Source: Nitrosopumilus sp. (GTDB lineage Archaea > Thermoproteota > Nitrososphaeria > Nitrososphaerales > Nitrosopumilaceae). From it: a DNA stretch of 64,000 nt. This document shows positions 1 to 64,000 of the stretch, one piece after another. The notes beneath the pieces were generated by a model, which was not told the origin of the DNA, searched no databases, and worked only from the letters and a program-made list of their open reading frames with translations. How positions within the stretch are numbered: the stretch's first letter is position 1; every line of letters starts with the position of its first letter. The DNA lies in assembly GCA_965223425.1 (NCBI GenBank), contig OZ245003.1:1056001-1120000 (forward strand), read 5' to 3'. The position numbers and the translations under genes were made by a program.

Positions 1-380
1 ACATCTTTGGAGCTTTGGCGGCAAACGCATTTTACTTTATGTTTTATGAAAAGTCAAACAGCGACAGCTTTTGCAGCTTTTTGGAACGGGTTCACAAAAG
101 ATTCGGCAAGGTGCTGCTGTTTGTAGACAATGCGTCATATCACAAATCCAAAAAGGCAAGGGAGTTTCTGGAAAGATACAACGGCGAGATAGTTCTGGAG
201 TACCTGCTGCCGTACACGCCGGAGCTTAATCCCATTGAGATGCAGTGGAGGGTGATAAAACGGGTACTGTCTGCAAAAGTGTTTGGCACGCTAGATGAGA
301 TGGAGCAGTCAGTACGCAAGCTGTTTGCCAGAAAGGAGATCCTGCCTGTGAAAATGTTCAATTATTTAATGTGCTAACTA
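1..380 (+). mobile_element. IS630-family element (type a), 3' part truncated by window edge; transposase C-terminus 15..377
   Basis: DNASYH and YTPELNPIE motifs; near-identical to 37762..38871; ends ...ATTTAATGTGCTAACTA, followed by CA. Confidence 0.9.
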
Positions 381-857
381 CAGGAGTACAGCTTACGCTG
401 GGAAAGCCCTCTCCGCATTACGGCAGTCTTATGCGACCAGGTTGTAGCAGATGCACTTTAGGACAAGCTGCAGCCTTCTCATGGATGCCGTCCTTGCACG
501 GGCTACTGCGCCGAACCTCTCCTTCATGACAGAAAACGTGTTCTCCACCAACTGCGCTGGCCGTAGGCCTTTGCAAACCCGCACGGGTCGTCCCTGTGCC
601 AACGAAGCATTTTTCCCATGGGGTTAAACCCCCTAGGAACAGAGTTCTTCTTGGGACATATGACCGGCCCCCTTCCGCTGTCTGCAATGATACGGCAGTT
701 CTTCCTTGAGAGGTATGCCGCATCCAGCAGGACGTGGCCGCCGGTGTCGCCGTGCGGGGGATCCTCCCGTACATGTCGCAGAACACCGGCGAGTCGTGCT
801 TTCTGCCGCACGTCACCTCGCACGCAGATACCATGCCGTGCGGGGCCACCAGCACGT

Positions 858-2223
858 CAGTAGTTCCCAGATGTAGACTTGTGCCCAGATGTAGGTTTAT
901 GCCCAGATGCCGGTGCGTTACCGCATAACTGCAATGCAAAGATCCAGATTAGGCTACGGCGTGCAATATGTCATGAAAGTCGAATTACATGACGAACTGA
1001 TCGCACGCCAGTACAATATAACATCAAACCGGTTTAAAATCTTGCGCTCGTCGTTTCAAAAGCTTGGCATGCCAATGTCTGAGAGGCACAACGCCGTATA
1101 CGGATGCAATGACATACTGGACGTGCTAATCAAGGCGTCTGAGAGAAACACGTTTGTAGAATCCCTCGTACGGCACAACAGGCTTCAAGACACGGGTGCA
1201 CGTACGCCTGATGCAGACCTGGTCATGTCTGCAGTCCGTGGCGTCAAACCGGCAGACGTGCAGGCCTGGTGTGCAAGGACGCTGGCACGCACGGTGCGGC
1301 ACGCCCGCCGTGCAGGAATGCTGCAGGACATCGACGCCATTGCAATAGACGTTACGGACATACCATACCATGGAGAGCAGCTGCAGGAGCATACAAGAAA
1401 GTCGCGTCCAAGGGCAGGAACATCCACGTTTCTCTCGTATGTCGCAGTGCACGGAGTCGGCAGGGACTCCTCGCAGATTGTCCTGGAATCGAAGCTACTA
1501 CCGGCAAAGGAAAAACTGGCCGATTTTATAGCCAAAACACGCACGAAAATCCTCAGAGGGGGCGCACACTCAAAGACTGTGTTCCTGTACGACCGCGCCT
1601 TTTACAACGTTGACTGCATGACAGAGGCAGGAAAGGGCGGGTGCCGCTACATTATGCCTGTCATCATGAACTCCAAGATCAAGAGGATAGTCAAGATGTA
1701 CAAGGACGGAAAGGCAAGCCAGGTATCGCAGCAGTCAATGACCAACAAAGACGGCGTAACTGTGACCTACAACCTTGTAATTGTCAAAAGAGACAGGAAG
1801 AAGAAGAAAAAGGGGGAGGAGGAGGAGGAGGAGGAGCAATACATTGCGTTTGCAACAAACATTCCCATCAGGAGCGCCAGAGCCATGACAGGCATCATAC
1901 CGGAGCAGTACCGCAAGAGATGGGGCATCGAGACGGGGTTTCGCGTCATAAAGGAGATCATGGGCAGGACATGCAGCAACTCCCTGTCTGTGAGGCTGCT
2001 GATGTTTTACCTGCCGCTGCTGCTGTACAACCTGTGGAGGATTGCCAGGTTCTGCCTTGATGCGGGAAAGAGGCATGGAAGAGTGTCTTCTGCGGGAAAA
2101 AAACTCACCATGGCGTTGTTTATCGTGTACATTACAAGCAGAAACGAGTTGTTTGTCAATGATCGAGGCAAGTAGAACCGATGCCAGTTGCGGTTGCGGT
2201 AAATCTACATCTGGGAACTACTG
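858..2223 (+). mobile_element. ISH3/IS4-like element A, complete copy
   Basis: 20-bp TIR CAGTAGTTCCCAGATGTAGA / TCTACATCTGGGAACTACTG; 4-bp TSD ACGT (854-857, 2224-2227); 18-bp subterminal repeats at left end. Confidence 0.9.
907..2175 (+). CDS. DDE transposase (ISH3/IS4-like)
   Basis: AIDVT, LYDRAFY and YRKRWGIETGFRVIK motifs; exact start uncertain. Confidence 0.88.
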   Translation: MPVRYRITAMQRSRLGYGVQYVMKVELHDELIARQYNITSNRFKILRSSFQKLGMPMSERHNAVYGCNDILDVLIKASERNTFVESLVRHNRLQDTGARTPDADLVMSAVRGVKPADVQAWCARTLARTVRHARRAGMLQDIDAIAIDVTDIPYHGEQLQEHTRKSRPRAGTSTFLSYVAVHGVGRDSSQIVLESKLLPAKEKLADFIAKTRTKILRGGAHSKTVFLYDRAFYNVDCMTEAGKGGCRYIMPVIMNSKIKRIVKMYKDGKASQVSQQSMTNKDGVTVTYNLVIVKRDRKKKKKGEEEEEEEQYIAFATNIPIRSARAMTGIIPEQYRKRWGIETGFRVIKEIMGRTCSNSLSVRLLMFYLPLLLYNLWRIARFCLDAGKRHGRVSSAGKKLTMALFIVYITSRNELFVNDRGK

Positions 2224-2912
2224 ACGTGCAGCTTGTCAAACTCGCGCCTTGAGACGAGTCCTTTCTTGGCCTCCTCCCAGTCCACGTAATTCATGATGGA
2301 GAACCCAGACGAGTCGCCTATGACGGTGCCGCACGCGTCGTCTCCTGCCTGTGCCAGAAGCAGTCCTGCGAGCTGCTCGGTCCTGCTGACAGCGCTTTTG
2401 CCATGTTGTGCAGTGACGATTTTGATGGAATCCTTTAGGCCGTAGGCGTTTACCGTACCCGGGTGCAGTTCCATGTACGTGACGTGAACCCTGTACGAGT
2501 GGTTACGGAACACCATGTCCAGCACGCACAATAGTGCCGATGTCTCGTCCTTGGAGGCGCCCTTCAAGACGGCGGGGATCATTTCTTTGAGTTTTTTGAT
2601 CCTCGTCACTATCTTGTTGCCCTTGCCCCTCCTCCGCTTCTTCTCGTATGCTGAATAGTTCCGGCACATCTGGATCCTGTACCTTCGGACGTGGGCGTCA
2701 TGCTGTCCGTTTTTCCTGCCCTTTTTTCGTCGTTTTGACATTGACGTGGTGCCAAGCCCGTGATCCAAAAGCCTTGCAGCAGGATTTCGTCATGATCTAT
2801 AAGCTTTTCTGGAAATTTCCGGGAAAAATTTGGACAGCACCGAAATGCTAAAAAAATTTTATAATGTTAATTATGCATAAGGTCTAATGATGATATGCAG
2901 CATTTGTAAAAA

Positions 2913-3173
2913 TCATTTTTTGTAGATTTGGGAGCGATGTTTTATTTTGAATACATGCAAAATGAGTTTGTCATTTATGACATGCACAATCCCCCGATAT
3001 TGCCCAATACGAAATTTGTAAAATGGTGAGTTTGTCATCTTTTCAAGCAACCCATACGGATCCAGTGCAATTTCATCCATCAACAAGATTACTTTTTTTG
3101 CAATGTCTGGATGAATGTGATCCAGATCTTTTTGGGCTTTGTCAGAATAGATGACCTTCCAAACAACTGTCAA
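2913..3173 (-). CDS. RelE/ParE-family toxin
   Basis: 86 aa basic protein; YSDKAQKDL, YKFRIGQYR and KHRSQIYK pattern. Confidence 0.8.
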   Translation of the reverse strand: MTVVWKVIYSDKAQKDLDHIHPDIAKKVILLMDEIALDPYGLLEKMTNSPFYKFRIGQYRGIVHVINDKLILHVFKIKHRSQIYKK

Positions 3174-3174
3174 A

Positions 3175-3411
3175 TTACAATCCGTATTTTTTTTTCATCT
3201 GCTCTTGAGTCATGTAGTTGCCTTGTTCAATGTCTGCAACTGATGCTTTTATCTCAGCAATGTCATTTTCTGTAAGTAGTTCTTCATCCTCTTCTTTCTG
3301 GTGTTTTAGAATTCGATTAATCATGTTCTCCATTGATTCACCAGGATAATTCTTGAACTTCTCCCACTCTTCTTTTGACTTTTTTGATACGGCAATACTG
3401 GTTTGTTCCAT
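3175..3411 (-). CDS. putative antitoxin (RHH-like N-terminus, acidic C-terminus)
   Basis: 78 aa, directly upstream of the RelE-like gene; typical EQMKKKYGL tail. Confidence 0.7.
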   Translation of the reverse strand: MEQTSIAVSKKSKEEWEKFKNYPGESMENMINRILKHQKEEDEELLTENDIAEIKASVADIEQGNYMTQEQMKKKYGL

Positions 3412-4092
3412 GTATACCTATAGATAGACATATTATTTAATGATTTTTTGGAAAAAATCTGTTTTGCGCCTAAAGTCTAAACACCTTTTATCAAAGTCAA
3501 ATTTCAGGCACAAAATCAGTTTGCCAGATTACGGATTTAGTTTTTGGGAATGACACAAATTCTCTTGTAATGTTTTGTGCAGATGGCATGGTAGTATTAC
3601 AATTGCATTATACAGTTAGGCACGATCGTTAAACTATCCTATGATTTTGAGAATTTTTGAGAAAAGCAAATGATGCCTGATGTTCGTGGAATATTTTTGG
3701 GATTTAGCTGTTATGTGTTGGTGTTAAACCCCTCTAACTTGGTAAAAATACAGCTCATCAAATGCACTATCTAGCCGGAAATAAACACAGTCAGTCTTCC
3801 CAGAAGTACCTCGAAAATAGTTTCTAAACAGTAACAGATCAATTAGGGCAGTCCCAGAAGGCCTTCATGCACCACCAAAAAGACCAACTGGGACGTGACA
3901 TGCTTAACAATCCACGCATATATCAAGATGTCCTAGAGACAGTAAACTTTATGCGTAATTGACCCGTCAAATTTTTTCTGCAGCATACATTACCAAGACA
4001 CACAAAGCCAGTCCAGGAAATTATTTAATTTTGACGCAAAAGGCCGTGTAAATTCGCAGAAATTAGAAATCCGTGCGCACTCTTGCGATGCG

Positions 4093-4126
<34 letters not shown>

Positions 4127-4700
4127 GCACCCTGTATCGTACCGTCAATAACCAAGTGACGGCCGCTTTCTTTTCGCATCCCACAGCAGTTGAAAGTTCG
4201 CAAGGCCGGTACACACAGCCAGCTCCTCGCGAAACTCCTCTACCGTGCCGTCATACGGGTCTGTCATCCTTGCCCACTGCTTTATTCTTCCGATGGCGTG
4301 CCCCGCCTTTACCCTCTTGGCGCTGATCCTTTTGTTGGAGTCCTTTTGCTGCTGCGTCAGCTCCGTCCGCGGCCTCTTTTTTCCGGCATCTCAAGTGCTA
4401 TTCCCGTGTAGTGATTGGCATCCCTGGTATCCCTTGTCTGCAAGTACTCGTATCCTGTCCTTTTCCGGAGTGTCCTTTTTGTACATGGATTCAGACCACC
4501 TGCCAAAGTCTATCGGATCCTCTCTTATCATGGCAAGATCGTGCGTCCCGCCCTCAAAGGACCTGCCTGCTGCAAGTATCAGGCCTGCCCTGTTTGTTGT
4601 TATGGCGGTGTTAATCGTAAAGCGCTTCTTTTTGCCAGAGTACGTGTTTTTTCTTTTATCCTTGTCCTGCGGACGCTGCCTTGGCACCACCTCGGTGCCG

Positions 4701-4788
4701 TAGTTCACACACAAAATTTTGGAATGAAAATCTGGTTTTTTACGAATGAAATTCATGCTAAATGTTCCAAAAATTTATGTGCTTACTA
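4701..4788. mobile_element. 88-bp IS630-type MITE
   Basis: TIR TAGTTCACACACAAAATTTTGGAA / TAGTAAGCACATAAATTTTTGGAA; flanked by CG..CG; removal restores IIDGTE codons. Confidence 0.85.
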
Positions 4789-5303
4789 CGTCAATTATGA
4801 TGGTTCTGTCCGGCATTAGCTGCTCTAGCTGCTCTGATGTCTCGGCCTTTTTTACCAGACGGGTCATCCTGTCTGCAGTAGGCAGGATCCCTGCCAGCAC
4901 GGAATCTGCGAACCGGAGGTACCTGCACACGGTGGACTGATCCACATCAAACAGCACTCCCAGTGCATCCTGCGTCACGTTTGAGCGCCTGCGGAACAGC
5001 GCCATGAGCAGAACAGATCTGCGGCCAGGCAGGCAGCGGTTTCCGGGATCCGGTGTCCCGTCCTCTGAAAAGAGCGGCGCGTCTTTGTTGTGCCTCTTTG
5101 ACTCTACCACAAAGTCATTGCAGATGTAGTCAAACTGGTCAAGGTCATACGGTAATCCCTGCAAGCTTTGCGCTGTTGTGCAGTATGCCGTGGATCACCT
5201 CCCTGCTGTGCAGCAGCGACGTGTCCGTATCAGAGCGGCCTGCATCTGTAACGGCCCACAGGCTGTCCTCGCGCAGCAGGCCAATCGTCTTCTCGCGCCT
5301 GCT

Positions 5304-5429
5304 GATTGCTGCGTCCTTTTGCTTGATTGCTCTGTTGTTCTGCTTGATTGCTCTGTTGTTCTGCTTGATTGCTCTGTTGTTCTGCTTGATTGCTGCGTCC
5401 TTTTGCTTGATTGCTGTGTCCTTTTGTTT
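5304..5429 (-). repeat. 21-bp tandem repeat x6 encoding heptads (AIKQKDA/AIKQNNR)
   Basis: direct reading; lies in the transposase N-terminus. Confidence 0.9.
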
Positions 5430-5639
5430 GAGCTCCCTTTGCAGCCTGCGTATAGTCTGTTCTGAAGATTCCATTACCTGTTGCGGCGATCAAAATGGAT
5501 CTAAATCTTTCGGAAAAATTTTTATGATTCAATTATGCATAAAGTCTATTGTATCATGTCTTTGATTGCAGAATGTTGCCAAAACCACCGCCACCGGTGC
5601 TGCCGTGAGGTACTTTTGGGAAGACTGTACAGCTAAAGG

Positions 5640-6677
5640 CTACATCTTTGGATCAAGGCCTTTTGCCAACCTTAGCGCGTCTACAAGTCCATCTGCATAC
5701 CCGATACTCAAAATTGCTACCTCGTCTTGGCCATCTTGCAGGAATTTTTCTGCATCTTGTATGTACGACCCTGCATTTTCTAAAACCCCTTGGAATTCTT
5801 TTTGATCCTTGTAGTGTGGCTCAACTTCTTCAAGTGCCTCTCTGACCATTGGAACGTACTTTTCTATCATCTGAATTGAAATCTTTTTTGTTTTTTCAGA
5901 ATTATCAAATGGCTCATCAATACATTTGCCCAGTATTTTTAAAGCGTCTGACTCTGTAAAGTGCAATTTACCAGGTATTATCACTGTGTGTGGGGGCTTT
6001 CCGAAATTTTTCTTCTTCAAACTAGATATCTTACCTGAAATAATTGACTGGTCTCCGAATCCGACTCTTGATGCCACTATGGCATAAGTAGTTGAACTTG
6101 TGACCTTTCTTCTTTGCCCTTTCTCTGTCTCTAATAGCCCGCTTAACGCATCCTTGGGATCCAAGAAAAAATCCCTGTCTTGATCATACTCTAAAAGAAG
6201 TACGGTGTGATTTCCTTCGATGATATTCTTGTAAATTATGTAATATGGCGTTGTAAGTGATTTTGCCTCACTCATTATTGTTGCAATTCTTCCAACTTTG
6301 TAAAAATGTAAACCACATTCACCTATCATCGAAGTAAGCGATGATGATGCATGAATTGAATACGTCTTTATTTTTTCTTCCATCGCTCTTGTTCTTAATT
6401 CAATATGCGTTGTTGCAATGTAGGGATCTCCATATGAAAGCAAAACAACTTTTTTCTTTTTTGCGTTTTGTAAAATCTCATTTCCGTCTTCTACCAGCCA
6501 TCTTTTTGCAGGTTTGAATTCCCCTTTTGTCGCATTTTTGATTTTAGCTAAATCAGGCTTTCTGATGGGACTGGTAAACTGCTCAAGATATACAATGTCT
6601 GCTTTTGATAAGATGTCTAATGCTGTATTGGGAATTGATTTGAATCCGGAAATTCCTAGTCCCACAAACCAAAGCAT
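5640..6677 (-). CDS. dph5: diphthine synthase with C-terminal DUF357-like extension
   Basis: GLG, YLEQFTS, GDPYIATTH, HASS, GEC-GLHFYK motifs. Confidence 0.9.
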   Translation of the reverse strand: MLWFVGLGISGFKSIPNTALDILSKADIVYLEQFTSPIRKPDLAKIKNATKGEFKPAKRWLVEDGNEILQNAKKKKVVLLSYGDPYIATTHIELRTRAMEEKIKTYSIHASSSLTSMIGECGLHFYKVGRIATIMSEAKSLTTPYYIIYKNIIEGNHTVLLLEYDQDRDFFLDPKDALSGLLETEKGQRRKVTSSTTYAIVASRVGFGDQSIISGKISSLKKKNFGKPPHTVIIPGKLHFTESDALKILGKCIDEPFDNSEKTKKISIQMIEKYVPMVREALEEVEPHYKDQKEFQGVLENAGSYIQDAEKFLQDGQDEVAILSIGYADGLVDALRLAKGLDPKM

Positions 6678-7804
6678 TACTGCACCTTTCTGTCATGAAG
6701 TCTTTTTAAATGCTGAATAGTTTTCTTGAAAACTTCTATTCCCCTTAGATACTCATCGATTGAAACTTTCTCGTCTATCGTGTGAGCTTCGTGAGGATCC
6801 CCCGGACCATACGTGACTACGGGGATCTTCCATTGGTTTCCAAGAACGTTCATGTCGCCTGTTCCTGTTTTTCGAATTAGCGTTGGTCTTGAATGCTCCA
6901 CGTCCATGATTCCAAGAGTAAATGCCCTGACTAGCGGTGAATTATGTGGTGCCTCAAATGGCTCTGTTTCATCAAGGATTGAATAAAATGCCTCTACCCC
7001 TCGCCTCCCTGCAATCTCTTTTACCCAAGTCTCAATCTTTTGTTCAGTTGATTTACAGTTCATATCAACTGGAATTCTAATGTCAAAAATAGTTTCACAT
7101 TCTTTTGGAGTTACATTGTGGCTGATACCCCCTTTGATTTCAGTCACAGTTGCAGTCAACAACATTCCTTTGGTTTTGCCATCTTGATTTTCTTCTAGTC
7201 TCTCTTTGAGTTCTTTTGCAAAAACCATCGACTCTTCAATTGCATTTTTTGAAAGCCAAGGCGCACTTGCATGAGAACTATCCTCTACGCTGATTTTGAG
7301 ATTAATGGCCAGTCTTCCTTTGTATGCAATTGTAACCTGTTTGATCCCGCTTGGCTCTCCAAAGACTGCATAGTCTATGCCCATCTCTTTTTTTACAAGA
7401 TTTTTTACTCCCGTTGCAGTTCCTTCCTCATCTACAGCTGCTACAAAAATTATAGTTCCGTTGTTGTTTTGAATTGATGATGCGGCAAATAGCATTGCAA
7501 TTAATGGCGCCTTTGCGTCTGATGCCCCGCGTCCGTAGAGCGAATCCCCCTCCTTTCTAACCTTGACCTTCCCTGGAACAACGTCCATGTGTCCACATAA
7601 CATAATTTTTGGAGAGCCTGATCCTTTCTTTGCAATCACGTTTCCCACTTCGTCAATTTGAATATCTTCAAACCCCAAGTCATCACATTTATCAACTAAA
7701 AAATCTGCCATTGGCTTTTCACTGAGAGATGGCGTGTATAGCCTGAGTGCCTTTTCAAGTGTCTTCACTGCAAAACTTGGCGTTACTATAAAATGACTAG
7801 TCAA
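6677..7804 (-). CDS. lysK: [LysW]-lysine/[LysW]-ornithine hydrolase (M20)
   Basis: GHMDVV, GRGASDAK, DEE, TGTGDMN, AHTIDE; operon context. Confidence 0.88.
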   Translation of the reverse strand: MTSHFIVTPSFAVKTLEKALRLYTPSLSEKPMADFLVDKCDDLGFEDIQIDEVGNVIAKKGSGSPKIMLCGHMDVVPGKVKVRKEGDSLYGRGASDAKAPLIAMLFAASSIQNNNGTIIFVAAVDEEGTATGVKNLVKKEMGIDYAVFGEPSGIKQVTIAYKGRLAINLKISVEDSSHASAPWLSKNAIEESMVFAKELKERLEENQDGKTKGMLLTATVTEIKGGISHNVTPKECETIFDIRIPVDMNCKSTEQKIETWVKEIAGRRGVEAFYSILDETEPFEAPHNSPLVRAFTLGIMDVEHSRPTLIRKTGTGDMNVLGNQWKIPVVTYGPGDPHEAHTIDEKVSIDEYLRGIEVFKKTIQHLKRLHDRKVQ

Positions 7805-7807
7805 TTC

Positions 7808-8650
7808 TTACCTGCCCATTTTCAGTGCATAATCAAGCATTAATGAAGGAATGTCTGTTTCACACACCCTCACTGTATTCTTGTATTCTGTTGTATTGTT
7901 AACCTCATGAACCACTAATCCTTTCTCATCACTTTCCATCAAATCTACACCTACGATATCTCCCTGAACTGCATTTTTTGCCTTAATACACATTTCTTCC
8001 ATCTCTGGTGTGGCCCTGCATGGTTCTGCCACTCCTCCAAGTGCCATGTTAGTTTTCCAATGGTCTGAATTTCTGTAAATTGCTGCAACTATTTTGTCTC
8101 CTACCATTATGGCTCTGATGTCTCTTGGAGGTCTTTTTACAAATTCTTCCAAGTAATGAATGTGGTAAATTGGATACATGTTTTCCCTGCTCTCAATAAT
8201 TCCTTCAGCAGAATCTTTGTCATTTAGTTTTGAGATTAGTCTGCCCCAACTGCCAACTGTCGGTTTGATTACTTTGGGGAATCCCTGCGTTTCTAGTGCT
8301 TGCACAGCTGCTTCCTTTGAAAACGCAACTGTTGCATCGGGAGTTGGCACTCCAAATTTTTTCAATAACATGTGTGTGAACAATTTATTTCCCGCAAAAA
8401 CACCTGTGTTAAGACAATTAATTACCTTGACTCCCAACCCTTCAAGAGCTGCAGTTGAATGCAAATTTCTATAGTAGCTTACACATCTCTGAATAACTAT
8501 GCCGTAATCTTCAGGCTTTTTTTCTAAATCCAGCGCTAATCTCTTACAATCAACCATCTGGATGTTGACATTCTTTTTTTTACCAGCTTCTAGTAGAGCT
8601 TTTTCTTCCCAACGGATGGTATCATAAAGAATGGTAACGTCAGGATTCAC
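7808..8650 (-). CDS. lysX: alpha-aminoadipate-LysW ligase (ATP-grasp)
   Basis: RWEEK, GSWGR, EYKN signature; likely GTG start at 8650 overlapping the lysW stop. Confidence 0.85.
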   Translation of the reverse strand: MNPDVTILYDTIRWEEKALLEAGKKKNVNIQMVDCKRLALDLEKKPEDYGIVIQRCVSYYRNLHSTAALEGLGVKVINCLNTGVFAGNKLFTHMLLKKFGVPTPDATVAFSKEAAVQALETQGFPKVIKPTVGSWGRLISKLNDKDSAEGIIESRENMYPIYHIHYLEEFVKRPPRDIRAIMVGDKIVAAIYRNSDHWKTNMALGGVAEPCRATPEMEEMCIKAKNAVQGDIVGVDLMESDEKGLVVHEVNNTTEYKNTVRVCETDIPSLMLDYALKMGR

Positions 8651-8814
8651 TGTCCCCAATCCTCGCCAACCGTTTGGGCAGGCTTTAGATCGAAACCGTC
8701 TGAACCTTTAGCTAATTCAAAACTTGCACCACATTCTGGACACGTTACAATCTCCCCTTCAAGTGCGTCGCCTGGTATGGAAATATCTGCATCGCATTCT
8801 TCACATTTTGACAT
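8647..8814 (-). CDS. lysW: LysW carrier protein, Lys-branch copy, C-terminus EDWGQ (not in ORF track)
   Basis: manual translation MSKCEECDADISIPGDALEGEIVTCPECGASFELAKGSDGFDLKPAQTVGEDWGQ. Confidence 0.9.
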   Translation of the reverse strand: MSKCEECDADISIPGDALEGEIVTCPECGASFELAKGSDGFDLKPAQTVGEDWGQ

Positions 8815-8836
8815 ATTTTCTCTTCACTTTTTCTTT

Positions 8837-10003
8837 CTATTTATCATTAATTATCTTTTTTTCAAGCCTGTCTTCAAGTGGAATCTCGATAAGATCCCCC
8901 ATTCTGAGACCCTTTAACCCAGCTGCAACTGCTTTTGCGCCTTCATCATCTTTGTCAAGCCCCAATAACGACATTAGATAGGCAGCCCCTGTCTTTCCTG
9001 CTAGTTCCCCAAAAACAATCCTTCGCCTATTTCCGACTGCTCGCGGTGGAATGGGCTCATACGCTGCAGGATTTCTGAGAATTGCAGCCAGGTGGGTTCC
9101 TGCTTTGTGTTTGTATGCCGATGATCCTACGATTGGTTTTGAGTCATATGGCTTGATTGATGTGTATTCTTCAATTAGTCTGGACAGATCCAGTAGCATG
9201 TCTAGCCTAAAATCATTTGGTGATTTGTATAGGTAGGCAAGTGCCACTGCAACTTCTGCAAGAGGTGGAATCCCTGTCCTTTCCCCAATCCCGTCAATAG
9301 TGGTGTGAATTTGATCCACTCCTGCATCACATGCTGAAAATGCGTTTGCTACTGCAAACCCTATGTCATTGTGAACATGTGCATCTAACGGAACATCTAC
9401 TACATCTCTAACTTTTTTGACAAAATTATACATTCCAACCGGACGCAAAATTCCAACTGTATCTGGAAGACTGATTCTATCAACACCTGCCTCTTCAATT
9501 GCCTTGCACATTTTTAGTAAAAATTCAGGTTCTGTCCTGCTCCCGTCCTCTACTGTGAATCTAATTTTAAGACCGTGAGACTTTGCATACTCTACAGTCT
9601 CTACAGCTCTGTCAAGTGCTTCTTCCCTTGATATGCGCAGTTTGTCTTTTAGATGAATATATGAAATCCCTAAATATGCAGCACACCATTTTGCATCACA
9701 ATCTAACGAAGCATCAATATCTTCTTTGAGTGCTCGTCCATGAGAAACGATATCTGCCATTAATCCTTGCTTGATGATTGTTTTAGTCGCTTCTTTGTGA
9801 TCCCTAGATACAACTGGGGATATTTCAATTTGATCTACTCCAAAATAATCTAACATCCATGCAATCTGGATTCTTTGTTTGTTTGTAAATGAAACACCGG
9901 GATGTTGTTCCCCTTCTCTTAAAGTGCTATCTAGCACTCTGATCTTCTTTGGGGTTTTGTCATATGCATTGTAGATGTTTGCATAGTGATTCGGATCTTT
10001 CAT
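8837..10003 (-). CDS. homocitrate synthase (LeuA family)
   Basis: DSTLREGEQ, HVHND, GIGERTG; located in the lysine operon. Confidence 0.8.
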   Translation of the reverse strand: MKDPNHYANIYNAYDKTPKKIRVLDSTLREGEQHPGVSFTNKQRIQIAWMLDYFGVDQIEISPVVSRDHKEATKTIIKQGLMADIVSHGRALKEDIDASLDCDAKWCAAYLGISYIHLKDKLRISREEALDRAVETVEYAKSHGLKIRFTVEDGSRTEPEFLLKMCKAIEEAGVDRISLPDTVGILRPVGMYNFVKKVRDVVDVPLDAHVHNDIGFAVANAFSACDAGVDQIHTTIDGIGERTGIPPLAEVAVALAYLYKSPNDFRLDMLLDLSRLIEEYTSIKPYDSKPIVGSSAYKHKAGTHLAAILRNPAAYEPIPPRAVGNRRRIVFGELAGKTGAAYLMSLLGLDKDDEGAKAVAAGLKGLRMGDLIEIPLEDRLEKKIINDK

Positions 10004-10119
10004 TGCTAAAATCGTTGGTCAAAATTGAGAATATAAACATATTCGTACTATGTTCGTTGATAATAACTAATAATGATCCTAATCTAGTTTTGATTTGAAA
10101 TTATAATGCGAATGTCGTT

Positions 10120-10539
10120 TTAGATTACTTTTTTCAAAATAATCACTGTGTTTGTATCAACTACGCCCGGAATTTTTCTTAACGCATCAATACTGCTATT
10201 GATTTTGGCAATTGTTTCTGCGCTAATGATAGTTGTAATGTCGTATTGGCCTGTAATTTCATAAACTGTTTTTACTCCTTCTAGTTTCGTAAGTTTTTGA
10301 GAAACTTTGGACGTATCTGTTGCAGAATCTACAGAAACTAAAACAACGGCACTGGTTGCATTTTCTTCACCAAGTTCTAAAGTGAATTTTTTGATTGTCC
10401 CGCTGTCTACTAAATTTTTAACGCGTCTTCTTACTGCTGATTCAGAAAGTTTCAGTTTTTTTCCAATGTCTACAAATGATTCCCTGGAATTCTCTTTTAG
10501 ATATCCTATGATTTTTTGATCAACACTATCCTTGTACAT
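10120..10539 (-). CDS. lysM: Lrp/AsnC regulator (LysM-like)
   Basis: N-terminal HTH (LSESAVRRRV), ITGQYD; operon context. Confidence 0.8.
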   Translation of the reverse strand: MYKDSVDQKIIGYLKENSRESFVDIGKKLKLSESAVRRRVKNLVDSGTIKKFTLELGEENATSAVVLVSVDSATDTSKVSQKLTKLEGVKTVYEITGQYDITTIISAETIAKINSSIDALRKIPGVVDTNTVIILKKVI

Positions 10540-11713
10540 TGCGTTTTTGCTCCTCTTCAGTTAGTATGGAGTCAAGAGCATGTAAAACTTTTGTTATGTC
10601 TTCTTCAGATATTACGAGAGGTGGGAGAATTCTTAGTATGTTTCTTCCAGAGTATAACATTAGGACACCTTCTTTTATTAACCCCATTAGAATATCCCTG
10701 ACTTCGAACTTCATCTCTATTCCTATCATGAGTCCCTTTCCACGAACTTCTCTAATTATGGTGTGTTTTTCTTTTAGTTTCTCCAATCCCTCTCTGAAAA
10801 TTTTGCCCATCTTTTCGGAATTTTCAATCAGCCCGTCTTCTGTTAGTGCCTTAAGAGCTGCATTTCCTGCTGCACAAGATACGGGGTTTCCTCCAAACGT
10901 AGAAGAATGCTCTCCCTTGCTCATTGAAGCTAAAATGTCTGGTCTGACAAGCGTTGCACCCATTGGCACCCCTCCAGCTATTCCTTTTGCAAGGCACATA
11001 ATATCTGGCACAGTATTCCAATGATCACAGGCCCATAATCGCCCGGTCCTGCCTAAACCGGCCTGTATTTCGTCAAAAATTAGCAAGATTCCTTTTTCAT
11101 CACAAAGCTTTCTTACTTTTTGCAAAAATCCTTCTGGTGCGACAATAATTCCACTTTCACCTTGAATCGGTTCTAAAATCACAAAAGCTGTATCATCATC
11201 TACTGCCAAACGAAGCGATTCAATATCTCCAAAAGACGCAAAAGAGACTTTGTCCACAAGTGGCCCAAATGCTTTTTTGTACTTTGGATTAAATGTTAAT
11301 GATAGGGCTCCAAAAGATTTTCCATGGTAAGATCCTTTCATTGCAACCATCCCTTTCTTACCAGTAAATTTTCTAGCAAACTTTATTGCAGCCTCTACTG
11401 CCTCTGCTCCGCTGTTGTTTAGATGAACCTGCGTGAGTCCCTTAGGGGCCAGTCCGATAAGCGTCTTCAAAAACTCTTCCCTTGTTTTGTTGTATAACGA
11501 ACTATGAACAGTAATGATCTTATCAATTTGTTCTTTTATCGCATTGTTGACTCGTCGGTTTTGATGGCCTACCAACGCAACGCCGTATCCTCCCATACAA
11601 TCGATGTATTCTTTTCCATCAGCATCCCATACGTGGGCCCCTGCCCCTTTTTCAACCGTAACTGGAAATCTCTGATAGAGATTCCCCATAAATTGATCTT
11701 CACTCATGCTCAA
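10526..11713 (-). CDS. lysJ: [LysW]-semialdehyde aminotransferase
   Basis: class III aminotransferase motifs DEIQAGLGRTG, AKGIAGG, STFGGNP. Confidence 0.88.
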   Translation of the reverse strand: MSMSEDQFMGNLYQRFPVTVEKGAGAHVWDADGKEYIDCMGGYGVALVGHQNRRVNNAIKEQIDKIITVHSSLYNKTREEFLKTLIGLAPKGLTQVHLNNSGAEAVEAAIKFARKFTGKKGMVAMKGSYHGKSFGALSLTFNPKYKKAFGPLVDKVSFASFGDIESLRLAVDDDTAFVILEPIQGESGIIVAPEGFLQKVRKLCDEKGILLIFDEIQAGLGRTGRLWACDHWNTVPDIMCLAKGIAGGVPMGATLVRPDILASMSKGEHSSTFGGNPVSCAAGNAALKALTEDGLIENSEKMGKIFREGLEKLKEKHTIIREVRGKGLMIGIEMKFEVRDILMGLIKEGVLMLYSGRNILRILPPLVISEEDITKVLHALDSILTEEEQKRNVQG

Positions 11714-12503
11714 TTACCGTACAGTTATCATGTGCTATTGCAGCAGATATTGGATTTTCTCTCTGACCATTTGCAATTAACGCTTGTTTTACGCCCATAT
11801 CCAGAGCTTCTGTTGATGCTAAAACCTTCTTTTCCATTCCCGGTCCTATTTTTGGCCTAATTTCCTTTGCTTCTGCCAGTGTTAGTTTGGGAACAACTTT
11901 GCCATCCATTAATAATCCATCAACATTTGTGATGAATAATACTTTGTCACTGCCGACTTTTCCGGCAACATATGCTGCGGCTCGGTCTCCATCTACATTG
12001 AGAAATTCTGATTCTTCACTGATTGCTATTGGTGAAATAACAGGCGTGAGTCCCTGTTCTAAGAGCGATTTGATAAATCCTGCATTTACATTAGTAATTT
12101 TTCCGGTATACCCTCCATCTATTGCCTGTTTTCTACCTTTTTCATTAACTATGAGGAGTTTCTTTTTCCTATCCGCTTCTATAGTTTTTGCATCAACTCC
12201 TGAAAGACCAATTGCATTAATGCCATTTTTTTGAAGCATCTGAACAATTGTTTTGTTTATTCTACCAGACATTACCATGGTAAAAATTTCTGCAGTTTCT
12301 TTATCAGTGTATCTGCTCTTAATTCCACTAGGTGATGTTACAAACTTTGGTTCTTTTCCAAGTTGTTCACAAACTTTCGTAACTTCGTTTCCGCCACCAT
12401 GAACTAAAATTAACCCCTCTGACTCTCCAATTTTTTTAATGTCGGCAATTGTAGATGGATGCAAGTCATCTACAACACTTCCGCCAATTTTGATTGTGAT
12501 CAT
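11700..12503 (-). CDS. lysZ: [LysW]-aminoadipate/glutamate kinase
   Basis: IKIGGS, VHGGG, NVDGDRAA. Confidence 0.9.
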   Translation of the reverse strand: MITIKIGGSVVDDLHPSTIADIKKIGESEGLILVHGGGNEVTKVCEQLGKEPKFVTSPSGIKSRYTDKETAEIFTMVMSGRINKTIVQMLQKNGINAIGLSGVDAKTIEADRKKKLLIVNEKGRKQAIDGGYTGKITNVNAGFIKSLLEQGLTPVISPIAISEESEFLNVDGDRAAAYVAGKVGSDKVLFITNVDGLLMDGKVVPKLTLAEAKEIRPKIGPGMEKKVLASTEALDMGVKQALIANGQRENPISAAIAHDNCTVIEHE

Positions 12504-12505
12504 TT

Positions 12506-13552
12506 CTAAACAGGAGTTAATGGTGTGTATCTAAGTCCGTTCATTTCATCAAAACCACACATAACATTCATGTTTTGGATGGCAGAACCTGCTGCACCCT
12601 TCATCAAATTATCTGATGCAGACAGTGCAATCAATCTGTGATTATCTTCATCTAAATCAAATCCAATATCACAAAAGTTTGAACCTACCACGAATTTTGG
12701 ATCTGGAAATTTGTATAATCCTTTTTTATCTCGAATCAGTCTGACAAACTTTTCTTCACCATAAGTTTGACGATATAACTTCCATAATTCTTTTTCTTCC
12801 ATGTCCTTATTCATGAAAGTATGATTTGTACATAAAATTCCACGAACTACGTCAACTGCATGTGGACTCATTGAAACATGAATTTTCTTTCCCGCAATTT
12901 CACTAAGCTCTTGTTCAATCTCTCCGGTGTGTCTGTGCTTTGCTGGCTTGTATGGCCTGATCACTCCTGCCCTCATTGCATGTGCTGTTCCTGCGCCAGA
13001 ACCTGCGCCAGAAGAACCAATCTTTGAATCAACTACAATGTGTTCTGTATCGACAATGTTATTTCGAATCAATGGAGCAAGGGCTAACATTGATGTGACT
13101 GCCATGCAACCTGGACAAGACACAAGTTGCGCTTTTTTGATATCCTCTCGGTGTAATTCAGGCACTCCAAAAACTGATTTTGACAAGTAATCAGGATGTG
13201 GATGCTCCCAGCCATACCATTTGTCATAAGCTTCTTGATCATGTAGTCTGTAATCTGCACTCAAATCAATTACCTTGACTCCTCTGTCATAGAGAGCTTT
13301 TACAATTTCAGTTGCAGTACCGTGCGGAACCGCTGTGAAAACCAAATCACACTTGTCAGTTAGTTTATCATAGTCTAGTTCTGAGAAAGTAAGATCAGTA
13401 AAGCCCTTCAAACTTGGCTGCACTCTATGTAGATATTCACCGACATGCTGTCTTGATGTCACCATGGTGATCTCAACATCTGGATGGTTTACAAGAAGAC
13501 GAAGCGTTTCTCCCCCCACATAACCTGATGCTCCTACCACGCCTACTTTCAT
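12506..13552 (-). CDS. lysY: [LysW]-phosphate reductase
   Basis: GASGYVG, PGC, HRH, DNLMKGAAG. Confidence 0.9.
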   Translation of the reverse strand: MKVGVVGASGYVGGETLRLLVNHPDVEITMVTSRQHVGEYLHRVQPSLKGFTDLTFSELDYDKLTDKCDLVFTAVPHGTATEIVKALYDRGVKVIDLSADYRLHDQEAYDKWYGWEHPHPDYLSKSVFGVPELHREDIKKAQLVSCPGCMAVTSMLALAPLIRNNIVDTEHIVVDSKIGSSGAGSGAGTAHAMRAGVIRPYKPAKHRHTGEIEQELSEIAGKKIHVSMSPHAVDVVRGILCTNHTFMNKDMEEKELWKLYRQTYGEEKFVRLIRDKKGLYKFPDPKFVVGSNFCDIGFDLDEDNHRLIALSASDNLMKGAAGSAIQNMNVMCGFDEMNGLRYTPLTPV

Positions 13553-13579
13553 GTTAAACCTCCTCGTAAAGAAGTATAT

Positions 13580-14437
13580 TTATTTCCTAACGTAGTTTAG
13601 AGTAAATTCTATCATTTCTTTTGGAATATTTCGTTTTGCAACTCTTGCCAACCCTTTGAATTCAACTGTATTGTTGACTTCGTGTACAACCAGGCCTTTA
13701 TCTTCATCTTCCATCATGTCCACTCCTAAAATTCCGCCTCCCATGGCCTTTGATGCTTTTGCAGCCATGTCTTCCATCTCTTTTGTGATCTCGCAAAGTT
13801 CTGGATCTGCCCCAAGTGCAAGGTTTGTCTTAAATCCGCCTGATGATTTTCTGTACATGGCCGCAATAGGCTCGTCTCCTACCGTAATTACTCTGATATC
13901 CCTTGGTGGCCTCTTGATTAGTTCTTGCAAATAGTAAATTCTGTCATGTGGACTATCTGTGATGTCTCTTACTTCGATGATTGCATCCATCGTGTCTTTA
14001 TCTTTGATTGGAATTACGCCTCTTCCCCAACTTCCAATTACTGGTTTGATCACTAGTGGATATCCAACTTTTTCTAAATTCTCTGCTGCACTGTCACTTG
14101 AAAACGAAAAGTATGTCTTTGGTGTTGGAATATTGTTTTTTTTCAAAAGTAAACTCATGAACATCTTGTTTCCACAAACCCTTGCAACTTCAAATTTGTT
14201 CAGAACTGGGACATCCAAAAATTCTAGACTTGCAGTAAAGTGAAGTCCTCTAATATAACTAACACATCTCTCTAAAACGATATCTCCAAAATCATAGTCT
14301 TCTTTTTTGCTATCTGTATTGACTTGGGTTATTTTTGCATCCAACATCACTGCATCATGACCCAGTTCTGATGCTTGTTTTTGAAGCATCTTTTCTTCAG
14401 ATCTTAAACGATCAAACACAATACAGACTTTTGACAT
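13580..14437 (-). CDS. argX: glutamate-LysW ligase
   Basis: ATP-grasp, GSWGR, EFKG signature; adjacent to argG. Confidence 0.8.
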   Translation of the reverse strand: MSKVCIVFDRLRSEEKMLQKQASELGHDAVMLDAKITQVNTDSKKEDYDFGDIVLERCVSYIRGLHFTASLEFLDVPVLNKFEVARVCGNKMFMSLLLKKNNIPTPKTYFSFSSDSAAENLEKVGYPLVIKPVIGSWGRGVIPIKDKDTMDAIIEVRDITDSPHDRIYYLQELIKRPPRDIRVITVGDEPIAAMYRKSSGGFKTNLALGADPELCEITKEMEDMAAKASKAMGGGILGVDMMEDEDKGLVVHEVNNTVEFKGLARVAKRNIPKEMIEFTLNYVRK

Positions 14438-14604
14438 TACTCTCCCCAGTCTTCGCCTACGGTTTCTGCTTGCTTGAGCTCTACATTTGATCCGTCTTTT
14501 TTTGCGATTTCAAAGTCAGCGCCACAATCAGGGCAGGAGACTATTTCTCCAACTGAGGCATCGTCTGGAATGTTTAATGCTGCGTCACATTCTGGGCAGT
14601 TCAT
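14437..14604 (-). CDS. lysW: LysW/ArgW carrier protein, C-terminus EDWGE (not in ORF track)
   Basis: manual translation MNCPECDAALNIPDDASVGEIVSCPDCGADFEIAKKDGSNVELKQAETVGEDWGE. Confidence 0.92.
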   Translation of the reverse strand: MNCPECDAALNIPDDASVGEIVSCPDCGADFEIAKKDGSNVELKQAETVGEDWGE

Positions 14605-15800
14605 GTTTTTGTTGACCTTTTCTTTTGTAATTTATTAGCTTCTGTTGACTGCATTCCCCACAATTCTACAAATCCTTTGGCTAATCTTTGATCAAATGTT
14701 GATTCTGATCCATAGGTGGCAATATCATGGCTATACAATGAGTTCTTGGATTTCCTTCCGACCACCCTCAGACTTCCTTTGTACAGCTTTAGCCTTACAG
14801 TTCCTGATACTGGTTTTTGTGATCTTTCTACAAATCCATCCAAATCTGCCTTGAGGGGGTCTTGCCAAAGTCCTGAATACACCAAATACGCCCATTCATC
14901 ATCTATTAGAGACTTGAATTTGTTTTCGTGTTTGGTGTGGATCATCTTTTCTAGATCTGCATGCGCCTCAATTAGGCAAGTTGCAGCAGGAGTTTCGTAA
15001 ACTTCACGAGATTTAATTCCGACAACCCTGTCTTCAATGTGATCAACTATTCCAACACCTGCATTTCCTGCTTTTTTGTTAATGTATTCAATCAATTTTT
15101 GAGGCTCCATTGGTTTTCCGTCAACTCCGACTGGAATTCCTTTTTCAAATTTAATTTCCAGATATGCTGGTTTATCTGGCAAGTTTTTTGTTTTAACCCA
15201 AATGAAGGCATCAGCAGGCGGCTCATTGTATGGATCCTCTAATGCCCCCCCTTCAATTGCACGTCCCCACAAGTTTTGATCAATACTGAATTTTTTTGCT
15301 ACAGAATCAACCTCAATTCCGTGTTTCTTTGCAAATTTTAACTCTGTAACCCTGTCCAAATTTTTATCCCGAATTGGAGCTATGATTGGAAGGTTAGAAC
15401 CAGAACGTAGTGTTATGTCAAATCGAACCTGATCATTTCCTTTACCTGAGCACCCATGTGCAAGTGATGTTACTTTTTCTTTTTTTGCAATATCTAATAC
15501 CTTTTGCGCAATTAGTGGTCTTGCAAGTGCTGTTGCAAGACAATATTTTTTTTGATATAACGCGTTGGCCTTGATGGATGGAAAAATGTAATCTTTGACA
15601 AATTCCTTTTTTGCATCAATGTTGTAGTGTTTTTTTGCACCTAGCTTTTTTGCTTTATCTGCAATTTTTTTATTATCGTCTCCTTGTCCAACATCTACTG
15701 TTACTGTGATGACATCCATGTCATGTTCTTCTTGCAGATATTTCACAACAACTGATGTATCTAGCCCTCCAGAAAATGCAAGAATTCCTTTTTGAGTCAT
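14601..15800 (-). CDS. argG: argininosuccinate synthase
   Basis: AFSGGLDTS, HGCSGKGNDQVRF, KSREVYE; probable start MTQK. Confidence 0.95.
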   Translation of the reverse strand: MTQKGILAFSGGLDTSVVVKYLQEEHDMDVITVTVDVGQGDDNKKIADKAKKLGAKKHYNIDAKKEFVKDYIFPSIKANALYQKKYCLATALARPLIAQKVLDIAKKEKVTSLAHGCSGKGNDQVRFDITLRSGSNLPIIAPIRDKNLDRVTELKFAKKHGIEVDSVAKKFSIDQNLWGRAIEGGALEDPYNEPPADAFIWVKTKNLPDKPAYLEIKFEKGIPVGVDGKPMEPQKLIEYINKKAGNAGVGIVDHIEDRVVGIKSREVYETPAATCLIEAHADLEKMIHTKHENKFKSLIDDEWAYLVYSGLWQDPLKADLDGFVERSQKPVSGTVRLKLYKGSLRVVGRKSKNSLYSHDIATYGSESTFDQRLAKGFVELWGMQSTEANKLQKKRSTKT

Positions 15801-15935
15801 AAAACATCTTTTTGGTTGCATTTTGGAATTTATCTTTTGTGATAGGCTGGAATCCAGAAATTTTTTCCGAAAAATCTCTGGCTAGCTTGAGCTAAAATTC
15901 GATGATTATTTAACCGCCAAATATAACGCTGTTTT

Positions 15936-16961
15936 ATGAAAACTATGAAGGTAATTTCTGCAGGAATTGCTGGAATTATCTTGTTATCCGTACTTGGAAT
16001 TGCTCTAAATTTCAGTGACACTACACGTGAAAATAAAATCCGTGTTGCCTATTTTCCTAACATTGGACATGCCATTCCAATTGTGGGGGTAGAGAAAGGA
16101 TTTTTTGAAGAAAAAATTGGGGGGCAAACTAAAATTGAAACTAGAGTTTTTGATAGTGGGCCGCAAGCAATCGAGTCTCTGTTTGCAAATTCAGTTGATA
16201 TTGCATATGTGGGGCCTGGCCCTGCAATAAACGGATTCTTGAATTCAGAAAATAACAATGTAAAGATTCTTGCCGGTGCTGCAAGCGGTGGAGCAAGTTT
16301 TATTGTTCATCCAAATTCTGAAATTAATTCAGTTTCAGACTTTGCAGGAAAAAAAATAGCAACACCTCAAATTGGAAACACCCAAGATGTATCACTGCGC
16401 CATTATCTTTCTGAAAATGGATTAAAACCTGCCGAAAAAGGAGGCTCTGTGGTTGTTTACAATATACCTAATCCTGATATCTACACTCTTTTTGTAAAAG
16501 GGGATATTGATGGCGCATGGGTTGCAGAACCCTGGGCTACAATTTTAGAAACTGAACTTGATGGAAAGAGACTATTCCATGAAGAAGAACTTTGGCCTGA
16601 CAGAGAATTTGCATCTGTTTTGTTAATAGGAAATGTAGATTACATTAAAGACAACCCAGCAACTGTTCTCAATTTTTTAAATGCTCATCACGAAACCACA
16701 CTTTGGATTAATGAAAATCCTGAAGAGACCAGAGATGTTTTCAATAATTTTCTTGACTCGTACTTGGGACAGTCCCTGTCTGACAATGTTGTAGATGTTG
16801 CATTGTCTAATCTGGTAATCACCGCAGATCCTCTGCCTGACTCTGTTTTTTCCTTTGCTGAAAAAGCAGATGCGCTTGGATATCTTGGAAGAAATGGATA
16901 TGATTTGTCTGGAATTTTTTACTACTTTGATACAAATTCTTTAGAGGAGGCCAGAACTTAG
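15936..16961 (+). CDS. ABC transporter substrate-binding protein (sulfonate/nitrate/taurine type)
   Basis: N-terminal TM anchor, YVGPGP, GNTQDV. Confidence 0.85.
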   Translation: MKTMKVISAGIAGIILLSVLGIALNFSDTTRENKIRVAYFPNIGHAIPIVGVEKGFFEEKIGGQTKIETRVFDSGPQAIESLFANSVDIAYVGPGPAINGFLNSENNNVKILAGAASGGASFIVHPNSEINSVSDFAGKKIATPQIGNTQDVSLRHYLSENGLKPAEKGGSVVVYNIPNPDIYTLFVKGDIDGAWVAEPWATILETELDGKRLFHEEELWPDREFASVLLIGNVDYIKDNPATVLNFLNAHHETTLWINENPEETRDVFNNFLDSYLGQSLSDNVVDVALSNLVITADPLPDSVFSFAEKADALGYLGRNGYDLSGIFYYFDTNSLEEART

Positions 16962-17726
16962 ATGACCAAACTAGAGGCCAAAAATATTGTAAAATATTTT
17001 GCTCATGATTCCCACAAACTCAAAGCACTTGGTGGCATTGATCTCAAAGTTGAGGCCGGCGACTTTGTGTGCTTGGTGGGGCCCTCCGGGTGTGGAAAAT
17101 CCACCTTTTTACGCATAGTTGCAGGTTTGGAGACGCCAGATGAGGGTCAAATTCTGTTTGATGGCCATCCTGTTTCTGAAACTGGTCCTGAGAGAATTAT
17201 GGTATTCCAAGAAGGTGCTTTGTTTCCATGGCTTAAGGTTCAGGATAATGTGGAGTTTGGATTAAAGATGGCCGGTATTCCAAAAGAGGAACGAGCTAAG
17301 ATATCCAGCAGATATCTCGATATGATGCAGTTGACAAAATTTGCAGATTCATACACTTACCAACTTTCAACTGGAATGAAACAGCGTGTAGCTATTGCCA
17401 GAGCACTTGTAATGGATCCTGATGTGTTGCTAATGGATGAACCATTTGCAGCACTTGATGCACAAACTCGTGACTTGTTGTTAGTTGAGATGCAGCTGAT
17501 TTGGGAAAAAACAAAAAAGACAATTCTGTTTGTAACCCATAATGTTGCAGAAGCTGCAGTACTTGGAACCAAAGTAGCTGTGTTTAGTAACAGGCCGTCT
17601 ATTATTAAAAAAGAAGTCAATAATAATTTTCCGCGACCTAGAGTTACTGAGGACGAATCACTACTCAAGTTCCAACAAGACATCTTAACAGAGCTTAGAC
17701 CTGAGGTAAAGAAAAGCAAAGAGTGA
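16962..17726 (+). CDS. ABC transporter ATPase (TauB/SsuB-like)
   Basis: GPSGCGKST, LSTGMKQR, DEPF. Confidence 0.9.
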   Translation: MTKLEAKNIVKYFAHDSHKLKALGGIDLKVEAGDFVCLVGPSGCGKSTFLRIVAGLETPDEGQILFDGHPVSETGPERIMVFQEGALFPWLKVQDNVEFGLKMAGIPKEERAKISSRYLDMMQLTKFADSYTYQLSTGMKQRVAIARALVMDPDVLLMDEPFAALDAQTRDLLLVEMQLIWEKTKKTILFVTHNVAEAAVLGTKVAVFSNRPSIIKKEVNNNFPRPRVTEDESLLKFQQDILTELRPEVKKSKE

Positions 17727-18490
17727 CTGTTATGGCAAAAAATTTTACGCCTCATAGAATGGCATTTTACATTGGAATCGTTGTAGTTTGGCAAATTATT
17801 TCCATGGGGGGAGTTTGGCCTGATAATATTTTTCCGTCCCCATATGAAGTGGCTGAAGATTTGGGATACGGTGTTGCCGATGGCAGTCTAATTTATGGAA
17901 TTGCAACTAGCATGTGGAGATTATCTATTGGATTGGCAATTGCAATTGTTGGCGGCATTGTACTGGGAATTTTCATGGCAAGAGTTGAAGTTGTCAACCA
18001 AACTGCTGGTTCTTTAGTGTTGGGACTACAGTCAATCCCTTCGATTGCATGGGTTCCGCTTGCAATTTTGTGGGTTGGGTTCACAGATGGTGGAATAATT
18101 TTTGTTACTGCGATTGGGGCAATCTTTGCCGTTACAATCAACACCTACACTGGAGTCAAAAACATCGATCCACACTTTATTGAGGCTGCAAGAAACATGG
18201 GCGCAAAAGGTAGTCAGCTAGTTACTGCCGTCTTGATTCCGGCAGCATTCCCATACATGATTTCTGGCTTTAAACAAGGATGGGCATTTGCTTGGAGAGG
18301 CTTAATCGGTGCAGAACTACTATTTTCCTTCCTAGGGCTAGGCTTCTTGCTAAACGCTGGTCGTTCTCTAAATGATGTATCCCAAGTAATTGCTATAATG
18401 CTGGTGATAATGGGAATTGGTCTTGTAGTGGACGGTATTGTTTTTAAACGACTAGAAAACAAAGTAATGTCTAGATGGGGATTAAGATAA
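17723..18490 (+). CDS. ABC transporter permease (TauC/SsuC-like)
   Basis: hydrophobic; EAARNMGA motif. Confidence 0.9.
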   Translation: MTVMAKNFTPHRMAFYIGIVVVWQIISMGGVWPDNIFPSPYEVAEDLGYGVADGSLIYGIATSMWRLSIGLAIAIVGGIVLGIFMARVEVVNQTAGSLVLGLQSIPSIAWVPLAILWVGFTDGGIIFVTAIGAIFAVTINTYTGVKNIDPHFIEAARNMGAKGSQLVTAVLIPAAFPYMISGFKQGWAFAWRGLIGAELLFSFLGLGFLLNAGRSLNDVSQVIAIMLVIMGIGLVVDGIVFKRLENKVMSRWGLR

Positions 18491-18510
18491 CCAATAATTC
18501 TCCAAGCAAA

Positions 18511-18597
18511 CTACATGCAACACAATACTAAAAAGAAAACTTCAATCGCAGTAACGCCAAGTATGCCTAAAATTATTAAAACAAGATTTTTGTCCAT
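18511..18597 (-). CDS. putative 28-aa membrane peptide
   Basis: MDKNLVLIILGILGVTAIEVFFLVLCCM; starts just after the upstream stop at 18604. Confidence 0.4.
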   Translation of the reverse strand: MDKNLVLIILGILGVTAIEVFFLVLCCM

Positions 18598-18603
18598 TTT
18601 GCC

Positions 18604-19365
18604 TCAAATTGATCTTTGGTGTTTATACAATGCGTAAATCATAATCAATGACGATGCAGTCCACAGGACAAATGAAGAGTCGCTAAAACTGTAAATCCCC
18701 AAAGTTGATGTATAGTTATAAAAGATATCTCCAATCGTTCCAACTGCCATTCCAATTAACAAGACAAACCATGCCGAAGTCAAAGCAGTTTTTCTAAACA
18801 GAGTAAAAGCTACAGTTGCCAATCCTAGTACAATTGATGAGACTGAAACAAACGACAAATGATAGTAAAAATCATTCTCATTTTCAAGTGTGACTCCTGC
18901 TAAAACCATAGAATACACAAGAATTATCCCTACTGGAATTGCCACTAGGAGTAATTTTTGATAGACCTCTAGTTTTTCAACAAAATATCTTATATTGATG
19001 GCAATGTGGGCCATCATGAAAAGATAGGATAAATATATCAGAATATCACCTAATGCGCCATACTCATCCAGGCCTAGCGAATCTACATGGTAAAAAAATA
19101 CCAACTCTCCTACAAACGTTACAAAAAACCCTAATCCCAAAAGCAGGTATGATTTTCCAAAAATTTTGGAATAGCCATAGTGCTTTGATACTAGAATAGA
19201 ATAGACTGCAACTGCCAAAGGAGTGACAACTATAGAAACTCTGGTAAAAATTGACAGGTCTAGCGGCTGTGCTAAAATAGTTATAACATAAAACGAAACA
19301 CTTGCTGCAAAAATTATCAATGGTATCTTGTATGATTTTTTTAATTCATGAGAAAATGTTAACAT
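18604..19365 (-). CDS. multi-pass membrane protein (sensor-like)
   Basis: about 7-8 hydrophobic segments. Confidence 0.65.
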   Translation of the reverse strand: MLTFSHELKKSYKIPLIIFAASVSFYVITILAQPLDLSIFTRVSIVVTPLAVAVYSILVSKHYGYSKIFGKSYLLLGLGFFVTFVGELVFFYHVDSLGLDEYGALGDILIYLSYLFMMAHIAINIRYFVEKLEVYQKLLLVAIPVGIILVYSMVLAGVTLENENDFYYHLSFVSVSSIVLGLATVAFTLFRKTALTSAWFVLLIGMAVGTIGDIFYNYTSTLGIYSFSDSSFVLWTASSLIMIYALYKHQRSI

Positions 19366-19374
19366 ATAATCCCC

Positions 19375-19986
19375 TCACGATAAATAAATGGAATTGTATG
19401 CATAGCTGTCTTTGAGAAATTTATTTTGAACATTTGCATTAATTGAAATATTTTCATCTTGAATCTCAAAGACGGTCTTGTTAAATGTAGTTGCATATTC
19501 GTTTACCTTTCTGCCATCAGCAGCATTTGTAAAACCTACCATGGTTAACAATCCTTCTCCAATTAACTCTTTTATTCTGTTGTAAGTTGATGCTTTTGGT
19601 AGTTTTGATTTTGCTATGGCCTCAGGAATTGATTTTGATTCATGTAGTAGTAAATCTAAGATTATTTTTTTTGCGGGATCTCCATAAGCTTCAAAGACAG
19701 TTTTTGCAATATTAGGATCTTTTATGGTAATTATGGATTCCGTCTTTGTGTTGTTTTTCACTGATAATATTTTTTTGAATATTTTAGATTCAATGTTTGC
19801 TGTGTGCTTGCCAAAAAACTTACGCAATACTAGATCTAGTTTTGAAAAATCACTTACTGCTTCTAAAATTGATATGCAGTATACATCAAATACTTCTTTC
19901 TCTATCTTCTTGTATGTTGATTTGCCCAAATCCTCTTCTAACACCGCCCTTACACCCTTTGCTACAATCCTATCTAGGGAGTTCAT
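19375..19986 (-). CDS. putative transcriptional regulator (C-terminal winged HTH)
   Basis: SIPEAIAKSKLPKASTYNRIKEL...GRKVNEY. Confidence 0.65.
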   Translation of the reverse strand: MNSLDRIVAKGVRAVLEEDLGKSTYKKIEKEVFDVYCISILEAVSDFSKLDLVLRKFFGKHTANIESKIFKKILSVKNNTKTESIITIKDPNIAKTVFEAYGDPAKKIILDLLLHESKSIPEAIAKSKLPKASTYNRIKELIGEGLLTMVGFTNAADGRKVNEYATTFNKTVFEIQDENISINANVQNKFLKDSYAYNSIYLS

Positions 19987-20091
19987 ATTGTAGTTGTGTA
20001 GGCATAAAATATAAAATCTACTTTTATTAGAATTAGTACATTATTTCTATATTTTAAGAAATAATAAATAATACGGAAACTATACTGTACC

Positions 20092-20349
20092 ATGGATAGA
20101 AAAACTGCCTGGATAGCAGGAATTACAACCATATTTGCCATAGGCATGATCGCAACATCGGTAACATTTACTGAGGTTTCCGGTGAGATTGTACAAAAAC
20201 CAACAGTTCCTAGATATTCAGAAACTTGTGCACATGGCCATAATGGGTTTTCTTGCAACACCTTCCAATACAAAATAGATATTTCAGAGTTGCAAGAAAA
20301 GACTGCTGAATTGGAACAACGTATAACATCACTTGAGACTTTGCGTTAA
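20092..20349 (+). CDS. small membrane-anchored hypothetical protein
   Basis: N-terminal hydrophobic helix, C-terminal coiled coil. Confidence 0.55.
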   Translation: MDRKTAWIAGITTIFAIGMIATSVTFTEVSGEIVQKPTVPRYSETCAHGHNGFSCNTFQYKIDISELQEKTAELEQRITSLETLR

Positions 20350-20365
20350 CTCCAATTATTTTTCT

Positions 20366-21466
20366 TTATTTTCTAATCTTCAGCGATACTGCAAACGCAC
20401 ATACAATAATTGCAACTGCAAAATACATAACTGCAACATAGTCAAATGCAAATGCAATGCTTCCTGCAATTACAGGACCGACTACTGTTGCAATCGATAA
20501 TGTGGAGCTAAAAATTCCAGTCGATGTTGAACGTGGATTGTTTTCCATGAGATGAAAGTTCCCACCAATGAACAAAAATGCCCAAGTTCCACCAACAAGC
20601 GCCATAAATGGCATTGCCATCCACCAGTCTGTGATTGTTGCCAATCCCACAAAAACAAGTGTGGTACATCCAATTCCAATTTTGAATTTTGTAACATTTG
20701 AGAGATTGATTTTGCTTGCCATCAAATTCATCAACACAAATGCTGTCAACGTGTTTGCAACGTATACAATTGATATCTGATAGAGCTCTGCCCCTAATTT
20801 CTCCATTAGCATTATTGGAAGTATGGTCCAGACAGATGTGGCACCAATATGTCTTAGCAGTAATGACAGAAACAGAAACCTGTTTTTTGAAATAACTTTT
20901 TTTGTGGTTCCTGATTCTAACTCTTTTTCTTGCATTGGATTTGGTAATTTTACTGTAAATAGCAATCCGATGATAAATGAAGCCGAGCTAATTAAGAAAA
21001 TCAGCTTTAGATCATTTGCAAATCCAGCTGCTGCAATTCCTGCAAGCCATCCTGACGCATGAAACGAAATTACGGTAGCTGCCCTCTTTTTATCAACATT
21101 TGCCTCATACGTGTATGCAATCATTGCAGGAATCATAATCCCACTTGCAATTCCGGCCCCAATTCTTGCTAGAAACAGCAAAGTAATGTCATCTGCAAAA
21201 TAGTGTAATCCAAAGGCAGCAGCACACCCAATGAAACCTATTCTGATGAATTTGAGCCTGGTTCCTTTCTTGTCTGAATGCCTGCCAAAATAGATTTCAG
21301 AGAGAATCTGTGCAAAGCTAAATGATGCTACGACAAGTCCTATTTCAAAAACAGAATCTGTAACCCCTTTTGCAATAATAGGCATGAATACAAAGACAAT
21401 TGAGATTCCAGCGTGTTGAAAAAAGGTTGCACCACGAACTAGATTGTTTACTTGAGGCTTTTGCAT
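20366..21466 (-). CDS. MFS transporter
   Basis: about 12 TM segments; motif A-like GRHSDKKG. Confidence 0.85.
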   Translation of the reverse strand: MQKPQVNNLVRGATFFQHAGISIVFVFMPIIAKGVTDSVFEIGLVVASFSFAQILSEIYFGRHSDKKGTRLKFIRIGFIGCAAAFGLHYFADDITLLFLARIGAGIASGIMIPAMIAYTYEANVDKKRAATVISFHASGWLAGIAAAGFANDLKLIFLISSASFIIGLLFTVKLPNPMQEKELESGTTKKVISKNRFLFLSLLLRHIGATSVWTILPIMLMEKLGAELYQISIVYVANTLTAFVLMNLMASKINLSNVTKFKIGIGCTTLVFVGLATITDWWMAMPFMALVGGTWAFLFIGGNFHLMENNPRSTSTGIFSSTLSIATVVGPVIAGSIAFAFDYVAVMYFAVAIIVCAFAVSLKIRK

Positions 21467-21578
21467 AAATGTACATTGGATTGCTTTTCACCTAATTTCA
21501 ACATACGTTTCTATCACCCAAATGCCGGTGGATTTTTTTGAAAAGAGTTAAACTCTTCTAAGGCTTTTTGAGATTAAA

Positions 21579-22541
21579 TTGGCAGAAAAAGAACCGTTCT
21601 TAGACGCATTGCAAAACCGAGTCTTACTTTTTGACGGTGCAATGGGAACTGAAATTCAAAAGTATGATCCAAAGCCAGAAGACTTTCCAAACAATCAAGA
21701 TGGGTTCAATGATGGCTTGGTCCTAACACATCCTGAATGGATCAAACAAATTCACAGAAGTTATTTGGATGCAGGAGCTGACTGTGTTGAAACAAATTCT
21801 TTTGGCTCAAACAAAATAAAACTTGATGAGTATGGGTTTGGTGATAAAACAATTGACTTTAACAAAAATATTGCACAACTAGCATCTGAAGTTTGTACAG
21901 AGTATTCTGATAAACCGCGATATGTGGTCGGTTCGATGGGCCCATCAGGTTTTCTTCCAAGTTCAAATGATCCTGACTTGGGACAAAAACCTCTTGACGA
22001 AATACGAGAAGCATTTGAACTACAAGCAGAGGGATTGATCCTTGGAGGTGTAGATGCCTTACTTGTTGAAACAAGCCAAGACATCTTGGAAGTAAAATTA
22101 GTAATTGAGGCATCTCAGAATGCTAAAGAAAAGACTGGAAAGAAAATCCCTGTCATCGCAAATACAACCTTGGATCAATACGGTAAGATGTTACTTGGAA
22201 CAAATATCCAAGCTGCATACACAACTGTTTCTGATATGGGGATTGATGTATTTGGATTGAATTGCTCAACTGGCCCTGTAGAGATGGCCCCCAGTGTTAG
22301 GTGGCTTGATGAACAAAATGAGCATAACCTCTTGGTAGTTCCAAATGCAGGAATGCCTGAAAACCAAGGCGGTCAGGCAGTCTACAAAATGACTCCTGAG
22401 CAGATGAGTGCAGCGTTAGGTGATTTCCTTAATCAGTATCAAAAAGTTCGAATTATTGGTGGTTGTTGCGGAACAAACCCTGAACACATCAAAGCACTAA
22501 GGAAAGTAATTGACGAAAAAGCTAACTCTCTCAAGGGTTAA
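21579..22541 (+). CDS. metH: B12-dependent methionine synthase, homocysteine-binding subunit
   Basis: DGAMGT, GLNC, GGCCGT. Confidence 0.9.
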   Translation: MAEKEPFLDALQNRVLLFDGAMGTEIQKYDPKPEDFPNNQDGFNDGLVLTHPEWIKQIHRSYLDAGADCVETNSFGSNKIKLDEYGFGDKTIDFNKNIAQLASEVCTEYSDKPRYVVGSMGPSGFLPSSNDPDLGQKPLDEIREAFELQAEGLILGGVDALLVETSQDILEVKLVIEASQNAKEKTGKKIPVIANTTLDQYGKMLLGTNIQAAYTTVSDMGIDVFGLNCSTGPVEMAPSVRWLDEQNEHNLLVVPNAGMPENQGGQAVYKMTPEQMSAALGDFLNQYQKVRIIGGCCGTNPEHIKALRKVIDEKANSLKG

Positions 22542-22573
22542 GTTTTTAGAAAAACTGGGGTGATTTTACAATA

Positions 22574-25081
22574 TTGACTGTTCCTAGGGTAAGTTCTGCA
22601 TTAAAAGCAGTAGATCTCAAGCAACTTCCGGCCCCGCTGATAATCGGGGAGAGAATCAACACGCAGGGTTCGCGTAAAGCAAAACAACTCGTCCTAAATG
22701 ATGATTATGACGGTCTAGTTGATTTGGGTAGAATCCAAGTAGAAGATGGTGCACACTGTCTTGATGTCTGTGTAGCCACTACTGAACGCTCTGATGAGCG
22801 AGATTTCATGTTGAATCTAGTAAAAAGGCTGAGCTTAGAAATTGATGCGCCGCTTGTAATTGATTCGACTGATCCACAAGTCATTGAAGCATCAGTAAAA
22901 CAAATTCCAGGCCGCCCAATTATCAATTCAATTAATCTTGAAGGAGATGGCAGTAGATTTGAAAAACTAGCTCCCATAATGGCCAAGTACGGCTTACCGT
23001 CGATTGCACTATGTATTGGCCCAAATGGAATGGCTAAAACTCCGCAACAAAAAGTGGAAACTGCTGAATTGCTTTATGAAACTGGAAAAAAATATGGATT
23101 AAAAATTGAACAATTTATCTTTGATGTCCTTACATTCACTTTGGCAACAGGCGAAGATGAATTTCTTGATGCAGGAAAAAACACCCTGGAAGGAATTCGC
23201 CTTGTTAAAGAAAAGTTTCCTAATTCATTTACTACGCTAGGCCTCAGTAACATCAGTTTTGGTTTATCCCCATATGCAAGAAAGGTTCTCAACTCTGTCT
23301 TTTTGTACCATGCCGTAAAGGTTGGACTTGATACTGCCATAATAAATGCCAAAGAGATTATTCCTTACGGTGAAATTGATGAGAAAGAAAAAAAACTTGC
23401 AGAGGATCTAGTCTTTAATGCTCACCCAAATGCATTATCTGAACTAATATCGTATTTTGAAAAAGCAGGCCCACAAAGCAGCACTGCCTCTAAAAAAGTA
23501 GACGTTGATCCTTCCTGGCCTCCTGGAAAGCGTGCTAATTTTAGAATTGTAAACAGGCTCAAAGATGGAATTCAAAATGATGTTGTATCTGCAATTGCAG
23601 AAAAGCTAGGCAAAAATGAAATCCTAAAAGACACTAATGGAATCTTGTCACTGGATGCTACAAAAGAAATCACTCATGATGGCGCAATTAGAACGCTAAA
23701 CGAAGATCTGCTTCCTGCAATGAAAGAAGTCGGCGACAAGTTTGGTGCAGGAGAATTGATCTTGCCATTTGTGCTCAAATCAGCAGAGTGTATGAAAGCA
23801 GCAGTTGGTGAATTAGAAAAATATCTGTTTAAAGAAGAAGGCGCAAGCAAAGGCAAGCTTGTTTTGGGAACTGTATATGGTGACGTGCATGACATTGGAA
23901 AGAACCTTGTAAAGACAATCTTTCAAAATAATGGCTATTCTGTTTATGACTTGGGAAAGCAAGTTCCTTTACAGAAATTCTTAGAAAAAATTGACGAGGT
24001 CAATCCTGATGCTATAGGACTGTCTGCGTTATTGGTTTCTACATCAAAGCAGATGCAGTTTTTCGTAGAACATGCTAGAAAAAATAATATGAATATTCCA
24101 ATTCTTTGCGGTGGCGCTGCCATTAACAGCAACTACATTAACAGAATTGCAAAAGATGCTGGAATCTACGAACCTGGCGTATTTTATTGTAATACCATGT
24201 TTGAAGGACTCAAGACAATGGATGTTTTGGTTTCAGATGACAAACCCAGACTTTTAGCTGAATGGAAAGAAAAGCTGGAAAACTGGAAGGACAAATCTGC
24301 AGCGGCAGCAGCAGCAGTAGATCCTGATGTCCTTCCTAAGAGCAACATCAGGCCTGTTGAGGCTCCAACTCCTCAAAACGTTGGAGGGCCAATTCACCTA
24401 GACAAAGAACAAATCAAAATGGACGAGGTTTGGCAGATGATTGACAAAAAATCACTATTCAAGCTATCGTGGGGTCTTAGAGGCAAGGCAGGTTCTGAGT
24501 CAGAAGCTGATCATGAACAACTGCTAAGTCAATGGAAGGTTCGAATAGTTAGAGAGAGGCTCTTTGAGCCTGGAATTGTTTATGGATACTTTAGATGTCA
24601 CAGCAAAGAGAGAAAATTGCATGTTGAGAATCCTCACGGGGATGATGTAGAGTTTGATTTTCCACGTTCTACAAAACCAGAGCATCTGTGTCTGACTGAT
24701 TATTTTGGTGAGAATGATGTCGTTGCATTTCAATCAGTAACTGTAGGAAACAGGGCATCTGAAACTATAGATCGATGGAACAAAGAAGACAAGTATGCTG
24801 ATGCATACTACCTGCATGGATTAGCAGTTGAAGTAGCAGAAGCCTTGGCAGAATGGACAAACCGAAAAATAAAATCTGAATTGAATTTGGAGAAAGGCGG
24901 ATTGCGATACAGCTGGGGATTTCCCAGCTGTCCGGATGTCTCACAGCATCGATTAGTTTGGAAACTACTGCAGCCTGAAAAGTCTGGAATGACTCTCACT
25001 GAATCAGGCCAAATAATTCCTGAGCAATCAACTGCCGCAATTGTGGTTCATCATCCCCAAGCACAATATTTTGTGCTTTAA
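22574..25081 (+). CDS. metH: B12-dependent methionine synthase, pterin/cobalamin/reactivation domains
   Basis: IGERIN, GDVHDIGKN, RYSWGFPSCPD. Confidence 0.92.
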   Translation: MTVPRVSSALKAVDLKQLPAPLIIGERINTQGSRKAKQLVLNDDYDGLVDLGRIQVEDGAHCLDVCVATTERSDERDFMLNLVKRLSLEIDAPLVIDSTDPQVIEASVKQIPGRPIINSINLEGDGSRFEKLAPIMAKYGLPSIALCIGPNGMAKTPQQKVETAELLYETGKKYGLKIEQFIFDVLTFTLATGEDEFLDAGKNTLEGIRLVKEKFPNSFTTLGLSNISFGLSPYARKVLNSVFLYHAVKVGLDTAIINAKEIIPYGEIDEKEKKLAEDLVFNAHPNALSELISYFEKAGPQSSTASKKVDVDPSWPPGKRANFRIVNRLKDGIQNDVVSAIAEKLGKNEILKDTNGILSLDATKEITHDGAIRTLNEDLLPAMKEVGDKFGAGELILPFVLKSAECMKAAVGELEKYLFKEEGASKGKLVLGTVYGDVHDIGKNLVKTIFQNNGYSVYDLGKQVPLQKFLEKIDEVNPDAIGLSALLVSTSKQMQFFVEHARKNNMNIPILCGGAAINSNYINRIAKDAGIYEPGVFYCNTMFEGLKTMDVLVSDDKPRLLAEWKEKLENWKDKSAAAAAAVDPDVLPKSNIRPVEAPTPQNVGGPIHLDKEQIKMDEVWQMIDKKSLFKLSWGLRGKAGSESEADHEQLLSQWKVRIVRERLFEPGIVYGYFRCHSKERKLHVENPHGDDVEFDFPRSTKPEHLCLTDYFGENDVVAFQSVTVGNRASETIDRWNKEDKYADAYYLHGLAVEVAEALAEWTNRKIKSELNLEKGGLRYSWGFPSCPDVSQHRLVWKLLQPEKSGMTLTESGQIIPEQSTAAIVVHHPQAQYFVL

Positions 25082-25815
25082 CGAACAGAGTTTTCTAAAA
25101 ACTCATTCAAGCCGCTAAAGTCACTCGGTGATGTAATTAACACCTCTCCTGTAATATTATGTGCTTTTTTTACAAACCCCTCAAAGTCTTGACTGTATGT
25201 TGCCAGATCTAAATTCAAAAACTTTGCCGATTTTTTGTTTTTTTCTGAAGGAAACAAAATAGTCGGTATTACTGAAAATCCTTTTAGATTGTCAAAAAGA
25301 TTTTGAACTTGATCAAGATTTTGAACCACCTGCGTCATGAATCCTTTGGGCTTTGCTTCTAGTTTTTTTCCAATTTTAGAAAAATCAGGCTTGTTTGAAA
25401 TTGAAAGATACAAATCAATTTTTGAGTTAATGCCCTGTTCTTTTAGCTTCTTTACAGTGGTGCTTGGAATTTCACCCGAATCTGGTTTCCAAGTTTGAGA
25501 CGGATCTCCCATCAACACCAAAATCCCTGAAAAACCAATTGAGATACAGCTATCTACAAACTCTGAGATCTCTTTTTCATTCTTATCTCTGACTCTGAGA
25601 CTAGCTGTAACTGGCAAATCTGGAATTTCATTTTTAACTATCTTTCCAACTTCAATTGGGGAAACCCTTTGATATCCTAACACATTTTCAGTTACATGGA
25701 TTGCATCACATTTTTTTGAAATAATTTTTATTTTTTTAATAAATTTTGCAATCGATTCATTTGTGTCAACGCCTGGCAAAATCTTTGGTGGATTAGCTTC
25801 GTATCTAACAGTCAT
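25078..25815 (-). CDS. methylenetetrahydrofolate reductase-like protein
   Basis: YEANPPK, LMGDP, FMTQ; adjacent to metH. Confidence 0.7.
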   Translation of the reverse strand: MTVRYEANPPKILPGVDTNESIAKFIKKIKIISKKCDAIHVTENVLGYQRVSPIEVGKIVKNEIPDLPVTASLRVRDKNEKEISEFVDSCISIGFSGILVLMGDPSQTWKPDSGEIPSTTVKKLKEQGINSKIDLYLSISNKPDFSKIGKKLEAKPKGFMTQVVQNLDQVQNLFDNLKGFSVIPTILFPSEKNKKSAKFLNLDLATYSQDFEGFVKKAHNITGEVLITSPSDFSGLNEFLENSVR

Positions 25816-25888
25816 ATTGTGATTTTTTTATTCTTGGTTAAAACCTTTGAATATCAAAACACATGTGGAATAGTAGGAAAGAAACAAG

Positions 25889-26437
25889 ATGTTATTGGAT
25901 GATTTAAAATCAATACTTTCAAGTCCCATCAATCCCAAAATAGAGACTGATGGAAATTACAAATTAGCATCAGTGCTTGTGGTAATCTATGGAAACGAGC
26001 CAATTGTTGTGATGACTGAAAAACCCAAACACATGAAATTTCATGCCGGTGAAGTTTCATTCCCTGGAGGTAAACTAGATGTTAATGATCAAGATCTTTT
26101 AGAAACAGCGCTACGTGAAACTAGTGAAGAAATTGGTCTAACAATCACTAAAGAACAAGTAATCGGTCAACTAGAACCTGTAATTACTCTGAATTCTGGC
26201 TTTTTGATTTTACCGTTTATCTCAATTATTGATAAAATTCCGCCACTTGCTGCAAATGCTGAAGTTGAAAAAATTTTCCGCATTCCATTGGATCCATTTT
26301 TAAAGACAATCGCAAAAGATCCAGATCCTTCTCATAACATTATTCAAGAAATGTATACTTTTGAACATCAAAACCAAATTGTGTGGGGTGCCTCAGCTAG
26401 AATACTAAAACAAATACAAACTCTCCTAAAATCCTGA
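25889..26437 (+). CDS. Nudix hydrolase (CoA pyrophosphatase type)
   Basis: HAGEVSFPGG, ALRETSEEIG, VWGASA. Confidence 0.88.
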   Translation: MLLDDLKSILSSPINPKIETDGNYKLASVLVVIYGNEPIVVMTEKPKHMKFHAGEVSFPGGKLDVNDQDLLETALRETSEEIGLTITKEQVIGQLEPVITLNSGFLILPFISIIDKIPPLAANAEVEKIFRIPLDPFLKTIAKDPDPSHNIIQEMYTFEHQNQIVWGASARILKQIQTLLKS

Positions 26438-26474
26438 GATTCATTTAAAAAGAGCTCACCGTGCCTGAAAATCT

Positions 26475-26633
26475 ATGGCTGCACGCAAGTCTTCTCCAAG
26501 GAAAATACGTCTGTTAAAAAAGACAAGACAGACATCGCCAGTACCAGCTTGGATAATTCTCAAAACAAAGAGATCTGTTAGAACAAACCCAAAACGCAGA
26601 GCTTGGAGATCAACTGATGTGGAGGTAGGATAG
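26475..26633 (+). CDS. rpl39e: 50S ribosomal protein L39e (not in ORF track)
   Basis: MAARKSSPRKIRLLKKTRQTSPVPAWIILKTKRSVRTNPKRRAWRSTDVEVG; upstream of L31e. Confidence 0.92.
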   Translation: MAARKSSPRKIRLLKKTRQTSPVPAWIILKTKRSVRTNPKRRAWRSTDVEVG

Positions 26634-27338
26634 TTGTCTCAGGAGTTAGAAAGAGTTTATACAATTAATCTAGGTAAAGTTTTGCTTTCACAATCCCAAC
26701 ATAGAGCTGTTAGAGCAATTAACATGATTAAAGAATTTGCTAGACATCACATGAAAGTAGAATCAATTAAAATTGAAGAAGAATTAGCTCATCAAATTTG
26801 GGCAAAAGGAGTTAGAAGTCCTCCAAGAAAAATTAGAGTTAGAATGAGTAAAACTGATGAAGGTTATGTTCTTGTCTCTCAATATGATGAGGAAATAGAA
26901 TCTAAGGTAATTCCTGAAAAGGAAGCACCAAAAGTAGAAGAAGCACCAAAAGTAGAAGAAGCACCAAAAGTAGAAGAAGCACCAAAAGTAGAAGAAGCAC
27001 CAAAAGTAGAAGAAGCACCAAAAGTAGAAGAAGCACCAAAAGTAGAAGAAGCACCAAAAGTAGAAGAAGCACCAAAAGTAGAAGAAGCACCAAAAGTAGA
27101 AAATAAAGTTGAAGATAAAGTAGAGGAACCAACTGCGAAAGTTCCTAAAGTTGAATATAAAGTAGAGGAACCAAAGAAAGAATCTCCAAAAAAGAAGGTA
27201 GTAAAGACGGATACTAAAGAAATTTTAGAAGAAGCAACAGCACCAAAGAAAGAAAAACCAGCTAAGGAAGAAGCAGCACCAAAGAAAGAAAAACCAGCTA
27301 AGGAAGAAGCAGCACCAAAGAAAACATCAAAAGAGTAA
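26634..27338 (+). CDS. rpl31e: 50S ribosomal protein L31e with long repetitive C-tail
   Basis: ERVYTINL, RAVRAI, IWAKGVRSPPRKIRV. Confidence 0.92.
   Translation: MSQELERVYTINLGKVLLSQSQHRAVRAINMIKEFARHHMKVESIKIEEELAHQIWAKGVRSPPRKIRVRMSKTDEGYVLVSQYDEEIESKVIPEKEAPKVEEAPKVEEAPKVEEAPKVEEAPKVEEAPKVEEAPKVEEAPKVEEAPKVEEAPKVENKVEDKVEEPTAKVPKVEYKVEEPKKESPKKKVVKTDTKEILEEATAPKKEKPAKEEAAPKKEKPAKEEAAPKKTSKE
26922..27101 (+). repeat. perfect 18-bp tandem repeat x10 (EAPKVE)
   Basis: GAAGCACCAAAAGTAGAA x10. Confidence 0.95.
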
Positions 27339-27359
27339 ATTTCTTTTAAAAAATTATTT

Positions 27360-28310
27360 TTATTCTAATTGGTATAAATCTAACTTACAATCAATACTGC
27401 AATCTGGCGTAGACCAATCAAGCGTATCTTCTTGTGGAATCATTCCAAGTGGATCATAGTTATCAAATTTTGTCATACCTTGAATAGAAGACAGCATTAC
27501 AACTTTGGATTCTTCAGAGGTTGATGCCGTGTCTATTTGTGAATTACTCTCACTTAGAATTCCACTTGTAAGACTTGTAATTGAATTTAACACTCCAACT
27601 GGAATGTTACTTCCGCCAACTACGTACAACATTGAACGTTTTACTGCATTTGGTGGAGCATTTTCATAAAGCATTTTTAGTGAATCTCTGAGCAAATCCT
27701 CAATATTTTGTCCCTCTTTACTTGTTGTGAGTATGCTTGTATCTGCAGGCATTTCTGATGTGTTTAATGACTTTACTACATGCATAATTGCAGAGTTTGC
27801 AATATCATAACATGCTTTAGGACTCAAATCTGGATTGCTTTCAAGTAACGAGTCATTATCAAGTACTACAGTGCATTCTGAGTTTTCTCTAACTCTTTTT
27901 AGCGATACTCCTGAGTTGAAAATTCTGTCCTTTTCATATCTGAAAGGCATTACTGCAAACGAAATCACTCCCTTATCGGATTTTTTACACATGTCCGAAA
28001 CTACTGGTGCCATGGCTGAGCCTGCTTTTCCAGCTAAATTACTCATCAAGATTACTGTGGAGTAGCCTGCAATCTTTGATTTTATTTCATCTTCTACATT
28101 GTATGTTGAGCCTCTAATCAACTGAACAGATGGATTCACTACAGACTCTGTAGAAACATGAACAGATGGATTCTCTGATGAGAAATCTTTTGCGTCATTA
28201 CTAATTAGTAAACAATCAGAATTAATGGAATCTTTAGCCTTAACTGCTAATTTTGAGCCTACGCCACCTATGCCTATGACTAGAACTGGTTCTTTTACTT
28301 GAAAATCCAT
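27360..28310 (-). CDS. ftsZ: thaumarchaeal FtsZ/tubulin-like protein
   Basis: VIGIGGVG, degenerate signature LAGKAGS, MPFRYE, LDNDSL. Confidence 0.8.
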   Translation of the reverse strand: MDFQVKEPVLVIGIGGVGSKLAVKAKDSINSDCLLISNDAKDFSSENPSVHVSTESVVNPSVQLIRGSTYNVEDEIKSKIAGYSTVILMSNLAGKAGSAMAPVVSDMCKKSDKGVISFAVMPFRYEKDRIFNSGVSLKRVRENSECTVVLDNDSLLESNPDLSPKACYDIANSAIMHVVKSLNTSEMPADTSILTTSKEGQNIEDLLRDSLKMLYENAPPNAVKRSMLYVVGGSNIPVGVLNSITSLTSGILSESNSQIDTASTSEESKVVMLSSIQGMTKFDNYDPLGMIPQEDTLDWSTPDCSIDCKLDLYQLE

Positions 28311-28383
28311 TTCAGATTCTATTCATTGATTTAGATAAAAAACCTTCTTACGTTTTTTTAATCAAATTCTAGATCTAAAAAAT

Positions 28384-29652
28384 TTAGCTTGCGATCTCTC
28401 CAAGAAGACTGTTTACAGTAATATCTGTTATCTCAACTGTGTGGTACTGACCAATGTCTACTTGATCATGCACAAATACAGGCTTGTATGCAAAGTTTCT
28501 GCCTTTGATTCCCTCACCTGTTTTTTCATCAAATAGAACTTTGCCTGTCCAACCGATCCACTTTTTGTTGTTCTCCATTGATATTTTGCTGATCTGTTCA
28601 AAAATCATCTTACTTCTTCGTTTTACTTCTGTAACATCAATCTGTTCCCGTTTAGCTGCCTCTGTGCCTGGTCTTGCGCTATATCTTGACAGGTTTACCA
28701 CATCTGGCTTTGTTTCATCAAGCAGGCCTACTGTTTTTTGAAAATCCTCTTCTGATTCTGAAGGAAAACCAACTATGACATCAGTTGAAATAGTAAAGTC
28801 TCTGAATTTTTCTTTTATCTTTTTCACAATATCTCTATAAGTGCCAGCAGTATGGCCTCTTTTCATATCATTTAGTACTTTATCACTGCCACTTTGCACT
28901 GGTATGTGGAGAAATTTGAAGACTTTGTCGCTATCAAATGATTCTATCAGGCCTTCTTTGATTCTTGGCATGTACATTGGATTCATCATGCCAACTCTGA
29001 TCATGAAATCATCTGGAATTTCTGCCACTGTGTTTACAAGTGACGGTAGGTCTGTTCCAATATCAAACCCATAGCATCCATTATCTGTAGATGTTAACCA
29101 AACTTCTTTACAGCCATCTTTAACTTCTGTTTGGACTTGCCTTACAATGTCTCCTAATCTATAGCTTGAAAGATCCCCTTTGGATAATTTTGTCTGGCAA
29201 AATGTACATTCACTCATACACCCACTTGCAATCTCTACGATCCCAACTATTGGATTCAGTCTAACCTTTGGCAGTCCCACCTTTGACAAGTCTGAGTCCT
29301 CCAACGCAATCTGTTTTCTGCCATTTAGTGTTGAATCAATTACTTGGAGTGTCCTTCCAAGTGAGTTAGGTCCAAGCAAGCTAGCATTTTCTGAAAACTT
29401 TTCAACCGTGCCTTGCTCTGCCTTTGGAAGACACCCAGCTACTACCAGCGGTTTTGATTTTAATGATTTTATTCTATGAATCATCTTGTTTGCAGTTGCA
29501 TCCTTGACAGAGCATGTAACTACAACGTTTAGATCAGAATCTGAGGAATTATCTACCAAAGTATGGCCTCCATTTAGAACTAGTCCTGAAATCATCTCTG
29601 AATCTGCAAAACTAGCAGAACATCCGTAGGCCTCCACGAAAATCTTTGCCAT
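28384..29652 (-). CDS. tRNA methylthiotransferase (MtaB/e-MtaB-like radical SAM)
   Basis: YGC, CMSECTFC, TRAM-like C-terminus. Confidence 0.88.
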   Translation of the reverse strand: MAKIFVEAYGCSASFADSEMISGLVLNGGHTLVDNSSDSDLNVVVTCSVKDATANKMIHRIKSLKSKPLVVAGCLPKAEQGTVEKFSENASLLGPNSLGRTLQVIDSTLNGRKQIALEDSDLSKVGLPKVRLNPIVGIVEIASGCMSECTFCQTKLSKGDLSSYRLGDIVRQVQTEVKDGCKEVWLTSTDNGCYGFDIGTDLPSLVNTVAEIPDDFMIRVGMMNPMYMPRIKEGLIESFDSDKVFKFLHIPVQSGSDKVLNDMKRGHTAGTYRDIVKKIKEKFRDFTISTDVIVGFPSESEEDFQKTVGLLDETKPDVVNLSRYSARPGTEAAKREQIDVTEVKRRSKMIFEQISKISMENNKKWIGWTGKVLFDEKTGEGIKGRNFAYKPVFVHDQVDIGQYHTVEITDITVNSLLGEIAS

Positions 29653-29655
29653 AGT

Positions 29656-31017
29656 CTATCCAAACAGAGAATCTATCTCTTTGCTGCCCAGTAGTTTCTT
29701 TGAAACAACCAACTCCCTGATGGTTTTTCCAGTCTTTAATGATTCTTTGAAGAGTTCTGCAGATTTCAGATATCCTATTTTTGGAGTCAGTAATGTAACG
29801 ATCACTGGGCTATTCTCGATGTCCTTGCGCAACTTGTTTTTATTTGCAGTTAATCCGTCAATTAGATTTGCCGAAAATATCGGCAAGAAATTCTTGAGCA
29901 TGTCTGTTGATTCTAGCATACACTTTAGCATGCCAGGCAACATGACGTTTAGCTCAAACTGTCCGCCCTGCACTGCATAAGAAACTGCAGTATCGTTTCC
30001 AATTATATTAAAACAAACCATATTCATACATTCAGCTAAAGATGGATTCACTTTTCCAGGCATGATGGATGACCCTGCATGTACTGCGGGAATTCCAAGT
30101 TCGGCTAATCCTGCAATTGGGCCTGATGCCATTAGTCTGATGTCATTTGCAATCTTTCCAATTTCTAGTGCCAAGTTTCGTAGCGAGCCTGACAAGTTTG
30201 CAACTGCAAATTTACTTTGTAAACCATGCTGCATATCTTTTTCAGGTTTTAGCGGAAGTTTAGAAATTTTTCCAAGTTCAGATATTGCAATTTTTCTGTA
30301 GCCTCTTGGGGTATTTGCTCCAGAACCAACAGCTGTCCCACCAAGTGCAACATTTTGCAGCTCCTTTTGTGACGCTATGATTTCGTTTCTTGCTTTAGTA
30401 ATTGATGTTACATAAGCAGCAAATTCATTACCTAGTGTTACTGGTAATGCATCCATTAGATGGGTTCTTCCAATTTTTTTGTAAGATGAAAATTGTTTTG
30501 CTTTTTTAGATAATGATTTTATTAAAATATCAATAGCTGGAATTGCTCCCTTGAGATTCATCAAAATTGCAACATGCATAGCAGTTGGATATGTATCGTT
30601 ACTTGATTGCGACATATTTACATGATCATTAGGATGTAAGAATTGATACTGCCCTTTCTTTTTATGTAGTATTTCTAATGCAACATTTGCAATAACCTCG
30701 TTTGAATTCATGTTAAATGCGGTTCCAGCACCCGAGTTTATCATATCTACCACAAACTGATCCACAAATTTTCCTGCCAAGATTTTATCACATGCAGAAA
30801 CTATTGCCCTTCCACGCCTTGTATCAATTGCCTTTGTCTTCATATTTGCAACTGCCGCAGAACGTTTTATCATTACAAACGACTTGATCAAATTTTCATG
30901 GCTTTTATTGCCAGTAACATGGTACTGCTTGATTGCTCTTCCAGTAAATGCCCCATAATACGCATCAGATGGGATTTTGACTTTGCCCAGTGAGTCCTGA
31001 TCTAATCGAAATTTCAT
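29656..31017 (-). CDS. class II fumarase / aspartate ammonia-lyase
   Basis: GSSIMPGKVNP, SQSSND, GRTHLMDA. Confidence 0.9.
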   Translation of the reverse strand: MKFRLDQDSLGKVKIPSDAYYGAFTGRAIKQYHVTGNKSHENLIKSFVMIKRSAAVANMKTKAIDTRRGRAIVSACDKILAGKFVDQFVVDMINSGAGTAFNMNSNEVIANVALEILHKKKGQYQFLHPNDHVNMSQSSNDTYPTAMHVAILMNLKGAIPAIDILIKSLSKKAKQFSSYKKIGRTHLMDALPVTLGNEFAAYVTSITKARNEIIASQKELQNVALGGTAVGSGANTPRGYRKIAISELGKISKLPLKPEKDMQHGLQSKFAVANLSGSLRNLALEIGKIANDIRLMASGPIAGLAELGIPAVHAGSSIMPGKVNPSLAECMNMVCFNIIGNDTAVSYAVQGGQFELNVMLPGMLKCMLESTDMLKNFLPIFSANLIDGLTANKNKLRKDIENSPVIVTLLTPKIGYLKSAELFKESLKTGKTIRELVVSKKLLGSKEIDSLFG

Positions 31018-31094
31018 GTTGATTTTATAACAAATTATCTCCTATTATTCATTCTTTTTTGGGTGATTTAATAATTTCATAACATGCAGAATGC

Positions 31095-31408
31095 GGCGTG
31101 TTGCATAATTTGTATTCCTTACGCCGATTTTTTTGCAGACTGAATCCTGGCCTCGACGGCATCTTGCAGTATTGTGGATATCCAAGGCCGTCTAGTGGAA
31201 TATATCAAAGTAATCTCCAAGAAACAGTCTTGTCTGGGGATTCCCTTCTATGATGATTCTCCAGTCCGGAATTTTGTGTGTATGTCCGGTATTATGAGGA
31301 TTTTGGCGTCGTGTACCATGCTATGATTGACACATGTGCGAATCTGTGTCCATCTACGCCATGCGGGATACTCCCAGCAATGCGCTAGGCGCAATTATGC
31401 GACACACC
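31095..31408 (-). mobile_element. degenerate IS remnant (IS1595-like), 314 bp
   Basis: imperfect TIR GGCGTGTTGCATAATT / GGTGTGTCGCATAATT; decayed VNHS...IHT motif on minus strand; no clean TSD. Confidence 0.55.
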
Positions 31409-31448
31409 AACGGAATGGAAATTATTATATGGAGATCAAAAGTCACGA

Positions 31449-32858
31449 TTGAACATGAATAAGCGTGTTAGCATGCTCTTTACAATTACAGCAGTAGCTG
31501 TGATGGGCGCAACCTTATTCGGAAGCACATACACACAAACCCAGATTGCTGGACAATCACTTGATGCATCTAAATTAGATGTTGACGTGCTTGAACAAAT
31601 CCATCAAATGGGAGGTTTACAGCTAGTAATGCCTCAAGCATTCGCAGAAACTGATTGTGGTGCACTTGAATCATCTGGACGCACTGTCGTCGAGTTTGAT
31701 CTTACTGGTGAAAGCGTTGAACTTCCAATTATGGGAGGAAAGACATACAACGCCATGACCTTTAGTGAACAAGTCCCAGGACCAACACTAAGAGTTACAC
31801 AAGGCGATGTCGTAAAAATGACACTTTCAATTCCAGCTGATGAAGTTACTGCTCACGGTAACGACATGCACTCATCACAAATATCTGCATTGGCTTTTGA
31901 CTCCGTTAATCCTGGAGAAACAAGTCAATACTGTTACATTGCTGAATCCGCAGGAGTTTTCAAATACCATTGCTCTGGTGTTCACTTGGTTGGAATGGAC
32001 CAACACGTATTTTCCGGTATGTACGGAATTGCAATTGTTGATCCAGCCAATGGATACAAGAAACTAATGGTAGAGAAAACAAGTGGTAGCGGCGAGTTAG
32101 ACAGAATGTTCTACGATGCTGATGCACTAGAGTTCCAACTACAGTTCAACCAATTATATCTTACACCTGAGGGCAACTATGATGCAGGAGCAATGTTCCA
32201 ACATCATAACAGCGCAACAGTTGTTAACGGTATTCAATTTGGCTATGTTCCAAACATGTTGCACAACATCCTTCTAAAGGGTGATGCAAACAAGAACGTC
32301 TTTGTAGCACAACCATGGAATGGTCTTGAACTAGAAAATATGCAATCACAACTCATGTATGTTGAAAATGATCAACACGTGAGACTCTTTGTTGAAAACC
32401 ATGGTAACGAACCACTATTCTTCCACATTGTTGGAGAAATCTTGGATAGAGTTACACAAGGCAACAGAGTACAATCTGGAGCAACTGAAACATGGCTACT
32501 TGGCGGTTCACAGAACATGATTGTAGATTTGGTCTTTGATGAACCAGGAGCTTACGCATTTCTAAACCACGACTATGCAGCAATTTACACTGGCGGCATT
32601 GGTCTTTTCATTGCAGGTGATCCATTTGGATTAAACCCACGATTGATTGATGCAGGCATCTTAACTGATCCTGTTCCTTCATATGCATATGTATTAGGCA
32701 ACCCAAGCAGTGCTGTACCACCAATGGGGGCAAACAGTATTGAACACCCAGCAGTAAACATTCATGGTCTGTACACTGATAATGTGGTTTCTGAAAAGAA
32801 AGATGCAGGTATGATTCCTTTATGGGAAGTAATACCAACATTACCACCAGTACCATAG
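31449..32858 (+). CDS. nirK: copper-containing nitrite reductase (AOA type)
   Basis: HGNDMH, YHC...H....M copper ligands, FHIVG, NHD. Confidence 0.92.
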   Translation: MNMNKRVSMLFTITAVAVMGATLFGSTYTQTQIAGQSLDASKLDVDVLEQIHQMGGLQLVMPQAFAETDCGALESSGRTVVEFDLTGESVELPIMGGKTYNAMTFSEQVPGPTLRVTQGDVVKMTLSIPADEVTAHGNDMHSSQISALAFDSVNPGETSQYCYIAESAGVFKYHCSGVHLVGMDQHVFSGMYGIAIVDPANGYKKLMVEKTSGSGELDRMFYDADALEFQLQFNQLYLTPEGNYDAGAMFQHHNSATVVNGIQFGYVPNMLHNILLKGDANKNVFVAQPWNGLELENMQSQLMYVENDQHVRLFVENHGNEPLFFHIVGEILDRVTQGNRVQSGATETWLLGGSQNMIVDLVFDEPGAYAFLNHDYAAIYTGGIGLFIAGDPFGLNPRLIDAGILTDPVPSYAYVLGNPSSAVPPMGANSIEHPAVNIHGLYTDNVVSEKKDAGMIPLWEVIPTLPPVP

Positions 32859-32903
32859 ATAGGTACTAACTTCAATCTTTTTCTATTTTTTCTTGATAAA
32901 CTC

Positions 32904-33044
32904 GGTTCTGTAACGTTGTCGGTACATGACAAAATACGGATCTTCTCTGGATTGAAATAACAAATGGAAGACTTTGATTCAAAACGCCTCATTGAGCCAA
33001 TACCAGTAGTGATTTTGGTCATGTACCGATAACTTCACAGAACC
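32904..33044. mobile_element. 141-bp MITE (IS6-like ends)
   Basis: 27-bp imperfect TIR GGTTCTGTAACGTTGTCGGTACATGAC; perfect 8-bp TSD ATAAACTC (32896-32903, 33045-33052). Confidence 0.88.
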
Positions 33045-33088
33045 ATAAACTCATAATGGTTATATTCGGTGAATGAAGGCAATCATTC

Positions 33089-34021
33089 ATGGGTTTTGAT
33101 GAATCTGTTTTAATCTGTGACGAAGTAGATCCAATACTGAACAAAATTTTAGAAGACAACGGTCTGAATGTTTCTTATGAACCAACCATTACTTCTGAAC
33201 AAATCTTGGAAAAAATTTCTAGTTTTAATATTGTAATTGTAAGAAGCAGAACTACCATTACTAAAGAGATGGTAGAAAAGGCAGAAAGTTGTAAGATAAT
33301 TGCGCGTGTTGGAGTTGGACTTGATAATGTCGATCAGGAAACGGCCAAAGCAAAAAACATTCGTGTCATTAATGCTGTAGAAGGCGCGATGAATGCAGTA
33401 GCTGAACTAGTCTTGGGACTGATGTTGTCTTTAGCAAGACAGACGGTTAGAGGCGATAGATCTATACGAAATGAGCAATGGCTCAAAAAAGAATTGAAAG
33501 GAACAGAACTTCGAGGAAAGTATCTTGGAATAATTGGTTTAGGAAACATTGGAAAAAGATTGGGAAGACTTGCACGTGCACTTAACATGAACATTATCGG
33601 ATATGACGTAATCCCCATTGATGAAGAGTTTTCCAAAGAAGTTGGTTTAATGAAAGCTGACTTGAATACCCTTTTGCAAAGCTCTGACTACGTTTCAATA
33701 CACGTTCCATTGTTGGATTCAACGTATCATCTTTTGGATGCTCAAAAAATGTCTATGATGAAAAATACTGCAAAAATTATTAACACATCTAGAGGTGGCG
33801 TTGTCGATGAAGACGCACTTTATGACGCTTTAAAAAATGGTACTTTGGGCGGTGCAGCGTTGGATGTGTTTGAAAAGGAACCTGCTATTGGAAACAAATT
33901 GGCTGAACTAGATAATGTAATTTTAACGCCTCATGTTGGCGCTCAAACCAAAGAGGCTCAATCTTTGGCTGCAAACGTAATTGCTGAAAAGATTATTCAG
34001 ATACTTCGGGGCGTAATCTAA
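33089..34021 (+). CDS. D-2-hydroxyacid dehydrogenase (SerA-like)
   Basis: RVGVGLDNVD, GLGNIG, NTSRG, TPHVGA. Confidence 0.88.
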   Translation: MGFDESVLICDEVDPILNKILEDNGLNVSYEPTITSEQILEKISSFNIVIVRSRTTITKEMVEKAESCKIIARVGVGLDNVDQETAKAKNIRVINAVEGAMNAVAELVLGLMLSLARQTVRGDRSIRNEQWLKKELKGTELRGKYLGIIGLGNIGKRLGRLARALNMNIIGYDVIPIDEEFSKEVGLMKADLNTLLQSSDYVSIHVPLLDSTYHLLDAQKMSMMKNTAKIINTSRGGVVDEDALYDALKNGTLGGAALDVFEKEPAIGNKLAELDNVILTPHVGAQTKEAQSLAANVIAEKIIQILRGVI

Positions 34022-34131
34022 CCACACGTATAATTTCTACGCATGAATTAAAAATAAGTAAAAAAGCTTGACTTGTACGTGACTTATTATCGCCCCTTCA
34101 TTTTTAACACCCATTTGGAGGATTTCATATC

Positions 34132-35016
34132 GTGTTGAACAGCATCGGTATGGATAAGCTGCAATCTGAAAGGCTGAAACACTTTCCTAATGTTGATTCT
34201 CTGTTAAAAGTCTCATTTGGATTGATGCTGTTTACAATCATATCCTCTGCACTAGTATACGCTGAAACCCTTTCAGTAGAAGTTGGTGGAACTTCATATG
34301 ATGTTGATTATACTGTAACTGGAATGACAGTATCGGGAATTGAGTCTGACTTTGGTTTTATCTCCTTGATAATTACTGTTGATGTTCCTGATTCAACTGG
34401 AACATTGGATATTACGTTTGACAGATCTTTTTTTGATTCTACTTTTGAAGGAGTAGATGATGATTTTATTATTTTAGCAGATGGTGATGAAGCAACTTCT
34501 ACAGAAACTAATACAAATTCTCAAAGCCGAACTTTGAGTATTGAGTTGCCTGCAGGAACTGCAGATGTCGAAATCATTGGTTCTGTATTTGGCATATCTG
34601 CTCTTGAAGAAACACCAGAAGAAACACCAGAAGAAGCACCAGAAGAAGCACCAGAAGAAGCACCAGAAGAAGCACCAGAAGAAGCACCAGAAGAAGCACC
34701 AGAAGAAGCACCAGAAGAAGCACCAGAAGAAACACCAGAAGAAGCACCAGTTAAAGATAAACCAAAAACCCAATGCGGTCCTGGAACCATTCTCAAAGAT
34801 GGAGTATGTGTTCTGGATGAAAGATGCGGTCCCGGAACCATTCTCAAAAATGGTGTATGTGTACTTGACTCAACACCACAACCTGCTGCTGGAACCGGAA
34901 CAAGCAAAGGAATGGGTAAAGAATTGATCACTGGAGTTATTGCAGCATTTGCAGCTGCAGGGACTGTTGGAATTATTTTAGGATTAATTGCAAAAGCCGG
35001 TAAGAGCAGACCTTAA
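34132..35016 (+). CDS. membrane-anchored surface protein with acidic linker and two CGPGT..C repeats
   Basis: signal-like N-terminus, EEAP repeats, C-terminal TM; start uncertain. Confidence 0.7.
   Translation: MLNSIGMDKLQSERLKHFPNVDSLLKVSFGLMLFTIISSALVYAETLSVEVGGTSYDVDYTVTGMTVSGIESDFGFISLIITVDVPDSTGTLDITFDRSFFDSTFEGVDDDFIILADGDEATSTETNTNSQSRTLSIELPAGTADVEIIGSVFGISALEETPEETPEEAPEEAPEEAPEEAPEEAPEEAPEEAPEEAPEETPEEAPVKDKPKTQCGPGTILKDGVCVLDERCGPGTILKNGVCVLDSTPQPAAGTGTSKGMGKELITGVIAAFAAAGTVGIILGLIAKAGKSRP
34606..34749 (+). repeat. 12-bp tandem repeat x12 (EEAP/EETP)
   Basis: GAAGAA(G/A)CACCA x12. Confidence 0.95.
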
Positions 35017-35528
35017 TCACAAGACAAATCTTCTGCTTTCATCGTTTTATCCAAATCAAATCCTGATATCTGATTGATAGAAGAATAGGGAATTATTCCT
35101 AATATGGGCGTGTTTGTCTCTATTACTACAATAAACCTGTTAGGATCAAGTCTGATGACTCCTCCATCAAACTCAAAATCCAATGTCATGAAAACATGCT
35201 GAGCTTCAGAAATATATTCACTTGAAAAAATTCCTTCGTGAACTGCTGATGAAACTGGATTGATTGTTAATGGTTCTACTGCCAATGAGCCCAAATGTTT
35301 AGAATCATAAAATGTTGCTATTTCAAACTTTTGTAAACTAACCCAGAGTGGCATTGCATTGCAAAATTCCACTTCTCCATCATTTGACATCGTAAAAAAA
35401 CTAAATTCTCCGGGCTGGTGCCATCTGTATTCTAATTGGGATGCTCCAAGAATACTTAATCCTGAATGAGCAAACGGAATAATGATTACTATTATTGCTA
35501 TTATTGTGATAATTGAATATTTATTCAT
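35013..35528 (-). CDS. hypothetical protein with N-terminal TM
   Basis: 171 aa ORF with host-like composition. Confidence 0.7.
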   Translation of the reverse strand: MNKYSIITIIAIIVIIIPFAHSGLSILGASQLEYRWHQPGEFSFFTMSNDGEVEFCNAMPLWVSLQKFEIATFYDSKHLGSLAVEPLTINPVSSAVHEGIFSSEYISEAQHVFMTLDFEFDGGVIRLDPNRFIVVIETNTPILGIIPYSSINQISGFDLDKTMKAEDLSCD

Positions 35529-36181
35529 GCTTCATTTTCATTTCCTGTTGATAATGAAATAACGTCTTCATCGACAAGATGATTTATCACTTGAGCAAAA
35601 TCTTCATCTGAAATTGCTCCTTGAACCCACCAATATCCTACAGCTTTTACCCAATTTGGTATATCTATTTCATGAATATTGCTCTCATTGATTTCAAATG
35701 GTATGTTGATTAATTCTGCATCAACATATTTCTGAAATGCATCTACTAGGTATCCATCTGACATTTTAGCATTAAGCCATTCTATCAAAAACTGTTTGAC
35801 TATTATTGGAATGCAAATACTGTTTGAATCAATTAAATCAAATTCTGCTGTAAACTGTGCACCAGAATATTCTACATCTATGAAATATTTTCCTAGTGGA
35901 AATATCTCTTCTTCAAATGCAAGTAATGATGGAACTGGATTTTGCAAGCTTGTAATCGGAATTGGAATTGCACTGCTTCCTTTACCGGCTTCATCTCTGA
36001 TGTGAATAATCGCAGAATCTCCTGTAATCTCGGAAACTTCAATCGTGTAGAATAATTTTTCACAGTACTTGTATGTCGTTTTTTCCATTACAATAGTAAC
36101 TGATGGCTCTGCATATGCGGCTGGTAAAAATACAAAACTTATTGCCAAAATTATGGGCAAAATTGCTTTTCTGGCCTTCAT
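35525..36181 (-). CDS. secreted protein with thaumarchaeal IPxWVK..WW..G.ISD C-terminal module
   Basis: signal peptide (PAAYA); IPNWVKAVGYWWVQGAISDEDF. Confidence 0.75.
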   Translation of the reverse strand: MKARKAILPIILAISFVFLPAAYAEPSVTIVMEKTTYKYCEKLFYTIEVSEITGDSAIIHIRDEAGKGSSAIPIPITSLQNPVPSLLAFEEEIFPLGKYFIDVEYSGAQFTAEFDLIDSNSICIPIIVKQFLIEWLNAKMSDGYLVDAFQKYVDAELINIPFEINESNIHEIDIPNWVKAVGYWWVQGAISDEDFAQVINHLVDEDVISLSTGNENEA

Positions 36182-36352
36182 CTTCTTTTTTTCTATTATC
36201 GCTCAATAAAAATCTCAAACCGATACTGAATATATTGATAAGTTGGCGGGCGTTTTCGTAATTTTCCTAGTTTTCAAGTAAGTGTAAAGTTAGGCAAGAT
36301 CTAGATTAGTTCACATATAATTTGAGGATTTATTCAAGATTTTAACATATGA

Positions 36353-36948
36353 CAGTAGTTGGGATTGTACCGTTCCAAAACAGCCCACAAATCACCCGAT
36401 AGGCGGTGGCCACCTGGCATACACATATTCTGCAAACACGCGGATCATCCTGTTTAAAACACCGGCAAGTGTCACATGGTACCTTTGTCTGCCCACCGTG
36501 CGACGCAGGCCTATCCAAATGTTAGACCTTATGCGTAATCGACTAAGAATTCAAAATCAAATTGGTTTACTAAGGTAAAAATCATCTAGCAATATTAGTT
36601 TGATCGATTACGCATAAGGTCTGTTGTTTAGCACCAGTGATAAAACAAACAAAAGCATCCGTACGGAGGGGTTCCTGCTGGCAGTGCGCGGGCGTATGCT
36701 CTTTGCAGACCTGTACCCCGTTTCAATTCCCCACCGTTTTTTGTACTGCTCTGGGATGTACTTGATAACGTCCATTTCGCTCTCGTATGGCAGCGACGTT
36801 GCAAATGCGCGATACCTGTCAAACATGGTGCCGTCTTTTTTCCTGGCGTCATCCCTGATCAGAACCAGGTTGAACGTGAACTTTTCGGAGCCTGATTTTA
36901 TGGTGTACCTAGAGACATTGCCGCGCTTTCCTTGGGCGTGCTGTACAA
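36353..36948 (-). mobile_element. ISH3/IS4-like element C, 3' fragment
   Basis: end CAGTAGTTGGGATTGTAC; YKKRWGIETGY motif; interrupted by a MITE and cut by element B. Confidence 0.75.
36524..36622. mobile_element. 99-bp MITE (ends related to IS5-type element 3944..5547)
   Basis: perfect 19-bp TIR AGACCTTATGCGTAATCGA; 3-bp TSD GTT; removal restores LNNIW reading frame. Confidence 0.9.
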
Positions 36949-39106
36949 CAGTAGATGAAAATGTACTAGCCAGCAGACGGCTGTTCTGGCCAAATCCCCC
37001 TGCCAGGAACCACATCAGCAGAAAATTTTTCCATCAGCTCGAACATTATCAGCAGAGGAATAACGGCAACATCACGCCGCCCTCCATTGCATCTCCCGGA
37101 CCTTGCAGCCGGTATTACCCACAAATTATACATTACAAGTGCCATAAAGAACAGAAATATTCTGATGACTGCGTTCTGGCCGGTGGTTTTGGGCCTTGAT
37201 CTCTCTGCGTCCCGGTACCCCGTTTCTATGCCCCACCTCTTTTTGTACTCCTCTGGAATCCCTTCTGTCTCAAAGAGCGGGTTACGGCAGTCAAGGTTGG
37301 TGGCATACACCAAATATCTGTCCGGTGTGTTCTCCGAATCCCATCCCCCCCCTATCTCCCTTCTTTTTTGCCACAATGACCAGCCGAAACGACCGGCCCT
37401 GCTTGTGCTTGCGTGTCATAAGCGTGTGCGTGGAGACTGCATCCCTCTTGCCGTCGTGGTGATCCAGTATTGCCCTTTTTATTGCAAAAGTTTTTGATGC
37501 CGGCATGATGAATCCGTGATCTGCCTGCCGGATCTCCCTTGTGACATCGCTTGAAAAGAATCCGCGGTCAAGCAGCAGCAGCAGTTTGCACCGAACCCCC
37601 ACATCGGCGCAGTCCTGCAGCAGATCACGCACGATACAGGCAGGTTTGTACCCCTTTTTGAGGGGCCTGCATGCCACATCAAGGTTGGGCCTGTCCACGC
37701 ACTGCATCGTGGCGTATCCCTAACCTGGCGGTTCCATTCCTGTGTTTTGAGCGCACCATAGTTAGCATATTAAATAATTGAACATTTTCACAGGCAGGAT
37801 CTCCTTTCTGGCAAACAGCGTGCGTACTGACTGCTCCATCTCATCTAGCGTGCCAAACACCTTTGCAGACAGTACCCGCTTTATCACCCTCCACTGCATC
37901 TCAATGGGATTAAGCTCCGGCGTGTACGGCAGCAGGTACTCCAGAACTATCTCGCCGTTGTATCTTTCCAGAAACTTCTTTACCTTTTTGGATTTGTGAT
38001 ATGACGCATTGTCTACAAACAGCAGCACCTTGCCGAATCTTTTGTGAACCCGTTCCAAAAAGCTGCAAAAGCTGTCGCTGTTTGACTTTTCATAAAACAT
38101 AAAGTAAAATGCGCTTGCTGACAGGACTCCAAAGATGTATCTTCTCTTGCGTGACAAAACAGAGGGGGATGTGGCGCGCTTGCCGCGCCTTCTCCACCCG
38201 TAGCCGGGCCTGTTTGATGCCTTTTGAATCGAGGATGCATCGCCGGCCAGTACGGTGTATCCCTGCGCCGACTTTTCTGCAACGAGTTTTTTTGCCCGCT
38301 CCTGAAACTCTTTTTGCTTTCTTTTTGAGGCTGATCTTGGGTTTTTTGGACGCGCCTTGCTCCACGAAAAGCCCATCTCCTTGATCAGTTGCAGCACGCC
38401 TGCCTTGCTGTACTGCACGCCGAACTTTCGCTTGATGTGCAGCCTTGCGAGGTTGGAGTCCCACAGGCTGCTCTCAAAGCCGCATGACTCCGGCCCCGCA
38501 TCCAGGTCTGCTGCAAGCTGTCCTGCCTGCGGCCCGCCTAGCAGGTGCTTTCGTCCCCTGCCGCTGCGCTCGAACCTTGCGCGCATTCCCTCTTCCTGTG
38601 CGCGGTTGAGCCATGCAGATATGGTGGACTTGGGCCTTCCCAGCATCCTTCCAATCCTGTCTAGCGGCACGCCGTCCTTGCGCTGCATGTACGCAAGCAG
38701 CCTGTCGCGTCTTCTGGGATCGGTCTCTTTTTTGTATGCCCTTTTGAGGTCTGCAACGCTGGTGTTTGGCAGAAATTTTGCCCCCCTTGCAACCTGTCTC
38801 TTTTTTTGTTTGTACATGCAGTGTGTGCGGTATGGCCGGTCTTGGATCTTTTGGCCAAAAATAATTGTCAAAATGATTCAGTTTTTTTATGTGCATACTA
38901 CAGCTGTTTTTCTCTGGTATCGGAGCTCCTGTCGTACCGCGGTATGTTGTGCGTGTCAATTGCCATGACATGCGGGGTTCTGCGCAGGAGGCCTGCCTGT
39001 GTTGCGCACAGTACGGTCTTGCGCACCATCTCCCGGCACCTCTTCTCCATGATGTGCCTGTCAGAACATGTGTCCCTTATCTTCCCCAGAACCCACACCG
39101 ATGACG
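36949..39106 (-). pseudogene. ISH3/IS4-like element B, frameshifted, interrupted by IS630 and 5'-truncated
   Basis: end CAGTAGATGAAAATGTAC; AIDTHNIPRY, LLDRGFFS, YKKRWGIETGY fragments. Confidence 0.8.
37759..38900 (-). mobile_element. IS630-family element (type a), complete; transposase about 37762..38817
   Basis: TIR TAGTATGCACATAAAAAAACTGAA / TAGTTAGCATATTAAATAATTGAA; flanked by CA..CA; HTH plus DDE motifs. Confidence 0.92.
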
Positions 39107-40236
39107 TAGTGAATTGGATTAACAATCGGTCACAAAACAGACAACATTGTTTTATCACAAGATCTAGATCCCAGTGTATGGCAGAATCCGCATGAAATAC
39201 AACAATTCTGCAATACCGGCAGACAGAAGGTTCCTGTCCGGCGTCTCCAGTGCGCGCCTGCGCAGCATGCACAAAAAGGAGACAGATCCCAGGGCCGCAG
39301 CAAGACTGCTGGCATATGCCATGCGCAAGGAGGGCATGTCCATACGCCGGATATGCATGGCCCTCAACAGATCATACTCTACAGTACGGGACTGGCTTGT
39401 GCGCGCCGCACAGCTTGGCACCTACGGCAGGTACGACATCAAAAACAAAGGCGCGCCAAACAAGCTCGATCCGGAACAGACAAAGCAGCTGCGCGCAGAC
39501 CTGCTGGCAGGCCCGCGCAGTTGCGGGTTCGAGTCCGGAGTGTGGACGGCACCGCTGCTGGCCGTACACATCAGAAAAAAGTTCGGCGTGCAGTATGCCA
39601 CTGTCAGCATATATGACATACTGCACAGGATGGGCTTTTCGTGCAGAAAGCCGCGTCCAAAGCACCCAAGTCAGCCTCAGAATCAGAGAAAAAAAAGTTT
39701 AAAAAAAAGCAGGGGAGATAATCCGGAGCCATCCAGGCCATACGGTGGTTACAGTTGACGAGGCCTCCTTTATCATTGGGTGGAATGCCAAGAACGGGTG
39801 GTACCCCAGGGGCAGGCCCGTCACCACTCCAGTCAGCCTGTCGCGCAAAAGGTTCTACTCGTTTGGGGCACTGTACGACGGAGGCTTTGACTGCAGGTTC
39901 TATGCCAAGGCCGACAGCTACGGCTTTGTGGACATGCTCGGACACCTGCATCTCAAGCACGGCAAGATCATCGCCTTTCTTGATAACGCATCGTACCACA
40001 AGTCAAAGATGGTCAATGATTTTGTCGACTCGTATGACGGCGACATAGTCCCTGTTTACTTGCCCGTGTACACCCCGGAGCTGAATCCCGCAGAGGGGCA
40101 GTGGAGGCTGTTAAGAAGGGCCACTGCAAACGTGATGTATGAAAGTACAAAGGTGATGAAGGAATCCATATGGACAATGCTGGATAGACGTGAGGTCAGG
40201 ATAACAAGGATGAGCGGTTATTTATCCTAGTCACTA
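39107..40236 (+). mobile_element. IS630-family element (type b), frameshifted transposase 39174..40230
   Basis: ends TAGTGAATTGGAT / ATCCTAGTCACTA; two 1-bp deletions relative to 40318..41449. Confidence 0.9.
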
Positions 40237-40317
40237 CGTGCACCCGTGTCTTGAAGCCTGTTGTGCCGTACGAGGGATTCTACAAACGTGTTTCTCTCAG
40301 ACGCCCTGATTAGCACG

Positions 40318-41449
40318 TAGTGACTAGGATAAATAACCGCTCATCCTTGTTATCCTGACCTCACGTCTATCCAGCATTGTCCATATGGATTCCTTCATCA
40401 CCTTTGTGCTTTCATACATCACGTTTGCAGTGGCCCTTCTTAACAGCCTCCACTGCCCCTCCGTGGTATTCAGCTCCGGGGTGTACACGGGCAAGTAAAC
40501 AAGGACTATGTCGCCGTCATACGAGTCGACAAAATCATTGACCATCTTTGACTTGTGGTATGATGCGTTATCAAGAAAGACGATGATCTTGCCGTGCTTG
40601 AGATGCAGGTGTCCGAGCATGTCCACAAAGCTGTAGCTGTTGGCCTTGGCATAGAACCTGCAGTCAAAGCCGCCGTCGTACAGCGCCCCAAACGAGTAGA
40701 ACCTTTTGCGCGACAGGCTGACTGGAGTGGTGACGGGCCTGCCCTTGAGGTACCACCCGTTCTTGGTATTCCACCCAATGATAAAGGAGGCCTCATCAAC
40801 TGTAATCACCGTATGGTCTGGATGGCTCCGGATTATCTCCCCTGCTTTTTTTTTAAACTCTTTTTTCTCTGATTCTGAGGCTGATTTTGGGTGCTTTGGA
40901 CGCGGCTTTCTGCACGAAAAGCCCATCCTGTGCAGTATGTCATATATGCTGACAGTGGCATACTGCACGCCGAACTTTTTTCTGATGTGTACGGCCAGCA
41001 GCGGTGCCGTCCACACTCCGGACTCGAACCCGCAACTGCGCGGGCCTGCCAGCAGGTCTGCGCGCAGCTGCTTTGTCTGTTCCGGATCGAGCTTGTTTGG
41101 CGCGCCTTTGTTTTTGATGTCGTACCTGCCGTAGGTGCCAAGCTGTGCGGCGCGCACAAGCCAGTCCCGTACTGTAGAGTATGATCTGTTGAGGGCCATG
41201 CATATCCGGCGTATGGACATGCCCTCCTTGCGCATGGCATATGCCAGCAGTCTTGCTGCGGCCCTGGGATCTGTCTCCTTTTTGTGCATGCTGCGCAGGC
41301 GCGCACTGGAGACGCCGGACAGGAACCTTCTGTCTGCCGGTATTGCAGAATTGTTGTATTTCATGCGGATTCTGCCATACACTGGGATCTAGATCTTGTG
41401 GTTGAATAATGTTGTCTGTTTTGTGAGCGATTGTTAATCCAATTCACTA
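40318..41449 (-). mobile_element. IS630-family element (type b), intact transposase 40324..41382
   Basis: VDEASF, LDNASYH, YTPELN motifs; CG duplication within ISH3-like element A sequence. Confidence 0.93.
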
Positions 41450-41714
41450 CGTCCAGTATGTCATTGCATCCGTATACGGCGTTGTGCCTCTCAGACATGG
41501 CATGCCAAGCTTTTGAAACGACGAGCGCAGGATTTTAAACCGGTTTGATGTTATATTGTACTGGCGTGCGATCAGTTCGTCTTGTAATTCGACTTTCATG
41601 ACATATTGCACGCCGTAGCCTAATCTGGATCTTTGCATTGCAGTTAGGCGGTAACGCACCGGCATCTGGGCACAAACCTACATCTGGGCACAAACCTACA
41701 TCTGGGAACTACTG
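41450..41714 (-). mobile_element. ISH3-like element A, 5' fragment (continues at 40237..40317)
   Basis: near-identical to 858..1202, including TIR and 18-bp repeats. Confidence 0.9.
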
Positions 41715-41820
41715 ATATGCTGGGCAAATCCATCTGCATTTTTACTCGTAAAAGTAGAATAGTCATTTTTCAGACCTATTGGAGTTCCGCCATCATCTAC
41801 TCCGATAAGTATACTGCCGA
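41715..41820 (-). pseudogene. Schlafen/AlbA_2-domain gene fragment
   Basis: GSILIGVDDGGTPIGLKND motif. Confidence 0.55.
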
Positions 41821-42835
41821 TCAAAAGTTCTTGAGGCGGATAGACCTTCTGCATATGAACTTCATCACATCCAGTCCCGGTAGAACTAGTGCGTCTTACA
41901 TCTCCCAAAGTTTATGCCATACCGGAGATACGACACAAAGATGATATCAAAATTCTTGATCGCATATACAGAAGCCACGGATGTGTGCAGAACGGCTTGG
42001 ATAATGGGAAATATACGATTGGATTCATACGAGAGTTTGATAGGGATAATGATAGCAATTTGTTTAGACAGGACGGCAAGGGATGGTCATTAGTGGAAGG
42101 CAAAAACTTTCATCAGTTTATTCCAGATTATTTGCAATCAGAGTTTACCATATTATCAAAAGAAGGACTAGATAAAACAAAAACGAAGAAAGATTATGAA
42201 AATAAAACCCAAGATATACATGATCATGCGATACCTGTGTTTAGAAAAGTAGCAAGCTCTACAAATATACGAACCATGATATCATGCATAATTCCACCAC
42301 ATAGATTTTTTTCAGATAGTTGTCCGGTATTAACTCTAACATGCAATAATAGAATAATTCTCGGAAAAGAATATGGCCAGAAAATTCTTTACCTTGCAGC
42401 CGATTCAATTCCATGACTTTTGACTACTTGATACGACTTCGTGCCAATATGAATTTGAACTTCTTCATAGTGAATAGTATTGCAATCCCAAGCAATACAG
42501 ATTCACCGTTGGCGCAACAAATAATCAATCTTTCAGGTATGCTTACTATGCAAGATGAGGATTTTGCAAAGATGACAAAAGATCTTGGATGCAAAACAAA
42601 GAAATTGAATATGCGTCAACGGATAAGAATAACCGCAGAGCTAGACGCTCTTGCAGCACATCATTATGGCCTTGATAGGAAACAGTACGAATACATTGTA
42701 CAGACCTTTGGTCAGAATCAACACGGTGGCAATCTTGACGATGCGTCAGAATGGAACGACGACACTATACGTATCTTCAATCATGAGGTGAGGAAGCAGG
42801 TTATGAAATTTTATGATACACAAACATCAATGTAA
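41820..42835 (+). pseudogene. C-terminal remnant of a type IIG/Eco57I-like restriction-modification enzyme
   Basis: SPKVYAIPEIR, EGKNFHQF, FRKVASSTNIRTMIS, FDYLIR, AELDALAAHHYGL; frameshifted, no N-terminus. Confidence 0.7.
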
Positions 42836-42847
42836 ATGCAGTGTATA

Positions 42848-43956
42848 TAGTGTCAATCAAAAGTTTTTGAGAGTGAGCGACCTTCTACAGATAAACTTCA
42901 TCGCATCAAGCTTGGGACGGGCTGTCCTGAAATATTCTGACATTGCATGGCGCATGTGCACAACCGTAGCGTAATATTCAGATACCGACACGTCCCGTTT
43001 TGCCTGATGCCAGTACTCCTCAACTACACTGAGCTCAGGCGTTGCAGTCGGAAGCCATATTGTCCTGACATCGGGGTTGCCTGCAAGAAACTCTTTTACA
43101 ATCCTTGCCTTGTGCTGCGGCGCGTTGTCCATGATGATTGTCACCTTGCCAAAATGACTTGTCATCTCCCTGATGTATTGCAGAACCGTCTCCTTGTCAA
43201 ACCTGTCATATGTCCTAAAGAACTGCCTGCCGTCTGTCGCAATGGAGCCGTATGCCACCACCCTCCTGCCGTACCGTCCCTTGTATGTCGTTGTGATTGG
43301 CTCCCCTTTTGGTGACCAGTACTTTGCGCCACTTGCAGGATCGTCGATGAATATCGATTCGTCAAAAACGACAGTTGTAAAACCCTTCAATTCCAGGCGT
43401 GAAATCCGCCTTTTTGCATTGTGTTGCCACCTTTTGATTTTGTCAATTTCTGCCCTGCTGATGTGGATGCGCTGAGCCGTCTTGGCAGACATTCCAAGCT
43501 TGTGCATTATCTTTCTGATGCTGGTTATGTGGTATTTTACTTTGAATCTTTTTTGTATGTCGCTTTTGAGTCTTTTTGGCGTAATAATGCCGCTGCTGTT
43601 TGCATCTGATACAACCCTTGCAATCTTGTCCAACCGAACCTTTGGCGGCCTGCCTGTCTTTGGAAGATCCCGGAGGGCGTCTATGCCGCCCTTCTCCTCC
43701 TTGAAGCGTTCCACCCAGAAGGACACCCAGTTGGGGCACTGCATGAGCGAGTCTGCCACATGTTGAATGCTTTCATTGTTCATGCATACCATGTTTACGG
43801 CCGCCATTCTGATCTTGACACGAGGGTTCTTCTCCCTCTTGTACGCTTTCTTCAGGTCTTCGGATTTTACTGTGGGCATTGTAATGCGTGGTGCGGCGTG
43901 ATCAAAATGTATTTCTGTCTAACATATTTGATCTCAAGAACTTTTGCTCTAGACTA
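42848..43956 (-). mobile_element. IS630-family element (type c); transposase 42857..43879
   Basis: TIR TAGTGTCAATCAAAAGTTTTTGAGA / TAGTCTAGAGCAAAAGTTCTTGAGA; TA..TA outside the TAGT/ACTA ends; FDES, MDNAPQH, PELSVVE. Confidence 0.92.
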
Positions 43957-43972
43957 TAGTAAACATGCATAT

Positions 43973-44305
43973 TTACAAAAATACGTTTCCCTTTGAATCT
44001 AATGTCATTGTTTGTTTTACGATCAGATCAATTAATCGCTGTCGATTCTTCCATCTTTCTGACAGTTTGGAAGAGTCAAAACTGTGTACACGTATTATTT
44101 GTTTTAATACGATAATACTAAGAGACTCTAACTTCTTTCGTAGTAATACCTCTCCACCCTCGGCAACCAAATCGAACAAGTTGATTTCAGGTTTAGCAAC
44201 CTTGTTTGATTTTTGTTTAGATTGCAAAAAATCGGGATTTCTCTCTATTTCATCTGCCAACGAACGCAAAAGATTTGCCACCTTCTGCTCTACACCTTGA
44301 CTCAT
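43973..44305 (-). CDS. hypothetical protein coupled to ParA
   Basis: 110 aa; ATGA overlap with the parA stop. Confidence 0.7.
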   Translation of the reverse strand: MSQGVEQKVANLLRSLADEIERNPDFLQSKQKSNKVAKPEINLFDLVAEGGEVLLRKKLESLSIIVLKQIIRVHSFDSSKLSERWKNRQRLIDLIVKQTMTLDSKGNVFL

Positions 44306-45162
44306 TTGATCCTCTCCAGAAACTCGTTTGTTAAATTGTCATATATCTCAAACATTTTACCACCACCATACTTTTGTTTTAATGTATTTGATATTGAATT
44401 GGAGTTTACAGCATCTGCGACTTTTACGGTAAGCGGTACAACAGTTTCATAAACCGGTGGATATTCATCGTTTTGCGCCTTGGTTTTCAACATACTCGTA
44501 ATAGTTTTATGTGTATTACTTTGTTTTCTATACATTGAAATTATTATGCCAATAGGTTTAATTTTCAGGTCTCCCTGCTTTGCAAAATCCTTTACTCTGC
44601 CAATTATCTGTGGAATGCCATAGGTTGAAAGTCTATCTGGAATCGTAGGAATGAGATAAAAATCCGATATATACAATCCATTTAGCGTTATTATTCCTAG
44701 ATTTGGTGGGCAGTCAACTAATATGTAATCATACTCTTGCATTATTGGAGATATTGCATTTTTAAGAATAGTGACTGGATTACTCAAGTAAAAGTCACCC
44801 GCAGGGATCGTGGATAGTGAGTCTTGCATTTCTATTAATCCCAAACTGGATGGTAACAAGTCCAAGTTTTTTATTCCTTTGCCTATATTGGAAACTTGTT
44901 TTACTATTGCATTTTTAATGTTAAATTTTGATTTGTTATCAAGTTTGTCTTTGAACAACTGTAGAAGAGTCTCCCCTTTTTCGTTTTTCTTTTCCCATAC
45001 CTCTTCTTTTATTAAAGCTACAGTAGCATTAGTTTGTGGATCAAGATCAATTACAAGGATTTTTTTGTTATGTTGCATACTTAGAAATTCAGCGAGAGCT
45101 ATGGTGGTCTGAGTTTTCCCAACTCCTCCTTTCAAATTAATAGTACTAATTATTCTAACCAA
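44302..45162 (-). CDS. ParA/Soj-family ATPase
   Basis: KGGVGKT, DLDPQTNAT, DCPPNLG. Confidence 0.9.
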   Translation of the reverse strand: MVRIISTINLKGGVGKTQTTIALAEFLSMQHNKKILVIDLDPQTNATVALIKEEVWEKKNEKGETLLQLFKDKLDNKSKFNIKNAIVKQVSNIGKGIKNLDLLPSSLGLIEMQDSLSTIPAGDFYLSNPVTILKNAISPIMQEYDYILVDCPPNLGIITLNGLYISDFYLIPTIPDRLSTYGIPQIIGRVKDFAKQGDLKIKPIGIIISMYRKQSNTHKTITSMLKTKAQNDEYPPVYETVVPLTVKVADAVNSNSISNTLKQKYGGGKMFEIYDNLTNEFLERIK

Positions 45163-45485
45163 TATTTGTGATACAATCTGTTGAAATTTTAACCTTATGT
45201 ATTAGAAATCAATATCGATACAAAACCACGTTATTATGACTTAGATATTGAAGTGTTATATACAACAACATTTTAGAATGGAAATGTTACTTTGCAGGTA
45301 TGAATTCATCTACCCTGCCTAATCAAAAAATTTGATCATCTGATCCATATATTGCCTGCTTGCTACCATTTTCATGGGGTCGTACCCTCATTGATCTGTT
45401 TGCATTTTGTAGCCGATTTGGCCTGAATTAGAGCAGATTTCGCTTAGCTGTTTTTCGATTTACAGTTATTAAAGGGGATTTTATT

Positions 45486-45950
45486 ATGCTCGATATGCCT
45501 AGTCATCAAGATCAAGTGTGGGTGAGACTATGGAAACAAAATGCTCCAGAACTGCGTGAACGTATAGTTGGCTGGCGTAAACAAAATGCCATTACTAGAA
45601 TTGAAAAACCAAGCAGACTACAAAGAGCTAGAAGACTAGGTTACAAAGCAAAACAAGGTATTGTTGTTGTAAGAATGAGAGTTGGAACCGGCGGCATGAG
45701 AAAACAAAGGCCTACTGGTGGAAGACGACCAAAACACCTCGGCGTTACAAGAATCAAGGCTGATGACAATATGAAAACGGTTGCAGAAAGAAGAGTTCTT
45801 GAGAGATATCCAAACATGAAACTTTTGGGTTCTTATTTTATCTACAAAGATGGAAAGCATTATTGGTTTGAAGTTATCTTGGCAGATCCACAGCATCCAA
45901 GAATTGCTCAAGATAAAGAATTAAACAAACGTGTACCCCAAGCTGCCTAA
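45486..45950 (+). CDS. rpl15e: 50S ribosomal protein L15e
   Basis: RARRLGYKAKQG, RRPK, WFEVILADP. Confidence 0.93.
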   Translation: MLDMPSHQDQVWVRLWKQNAPELRERIVGWRKQNAITRIEKPSRLQRARRLGYKAKQGIVVVRMRVGTGGMRKQRPTGGRRPKHLGVTRIKADDNMKTVAERRVLERYPNMKLLGSYFIYKDGKHYWFEVILADPQHPRIAQDKELNKRVPQAA

Positions 45951-46506
45951 ATTGAAACTATCTTTAGCCATTCCATTATTGCTTTTAGTAGCCGCTCCCG
46001 CTTTTGGCCAGTTACTTTCTGATCAAACCGGTCTTGTCAATAGATTTGATGTTGAAACAAGCGGTCATACCTTTGAAGTAAAAATTGTCTCAAATTTTGA
46101 TGTTACAGAACATGAGTTTGATAAAGACAAAAAAAGACTAACAGTTCTCATTTCCAGCAGTCTGGAAAATAACTTGGGTGAAATCATCATGCCTGCTAGT
46201 CTTTTGGGAGGTAATCTCACATTTTACCTTAACGGGGAAGAACATTTCCCCAAAGTAAATTCTAATGCGGAAATTTCTTTTGTCACTCTGAATTTTACAG
46301 GCTCTGGAGATAACAAACTAGAGATATTTGGAACAGTCTACCTTGATGGTTTGACTGACAGGGATGAGATTGAACAAAACATTCGAACAGCTATACAAAA
46401 AGGAGAAACTCTTGATGATTCCTTGGGATTGTGGGCCTTGGTAGGGTCTTTGGTTGTTGTTGCAGCATTTATCATAATGAAGATAAAGAAACGAAAACAT
46501 GGATAA
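45931..46506 (+). CDS. membrane-anchored hypothetical protein
   Basis: signal peptide, C-terminal TM and basic tail. Confidence 0.7.
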   Translation: MYPKLPKLKLSLAIPLLLLVAAPAFGQLLSDQTGLVNRFDVETSGHTFEVKIVSNFDVTEHEFDKDKKRLTVLISSSLENNLGEIIMPASLLGGNLTFYLNGEEHFPKVNSNAEISFVTLNFTGSGDNKLEIFGTVYLDGLTDRDEIEQNIRTAIQKGETLDDSLGLWALVGSLVVVAAFIIMKIKKRKHG

Positions 46507-46579
46507 TCCAAAAATTGCGCTAATTGCTGGGTTTGTTGTTGCAGTTGCTCTATCTGTTGCAGTTGTTTTGATACGATGA
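46499..46579 (+). CDS. putative 26-aa membrane peptide
   Basis: MDNPKIALIAGFVVAVALSVAVVLIR; overlaps the upstream stop and fills the gap. Confidence 0.45.
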   Translation: MDNPKIALIAGFVVAVALSVAVVLIR

Positions 46580-46580
46580 T

Positions 46581-47246
46581 TTAGTCTTCTTTGAGTAATT
46601 TTTGAATCATTGCTTCAGCGTGTCCTGACTGTCCAAATGACACATCCCTGAGAATTCCTTTTCTATCCACCAAAATTGTTGATGGCGTTCCTTGCAGAGA
46701 AAATTTTTCAAATGTTTCAGCTGAAAGCTCTTTTGATTTCATGTAATCTCTGACTCTTTGAATTATCTGATTTCTGTAATCTTCTGGCTGTGAGTCAAAT
46801 TCAGGAATTTGTGGATAGATAAACTGCATAATTTTTTCTTGACTTATCTCTCCTGTGGTTTTTGTTAGGTTATCCATTCCTACCGGAAATGGAATTTTGT
46901 ATGACAGCCTGTTTCCATCCTGCAGCTGTCCGTATGTTGATAGTGCATTTTTTGTCTCTCCAATCACTTCCCCTGTTTCTACAAGCATTTTCAAATTTTC
47001 CAGTGTATTTTTATCAAAATCTTCAAAGGCAGTTGCAATACCCAAAACTCGCACTCCTTCATCTTTGTATTTGTTGTAGATGTTGATTGCCTCTGGAATT
47101 GCATGCATAAAACAGCCCGGGCAGTTAACTTGGAAGACATCCACTAAAACAACATGATCTTTTTCTTGGTCAAAATTAGTTGGAGCGCCTTGTACCCACT
47201 CTGAAACTCCCAAATTTGGTGCCCTTTCACCTACTATTGTACTCAC
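46581..47246 (-). CDS. thioredoxin-like (TlpA/redoxin) protein
   Basis: FQVNCPGC, QGTPSTILVD. Confidence 0.8.
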   Translation of the reverse strand: MSTIVGERAPNLGVSEWVQGAPTNFDQEKDHVVLVDVFQVNCPGCFMHAIPEAINIYNKYKDEGVRVLGIATAFEDFDKNTLENLKMLVETGEVIGETKNALSTYGQLQDGNRLSYKIPFPVGMDNLTKTTGEISQEKIMQFIYPQIPEFDSQPEDYRNQIIQRVRDYMKSKELSAETFEKFSLQGTPSTILVDRKGILRDVSFGQSGHAEAMIQKLLKED

Positions 47247-47304
47247 AACAAATTACCATATTTTTTCCATTAAATACATACCTCAGCTGATTTTGAAATT
47301 TCTA

Positions 47305-47392
47305 CAGCTAAGCGAAGTGATTAAGGAACCACTATCATGTGCAGAACCAAACCGCTGATCTGATCTCAGATTTGAGGCATTTCGCTTAACTG
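47305..47392. mobile_element. probable 88-bp MITE with CAG..CTG ends
   Basis: TIR CAGCTAAGCGAAGTG / CAGTTAAGCGAAATG; a matching lone end ATTTCGCTTAGCTG at 45437-45450; no clear TSD. Confidence 0.55.
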
Positions 47393-47437
47393 ATCTCTCG
47401 AGTAACCTAATATAGGACACAGAAAATTTCAAAACAA

Positions 47438-47926
47438 TTGCAGGCTGTAACTGAGGATAGATTGACGCTTTTTGCTGAAATGGAGGCAAAATATGGGCAA
47501 AAAGATACCAACTATTTTGTCTCTCTTTTAGAACACCCTGATTATGTGATTAGAACAAGAGCTACCTGTATTTTAGTTGATTTTGGTGGAGAAGACAAGA
47601 TTCCATATATTGCTAAAGTTTTAAAAAATGATGAAAATGAATTGGTGCGACATGAGGCTGCATTCTCGCTAGGCCAGATGTGCTATTCTAGTGCAATACC
47701 TCCCCTAACTGATGCAACACTTGATGATCCAAGTATGTTTGTACGACATGAAGCTGCAATTGCTTTAGGCGTTGTCGGTTCAAAAGAAGCAAAAGAGACC
47801 CTAAAAAAAGCATTAAACGATCCTGATAAATCAGTAGTTGAATCAGCAGTCATTGCTTTGTCTAATATTCAATTTATGGAAAAGTTAAGTAAGAACGAAA
47901 AGTTTGCAAAGTTAACAGGTGGATGA
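47438..47926 (+). CDS. HEAT-repeat protein with two His-Glu motifs (DOHH-like)
   Basis: LVRHEAAFSLGQM and FVRHEAAIALG. Confidence 0.75.
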   Translation: MQAVTEDRLTLFAEMEAKYGQKDTNYFVSLLEHPDYVIRTRATCILVDFGGEDKIPYIAKVLKNDENELVRHEAAFSLGQMCYSSAIPPLTDATLDDPSMFVRHEAAIALGVVGSKEAKETLKKALNDPDKSVVESAVIALSNIQFMEKLSKNEKFAKLTGG

Positions 47927-48773
47927 GATGAATTTTTCTTATGGAGTTATTGCTGCAGTTGGTGTCCTTGTTGCAATATCTTTAGGATTGATTGCAGCTG
48001 CTCCCGGTGATGTTATAGAACCAAGACCCGTTCTTGCTAAAGAAATTTCTGTTAATTCTCACATTTTACCTAAAACTGCAATTGTGGGTGATGTTTTACT
48101 TGTTGAAGTTGAATTCAGAGATGATGGCAGAAAAATTGTTGATCATGTAAATTATGATATATCTGCCATGCAAGACGGAAACACAATTCTTTCAGAACCT
48201 GGTTCCCATAGACATTTTGGCATGCATCCAATTCATGAAACTGCTGTGTTGAGTGAATCTTTGCTAGAAATTCAGGTTACTCTGCAAGGTTTAGGCCATG
48301 GTGATGACATCTCTGAACCAAAGGGAATTGTAACTACTATGACTGTTACACCAGAACCAATGGAAGAGGCCATGGAGCCCGAATCAGAACCCGAACCAAT
48401 GGAAGAGGCCATGGAGCCCGAATCAGAACCCGAACCAATGGAAGAGGCCATGGAGCCCGAATCCATGTCTGAATCTACAATATCAGCAATTTCAATTCCC
48501 AAAGGTGTTGGTAGTAGAGGATGTGAAATAACAACATCCTGTTATTCCCCATATGAAATTACTGTGACAGTTGGAACAGCAATCACTTGGAGCAATGATG
48601 ACATCACTGTACACACTGTTACAAGTGGAAAGAAGCTAGTTCACGATGAATTGTTTGATTCTGGTGTAATGATGCCAAAAACATCTTTTGATTTGACATT
48701 TTATGATGCAGGAACTTTTGATTACTTTTGTATAGTCCATCCTTGGATGACTGGAATTGTTAATGTTAACTAA
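47919..48773 (+). CDS. membrane-anchored plastocyanin/cupredoxin protein
   Basis: HTVT and YFCIVHPWM type-1 copper ligands. Confidence 0.85.
   Translation: MDEMNFSYGVIAAVGVLVAISLGLIAAAPGDVIEPRPVLAKEISVNSHILPKTAIVGDVLLVEVEFRDDGRKIVDHVNYDISAMQDGNTILSEPGSHRHFGMHPIHETAVLSESLLEIQVTLQGLGHGDDISEPKGIVTTMTVTPEPMEEAMEPESEPEPMEEAMEPESEPEPMEEAMEPESMSESTISAISIPKGVGSRGCEITTSCYSPYEITVTVGTAITWSNDDITVHTVTSGKKLVHDELFDSGVMMPKTSFDLTFYDAGTFDYFCIVHPWMTGIVNVN
48354..48463 (+). repeat. 39-bp tandem repeat x2.8 (EPMEEAMEPESEP)
   Basis: direct reading. Confidence 0.9.
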
Positions 48774-48892
48774 ACTACAATAGTATCTTAAAAATGTCAA
48801 ACTACACAAATACATCAAAAACAAACAAGTCTATTCTGGAATTGTTTACAGTAGAGTGACCAGAATCTGCTCCAGTTCGTGTTTTTGTATAA

Positions 48893-50962
48893 TTAAATAG
48901 CGATAACTTTACTTCCTTGTTCAGATGATTCAAACTTGTAAATTCTCTCAACAGTTGAATCCTCAAAGATTTCAGCCTCATGTGTGATTATCAAAAACTG
49001 CATTGGTGTTTGTGAATTTGAAATGTTTGATAATTGAGACAACACCCCTACCAGAGATTTTTTCCTCTCAGTATCCAGATGAGTTGTAGGCTCATCAAGT
49101 ATCATTAAATTGAGATTTGACGCTCCAAGAAGACTTGCCATGCCTAGTCTTAAGGCTAATGCAACACTTACTTTTTCTCCTCCACTAAGTGATTCCAATT
49201 CTAATACTTGGTTTTTTGAATAACAAGTAATGGAGATGTCTCTTGTTTTTTCCGTTAGTAAAATTCTCTGAATTTTTGTGTTAAGTAATGTAAGATGTTC
49301 TGAGGCTTTAGCAGAAATTGTATTTAGCGCCCATGATCTAAGACTTGTTGCAACAGGACCATCTCTACTAAACACATTGGTTTGAATTTTATCAAGATTT
49401 GTTACGTATTGTCTTACAACTCTCAGCTTTGGAATTGCATTTTGAATTTCTTTGACTTGCTTTTCCCCATTAGAAATCTTTTCTGAAATTGCGCCTCTCT
49501 GCTGGTCTATGTCAGAAAGTTCCGTCTGTTTCTGTTCTACTAATTTTTTAAGATTTGTAAACTCTTGTTCATTAAACCCCCTAGTCTCCGTCTCTAGTTT
49601 TGAAATATTCTCAAAAATCATTTTTGCATGAGAATCTATCTGCGATATCTCTAGTAGATTCCCGTTAGTTAACGGAATTTTTTGTTTCTTTATCTCTGTG
49701 TCTTCTTGGATTTTCTTTAATTCGTCTTGTGTCCCAATAGAATATGCTCTAAGTGTCGCTTCTGCCCCTTTTGCGTCTTGTAATTTCTCTGAAAACTCTT
49801 TCTTTTTTTGATTGTACACATCTCTTTCTTTTTCTATTAAAACAATTTTTTCTTTTAGTGATGTTATTTCTTGTTTGAGATGCTCTTCTTGAAATAGCGG
49901 GTTTAGTTTCTCAACATCTGAATCACATACAGGGCATTTGTTGTCTTTAAGCTGTAGTTTTGATGCAAGTGACTGTTTTTCTTTTAGCGACGCAGTCTGA
50001 CTTGTCATCGCCTGGATTTTCTTTAATGCATCATCAATTGCCTGTTCTGTTCTTTGGATTTTTGACTCCAAATCCTCTCTTAGGTTAACATGCTCAAAAC
50101 AGCCCTCACAGTCACGTATTTTACGCTCATTTTCGTCAATTTCACGCTGAATTTCATGGACTGCATTTTTTGCATATTCTACAAGTTCTTTTTTTCTTGA
50201 TTCCAGTTGATCGATTTTGTCAATTTTTGGAGTTTCTGTTTCAACTTTTTTTCGCAGTTCATCAACTTTTATTTTTAATTTTTCTTGTTTTGTTTCTAAT
50301 TGCTCTTTCTCAGGTTTTGCATCTTCAATTCCTTTCTGCCATTTTTCTAAATCTCCTGATAAAGTTTCAATATGCGTATCATCATATCCTATTTTTTCTC
50401 TTATATTTTCACGAAATTCTTTGTTTACTGTTTTCATTGATTCTGATGCCACATCAAGCTTGTCAATCCCTATAATCGCATTAAGCAATTCTTTGAATTC
50501 TTTTGGTTTTGCGTTAATTATTGCATTTAACTCCCCCTGCTGAACAATTGATGCTATCTTTAGTTTTTCAAAATCAAGACCGATAGTTTTCTCAACTTCT
50601 TGAGTCATTGATTCGCCAAACTGCTTTCTTTCGCCTGCTGCAATTTCAACGCGTTCATCATCATCGCTTATTTCAGAAAATTTAGCCGCTAGAGTTCCTT
50701 TGCTGTCTATCTTTCTTACAGCTTCGTACTGTTTGCCATTAATCGAAAATCCCACTTTTGCAAATCCTTGATTTGTTCCACGTTTGATCAAGCTCTTGTT
50801 TGATTTTCTTGTATGTCGCCCAAACAACGCAAATGTAATTGCGTCAATTGTACTTGATTTCCCTGCACCATTGTCTCCTACAAAAACAGTGACTCCATTT
50901 TCAAATTCTAGTTTAGTATTTGAGTGTGCCAGAAAATCTCCCAACTCTATTGACGTGATCAT
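48893..50962 (-). CDS. rad50: Rad50 ATPase
   Basis: GDNGAGKS, CPVC zinc hook, LSGGE, LDEPT. Confidence 0.92.
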   Translation of the reverse strand: MITSIELGDFLAHSNTKLEFENGVTVFVGDNGAGKSSTIDAITFALFGRHTRKSNKSLIKRGTNQGFAKVGFSINGKQYEAVRKIDSKGTLAAKFSEISDDDERVEIAAGERKQFGESMTQEVEKTIGLDFEKLKIASIVQQGELNAIINAKPKEFKELLNAIIGIDKLDVASESMKTVNKEFRENIREKIGYDDTHIETLSGDLEKWQKGIEDAKPEKEQLETKQEKLKIKVDELRKKVETETPKIDKIDQLESRKKELVEYAKNAVHEIQREIDENERKIRDCEGCFEHVNLREDLESKIQRTEQAIDDALKKIQAMTSQTASLKEKQSLASKLQLKDNKCPVCDSDVEKLNPLFQEEHLKQEITSLKEKIVLIEKERDVYNQKKKEFSEKLQDAKGAEATLRAYSIGTQDELKKIQEDTEIKKQKIPLTNGNLLEISQIDSHAKMIFENISKLETETRGFNEQEFTNLKKLVEQKQTELSDIDQQRGAISEKISNGEKQVKEIQNAIPKLRVVRQYVTNLDKIQTNVFSRDGPVATSLRSWALNTISAKASEHLTLLNTKIQRILLTEKTRDISITCYSKNQVLELESLSGGEKVSVALALRLGMASLLGASNLNLMILDEPTTHLDTERKKSLVGVLSQLSNISNSQTPMQFLIITHEAEIFEDSTVERIYKFESSEQGSKVIAI

Positions 50963-52101
50963 TTGTTTTTCTCCTTTTTGAACTTTTCAAAATTCTCAAT
51001 AATTATTTGAGATGCTTCTTTGATTTCTCCTGATGCTAAAACTGGAAGGAGCTCCTTTATTGCAAAGCTTGCATATTGTTCAGAACCCAAGGCATCAACT
51101 GATAGCCTAAACATTTCATCATCGATAACATTTGGCCTGTCTAAGAATACTGATGAATCAGAAATCTGCTTTGTGCTTATTCTCCAAAAACATCTCAAAA
51201 CTAGTGAATTTAGCCTTGAAATTTGTGCCTGGATATGGTCTGTTTCTATGTTTTTGCCTTGAATTTTTACTTCCACAATTGGTTTTTTTCTGGAATTGGC
51301 TATTTTCTCAGAAATCTCATCCACTGTTTTTGCTAATTCTTGATATTCTGTTTTAAATGAAAACTGTGGCCTTGTTTCTAATTCAATCCAATTTGCTTTT
51401 GCCTCATCGCCAGATATGTCTACCTCAAAGAATCCTTTCTTTGTCTCTTTAATCCCTTCATTTGTTGTTGATTCAATAGAACCCGGATATGCTATCGGGC
51501 CGTTTAGGTGATTAAACTGTTTGATGTCCATGTCATGAAGATGGCCCATTGCATAGTATGTAAAATTTCTTGGCAGACCCGTTGATTGAATTTCTCCAGC
51601 AAACTTGTTGAATTCAGTGATGCCCTGATGTAAAACCAAAATTTTATGTCCAGAATGACTCTGTGCAATCTTATCCACCTCTGTAAACTTTTCTTCATAT
51701 TGTGGGATCTCTGCTTTTCTAATCTTGTCAAACCCTGCAAGCAGTATTCCTTTGTATTCAAATGGCTTTGCTTGACCGATATATTTTGAAAATTCCAAGT
51801 TGTGGTAAACATATGGAATAGGCGTGGTTCTAATTCTGCTGATATCGTGTTCGCCCAAAATGAAAAACGAATCGATGTTATTTTGCTTTAATCGTTTCAA
51901 GCCGTTTGCCATTTGAACAATTGCTGTTCCATTTGGATTGGGAACATGAAAGATATCTCCTGCAAATATTACAAAATCTACATTGTCTTTAATTGAAATA
52001 TCAATTGACTGATTAAATGCGTCATAGACATCTTGTGCACGTTCTTCTGAACCATACTGTATCAAGCCCAAATGCGTGTCTGAAATATGAGAAAATAACA
52101 T
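50959..52101 (-). CDS. mre11: Mre11 nuclease
   Basis: SDTHLG, AGDIF, GEHD, GHLH. Confidence 0.92.
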   Translation of the reverse strand: MLFSHISDTHLGLIQYGSEERAQDVYDAFNQSIDISIKDNVDFVIFAGDIFHVPNPNGTAIVQMANGLKRLKQNNIDSFFILGEHDISRIRTTPIPYVYHNLEFSKYIGQAKPFEYKGILLAGFDKIRKAEIPQYEEKFTEVDKIAQSHSGHKILVLHQGITEFNKFAGEIQSTGLPRNFTYYAMGHLHDMDIKQFNHLNGPIAYPGSIESTTNEGIKETKKGFFEVDISGDEAKANWIELETRPQFSFKTEYQELAKTVDEISEKIANSRKKPIVEVKIQGKNIETDHIQAQISRLNSLVLRCFWRISTKQISDSSVFLDRPNVIDDEMFRLSVDALGSEQYASFAIKELLPVLASGEIKEASQIIIENFEKFKKEKNK

Positions 52102-53633
52102 TAGTCTAATAACAAATCTTTTTGAACAAGTCCTTGTGTTGATTCTACTGCAATTTCATTCATTTTATCTGCGTTTGCCCAAGCGTTTATTGCACTCTGG
52201 TCTGATCCCATTATCTTTTCTTTTACTTCTTCTACATGGACTAGTGACGGCAAGTTGGTCCATTGGCCTACAAGAACTGCGTCTCCTACATTTAGCGAGG
52301 TTAATTGAGCAATCAATTCACGACTAGTGGACTCTGTTGCTGAGGCTATTTGACGTTGATCATCTTCTTGAATAATCTTCATTATGGCAAATGAACCCAT
52401 TTGGCTGAGCACATTTAGGTCTACACTTCTTGGTCTCTGAGATACTATTCCAAGACCCAGTCCAAACTTTCTTCCCTCTCTTGCAATTTTTGCAGCCCAG
52501 TATTTTGCACTGGTGTCATGATCTTTTGGAATAAACACATGAGCTTCTTCTATGATTACGAAGATGGGTGAATTAAATCGATAATCTCTTTCTCTCTTTG
52601 TTTTTCCATGTCTGGCAATACTTGCATCTTTTCTGTCTTTGAGTAACTGTTGCAAGTAAAATGCAACTGCAACGTTAGCTTGTTTTTCTGACAGTTCTGA
52701 AATGTTAAGTACGTTTGTACGCCCTTCTTTGATAAAGCTGATTGGATCTCCCATGTCTGGATCTAAAATATCCTCAAATCTTCTTTGGGCCTCGTCTATG
52801 ATATCTCGAACTCTGTATGCAGATGTCCGTGTCTCTTTTAGTTTTTTCTCGTCTGAATTCACTATAAAATCTACCTCGTTTTCTAATTTTTTCCAAAATT
52901 CTCTTGATTCTTTGACATGTTTTGTAAATGTCATTCTCAAAACTCGCTGCTGGACATTTGCACCATCTCTGATCTCTAAAACTTCTGAGAGTTGGTCTGC
53001 ATCTAACAGTCTGGGATTAATTTTTGCGTCAAACACATTGATACGTGGAATATTTAGTGCTGTGTAATCGTTGTGATAATCAAAAATTATTACAGTTCCT
53101 TTTAGTTTGGAGATCTGTTTTGTAATTAGAGAGACAAGATTACTTTTCCCCATTCCCGTCATTGCTAAAACCCCTAAATGCCTTGAAACAATTTTGTCTA
53201 AATTCACTTTGGCATCGATTGTCTTATTTCGCAAAAGATTTCCAACCTTCACCCACCCTTCATTTCTTGGACTGAAAACCTCTTCAAGGTCTTGTTTGCT
53301 CGGTTGCGTTATCTCTGTGCCTGGAATTGGCGGAATTGCCGGAATTGTTGATTGGCCCCTTCTCAAATTTTCTAAAAATCCTAAAATTCCGATATGTGCA
53401 GTAAATGTTTTGTCTCTTTTGTTGATGTCTGCAATTTCAATGCTTTCAGACGCTTCATCAAAATTTTTCACATCAGTAAAAGCAGCACTTGTTATTGAGG
53501 ATCTTTCAACTAACCCAAGAATTTCTCCATCCTCTGACCCTATTTTGATATATTCTCCTACCGATAATGCTCTTGAAGTAATTGCAGTTACAAATGTGGG
53601 TTTTGATTCACCTACTACAAAACCTAAACTCAT
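52101..53633 (-). CDS. herA: HerA helicase
   Basis: AMTGMGKS, EEAH, REGRKFG. Confidence 0.92.
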   Translation of the reverse strand: MSLGFVVGESKPTFVTAITSRALSVGEYIKIGSEDGEILGLVERSSITSAAFTDVKNFDEASESIEIADINKRDKTFTAHIGILGFLENLRRGQSTIPAIPPIPGTEITQPSKQDLEEVFSPRNEGWVKVGNLLRNKTIDAKVNLDKIVSRHLGVLAMTGMGKSNLVSLITKQISKLKGTVIIFDYHNDYTALNIPRINVFDAKINPRLLDADQLSEVLEIRDGANVQQRVLRMTFTKHVKESREFWKKLENEVDFIVNSDEKKLKETRTSAYRVRDIIDEAQRRFEDILDPDMGDPISFIKEGRTNVLNISELSEKQANVAVAFYLQQLLKDRKDASIARHGKTKRERDYRFNSPIFVIIEEAHVFIPKDHDTSAKYWAAKIAREGRKFGLGLGIVSQRPRSVDLNVLSQMGSFAIMKIIQEDDQRQIASATESTSRELIAQLTSLNVGDAVLVGQWTNLPSLVHVEEVKEKIMGSDQSAINAWANADKMNEIAVESTQGLVQKDLLLD

Positions 53634-54466
53634 CCTAATACCTCCCGTGAACCGATCTCATTACTTAATCCTAACAAACTAACCATTTTTGCAAGTTCTT
53701 TATCGGATATTTTACAGTTGTTGTGTGCAAGTTTTAGCGCATATGGATATCCGCCTATGCTGGTTTTGTATAATTTATTCATCACTGATTTTATCTCGTC
53801 TTCTTCATAATGATCCCCTAAAAACTCCAATTTGATTATCGGAGTTGAGTCACTTAGTCTTACGAATGTTGAGGAAATGATTTTACCCATTCCATATTTT
53901 TTTTCTACAAATATCTTACTGAATCCTGGTTTATTTGTAACATGATTATAATAGAAGATATCTCCTGCTAGAGAGCCTAAACTTTCAAACTGTTTTTTTG
54001 TATTTGACGTCTTTGCGATGAATATGACATTGTTTTTCTTCTTAATAGTCTTTACAATCAACGAACTCAGTGTAGATTGTCTTGTCATTAATTGAGAATG
54101 TAATGAACCATCCATCAAGACCAAGTCAACCATGTCTACAGTTTTTTCACATGCATCGATTTCCATTTTACTTGCTATGCTTGAAATGTTGTCAGCAGAA
54201 CCTAGCCCTGATTCGTGCAAATCCACTAGCAATTCTCCATCAGATTTTATTGAAACTGCTGTAGTTGCCCAAAGCTCAATTCCTTGAAACTTGGTATTGT
54301 TAAAACTACTGTCAATCCCCGCTGTGACCACCTCTTCTTTTGTAGGCGTGAATTCAACCCAGCTCTCTCTTGCTTTCTGCAAAATTTGCTCAAATTTGGC
54401 ACCTTTGAGAATAGAGAGCATTTTGTCCCTGTTTATGATGGCGTCTTTGTATACAGTATTGAGCAT
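53630..54466 (-). CDS. nurA: NurA nuclease
   Basis: GIDSS, MDGSL, GYPYALKLAH. Confidence 0.9.
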   Translation of the reverse strand: MLNTVYKDAIINRDKMLSILKGAKFEQILQKARESWVEFTPTKEEVVTAGIDSSFNNTKFQGIELWATTAVSIKSDGELLVDLHESGLGSADNISSIASKMEIDACEKTVDMVDLVLMDGSLHSQLMTRQSTLSSLIVKTIKKKNNVIFIAKTSNTKKQFESLGSLAGDIFYYNHVTNKPGFSKIFVEKKYGMGKIISSTFVRLSDSTPIIKLEFLGDHYEEDEIKSVMNKLYKTSIGGYPYALKLAHNNCKISDKELAKMVSLLGLSNEIGSREVLG

Positions 54467-54539
54467 AACAACAGTTCGTTGGTTTGAATAAAATCTTTAG
54501 GTTATGCCAGACTTTGACAAAACTGATCCATTCAAACCA

Positions 54540-55595
54540 TTATCCAATCCTGCCCTTTAGAACAATTTTCTCGTCTGTGTTTGATGGGGTAGATCTGTCG
54601 ATGTATCTGATTTCATACCAATCTCCAATATGGATTGTCTTGCCGTCAATTTCACGCGGTATTTTGATTTGCACTTCAAACGTGCTTGTATTTGGGCCTG
54701 TTTCAACTAGATATCCTCTGTTTGCATCAAACTTTGGATTGGCCAAAGTGGTTCTAATTCCGCCTTCCCCCCTAAACTCTAATTCGCTTAAAGGAATTTT
54801 ATCTTCATCCCGTGAATCTCTGTTTGAATCAGGCTCGTAAATTCTCACAGTAAACTCGTGTCCGATTCTTGATCCCCCTCCTCCAGATGTTTGCACGTTT
54901 GCAAACGTCTTTGTTAATGGGACTGACTTTACCAGCACTCTGCTTTCTCCAGAGTAATCTGACTCGTCCAAGTATTTTATCATGACAATGTCATCTTGAC
55001 TTAGCGGCCTTCCGTCAATTGTATCTGGCAACTCTAGCCTCACATAAAATTGCCCTGTATTTGGTCCTGTCTCAATTATGTTGCTTGGACCGTTTATTGG
55101 AATTCCGTTAATCGTGAATTCAAACAAGCCTTCAGTTGATACTACCTCTACGCCGCTATGTGCCAGATTCAAATCATGATCTGTTATGTAAAAATTTACT
55201 ACTGACATACTAGATGCGGGAATTGTTTCGATCTCTTTTTCTGCTTTTGTAACTTTTGTTACTTTTGTAGGAATTACCAGCATTCCTGCATCATACATTC
55301 TCTCAGCAGTTTCTGGCCTAACGCATGCAGGGGAACCGTTTATTCTAATTACCAAGCCTAAACCGTCTTTACACACAACGTCTGTGGCCAGTACCCCTCC
55401 CTGCATCTGCTTTTTTGGCGATTCTAACTTGGCTACTTTTTGACTGTGAGGAATTTCCGAACACAATATACCCCCACACAGTTTGTCCGAATTTGTTTGC
55501 CACGCTGGCTTTTCTGCATCTTGCTCTGAAAATGATTCTTGTAATCCAATCATTCCAACCAAAACCGCTGGGATTGCCATCCATACTAGCCTCAT
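54540..55595 (-). CDS. secreted hypothetical protein with ETGPNT repeats
   Basis: probable start MRLVWM; SPKKQM..VVC..GSPACV module; two ETGPNT.F motifs. Confidence 0.7.
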   Translation of the reverse strand: MRLVWMAIPAVLVGMIGLQESFSEQDAEKPAWQTNSDKLCGGILCSEIPHSQKVAKLESPKKQMQGGVLATDVVCKDGLGLVIRINGSPACVRPETAERMYDAGMLVIPTKVTKVTKAEKEIETIPASSMSVVNFYITDHDLNLAHSGVEVVSTEGLFEFTINGIPINGPSNIIETGPNTGQFYVRLELPDTIDGRPLSQDDIVMIKYLDESDYSGESRVLVKSVPLTKTFANVQTSGGGGSRIGHEFTVRIYEPDSNRDSRDEDKIPLSELEFRGEGGIRTTLANPKFDANRGYLVETGPNTSTFEVQIKIPREIDGKTIHIGDWYEIRYIDRSTPSNTDEKIVLKGRIG

Positions 55596-55702
55596 AATCA
55601 GATACTGTCCCCCGAACCTGATAAAGCATTCTACTAACCCGTTCAAATCTATGATAACACATAGACTAGAATTAATTAAGAGACTAGTTCTAAAATAGAC
55701 AC

Positions 55703-56521
55703 TTGAAAAAAATTGGTTTGTTGGGGTGTGGCTCAATTGGCACGCAAATTGCGCTTGCAATTGATTCTGGAAAAATTCCAGCTGTTCTAACTCATGTTTA
55801 TGACAGCTCTAAAGATGCTGCAGCTGAACTTGTTTCAAAACTAGACACAAAACCTGAAATTGTTGAAAATTCTCATCTTTTATCCTCGCATCCGGTAAAT
55901 ATTATAGTCGAAGCTGCATCTCAAGATGCAGTAAAAGATGTTGCACTAAGTGTTTTACAAAACAAACGTGATCTGATGATTATGAGTGTTGGCGCACTGC
56001 TTGATGAGTCCATATATGATATTTTATCAGACGCATGTACTGATTTTAAAAGAACAATCTACCTTCCGTCAGGTGCAATTGCTGGTTTGGATGGAATAAA
56101 ATCAGTTAAAGATGAATTGGAATCTCTCTTCATTACCACTACAAAACATCCGCGTTCTCTGAAGGGCGCCAAGTTTTTTGAAAATTCTGCAATTGATCTA
56201 GATACAGTTAATTCCTCCACAGTAGTCTTTGAGGGCATTGCCAAAGAGGCCGTTTCATTATTTCCTGCCAACATCAATGTTGCCGCACTTTTATCATTAT
56301 CCGGAATAGGCAGTGAAAAAACAGTTGTAAAAATTATTGCTGATCCAAACACAGACAAAAACACGCACCGCATCGAAGCTGCAGGAAAGTTTGGCAGGAT
56401 GACCTTTACGATTGAAAATTTTCCTGATCCCGGCAATCCAAAAACAAGCAGATTGGCAATTTTGTCTGCAATTGAAACTCTGAGAAAATACTGCTCAGAT
56501 GATATTCAGATTGGTACCTAA
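55703..56521 (+). CDS. nadX: L-aspartate dehydrogenase
   Basis: GCGSIG, SGAIAGLD, FPANINVA, NPKTS. Confidence 0.9.
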   Translation: MKKIGLLGCGSIGTQIALAIDSGKIPAVLTHVYDSSKDAAAELVSKLDTKPEIVENSHLLSSHPVNIIVEAASQDAVKDVALSVLQNKRDLMIMSVGALLDESIYDILSDACTDFKRTIYLPSGAIAGLDGIKSVKDELESLFITTTKHPRSLKGAKFFENSAIDLDTVNSSTVVFEGIAKEAVSLFPANINVAALLSLSGIGSEKTVVKIIADPNTDKNTHRIEAAGKFGRMTFTIENFPDPGNPKTSRLAILSAIETLRKYCSDDIQIGT

Positions 56522-56614
56522 TATGGCAATAATTGCCACATTTGGTAGTTTTTTGGAGAATTATAGACTACTTCCCATTCTTTAAATCCCCACAAATTCA
56601 AATTTTTACGGTTT

Positions 56615-57571
56615 ATGCTAGTACAACAAGCTTCAAAACTAAAAGATGAGATTCTAAGGCTCAAGAAAGAAAAAGATGTGGTGATTTTAGCACACAATTA
56701 CCAAATTCCCGACATACAGGACGTAGCTGATTTTACCGGGGATTCTTTGGGCTTGTCAAGGCAAGCAGCCAAAGTTGCCCAAAAGACAATTTTATTTTGC
56801 GGTGTAAACTTTATGGCAGAAACTGCTGCCATCATTAGCCCTGAAAAAAAGGTACTGCTTCCTGATTTAGAAGCTGGATGTTCATTGTCTGATTCAATTA
56901 CTGTTGATGAATTGCGTAACTGGAAAAAACAACATCCTGATGCTATTGCAGTTGGTTATGTTAACACTACTGCAGAAATTAAAGCAGAACTTGATTATTG
57001 CTGTACATCATCCAATGCTGTAAACATTGTAAAGGCAATACCTGAAGATAAAGAGATTTTGTTCTTGCCTGATATGTTCCTTGGCTCTTATGTTGCAAAA
57101 ATGACTGGAAGAAAAAACATGCATATCTGGGCAGGTGAATGTCACGTGCACGCAGGAATCACTCCTGATGATGTTGTGAAAAAATTAGACTCGATGAAAG
57201 ACGCTGAATTTGTCATTCATCCAGAATGCGGCTGCACTACTCCGATGATGTATGATGTTGCAGATGGAAGCTTTGACGATAAAAAAGTATCAATACTCTC
57301 TACAGAAGGAATGCTAAAGCATGTTAACGAATCTGATTCAAAGAATTTTGTTGTTGCCACTGAAACTGGAATATTGTATAGAATGAGACGACAAAACCCT
57401 GATAAAAAATTCCTTCCTGCATCAGAAAAAGCTGAATGCCAATACATGAAAATGATTACACTTGAAAAAGTATATGATGCATTGATTGATGAAAAAAATA
57501 TTGTTACTGTTCCCGCAGAAATTGCTGAAAAAGCCCGTCTGGCAATTAGTCGGATGCTTGAAATCAGCTAA
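56615..57571 (+). CDS. nadA: quinolinate synthase
   Basis: LAHNYQ, AGCSL, CTSSNA, HPEC, CQYMK. Confidence 0.95.
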   Translation: MLVQQASKLKDEILRLKKEKDVVILAHNYQIPDIQDVADFTGDSLGLSRQAAKVAQKTILFCGVNFMAETAAIISPEKKVLLPDLEAGCSLSDSITVDELRNWKKQHPDAIAVGYVNTTAEIKAELDYCCTSSNAVNIVKAIPEDKEILFLPDMFLGSYVAKMTGRKNMHIWAGECHVHAGITPDDVVKKLDSMKDAEFVIHPECGCTTPMMYDVADGSFDDKKVSILSTEGMLKHVNESDSKNFVVATETGILYRMRRQNPDKKFLPASEKAECQYMKMITLEKVYDALIDEKNIVTVPAEIAEKARLAISRMLEIS

Positions 57572-57582
57572 CCGGTATTAAT

Positions 57583-57975
57583 ATGGTCAGATTACTTGGC
57601 AGGACTCCAAAAGATCCTCAGCTAAAAAGGAATGTTGAAAAACTTAAAAAATTTAAAAAGCTGGTTAAGGAAAAAAAATATGCCGAGGCCCTAAAATCAG
57701 GCACAGAATATCTGGAAAAAGTACCACATAACCATGATGTTTTGTTTACTGTGGGTGGAATTTTTTACCTAAACAACAAACTCAAGACCGCAATTTCCTA
57801 CTTTGATAGGGCACTTGAAATTGGTTCTTATGATGTTGAAATTTTACTCTTGAAGGCCTATTCCCATCAGAAATTAGGTGAAAACAAACGGGCAATGCAA
57901 TGTTGTGACAAAATTCGTGAGGTAGATCCAAAAAATAAATCCGTGTCAGAGCTGTTAGGGCAACTGAGTTCTTAA
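57583..57975 (+). CDS. TPR-repeat protein
   Basis: TPR-like helices (AISYFDRALEI). Confidence 0.75.
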   Translation: MVRLLGRTPKDPQLKRNVEKLKKFKKLVKEKKYAEALKSGTEYLEKVPHNHDVLFTVGGIFYLNNKLKTAISYFDRALEIGSYDVEILLLKAYSHQKLGENKRAMQCCDKIREVDPKNKSVSELLGQLSS

Positions 57976-58790
57976 ATTTCCAAACTCATGTCGATTCCTT
58001 TAACCGAGTTTGTAATGCTGCCTACTGAAATAATATCGACACCTGTCTGTCCATACTTTGAGATATTTTTAGAATTTATTCCCCCTGATGCCTCAAGCAT
58101 TACTTTGTTTCGTAATTTCTGATTCTTGAGATCTTGAACCGTTCCCTTAATTTGAGACGGAGAAAAATTATCCAACATGATTATTGTTGCCCCTTCTTTT
58201 GCGGCAAGAATTGCATCTGAAGCGTTTTCTACTTCTATTTCGAATTTGCTGTGCTTTCTCTTTGCTTTTTTAATTAAGGATAGTAGCGAACCCTCTACTG
58301 CAATATGGTTGTCTTTAATCATTACCATTTCGTCTAGTCCCAGCCTGTGTTTTTTGCCTCCGCCTATTTCTACTGCTTCCTTGTCAAAATATCTTAGTCC
58401 TGGAGCAGTTTTTCTTGTAGCGTATAATTTTGTTTTATTTGGGATTTTTTTTACAAGTTCATTTGTTTGGGTTGCAATTCCGCTCATTCTAGTAAGAATG
58501 TTTAATGCAGTTCTCTCGCATGTCAAAACTTTTCCTGCATTTCCAGTAATGATCATTACAGTTTGATTTGGTTTTATTGCAGAACCGTCTTTTTTCACAA
58601 TTTTTGCATTGCAGCCTTTCAGTTTGAAAACTTCTTTTGCATGTTTTGTCCCTGCCACAATAGCGTTTTCTCTTGAAATAATTTTCACTGAAATTTTTTG
58701 CTTGTGCAAGAGCGCACTGGTAATGTCCCCCTTTCCTATGTCTTCTGCAAGAAACTGTGATAGCTGTTTTTTAGAATTAAACGACAACAT
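57972..58790 (-). CDS. nadC: quinolinate phosphoribosyltransferase
   Basis: EDIGKGDITS, TRKTAPG, KDNH, EASGG; probable start MLSFN. Confidence 0.93.
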   Translation of the reverse strand: MLSFNSKKQLSQFLAEDIGKGDITSALLHKQKISVKIISRENAIVAGTKHAKEVFKLKGCNAKIVKKDGSAIKPNQTVMIITGNAGKVLTCERTALNILTRMSGIATQTNELVKKIPNKTKLYATRKTAPGLRYFDKEAVEIGGGKKHRLGLDEMVMIKDNHIAVEGSLLSLIKKAKRKHSKFEIEVENASDAILAAKEGATIIMLDNFSPSQIKGTVQDLKNQKLRNKVMLEASGGINSKNISKYGQTGVDIISVGSITNSVKGIDMSLEI

Positions 58791-58832
58791 AATGATAAAA
58801 TACAAATGTAATTTTAAAGATTTAGAAATATT

Positions 58833-59021
58833 TTATGTTACTTTGATAGCATATTTGCCTTTTTGGGTAATTCCTAGGGTTTTAGAAATTTCTGAATTTG
58901 TCGGATCTACTACAAGTACAACCCCGTTCCAATCCGGCGTCAAGTCCGATGACTTGCAAATTCTACATACTTTGCCTGTGTTGACGCATTTACACTTTCT
59001 ACATGCCATCTCCCGTGCCAT
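58833..59021 (-). CDS. spt4: transcription elongation factor Spt4 (RpoE'')
   Basis: CRKC..CRIC zinc ribbon, W.G.V, GKYAIKV. Confidence 0.9.
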   Translation of the reverse strand: MAREMACRKCKCVNTGKVCRICKSSDLTPDWNGVVLVVDPTNSEISKTLGITQKGKYAIKVT

Positions 59022-59022
59022 C

Positions 59023-59619
59023 TTAGCTTGCCTCTACTTTAGCTTCTTTTGCTGGTTTGTCTCCGCCGCTGCCGGATTTTTTAATTTCTTCGGCAATCCA
59101 CTCCCCTGCACCAAGAAACGGCTGTCTACATGTAATTCCAATCTTGCCCATTCCTGAGGCTTTTCCTAGCGATACTGCAGTGATTCTTGCACGAAGTGTA
59201 GAACCGACTTTGAGTGTTCTGCCGCTTTGATTAGCTAAAATCATTCCAGACTTTACATCGCTCTTGAGATAATCATCCATCACTTGTGACAAGTGAAGCA
59301 GTGCGTCAGTTGGGCCAATTCTTACAAATGCGCCAAAGTCGGTAATGTCTACAATTTCCCCTTGAACAATTTCTTGCAATTTTGGATAAAATGTTAATGC
59401 TTCAAATTCAACTTTGTGAAAAGTGCCTCCATCCCCTGCAATCATTTTTCCCATCTCGTCGACTTTGGCATCTAAAATCATAATGATGTAACCCAAATCT
59501 GCATTAATCATGCTCTCGTACTTTTCTTTGAGAATGTTTACTGCCGCCTTTTTGAGTGCAGTTCCAAACAAGCTTGGAGGAATCCTGACAACATCAACTA
59601 GGGTAGATATAGAAAACAA
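59023..59619 (-). CDS. rpo7: RNA polymerase subunit Rpo7 (E')
   Basis: DVVRIPP, S1 domain GAFVRIGPTDALLH, RQPFLG. Confidence 0.93.
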   Translation of the reverse strand: MFSISTLVDVVRIPPSLFGTALKKAAVNILKEKYESMINADLGYIIMILDAKVDEMGKMIAGDGGTFHKVEFEALTFYPKLQEIVQGEIVDITDFGAFVRIGPTDALLHLSQVMDDYLKSDVKSGMILANQSGRTLKVGSTLRARITAVSLGKASGMGKIGITCRQPFLGAGEWIAEEIKKSGSGGDKPAKEAKVEAS

Positions 59620-59670
59620 CTGTGCTGTTTTTCTTGAATTTCAATTTATGAATCTTTGGGTGATTTAGGC

Positions 59671-61136
59671 GTAAGAGGCTAGGTTAGTCACGAACTCAAA
59701 CATTCTAGATCATACTGATCCAAATTCGATGATCCCTGACTCTGTCTAATGAGTGACTCGGAGATCAAGATATTACGGGATGCTCTGGCAAAATCATTTG
59801 CTGAAAACGACAGCTTGCGAAAGATTGTCAGCCAGTTGGCAGGCGATGTAAAAAAATCACAGGCAAGGGAAGCCGAGAAGGATTTGACAATAGCGGAACT
59901 AAAGAGGCGCGTAGCGTTCTACGAGAATCCGCACTCACCGCCGTCGGCAAACTCCATTCCCACGCGCCGAAAAAAGGCAGACCGTGCAAAAGGCGGTTCC
60001 TCCTCCTCCTCCTCCTCCCCTCCAAACAAGGGCGGAGCAAGTGCAGGCCACGTCGGCGCATCCCACAAGAGAAGGCCTGATCACACAACGGTGCACAGGC
60101 CAAAGAAATGCGCAAAGTGCGGCAGCAAAGGCATTACAGTTACAAAGACCACGACAAAGATGACAGTCGACATTCCGGAGATTCCAAGGACCGTATCCAC
60201 AAACAACGTCATACAGCACTGCACCTGCAGGTGCGGACATGTCACAACGCCCCGGGTCGGAATAGACGGAACATCGATTGGCAAGAACCTCATGACAATA
60301 ATCATGTCGCTGCATAAACAAGGCTGCAGCCTGAACTCAATCAGGGAGGCAGCAAGCCTGTATGACACGTCAATCTGCAAAAAAACAATACAAAACGCGC
60401 TGTTTGCATTAGGAGGAGCGTTGGAGTCAGAGGTAGAGTCATGGAAAGAAAATATTGGCAGATCAAAATACCTGAAACTTGATGAGACGTCATATACAAT
60501 ATACGACAAACTGGGATATGTCTGGGTATGCATCGGTGATGATGCGGTACTGATTCATGTGGACAGAAGCAGGGCCGCTGCCGTACTGGATCTTCACTTT
60601 CCTCACTGGGATTCCCGTGACAGTCGACGGTTATGCGGCATACAACAGTTTCAGAACGATTCAACGGTGCTGGTCACACATACTGTGTGATGCCGAATTT
60701 GAACAGGATGATGGTGATGATGATGATGAACCAAAAACCATGCTGTATGAGAAACTGTGTTTGCTATACCACGATGCAAAGCAGGTTGCGCTGCGGCCTG
60801 ACGCGCACACGCATTATGACTCGTTTGTGATCTCCTGCACGGCAATTGCGGATTCGTACAAGGGTTGTCCGGACTGCAAGTTCGGAGACAAGCTGGAAAA
60901 GGCCACACCAAACCTGTTTACGTTTCTAAAGCATCCCGGAATGGATCCCACAAACAACGAATCAGAAAGGATGCTTCGCCGGGTCGTCATATCGCGCAAG
61001 ATTAGACAGCGTCTTGTCACCGAAGCAGGCATGAAGGTATTTGGCATACTTGTGAGCTGCTTGCTGACATGGCAGAAAAGGGGCACCAGCATTCAAGAAG
61101 AGATACTGAGACTGTACTAGAGACCTAGCCTCTTAC
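59671..61136 (+). mobile_element. IS66-family single-ORF element; frameshifted transposase 59749..61120
   Basis: TIR GTAAGAGGCTAGGT / ACCTAGCCTCTTAC; coiled coil, zinc finger, LDET, QRCWSH, TNNESERMLR. Confidence 0.9.
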
Positions 61137-61191
61137 GAACCGCCTAAAGATATCCTTTTAATCAGGTTCCACTATTGTAATATTATAACCA

Positions 61192-61281
61192 CGTCGGGGA
61201 CGGGATTTGAACTCGCGAATTCGATGGTAACCGAAATAGAGTTTTTCAAACTCTCGCCATACCTATCTTGGCTACCCCGAC
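61192..61281 (-). tRNA. class II (long variable arm) tRNA with Ser-like body and GAA anticodon
   Basis: GTCGGGG TA GCCA AGATAGGTA TGGC G AGAGT TTGAAAA ACTCT ATTTCGGTTACCATCGAATTC GCGAG TTCAAAT CCCGT CCCCGAC G. Confidence 0.8.
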
Positions 61282-61298
61282 GTCTTCTTAATTACAAA

Positions 61299-61321
61299 AT
61301 CCGCTTAATAATCTGGCGGAT
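61299..61321 (-). promoter_or_regulatory. putative TATA box (TTATTAAG, -30..-23 to the tRNA) enclosed by ATCCGC-N11-GCGGAT
   Basis: position fits archaeal promoter spacing; 6-bp inverted repeat seen directly. Confidence 0.5.
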
Positions 61322-61519
61322 CAAATATTTCATGGAATGGTAAAATAATTTCTCGATCAGGATGTGGTGATCCGGTTGAAAATATGGAGGCGATCTGGTT
61401 GGGCCCGTATGACGTAACGGATGTATGGGTGACCGGGTCGTAAGGCCGGTGGATTAGCTTGAACACATGATAACCACCTCGTCGTAGTTGTAGTGATGGA
61501 TCGACCCCTGTATGCATAT

Positions 61520-63963
61520 CAGTAGTTCCCAGATGTAGATTTGCCGCAACCGCAACTGGCATCGGTTCTACTTGCCTCGATCATTGACAAACAACTCGTT
61601 TCTGCTTGTAATATGCACAATAAACAACGCCATGGTGAGTTTTTTTCCCGCAGAAGACACTCTTCCGTGCCTCTTTCCTGCATCAAGGCAGAACCTGGCA
61701 ATCCTCCACAGGTTGTACAGCAGCAGCGGCAGGTAAAACATCAGCAGCCTCACAGCCAGGGAGTTGCTGCATGTCCTGCCCATGATCTCCTTTATGACGC
61801 GAAATCCCGTCTCGATGCCCCATCTTGCGGTACTGCTCCGGTATGATGCCTGTCATGGCCCTGGCACTCCTGATGGGAATGTTTGTTGCAAACGCAATGT
61901 ATTGCTCCTCTTCCCCCTCCTTTTTCTTCTTCTTCTTCCTGTCTCTTTTGACAATTACAAGGTTGTAGGTCACAGTTACGCCGTCTTTGTTGGTCATTGA
62001 CTGCTGCGATACCTGGCTTGCCTTTCCGTCCTTGTACATCTTGACTATCCTCTTGATCTTGGAGTTCATGATGACAGGCATGGTGTAGCGGCACCCGCCC
62101 TTTCCTGCCTCTGTCATGCAGTCAGCGCTGTAAAAGGCGCGGTCGTACAGGAACACATTCTTTGAGTGTGCGCCCCTCCTCTGAGGATTTTCGTGCGTGT
62201 TTTGGCTATAAAATCGGCCAGTTTCTCCTTTGCTGGCAGCAGCTGCGACTCTGGGACAGCCTGCGAGGAGTCCCTGCCGACTCCGTGCACTGCGACATAC
62301 GAGAGAAACGTGGATGTTCCTGTCCTTGGACGCGACTTTCTTGTATGCTCCTGCAGCTGTTCCCCATGGTATGGCGTGTCCGTAACGTCTATTGCAATGG
62401 CGTCGATGTCCTGCAGCATTCCTGCACGGCAGGCGTGCCGTACCGTGCGTGCCAGCGTCCTTGCACACCAGCCCTGCACGTCTGCCGGTTCGACGCCACG
62501 GACTGCAGACATGACCGGGCCTGCATCAGGCGTACGTGCACCCGTGTCTTGAAGCCTGTTGCGCCGTACGGGGGATTCTACAAACGTGTTTCTCTCAGAC
62601 GCCCTGATTGGCACGTCCAGTATGTCGCCGCATCCGTATACGGCGTTGTGCCTCTCAGACATTGGCATGCCAAGCTTTTGAAACGACGAGCGCAGGATTT
62701 TAAACCGGTTTGATGTTATATTGTACTGGTGTGCGATCAGATTGTCTTGTGTTTGAAGGGGGGTTGTCGCCAAATTCACATCAAGCTGCCACCACCTGAA
62801 TATTTCGCCTTGCGGCACACTCTAGACGGTTTAGCACCTCAAGGTTCCATCCTATTGTCTTGCACAGTCCAAACCGCCTTCTTGTGGATGTCTTTCTGAA
62901 CCTGCACAGCAGCCGGTGGCCCTCTGTCTCCTCTGCTCCAAATATTCCCTCTATCATGCCTCTTTTTTTGTAGATCTCCCCGTCAAACAGCCCTGCGGCC
63001 TTTTTCCTGAACTTTTTTGTTCTGTTCACTGCATTGCCCCTCTGTTTTATGTTCGGGGTCATGCCGGCACCAAAGACAAGCCTGCAGTTCCTATCAGAAT
63101 CATACCCCCTGTCTGCATTGAACCTGCCTGCAAAGGCAATGCCTGTCTTTTTGATCTTCTTTAGCAGCGAGGCAAAGACTGTAGTGTCTGCCATCCTGTT
63201 GGATGTGATGCGGCAGGAGTGTATGACCTGCAGGCCCAGTACCGAGGCCACGTGCCATTTCAGGTATTTCTTTTGACGCTTTGCCTCCTGTTGTGCCTGT
63301 TTTTGGCCTTTTTTTGCACCCTTTCATACCTGTCAGTGGCAACGCCGCTGCTGTCTGATGCCAGCGTGAGATCAGAGACGTCAAATCCTGCAAGGCACGA
63401 TGCTGCCGTGACGGCAACCATGTCCTCAAGCCACGCAACAGGAATCTTTTGCATGAACCTGGCAATGGTGCTGTGATCCGGCAGGGGTTCGTTCCACGGC
63501 ATCCTCAGCAGGGCTGCAAGATTCTCCATGTCCCTGAATGTAAAGTCAAGGCACACCGTGAGTATGCAGAGAAATGCAAGCTTGTTTTTGTCATGTACCG
63601 GTTTGCGCCCCGCACCAGACCTTCTGGCATGTACGGGACACGGATTTTTCACAATCAAAGAAACTATATGGGACGTGAGAAAATCCAGTTCTTGGGTGTG
63701 GGCATCGTGATAGTACTTCCAGTACTGATCACGTCTCTTATGGTATGTCATTGGGAAACCCACACCTCCCTGATCAATATGCGTGAAAAATCACAAAATT
63801 AGATCATTTGGTCGAATTTGGCGACAACCCCGTTTGAAGGCTCATGACATCTTGCACACCGTAACCTAATCTGGATCTTTGCATTGCAGTTATTATGCGG
63901 TAACGCACCGGCATCTGGGCATAAATCTACATCTGGGCATAAATCTACATCTGGGAACTACTG
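61520..63963 (-). mobile_element. ISH3-like element A, frameshifted copy interrupted by an IS5-family element
   Basis: both TIRs present; high similarity to 858..2223; flanks ATAT / ATGT. Confidence 0.9.
62760..63831 (-). mobile_element. IS5-family element (IS903-like architecture); transposase in two frames 63260..63763 and 62781..63251
   Basis: perfect 18-bp TIR GGGGTTGTCGCCAAATTC; 9-bp TSD GTTTGAAGG; PDHSTI, SDSSG, ADRGYD, YKKRGMIEGIFG. Confidence 0.9.
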
Positions 63964-64000
63964 ATGTTACTTCTTTTGACAAAACAACCTCCCAATTCAT

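Follow-up and report, generated by a model that had tools for sequence, protein, structure and literature searches.

The stretch of Nitrosopumilus sp. DNA that we analysed, 64,000 nt in length and referred to as the window, carries a single tRNA gene called by ARAGORN, located on the minus strand (61191–61282) and bearing the anticodon GAA. The gene itself, designated PheA, spans positions 61192–61281 (−), is 90 nt long and encodes a class II tRNA, that is, one with a long variable arm, with discriminator base G73 and without an encoded CCA end. Its alignment to Rfam model RF00005 extends over the full model (positions 1–71) with 51.9 bits (E = 3.1e-8), above the curated cut-off of 29 bits, and places the surplus bases of the gene in the variable region. 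The tRNA consists of a 7-bp acceptor stem (GUCGGGG/CCCCGAC), a 4-bp D stem (GCCA/UGGC) with a 9-nt loop, a perfect 5-bp anticodon stem (AGAGU/ACUCU) with the loop UUGAAAA, a variable region of 21 nt with a 6-bp hairpin and the 4-nt loop UACC, and a 5-bp T stem that includes one A–C mismatch and one G–U pair and carries the T loop UUCAAAU. It adopts the standard 7/5 acceptor/T architecture with 23 of 24 pairs formed, and the core bases U8, A14, G15, G18, G19 and C48 are all kept. The variable arm, as read from the sequence, is a continuous hairpin devoid of bulges and lacks the bulge–helix–bulge motif of archaeal tRNA introns; splicing endonuclease needs two 3-nt bulges 4 bp apart.

The anticodon G34 A35 A36 is that of tRNA-Phe, pairs with the codons UUC and UUU and is not among the serine anticodons (NGA or GCU). 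Four public runs from three studies, which represent at most three samples and one of which is possibly the assembly's own source, yielded contigs that match positions 61108–61484 with zero differing letters. Because these contigs agree, GAA is not a slip of the assembly. Minimum-free-energy folding alone did not return the cloverleaf of the PheA copy, and we therefore judged its fold by covariation. PheA is a real, intact tRNA gene, and its cloverleaf, paired long variable arm, G73, conserved core and single T-stem mismatch are as the initial annotation had described them.

PheA lies within a single-copy island of ~376 bp (61137–61512), delimited by BLAST against the whole genome and by contig depth, that is flanked by multi-copy insertion sequences (IS). 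The interval 61137–61455 gives one match in the whole genome, and contig depth jumps, with many loose ends, at ~61136 and at 61455–61460. Downstream of the tRNA, an IS66-type element of ~1.47 kb (59670–61136, +) ends 55 nt past the gene and holds two overlapping, fragmentary transposase ORFs of the IS66 family (59749–60690 and 60557–61120; Pfam PF03050 in both); elsewhere in the genome this element occurs in five near-full and two somewhat shorter copies with 97.8–98.5% identity, and in shorter fragments. Upstream lies an IS of ~1.25 kb (61513–62755), for which the best 40 of 126 BLAST matches include at least 27 other near-full copies at 93.6–95.7% identity, followed by an IS of ~1.08 kb (62757–63832) that contains a DDE_Tnp_1 transposase fragment (62781–63251, −; Pfam PF01609) and has at least seven other full-length copies at 90–98% identity in addition to shorter ones. 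The whole insert of ~9 kb is situated between nadA, nadC and rpb7 on one side and mscS, cysS and nadE on the other. Pfam matches and copy numbers thus bear out the accessory, IS-rich setting that had been proposed for the gene.

The genome has canonical tRNAs of both the Phe and the Ser type. A canonical class I tRNA-Phe(GAA) with A73 and G20 was called by ARAGORN elsewhere in the genome, and all four tRNA-Ser species are present, among them an intron-bearing tRNA-Ser(GGA). The host also has a canonical tRNA-Ile(GAU). Four tRNA-Leu species with A73 were called, and tRNA-Leu(UAA), missed by ARAGORN, was found as an intron-bearing gene with A73 on the minus strand of contig C1 near 2246703. A73 is common to the canonical Phe and Ile tRNAs of the genome and the Leu tRNAs of the genus, and the canonical Leu tRNAs further carry YAG variable loops and GGYCAA D loops. 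The tRNA-Val(CAC) of the genome has a 24-nt insert in its variable region. Five class IIa synthetase matches were obtained, which by count and length we take as the presumed single Ser, Pro, Thr, His and Gly enzymes; only one SerRS-type gene was found in the genome, with no extra SerRS and no synthetase near the tRNAs. In 452 long ORFs, UUY and AUY account for 39 and 51 per 1000 codons, respectively, and are the most used hydrophobic Y-ending boxes.

The same genome contains further genes of the PheA kind. A second, intact class II tRNA(GAA) with G73 is located at C1:1573168–1573252 and differs from PheA by compensatory changes in the acceptor and anticodon stems, and a third GAA copy at C1:1598695–1598774 is decayed. 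Two class II tRNA(GAU) genes with G73, at C1:1696869 and C1:1698003, are embedded in a messy repeat array together with two further decayed copies; each of the two intact copies stands just upstream of a 127-aa ORF for which no Pfam match was obtained.

We found the first relatives outside this genome by BLAST and by a pattern scan of public genomes, which added members from MAGs that bear the label Nitrosopumilus sp. The covariance model (R1) used for the family searches was built from 13 GAA members aligned with MAFFT. In this alignment 97.1% of the cells pair, 11 of the 24 pairs change on both sides, and G30:C40 is invariant (13/13); none of 500 shuffles equalled the result, and slid controls collapsed to 32–51%. 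Covariation is seen in both the 7-bp acceptor and the 5-bp T stem. When applied to 151 genomes of the genus, the model gave 24 matches of at least 75 bits in 16 genomes, with the canonical tRNA-Ser(GCU) of every genus genome at about 66–74 bits. PheA scores 98 bits, the second best value in its own genome, where the Ser tRNAs are the best-scoring canonical tRNAs (63–70 bits, against 41–54 for Leu and 48 for canonical Phe). A search of 151 genomes taken from the order detected members outside the genus only in one genome of a sister genus, and no member was found in 127 genomes of 19 other families at E 1e-15 or better. Scanning IMG/VR with a GAA-arm pattern matched five stretches and no family member; two of the five are bacteriophage tRNA arrays with ordinary class I tRNA-Phe.

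Additional members came from lower-scoring matches and from long matches in five rich genomes, in which canonical tRNAs were called partly by match length. The resulting census comprises 62 non-canonical class II tRNA genes or remnants, six of them clearly decayed, in at least 22 of the 151 genus genomes and the one sister-genus genome. It is incomplete: the genus scan returned 1474 weaker matches beyond it, and member counts are lower bounds. Most of the 22 carrier genomes are large assemblies of few contigs. The anticodons are GAA in 39 members, a share inflated by eight members found with a GAA-containing pattern and by the training of the model on GAA members, GAU in 11, CAG in five, and UAU, UAA, CAU, ACG, GGA, CCU and ACC in one each. 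The discriminator is G in 56 of the 62, including the five CAG members, A in three, U in two decayed copies and unreadable in one. Since position 35 is A in 58 of 62, nearly all members read NUN codons (Phe, Ile, Leu and Met). A given backbone recurs with different anticodons: acceptor GGUGAGU with GAU, GAA and UAU, GUUGGCG with GAA, GAU and GGA, and GACGGGU with GAA and GAU. Across the family U33, the 7-nt anticodon loop, G18G19, the T loop and G15:C48 are kept, variable arms of intact members with a paired base range from 14 to 22 nt, and the anticodon arm of PheA recurs unchanged in a member from another genus. Judged by these sequences, the genes form a multi-copy, fast-turning-over family of class II 7/5 tRNAs in the accessory DNA (IS piles, integrated elements and a methylase-rich island) of some Nitrosopumilaceae. 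Relatives that retain GAA on covarying stems, which the initial annotation proposed to look for, therefore exist; its candidate, seen as a single gene, is real and at the same time one member of a family with many anticodons. This membership strengthens the case for function and moves the question from a mutated tRNA-Ser to a family linked to mobile elements.

An A/T box, ATTATTAA, at −31 to −24 of PheA (61305–61312, −) confirms the TATA-like element reported near −30 and is a likely archaeal promoter element. A/T runs of at least 6 nt starting at −33 to −26 are present in 36 of 45 family members and are spread over at least four groups that have no further upstream sequence in common; the placement at −30 fits the archaeal TATA position. 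The box is bracketed by an inverted repeat (61299–61321, −) with the halves ATCCGC at 61316–61321 and GCGGAT at 61299–61304. This repeat exists as described, yet the operator role suggested for it is not supported: when the same 60 nt were shuffled 5000 times, 1128 of the shuffles (23%) contained a 6-bp inverted repeat with a loop of 4–20 nt, a comparable 6-bp repeat is found in 21 of 45 family upstream regions, and ATCCGC/GCGGAT itself is absent from the other 44 upstream regions examined. The repeat is no better than chance, and we see no case for an operator at the PheA promoter.

We then considered which amino acid the tRNA would carry. As stated in PMC9976931, SerRS of the bacterial and archaeal types uses G73 and G30:C40 as strong determinants and ignores the anticodon, PheRS requires G34, A35, A36 and A73, plus G20 in A. 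pernix and yeast, and H. volcanii LeuRS requires A73 and AG in the variable loop (A47c/G47d). PheA possesses the SerRS features (long arm, G73 and G30:C40); the PheRS features A73, G20 and a short variable region are replaced by G73, U20 and the 21-nt arm, and the archaeal Leu features, a long D loop among them, are absent (G73, loop UACC, 9-nt D loop). By these rules (PMC9976931) the earlier view that Ser determinants are present and those for PheRS and LeuRS missing holds. With its canonical counterparts tRNA-Ser(GGA) and tRNA-Ser(GCU), PheA shares G73, G30:C40, the 4-bp D stem and the 9-nt D loop, but it has another acceptor sequence, a longer variable arm without the GCAA loop and weak profile similarity.

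The term serine body is only modestly justified. Against profiles built from the genome's own tRNAs, PheA scores 27.1 bits for Ser and 17.6 bits for Leu, and canonical control tRNAs reach 36–86 bits against the profile of their own kind. Of 45 family genes profiled in this way, 14 lean towards Leu, one is tied (18.2 versus 18.3 bits) and one gave no Ser score; the Leu profile used for all family scores included a tRNA-Leu(CAA) with imperfect intron removal, and the control row of that tRNA is weaker. The foot of the PheA variable arm (2 nt, 6 bp, 3 nt), with its 2–3 unpaired bases, differs from that of canonical Ser tRNAs (0 nt, 5 bp with GCAA loop, 1 nt) and resembles that of Leu tRNAs (2 nt, 3 bp, 3 nt), which makes docking to SerRS uncertain. 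Further features link the family to serine tRNAs: the loop CUGAAAA differs from the CUGGAAA of tRNA-Ser(GGA) solely at position 35, one relative combines the anticodon UAA with the acceptor, D and T arms of canonical tRNA-Ser(UGA), and a second, with the anticodon CAU, is similar to tRNA-Ser(UGA) in acceptor and D arm. The Ser(UGA)-armed relative that reads UAA indicates that at least some members are duplicates of Ser tRNAs altered at position 35. Alternatively, A35 could have been inherited from Leu-type ancestors instead of being selected.

Serine is our best guess for the identity of PheA, which has G73, G30:C40 and the long arm and lacks the determinants for PheRS and LeuRS. The strongest argument comes from comparison across members: the anticodon shifts among Phe, Ile, Leu and Met, of which the canonical Phe, Ile and Leu tRNAs carry A73, and yet G73 and the long arm are retained. 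PheA would most likely be charged with serine, since the traits that members share regardless of anticodon are those that a bacterial-type SerRS reads. In the reading that we favour, PheA is an intact, promoter-bearing member of the family that would most likely be serylated and would insert serine in place of phenylalanine, either infrequently or under certain conditions; we assign this combination, as deduced from sequence comparison, a probability of about 45%. SerRS would charge the tRNA with serine, serylated PheA would compete with canonical tRNA-Phe at UUY codons (39 per 1000), and the outcome would be Phe-to-Ser errors. Against this explanation stands the cost that a toxic tRNA would impose if it were expressed from a promoter of ordinary appearance.

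The genomic neighbourhoods of the family place it in a mobile setting, which counts in favour of the reading above, and also bear on a different role. Family copies are surrounded by IS elements, integrases, D5 primase genes and DNA methylases, arrays that mix them with decayed copies are frequent, and the genes around other members encode IS240, rve, DDE_3 and DDE_Tnp_1 transposases, tyrosine integrases, MT-A70 methylases, DUF4326 proteins, a D5-type primase-helicase and a TFIIB paralogue. At four loci a tyrosine integrase is located 1–3 kb downstream of the tRNA, IS240-type transposase genes begin 49 nt past CAG-type members, and ~40–90 nt of flanking sequence are conserved outside the tRNA. 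One genome has ~9 members within 47 kb, between methylase genes and very large genes, in a region that also encodes an Eco57I-like enzyme, N6/N4 methylases and unknown proteins of 756–1403 aa. Clustering of the ORFs at ~40 loci brought up no ORF family present at most of them and no conserved partner or regulator gene beside the tRNAs, which counts against the reading that we favour; the clusters were limited to transposases, integrase, MT-A70, DUF4326, D5 primase, TFIIB and small ORFs of unknown function.

These surroundings, including the 127-aa ORFs that follow the two intact GAU copies, would suit a tRNA-shaped module without a decoding function, such as (i) a recombination or attachment site of integrating elements, (ii) an RNase P/Z processing signal for adjacent transcripts or (iii) a decoy or sensor for anticodon nucleases in defence conflicts. 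A precedent of a kind is provided by bacterial UAU allo-tRNAs, for which PMC5389517 suggests that they are unused in translation. An attachment or processing module, however, would have no need of U33, the 7-nt loop, G18G19, the T loop and G15:C48, which the family retains throughout, nor does a promoter box of its own, present in most members (36/45), speak for such a module. Searches for the 3′ end of the tRNA (17 nt, at most one mismatch) outside full genes detected no partial copies at element ends in three genomes. For the neighbouring tRNA-Thr, no 16-mer recurs as an att-like copy, its sole repeat being a 20-nt stretch inside another tRNA gene at C1:2124834. Thaumarchaeal att sites may measure no more than 8 bp (PMC6563490), and integration is therefore compatible with these results. 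We regard a non-decoding role as possible, if doubtful.

Translation of the anticodon at face value leads to a second alternative, namely that the family supplies mobile elements with extra cognate Phe, Ile, Met or Leu tRNAs, charged through the anticodon by PheRS or IleRS, with the long arm as an inherited scaffold. tRNAs of viruses and mobile elements frequently look aberrant, and the codons concerned, UUY and AUY, are the heavily used boxes of this host. PheRS, IleRS and MetRS recognise their tRNAs chiefly by the anticodon, and a yeast tRNA-Tyr into which GAA has been placed becomes a substrate of PheRS (both as stated in PMC9976931). The member from the sister genus combines A73, G20 and GAA on a class II body, a complete PheRS set, which renders Phe charging conceivable for some members. 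This is opposed by the retention of G73 in 56 of 62 members whatever the anticodon, as against A73 in canonical Phe, Ile and Leu tRNAs, and by U20 in PheA where canonical tRNA-Phe has G20. Canonical tRNA-Phe and tRNA-Ile(GAU) are already available in the host, and SerRS would still be a competitor for any long-armed tRNA with G73. On balance we consider cognate supplementation rather unlikely.

PheA could also be a relic, a family member stranded between IS insertions, functionless and heading to decay, as the 376-bp island between IS copies, the A–C mismatch in the T stem, the decayed copies in its own and other genomes and the fast turnover of the family might suggest. With 98 bits, 23 of 24 pairs, all core nucleotides, an intact promoter box and an anticodon arm identical to that of a member of another genus, decay appears quite unlikely.

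An artefact, in which PheA would be an erroneous tRNA-Ser(GGA), an ordinary tRNA-Phe with an intron in its variable region or the missing tRNA-Leu(UAA), is hardly credible and, within the reach of the sequence data, refuted: a single base separates GAA from both GGA and UAA, ARAGORN called no tRNA-Leu(UAA), non-canonical introns occur in thaumarchaeal tRNAs (10.1101/614032) and the tRNA-Val(CAC) of this genome has its variable-region insert, but the sequence is identical in contigs of four runs, dozens of homologues carry GAA, tRNA-Ser(GGA), tRNA-Phe(GAA) and the A73 tRNA-Leu(UAA) exist as separate genes, and both the bulge-free hairpin and the differing arm lengths (14–22 nt) argue against an intron.

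Serylation of tRNAs with hydrophobic-codon anticodons, as in the reading that we favour, would place the family beside a small set of known systems. tRNAs whose identity and anticodon disagree are rare in nature, being represented by the CUG tRNAs of yeasts, nev-tRNAs and allo-tRNAs, and each known case has altered views of how strict the genetic code is. Streptomyces tRNA-ProX is another such mismatch. In CUG-clade yeasts, tRNA-Ser(CAG) is a class II tRNA of Ser identity with G73 and a Leu anticodon and represents a fixed, chromosomal codon reassignment. The five archaeal members with CAG and G73 resemble it, but the archaeal genes are accessory and multi-copy and exist alongside cognate tRNAs.

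Closest in working are the bacterial allo-tRNAs, which, as described in PMC5389517, combine Ser-type identity and a long arm with many non-Ser anticodons, including Ile (UAU). They occur in soil and sediment microbes near transposon-related and toxin–antitoxin genes, as active and decayed copies that are sometimes clustered, and some are maybe not translational (PMC5389517). The archaeal family, whose own Ser identity is putative, shares with them the range of anticodons and the transposon neighbourhoods, but allo-tRNAs as described there are bacterial and form the 12-bp acceptor branch as 8/4 or 9/3, whereas the archaeal family has the standard 7/5 arrangement and, unlike them, GAA and GAU as dominant anticodons. 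The 7-bp acceptor and 5-bp T stem, both covarying, rule out membership of PheA in the allo-tRNA class.

The nev-tRNAs of nematodes are class II tRNAs with Gly (CCC) and Ile (UAU) anticodons, matching neither Leu nor Ser, and form a conserved multigene family that is charged against the code in vitro (PMC3333845; PMC4300185). PheA is likewise a class II tRNA with an anticodon of neither Leu nor Ser, and it belongs to a conserved gene family. In the account given in PMC3333845, nev-tRNAs keep A73 and are leucylated, whereas the archaeal family keeps G73 (56/62); nev-tRNAs are described as eukaryotic nuclear genes without a link to mobile elements, whereas the archaeal genes reside in mobile DNA. 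Our search of the full-text literature, supplementary tables aside, found no description of such a tRNA family in Archaea or in ammonia oxidisers, and, as far as this search goes, an archaeal multi-copy class II family with mismatched anticodons is previously unreported.

The finding has consequences for annotation, since these genes will come out of standard pipelines as tRNA-Phe or tRNA-Ile. In synthetic biology the family could serve as a source of archaeal tRNA scaffolds that tolerate anticodon changes. With dozens of members, G73 kept, an anticodon bias towards hydrophobic codons and a location in mobile or defence DNA, it offers a testable case and raises the question whether mistranslation may occur on purpose, and for whom, the host or the mobile element. 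The more speculative extension of serine insertion at Phe codons is that the carrier mobile DNA, and not host physiology, would benefit, with a toxic tRNA acting in addiction, exclusion or abortive infection, or with a role in takeover. Replacing hydrophobic residues by serine at the commonest hydrophobic codons is about the most damaging choice, and the PheA family may be a natural tool for deliberate mistranslation. In its most far-reaching form, which we consider speculative and doubtful, Ser-accepting class II tRNAs in mobile elements and defence islands of ammonia-oxidising archaea would have been weaponised, their position 35 repeatedly retuned from N to A for the commonest hydrophobic codons, and would serve as a toxin. 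If this were true, expression of such tRNAs would flood the proteome with hydrophobic-to-serine errors, and the family would be the first natural system of deliberate mistranslation in Archaea.

A motif close to CTTTAAAAAGTTTC lies 28–40 nt 3′ of many members of the class II family that carry the GAA anticodon, and it recurs in different genomes (for example in the comparison stretches L068, L078, L099, L104 and L118). The conserved unit of the GAA members therefore reaches past the tRNA itself. Beside the studied tRNA gene, an IS66-family transposase is encoded on the plus strand by two overlapping ORFs of 313 and 187 aa (window 59749–61120), and near-full copies of this element occur elsewhere at 98% identity. 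The split could represent a programmed frameshift or shared decay.

Family genes with the GAU anticodon form a repeat array in the source genome G000 (contig C1:1696778–1699600, corresponding to L067:7778–10600), in which two class II tRNA(GAU) genes are intact and another two copies have decayed, with their D arm deleted. Each unit also repeats ~90 nt of upstream sequence, and directly downstream of each intact copy lies a 127-aa ORF containing CxxC, for which Pfam returned no match. In genome G135, with an estimated contamination of 11%, about nine class II mismatched tRNAs (GAA, GAU and CAG) are clustered inside 47 kb of contig C2 (177001–228000; stretches L139, L112 and L140). Their transcription diverges from that of operons for an Eco57I-like enzyme, for N6/N4 DNA methylases and for unknown proteins 756–1403 aa in length, and the region looks like a defence island.

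The 10-kb contig CBDHEM010000078.1 (L066) is binned to a Leptonemataceae MAG. It is probably mis-binned, because its genes and its tRNA are almost identical to those of the Nitrosopumilus-labelled chromosome OZ253567.1 (L056/L118). The class II tRNA copy on this contig carries A73 in place of G73.

In G000, the sole tRNA-Val(CAC) (C1:931661–931754, minus strand) carries A73, and its variable region contains a 24-nt hairpin insert that is kept in a second genome (L048:4659–4752, minus strand); this is either a non-canonical intron or the arm of a long-armed tRNA-Val. ARAGORN overlooks an intron-containing tRNA-Leu(UAA) near C1:2246703 on the minus strand and likewise does not call the tRNAs for Trp, Glu(UUC), Arg(CCG, CCU) and Pro(CGG), whose genes probably carry introns. 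A second odd family consists of tRNA-like genes of ~72 nt that start with GGGC and end with GTCCAC, located in G000 at C1:129092–129164 (plus strand) and at C1:769460–769531, 1454122–1454193 and 1629480–1629551 (all minus strand), and in other stretches at L101:37–108 and L105:3499–3570. They score 50–60 bits against the Rfam tRNA model, their anticodon stems are weak and the anticodons assigned by ARAGORN disagree (Leu, Phe, Asp). In other genomes, two such genes have class II family members no more than 4 kb away.

Two further class II genes carry other combinations of anticodon and discriminator: a Leu-bodied tRNA with A73, a GGTCAAA D loop and the anticodon ACC (Gly) (L158, G120:C61:23026–23110), and a G73 tRNA with the anticodon CCU (Arg) (L150, G144:C9:356125–356209). 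Mismatched class II tRNAs thus extend beyond NUN codons and beyond G73.
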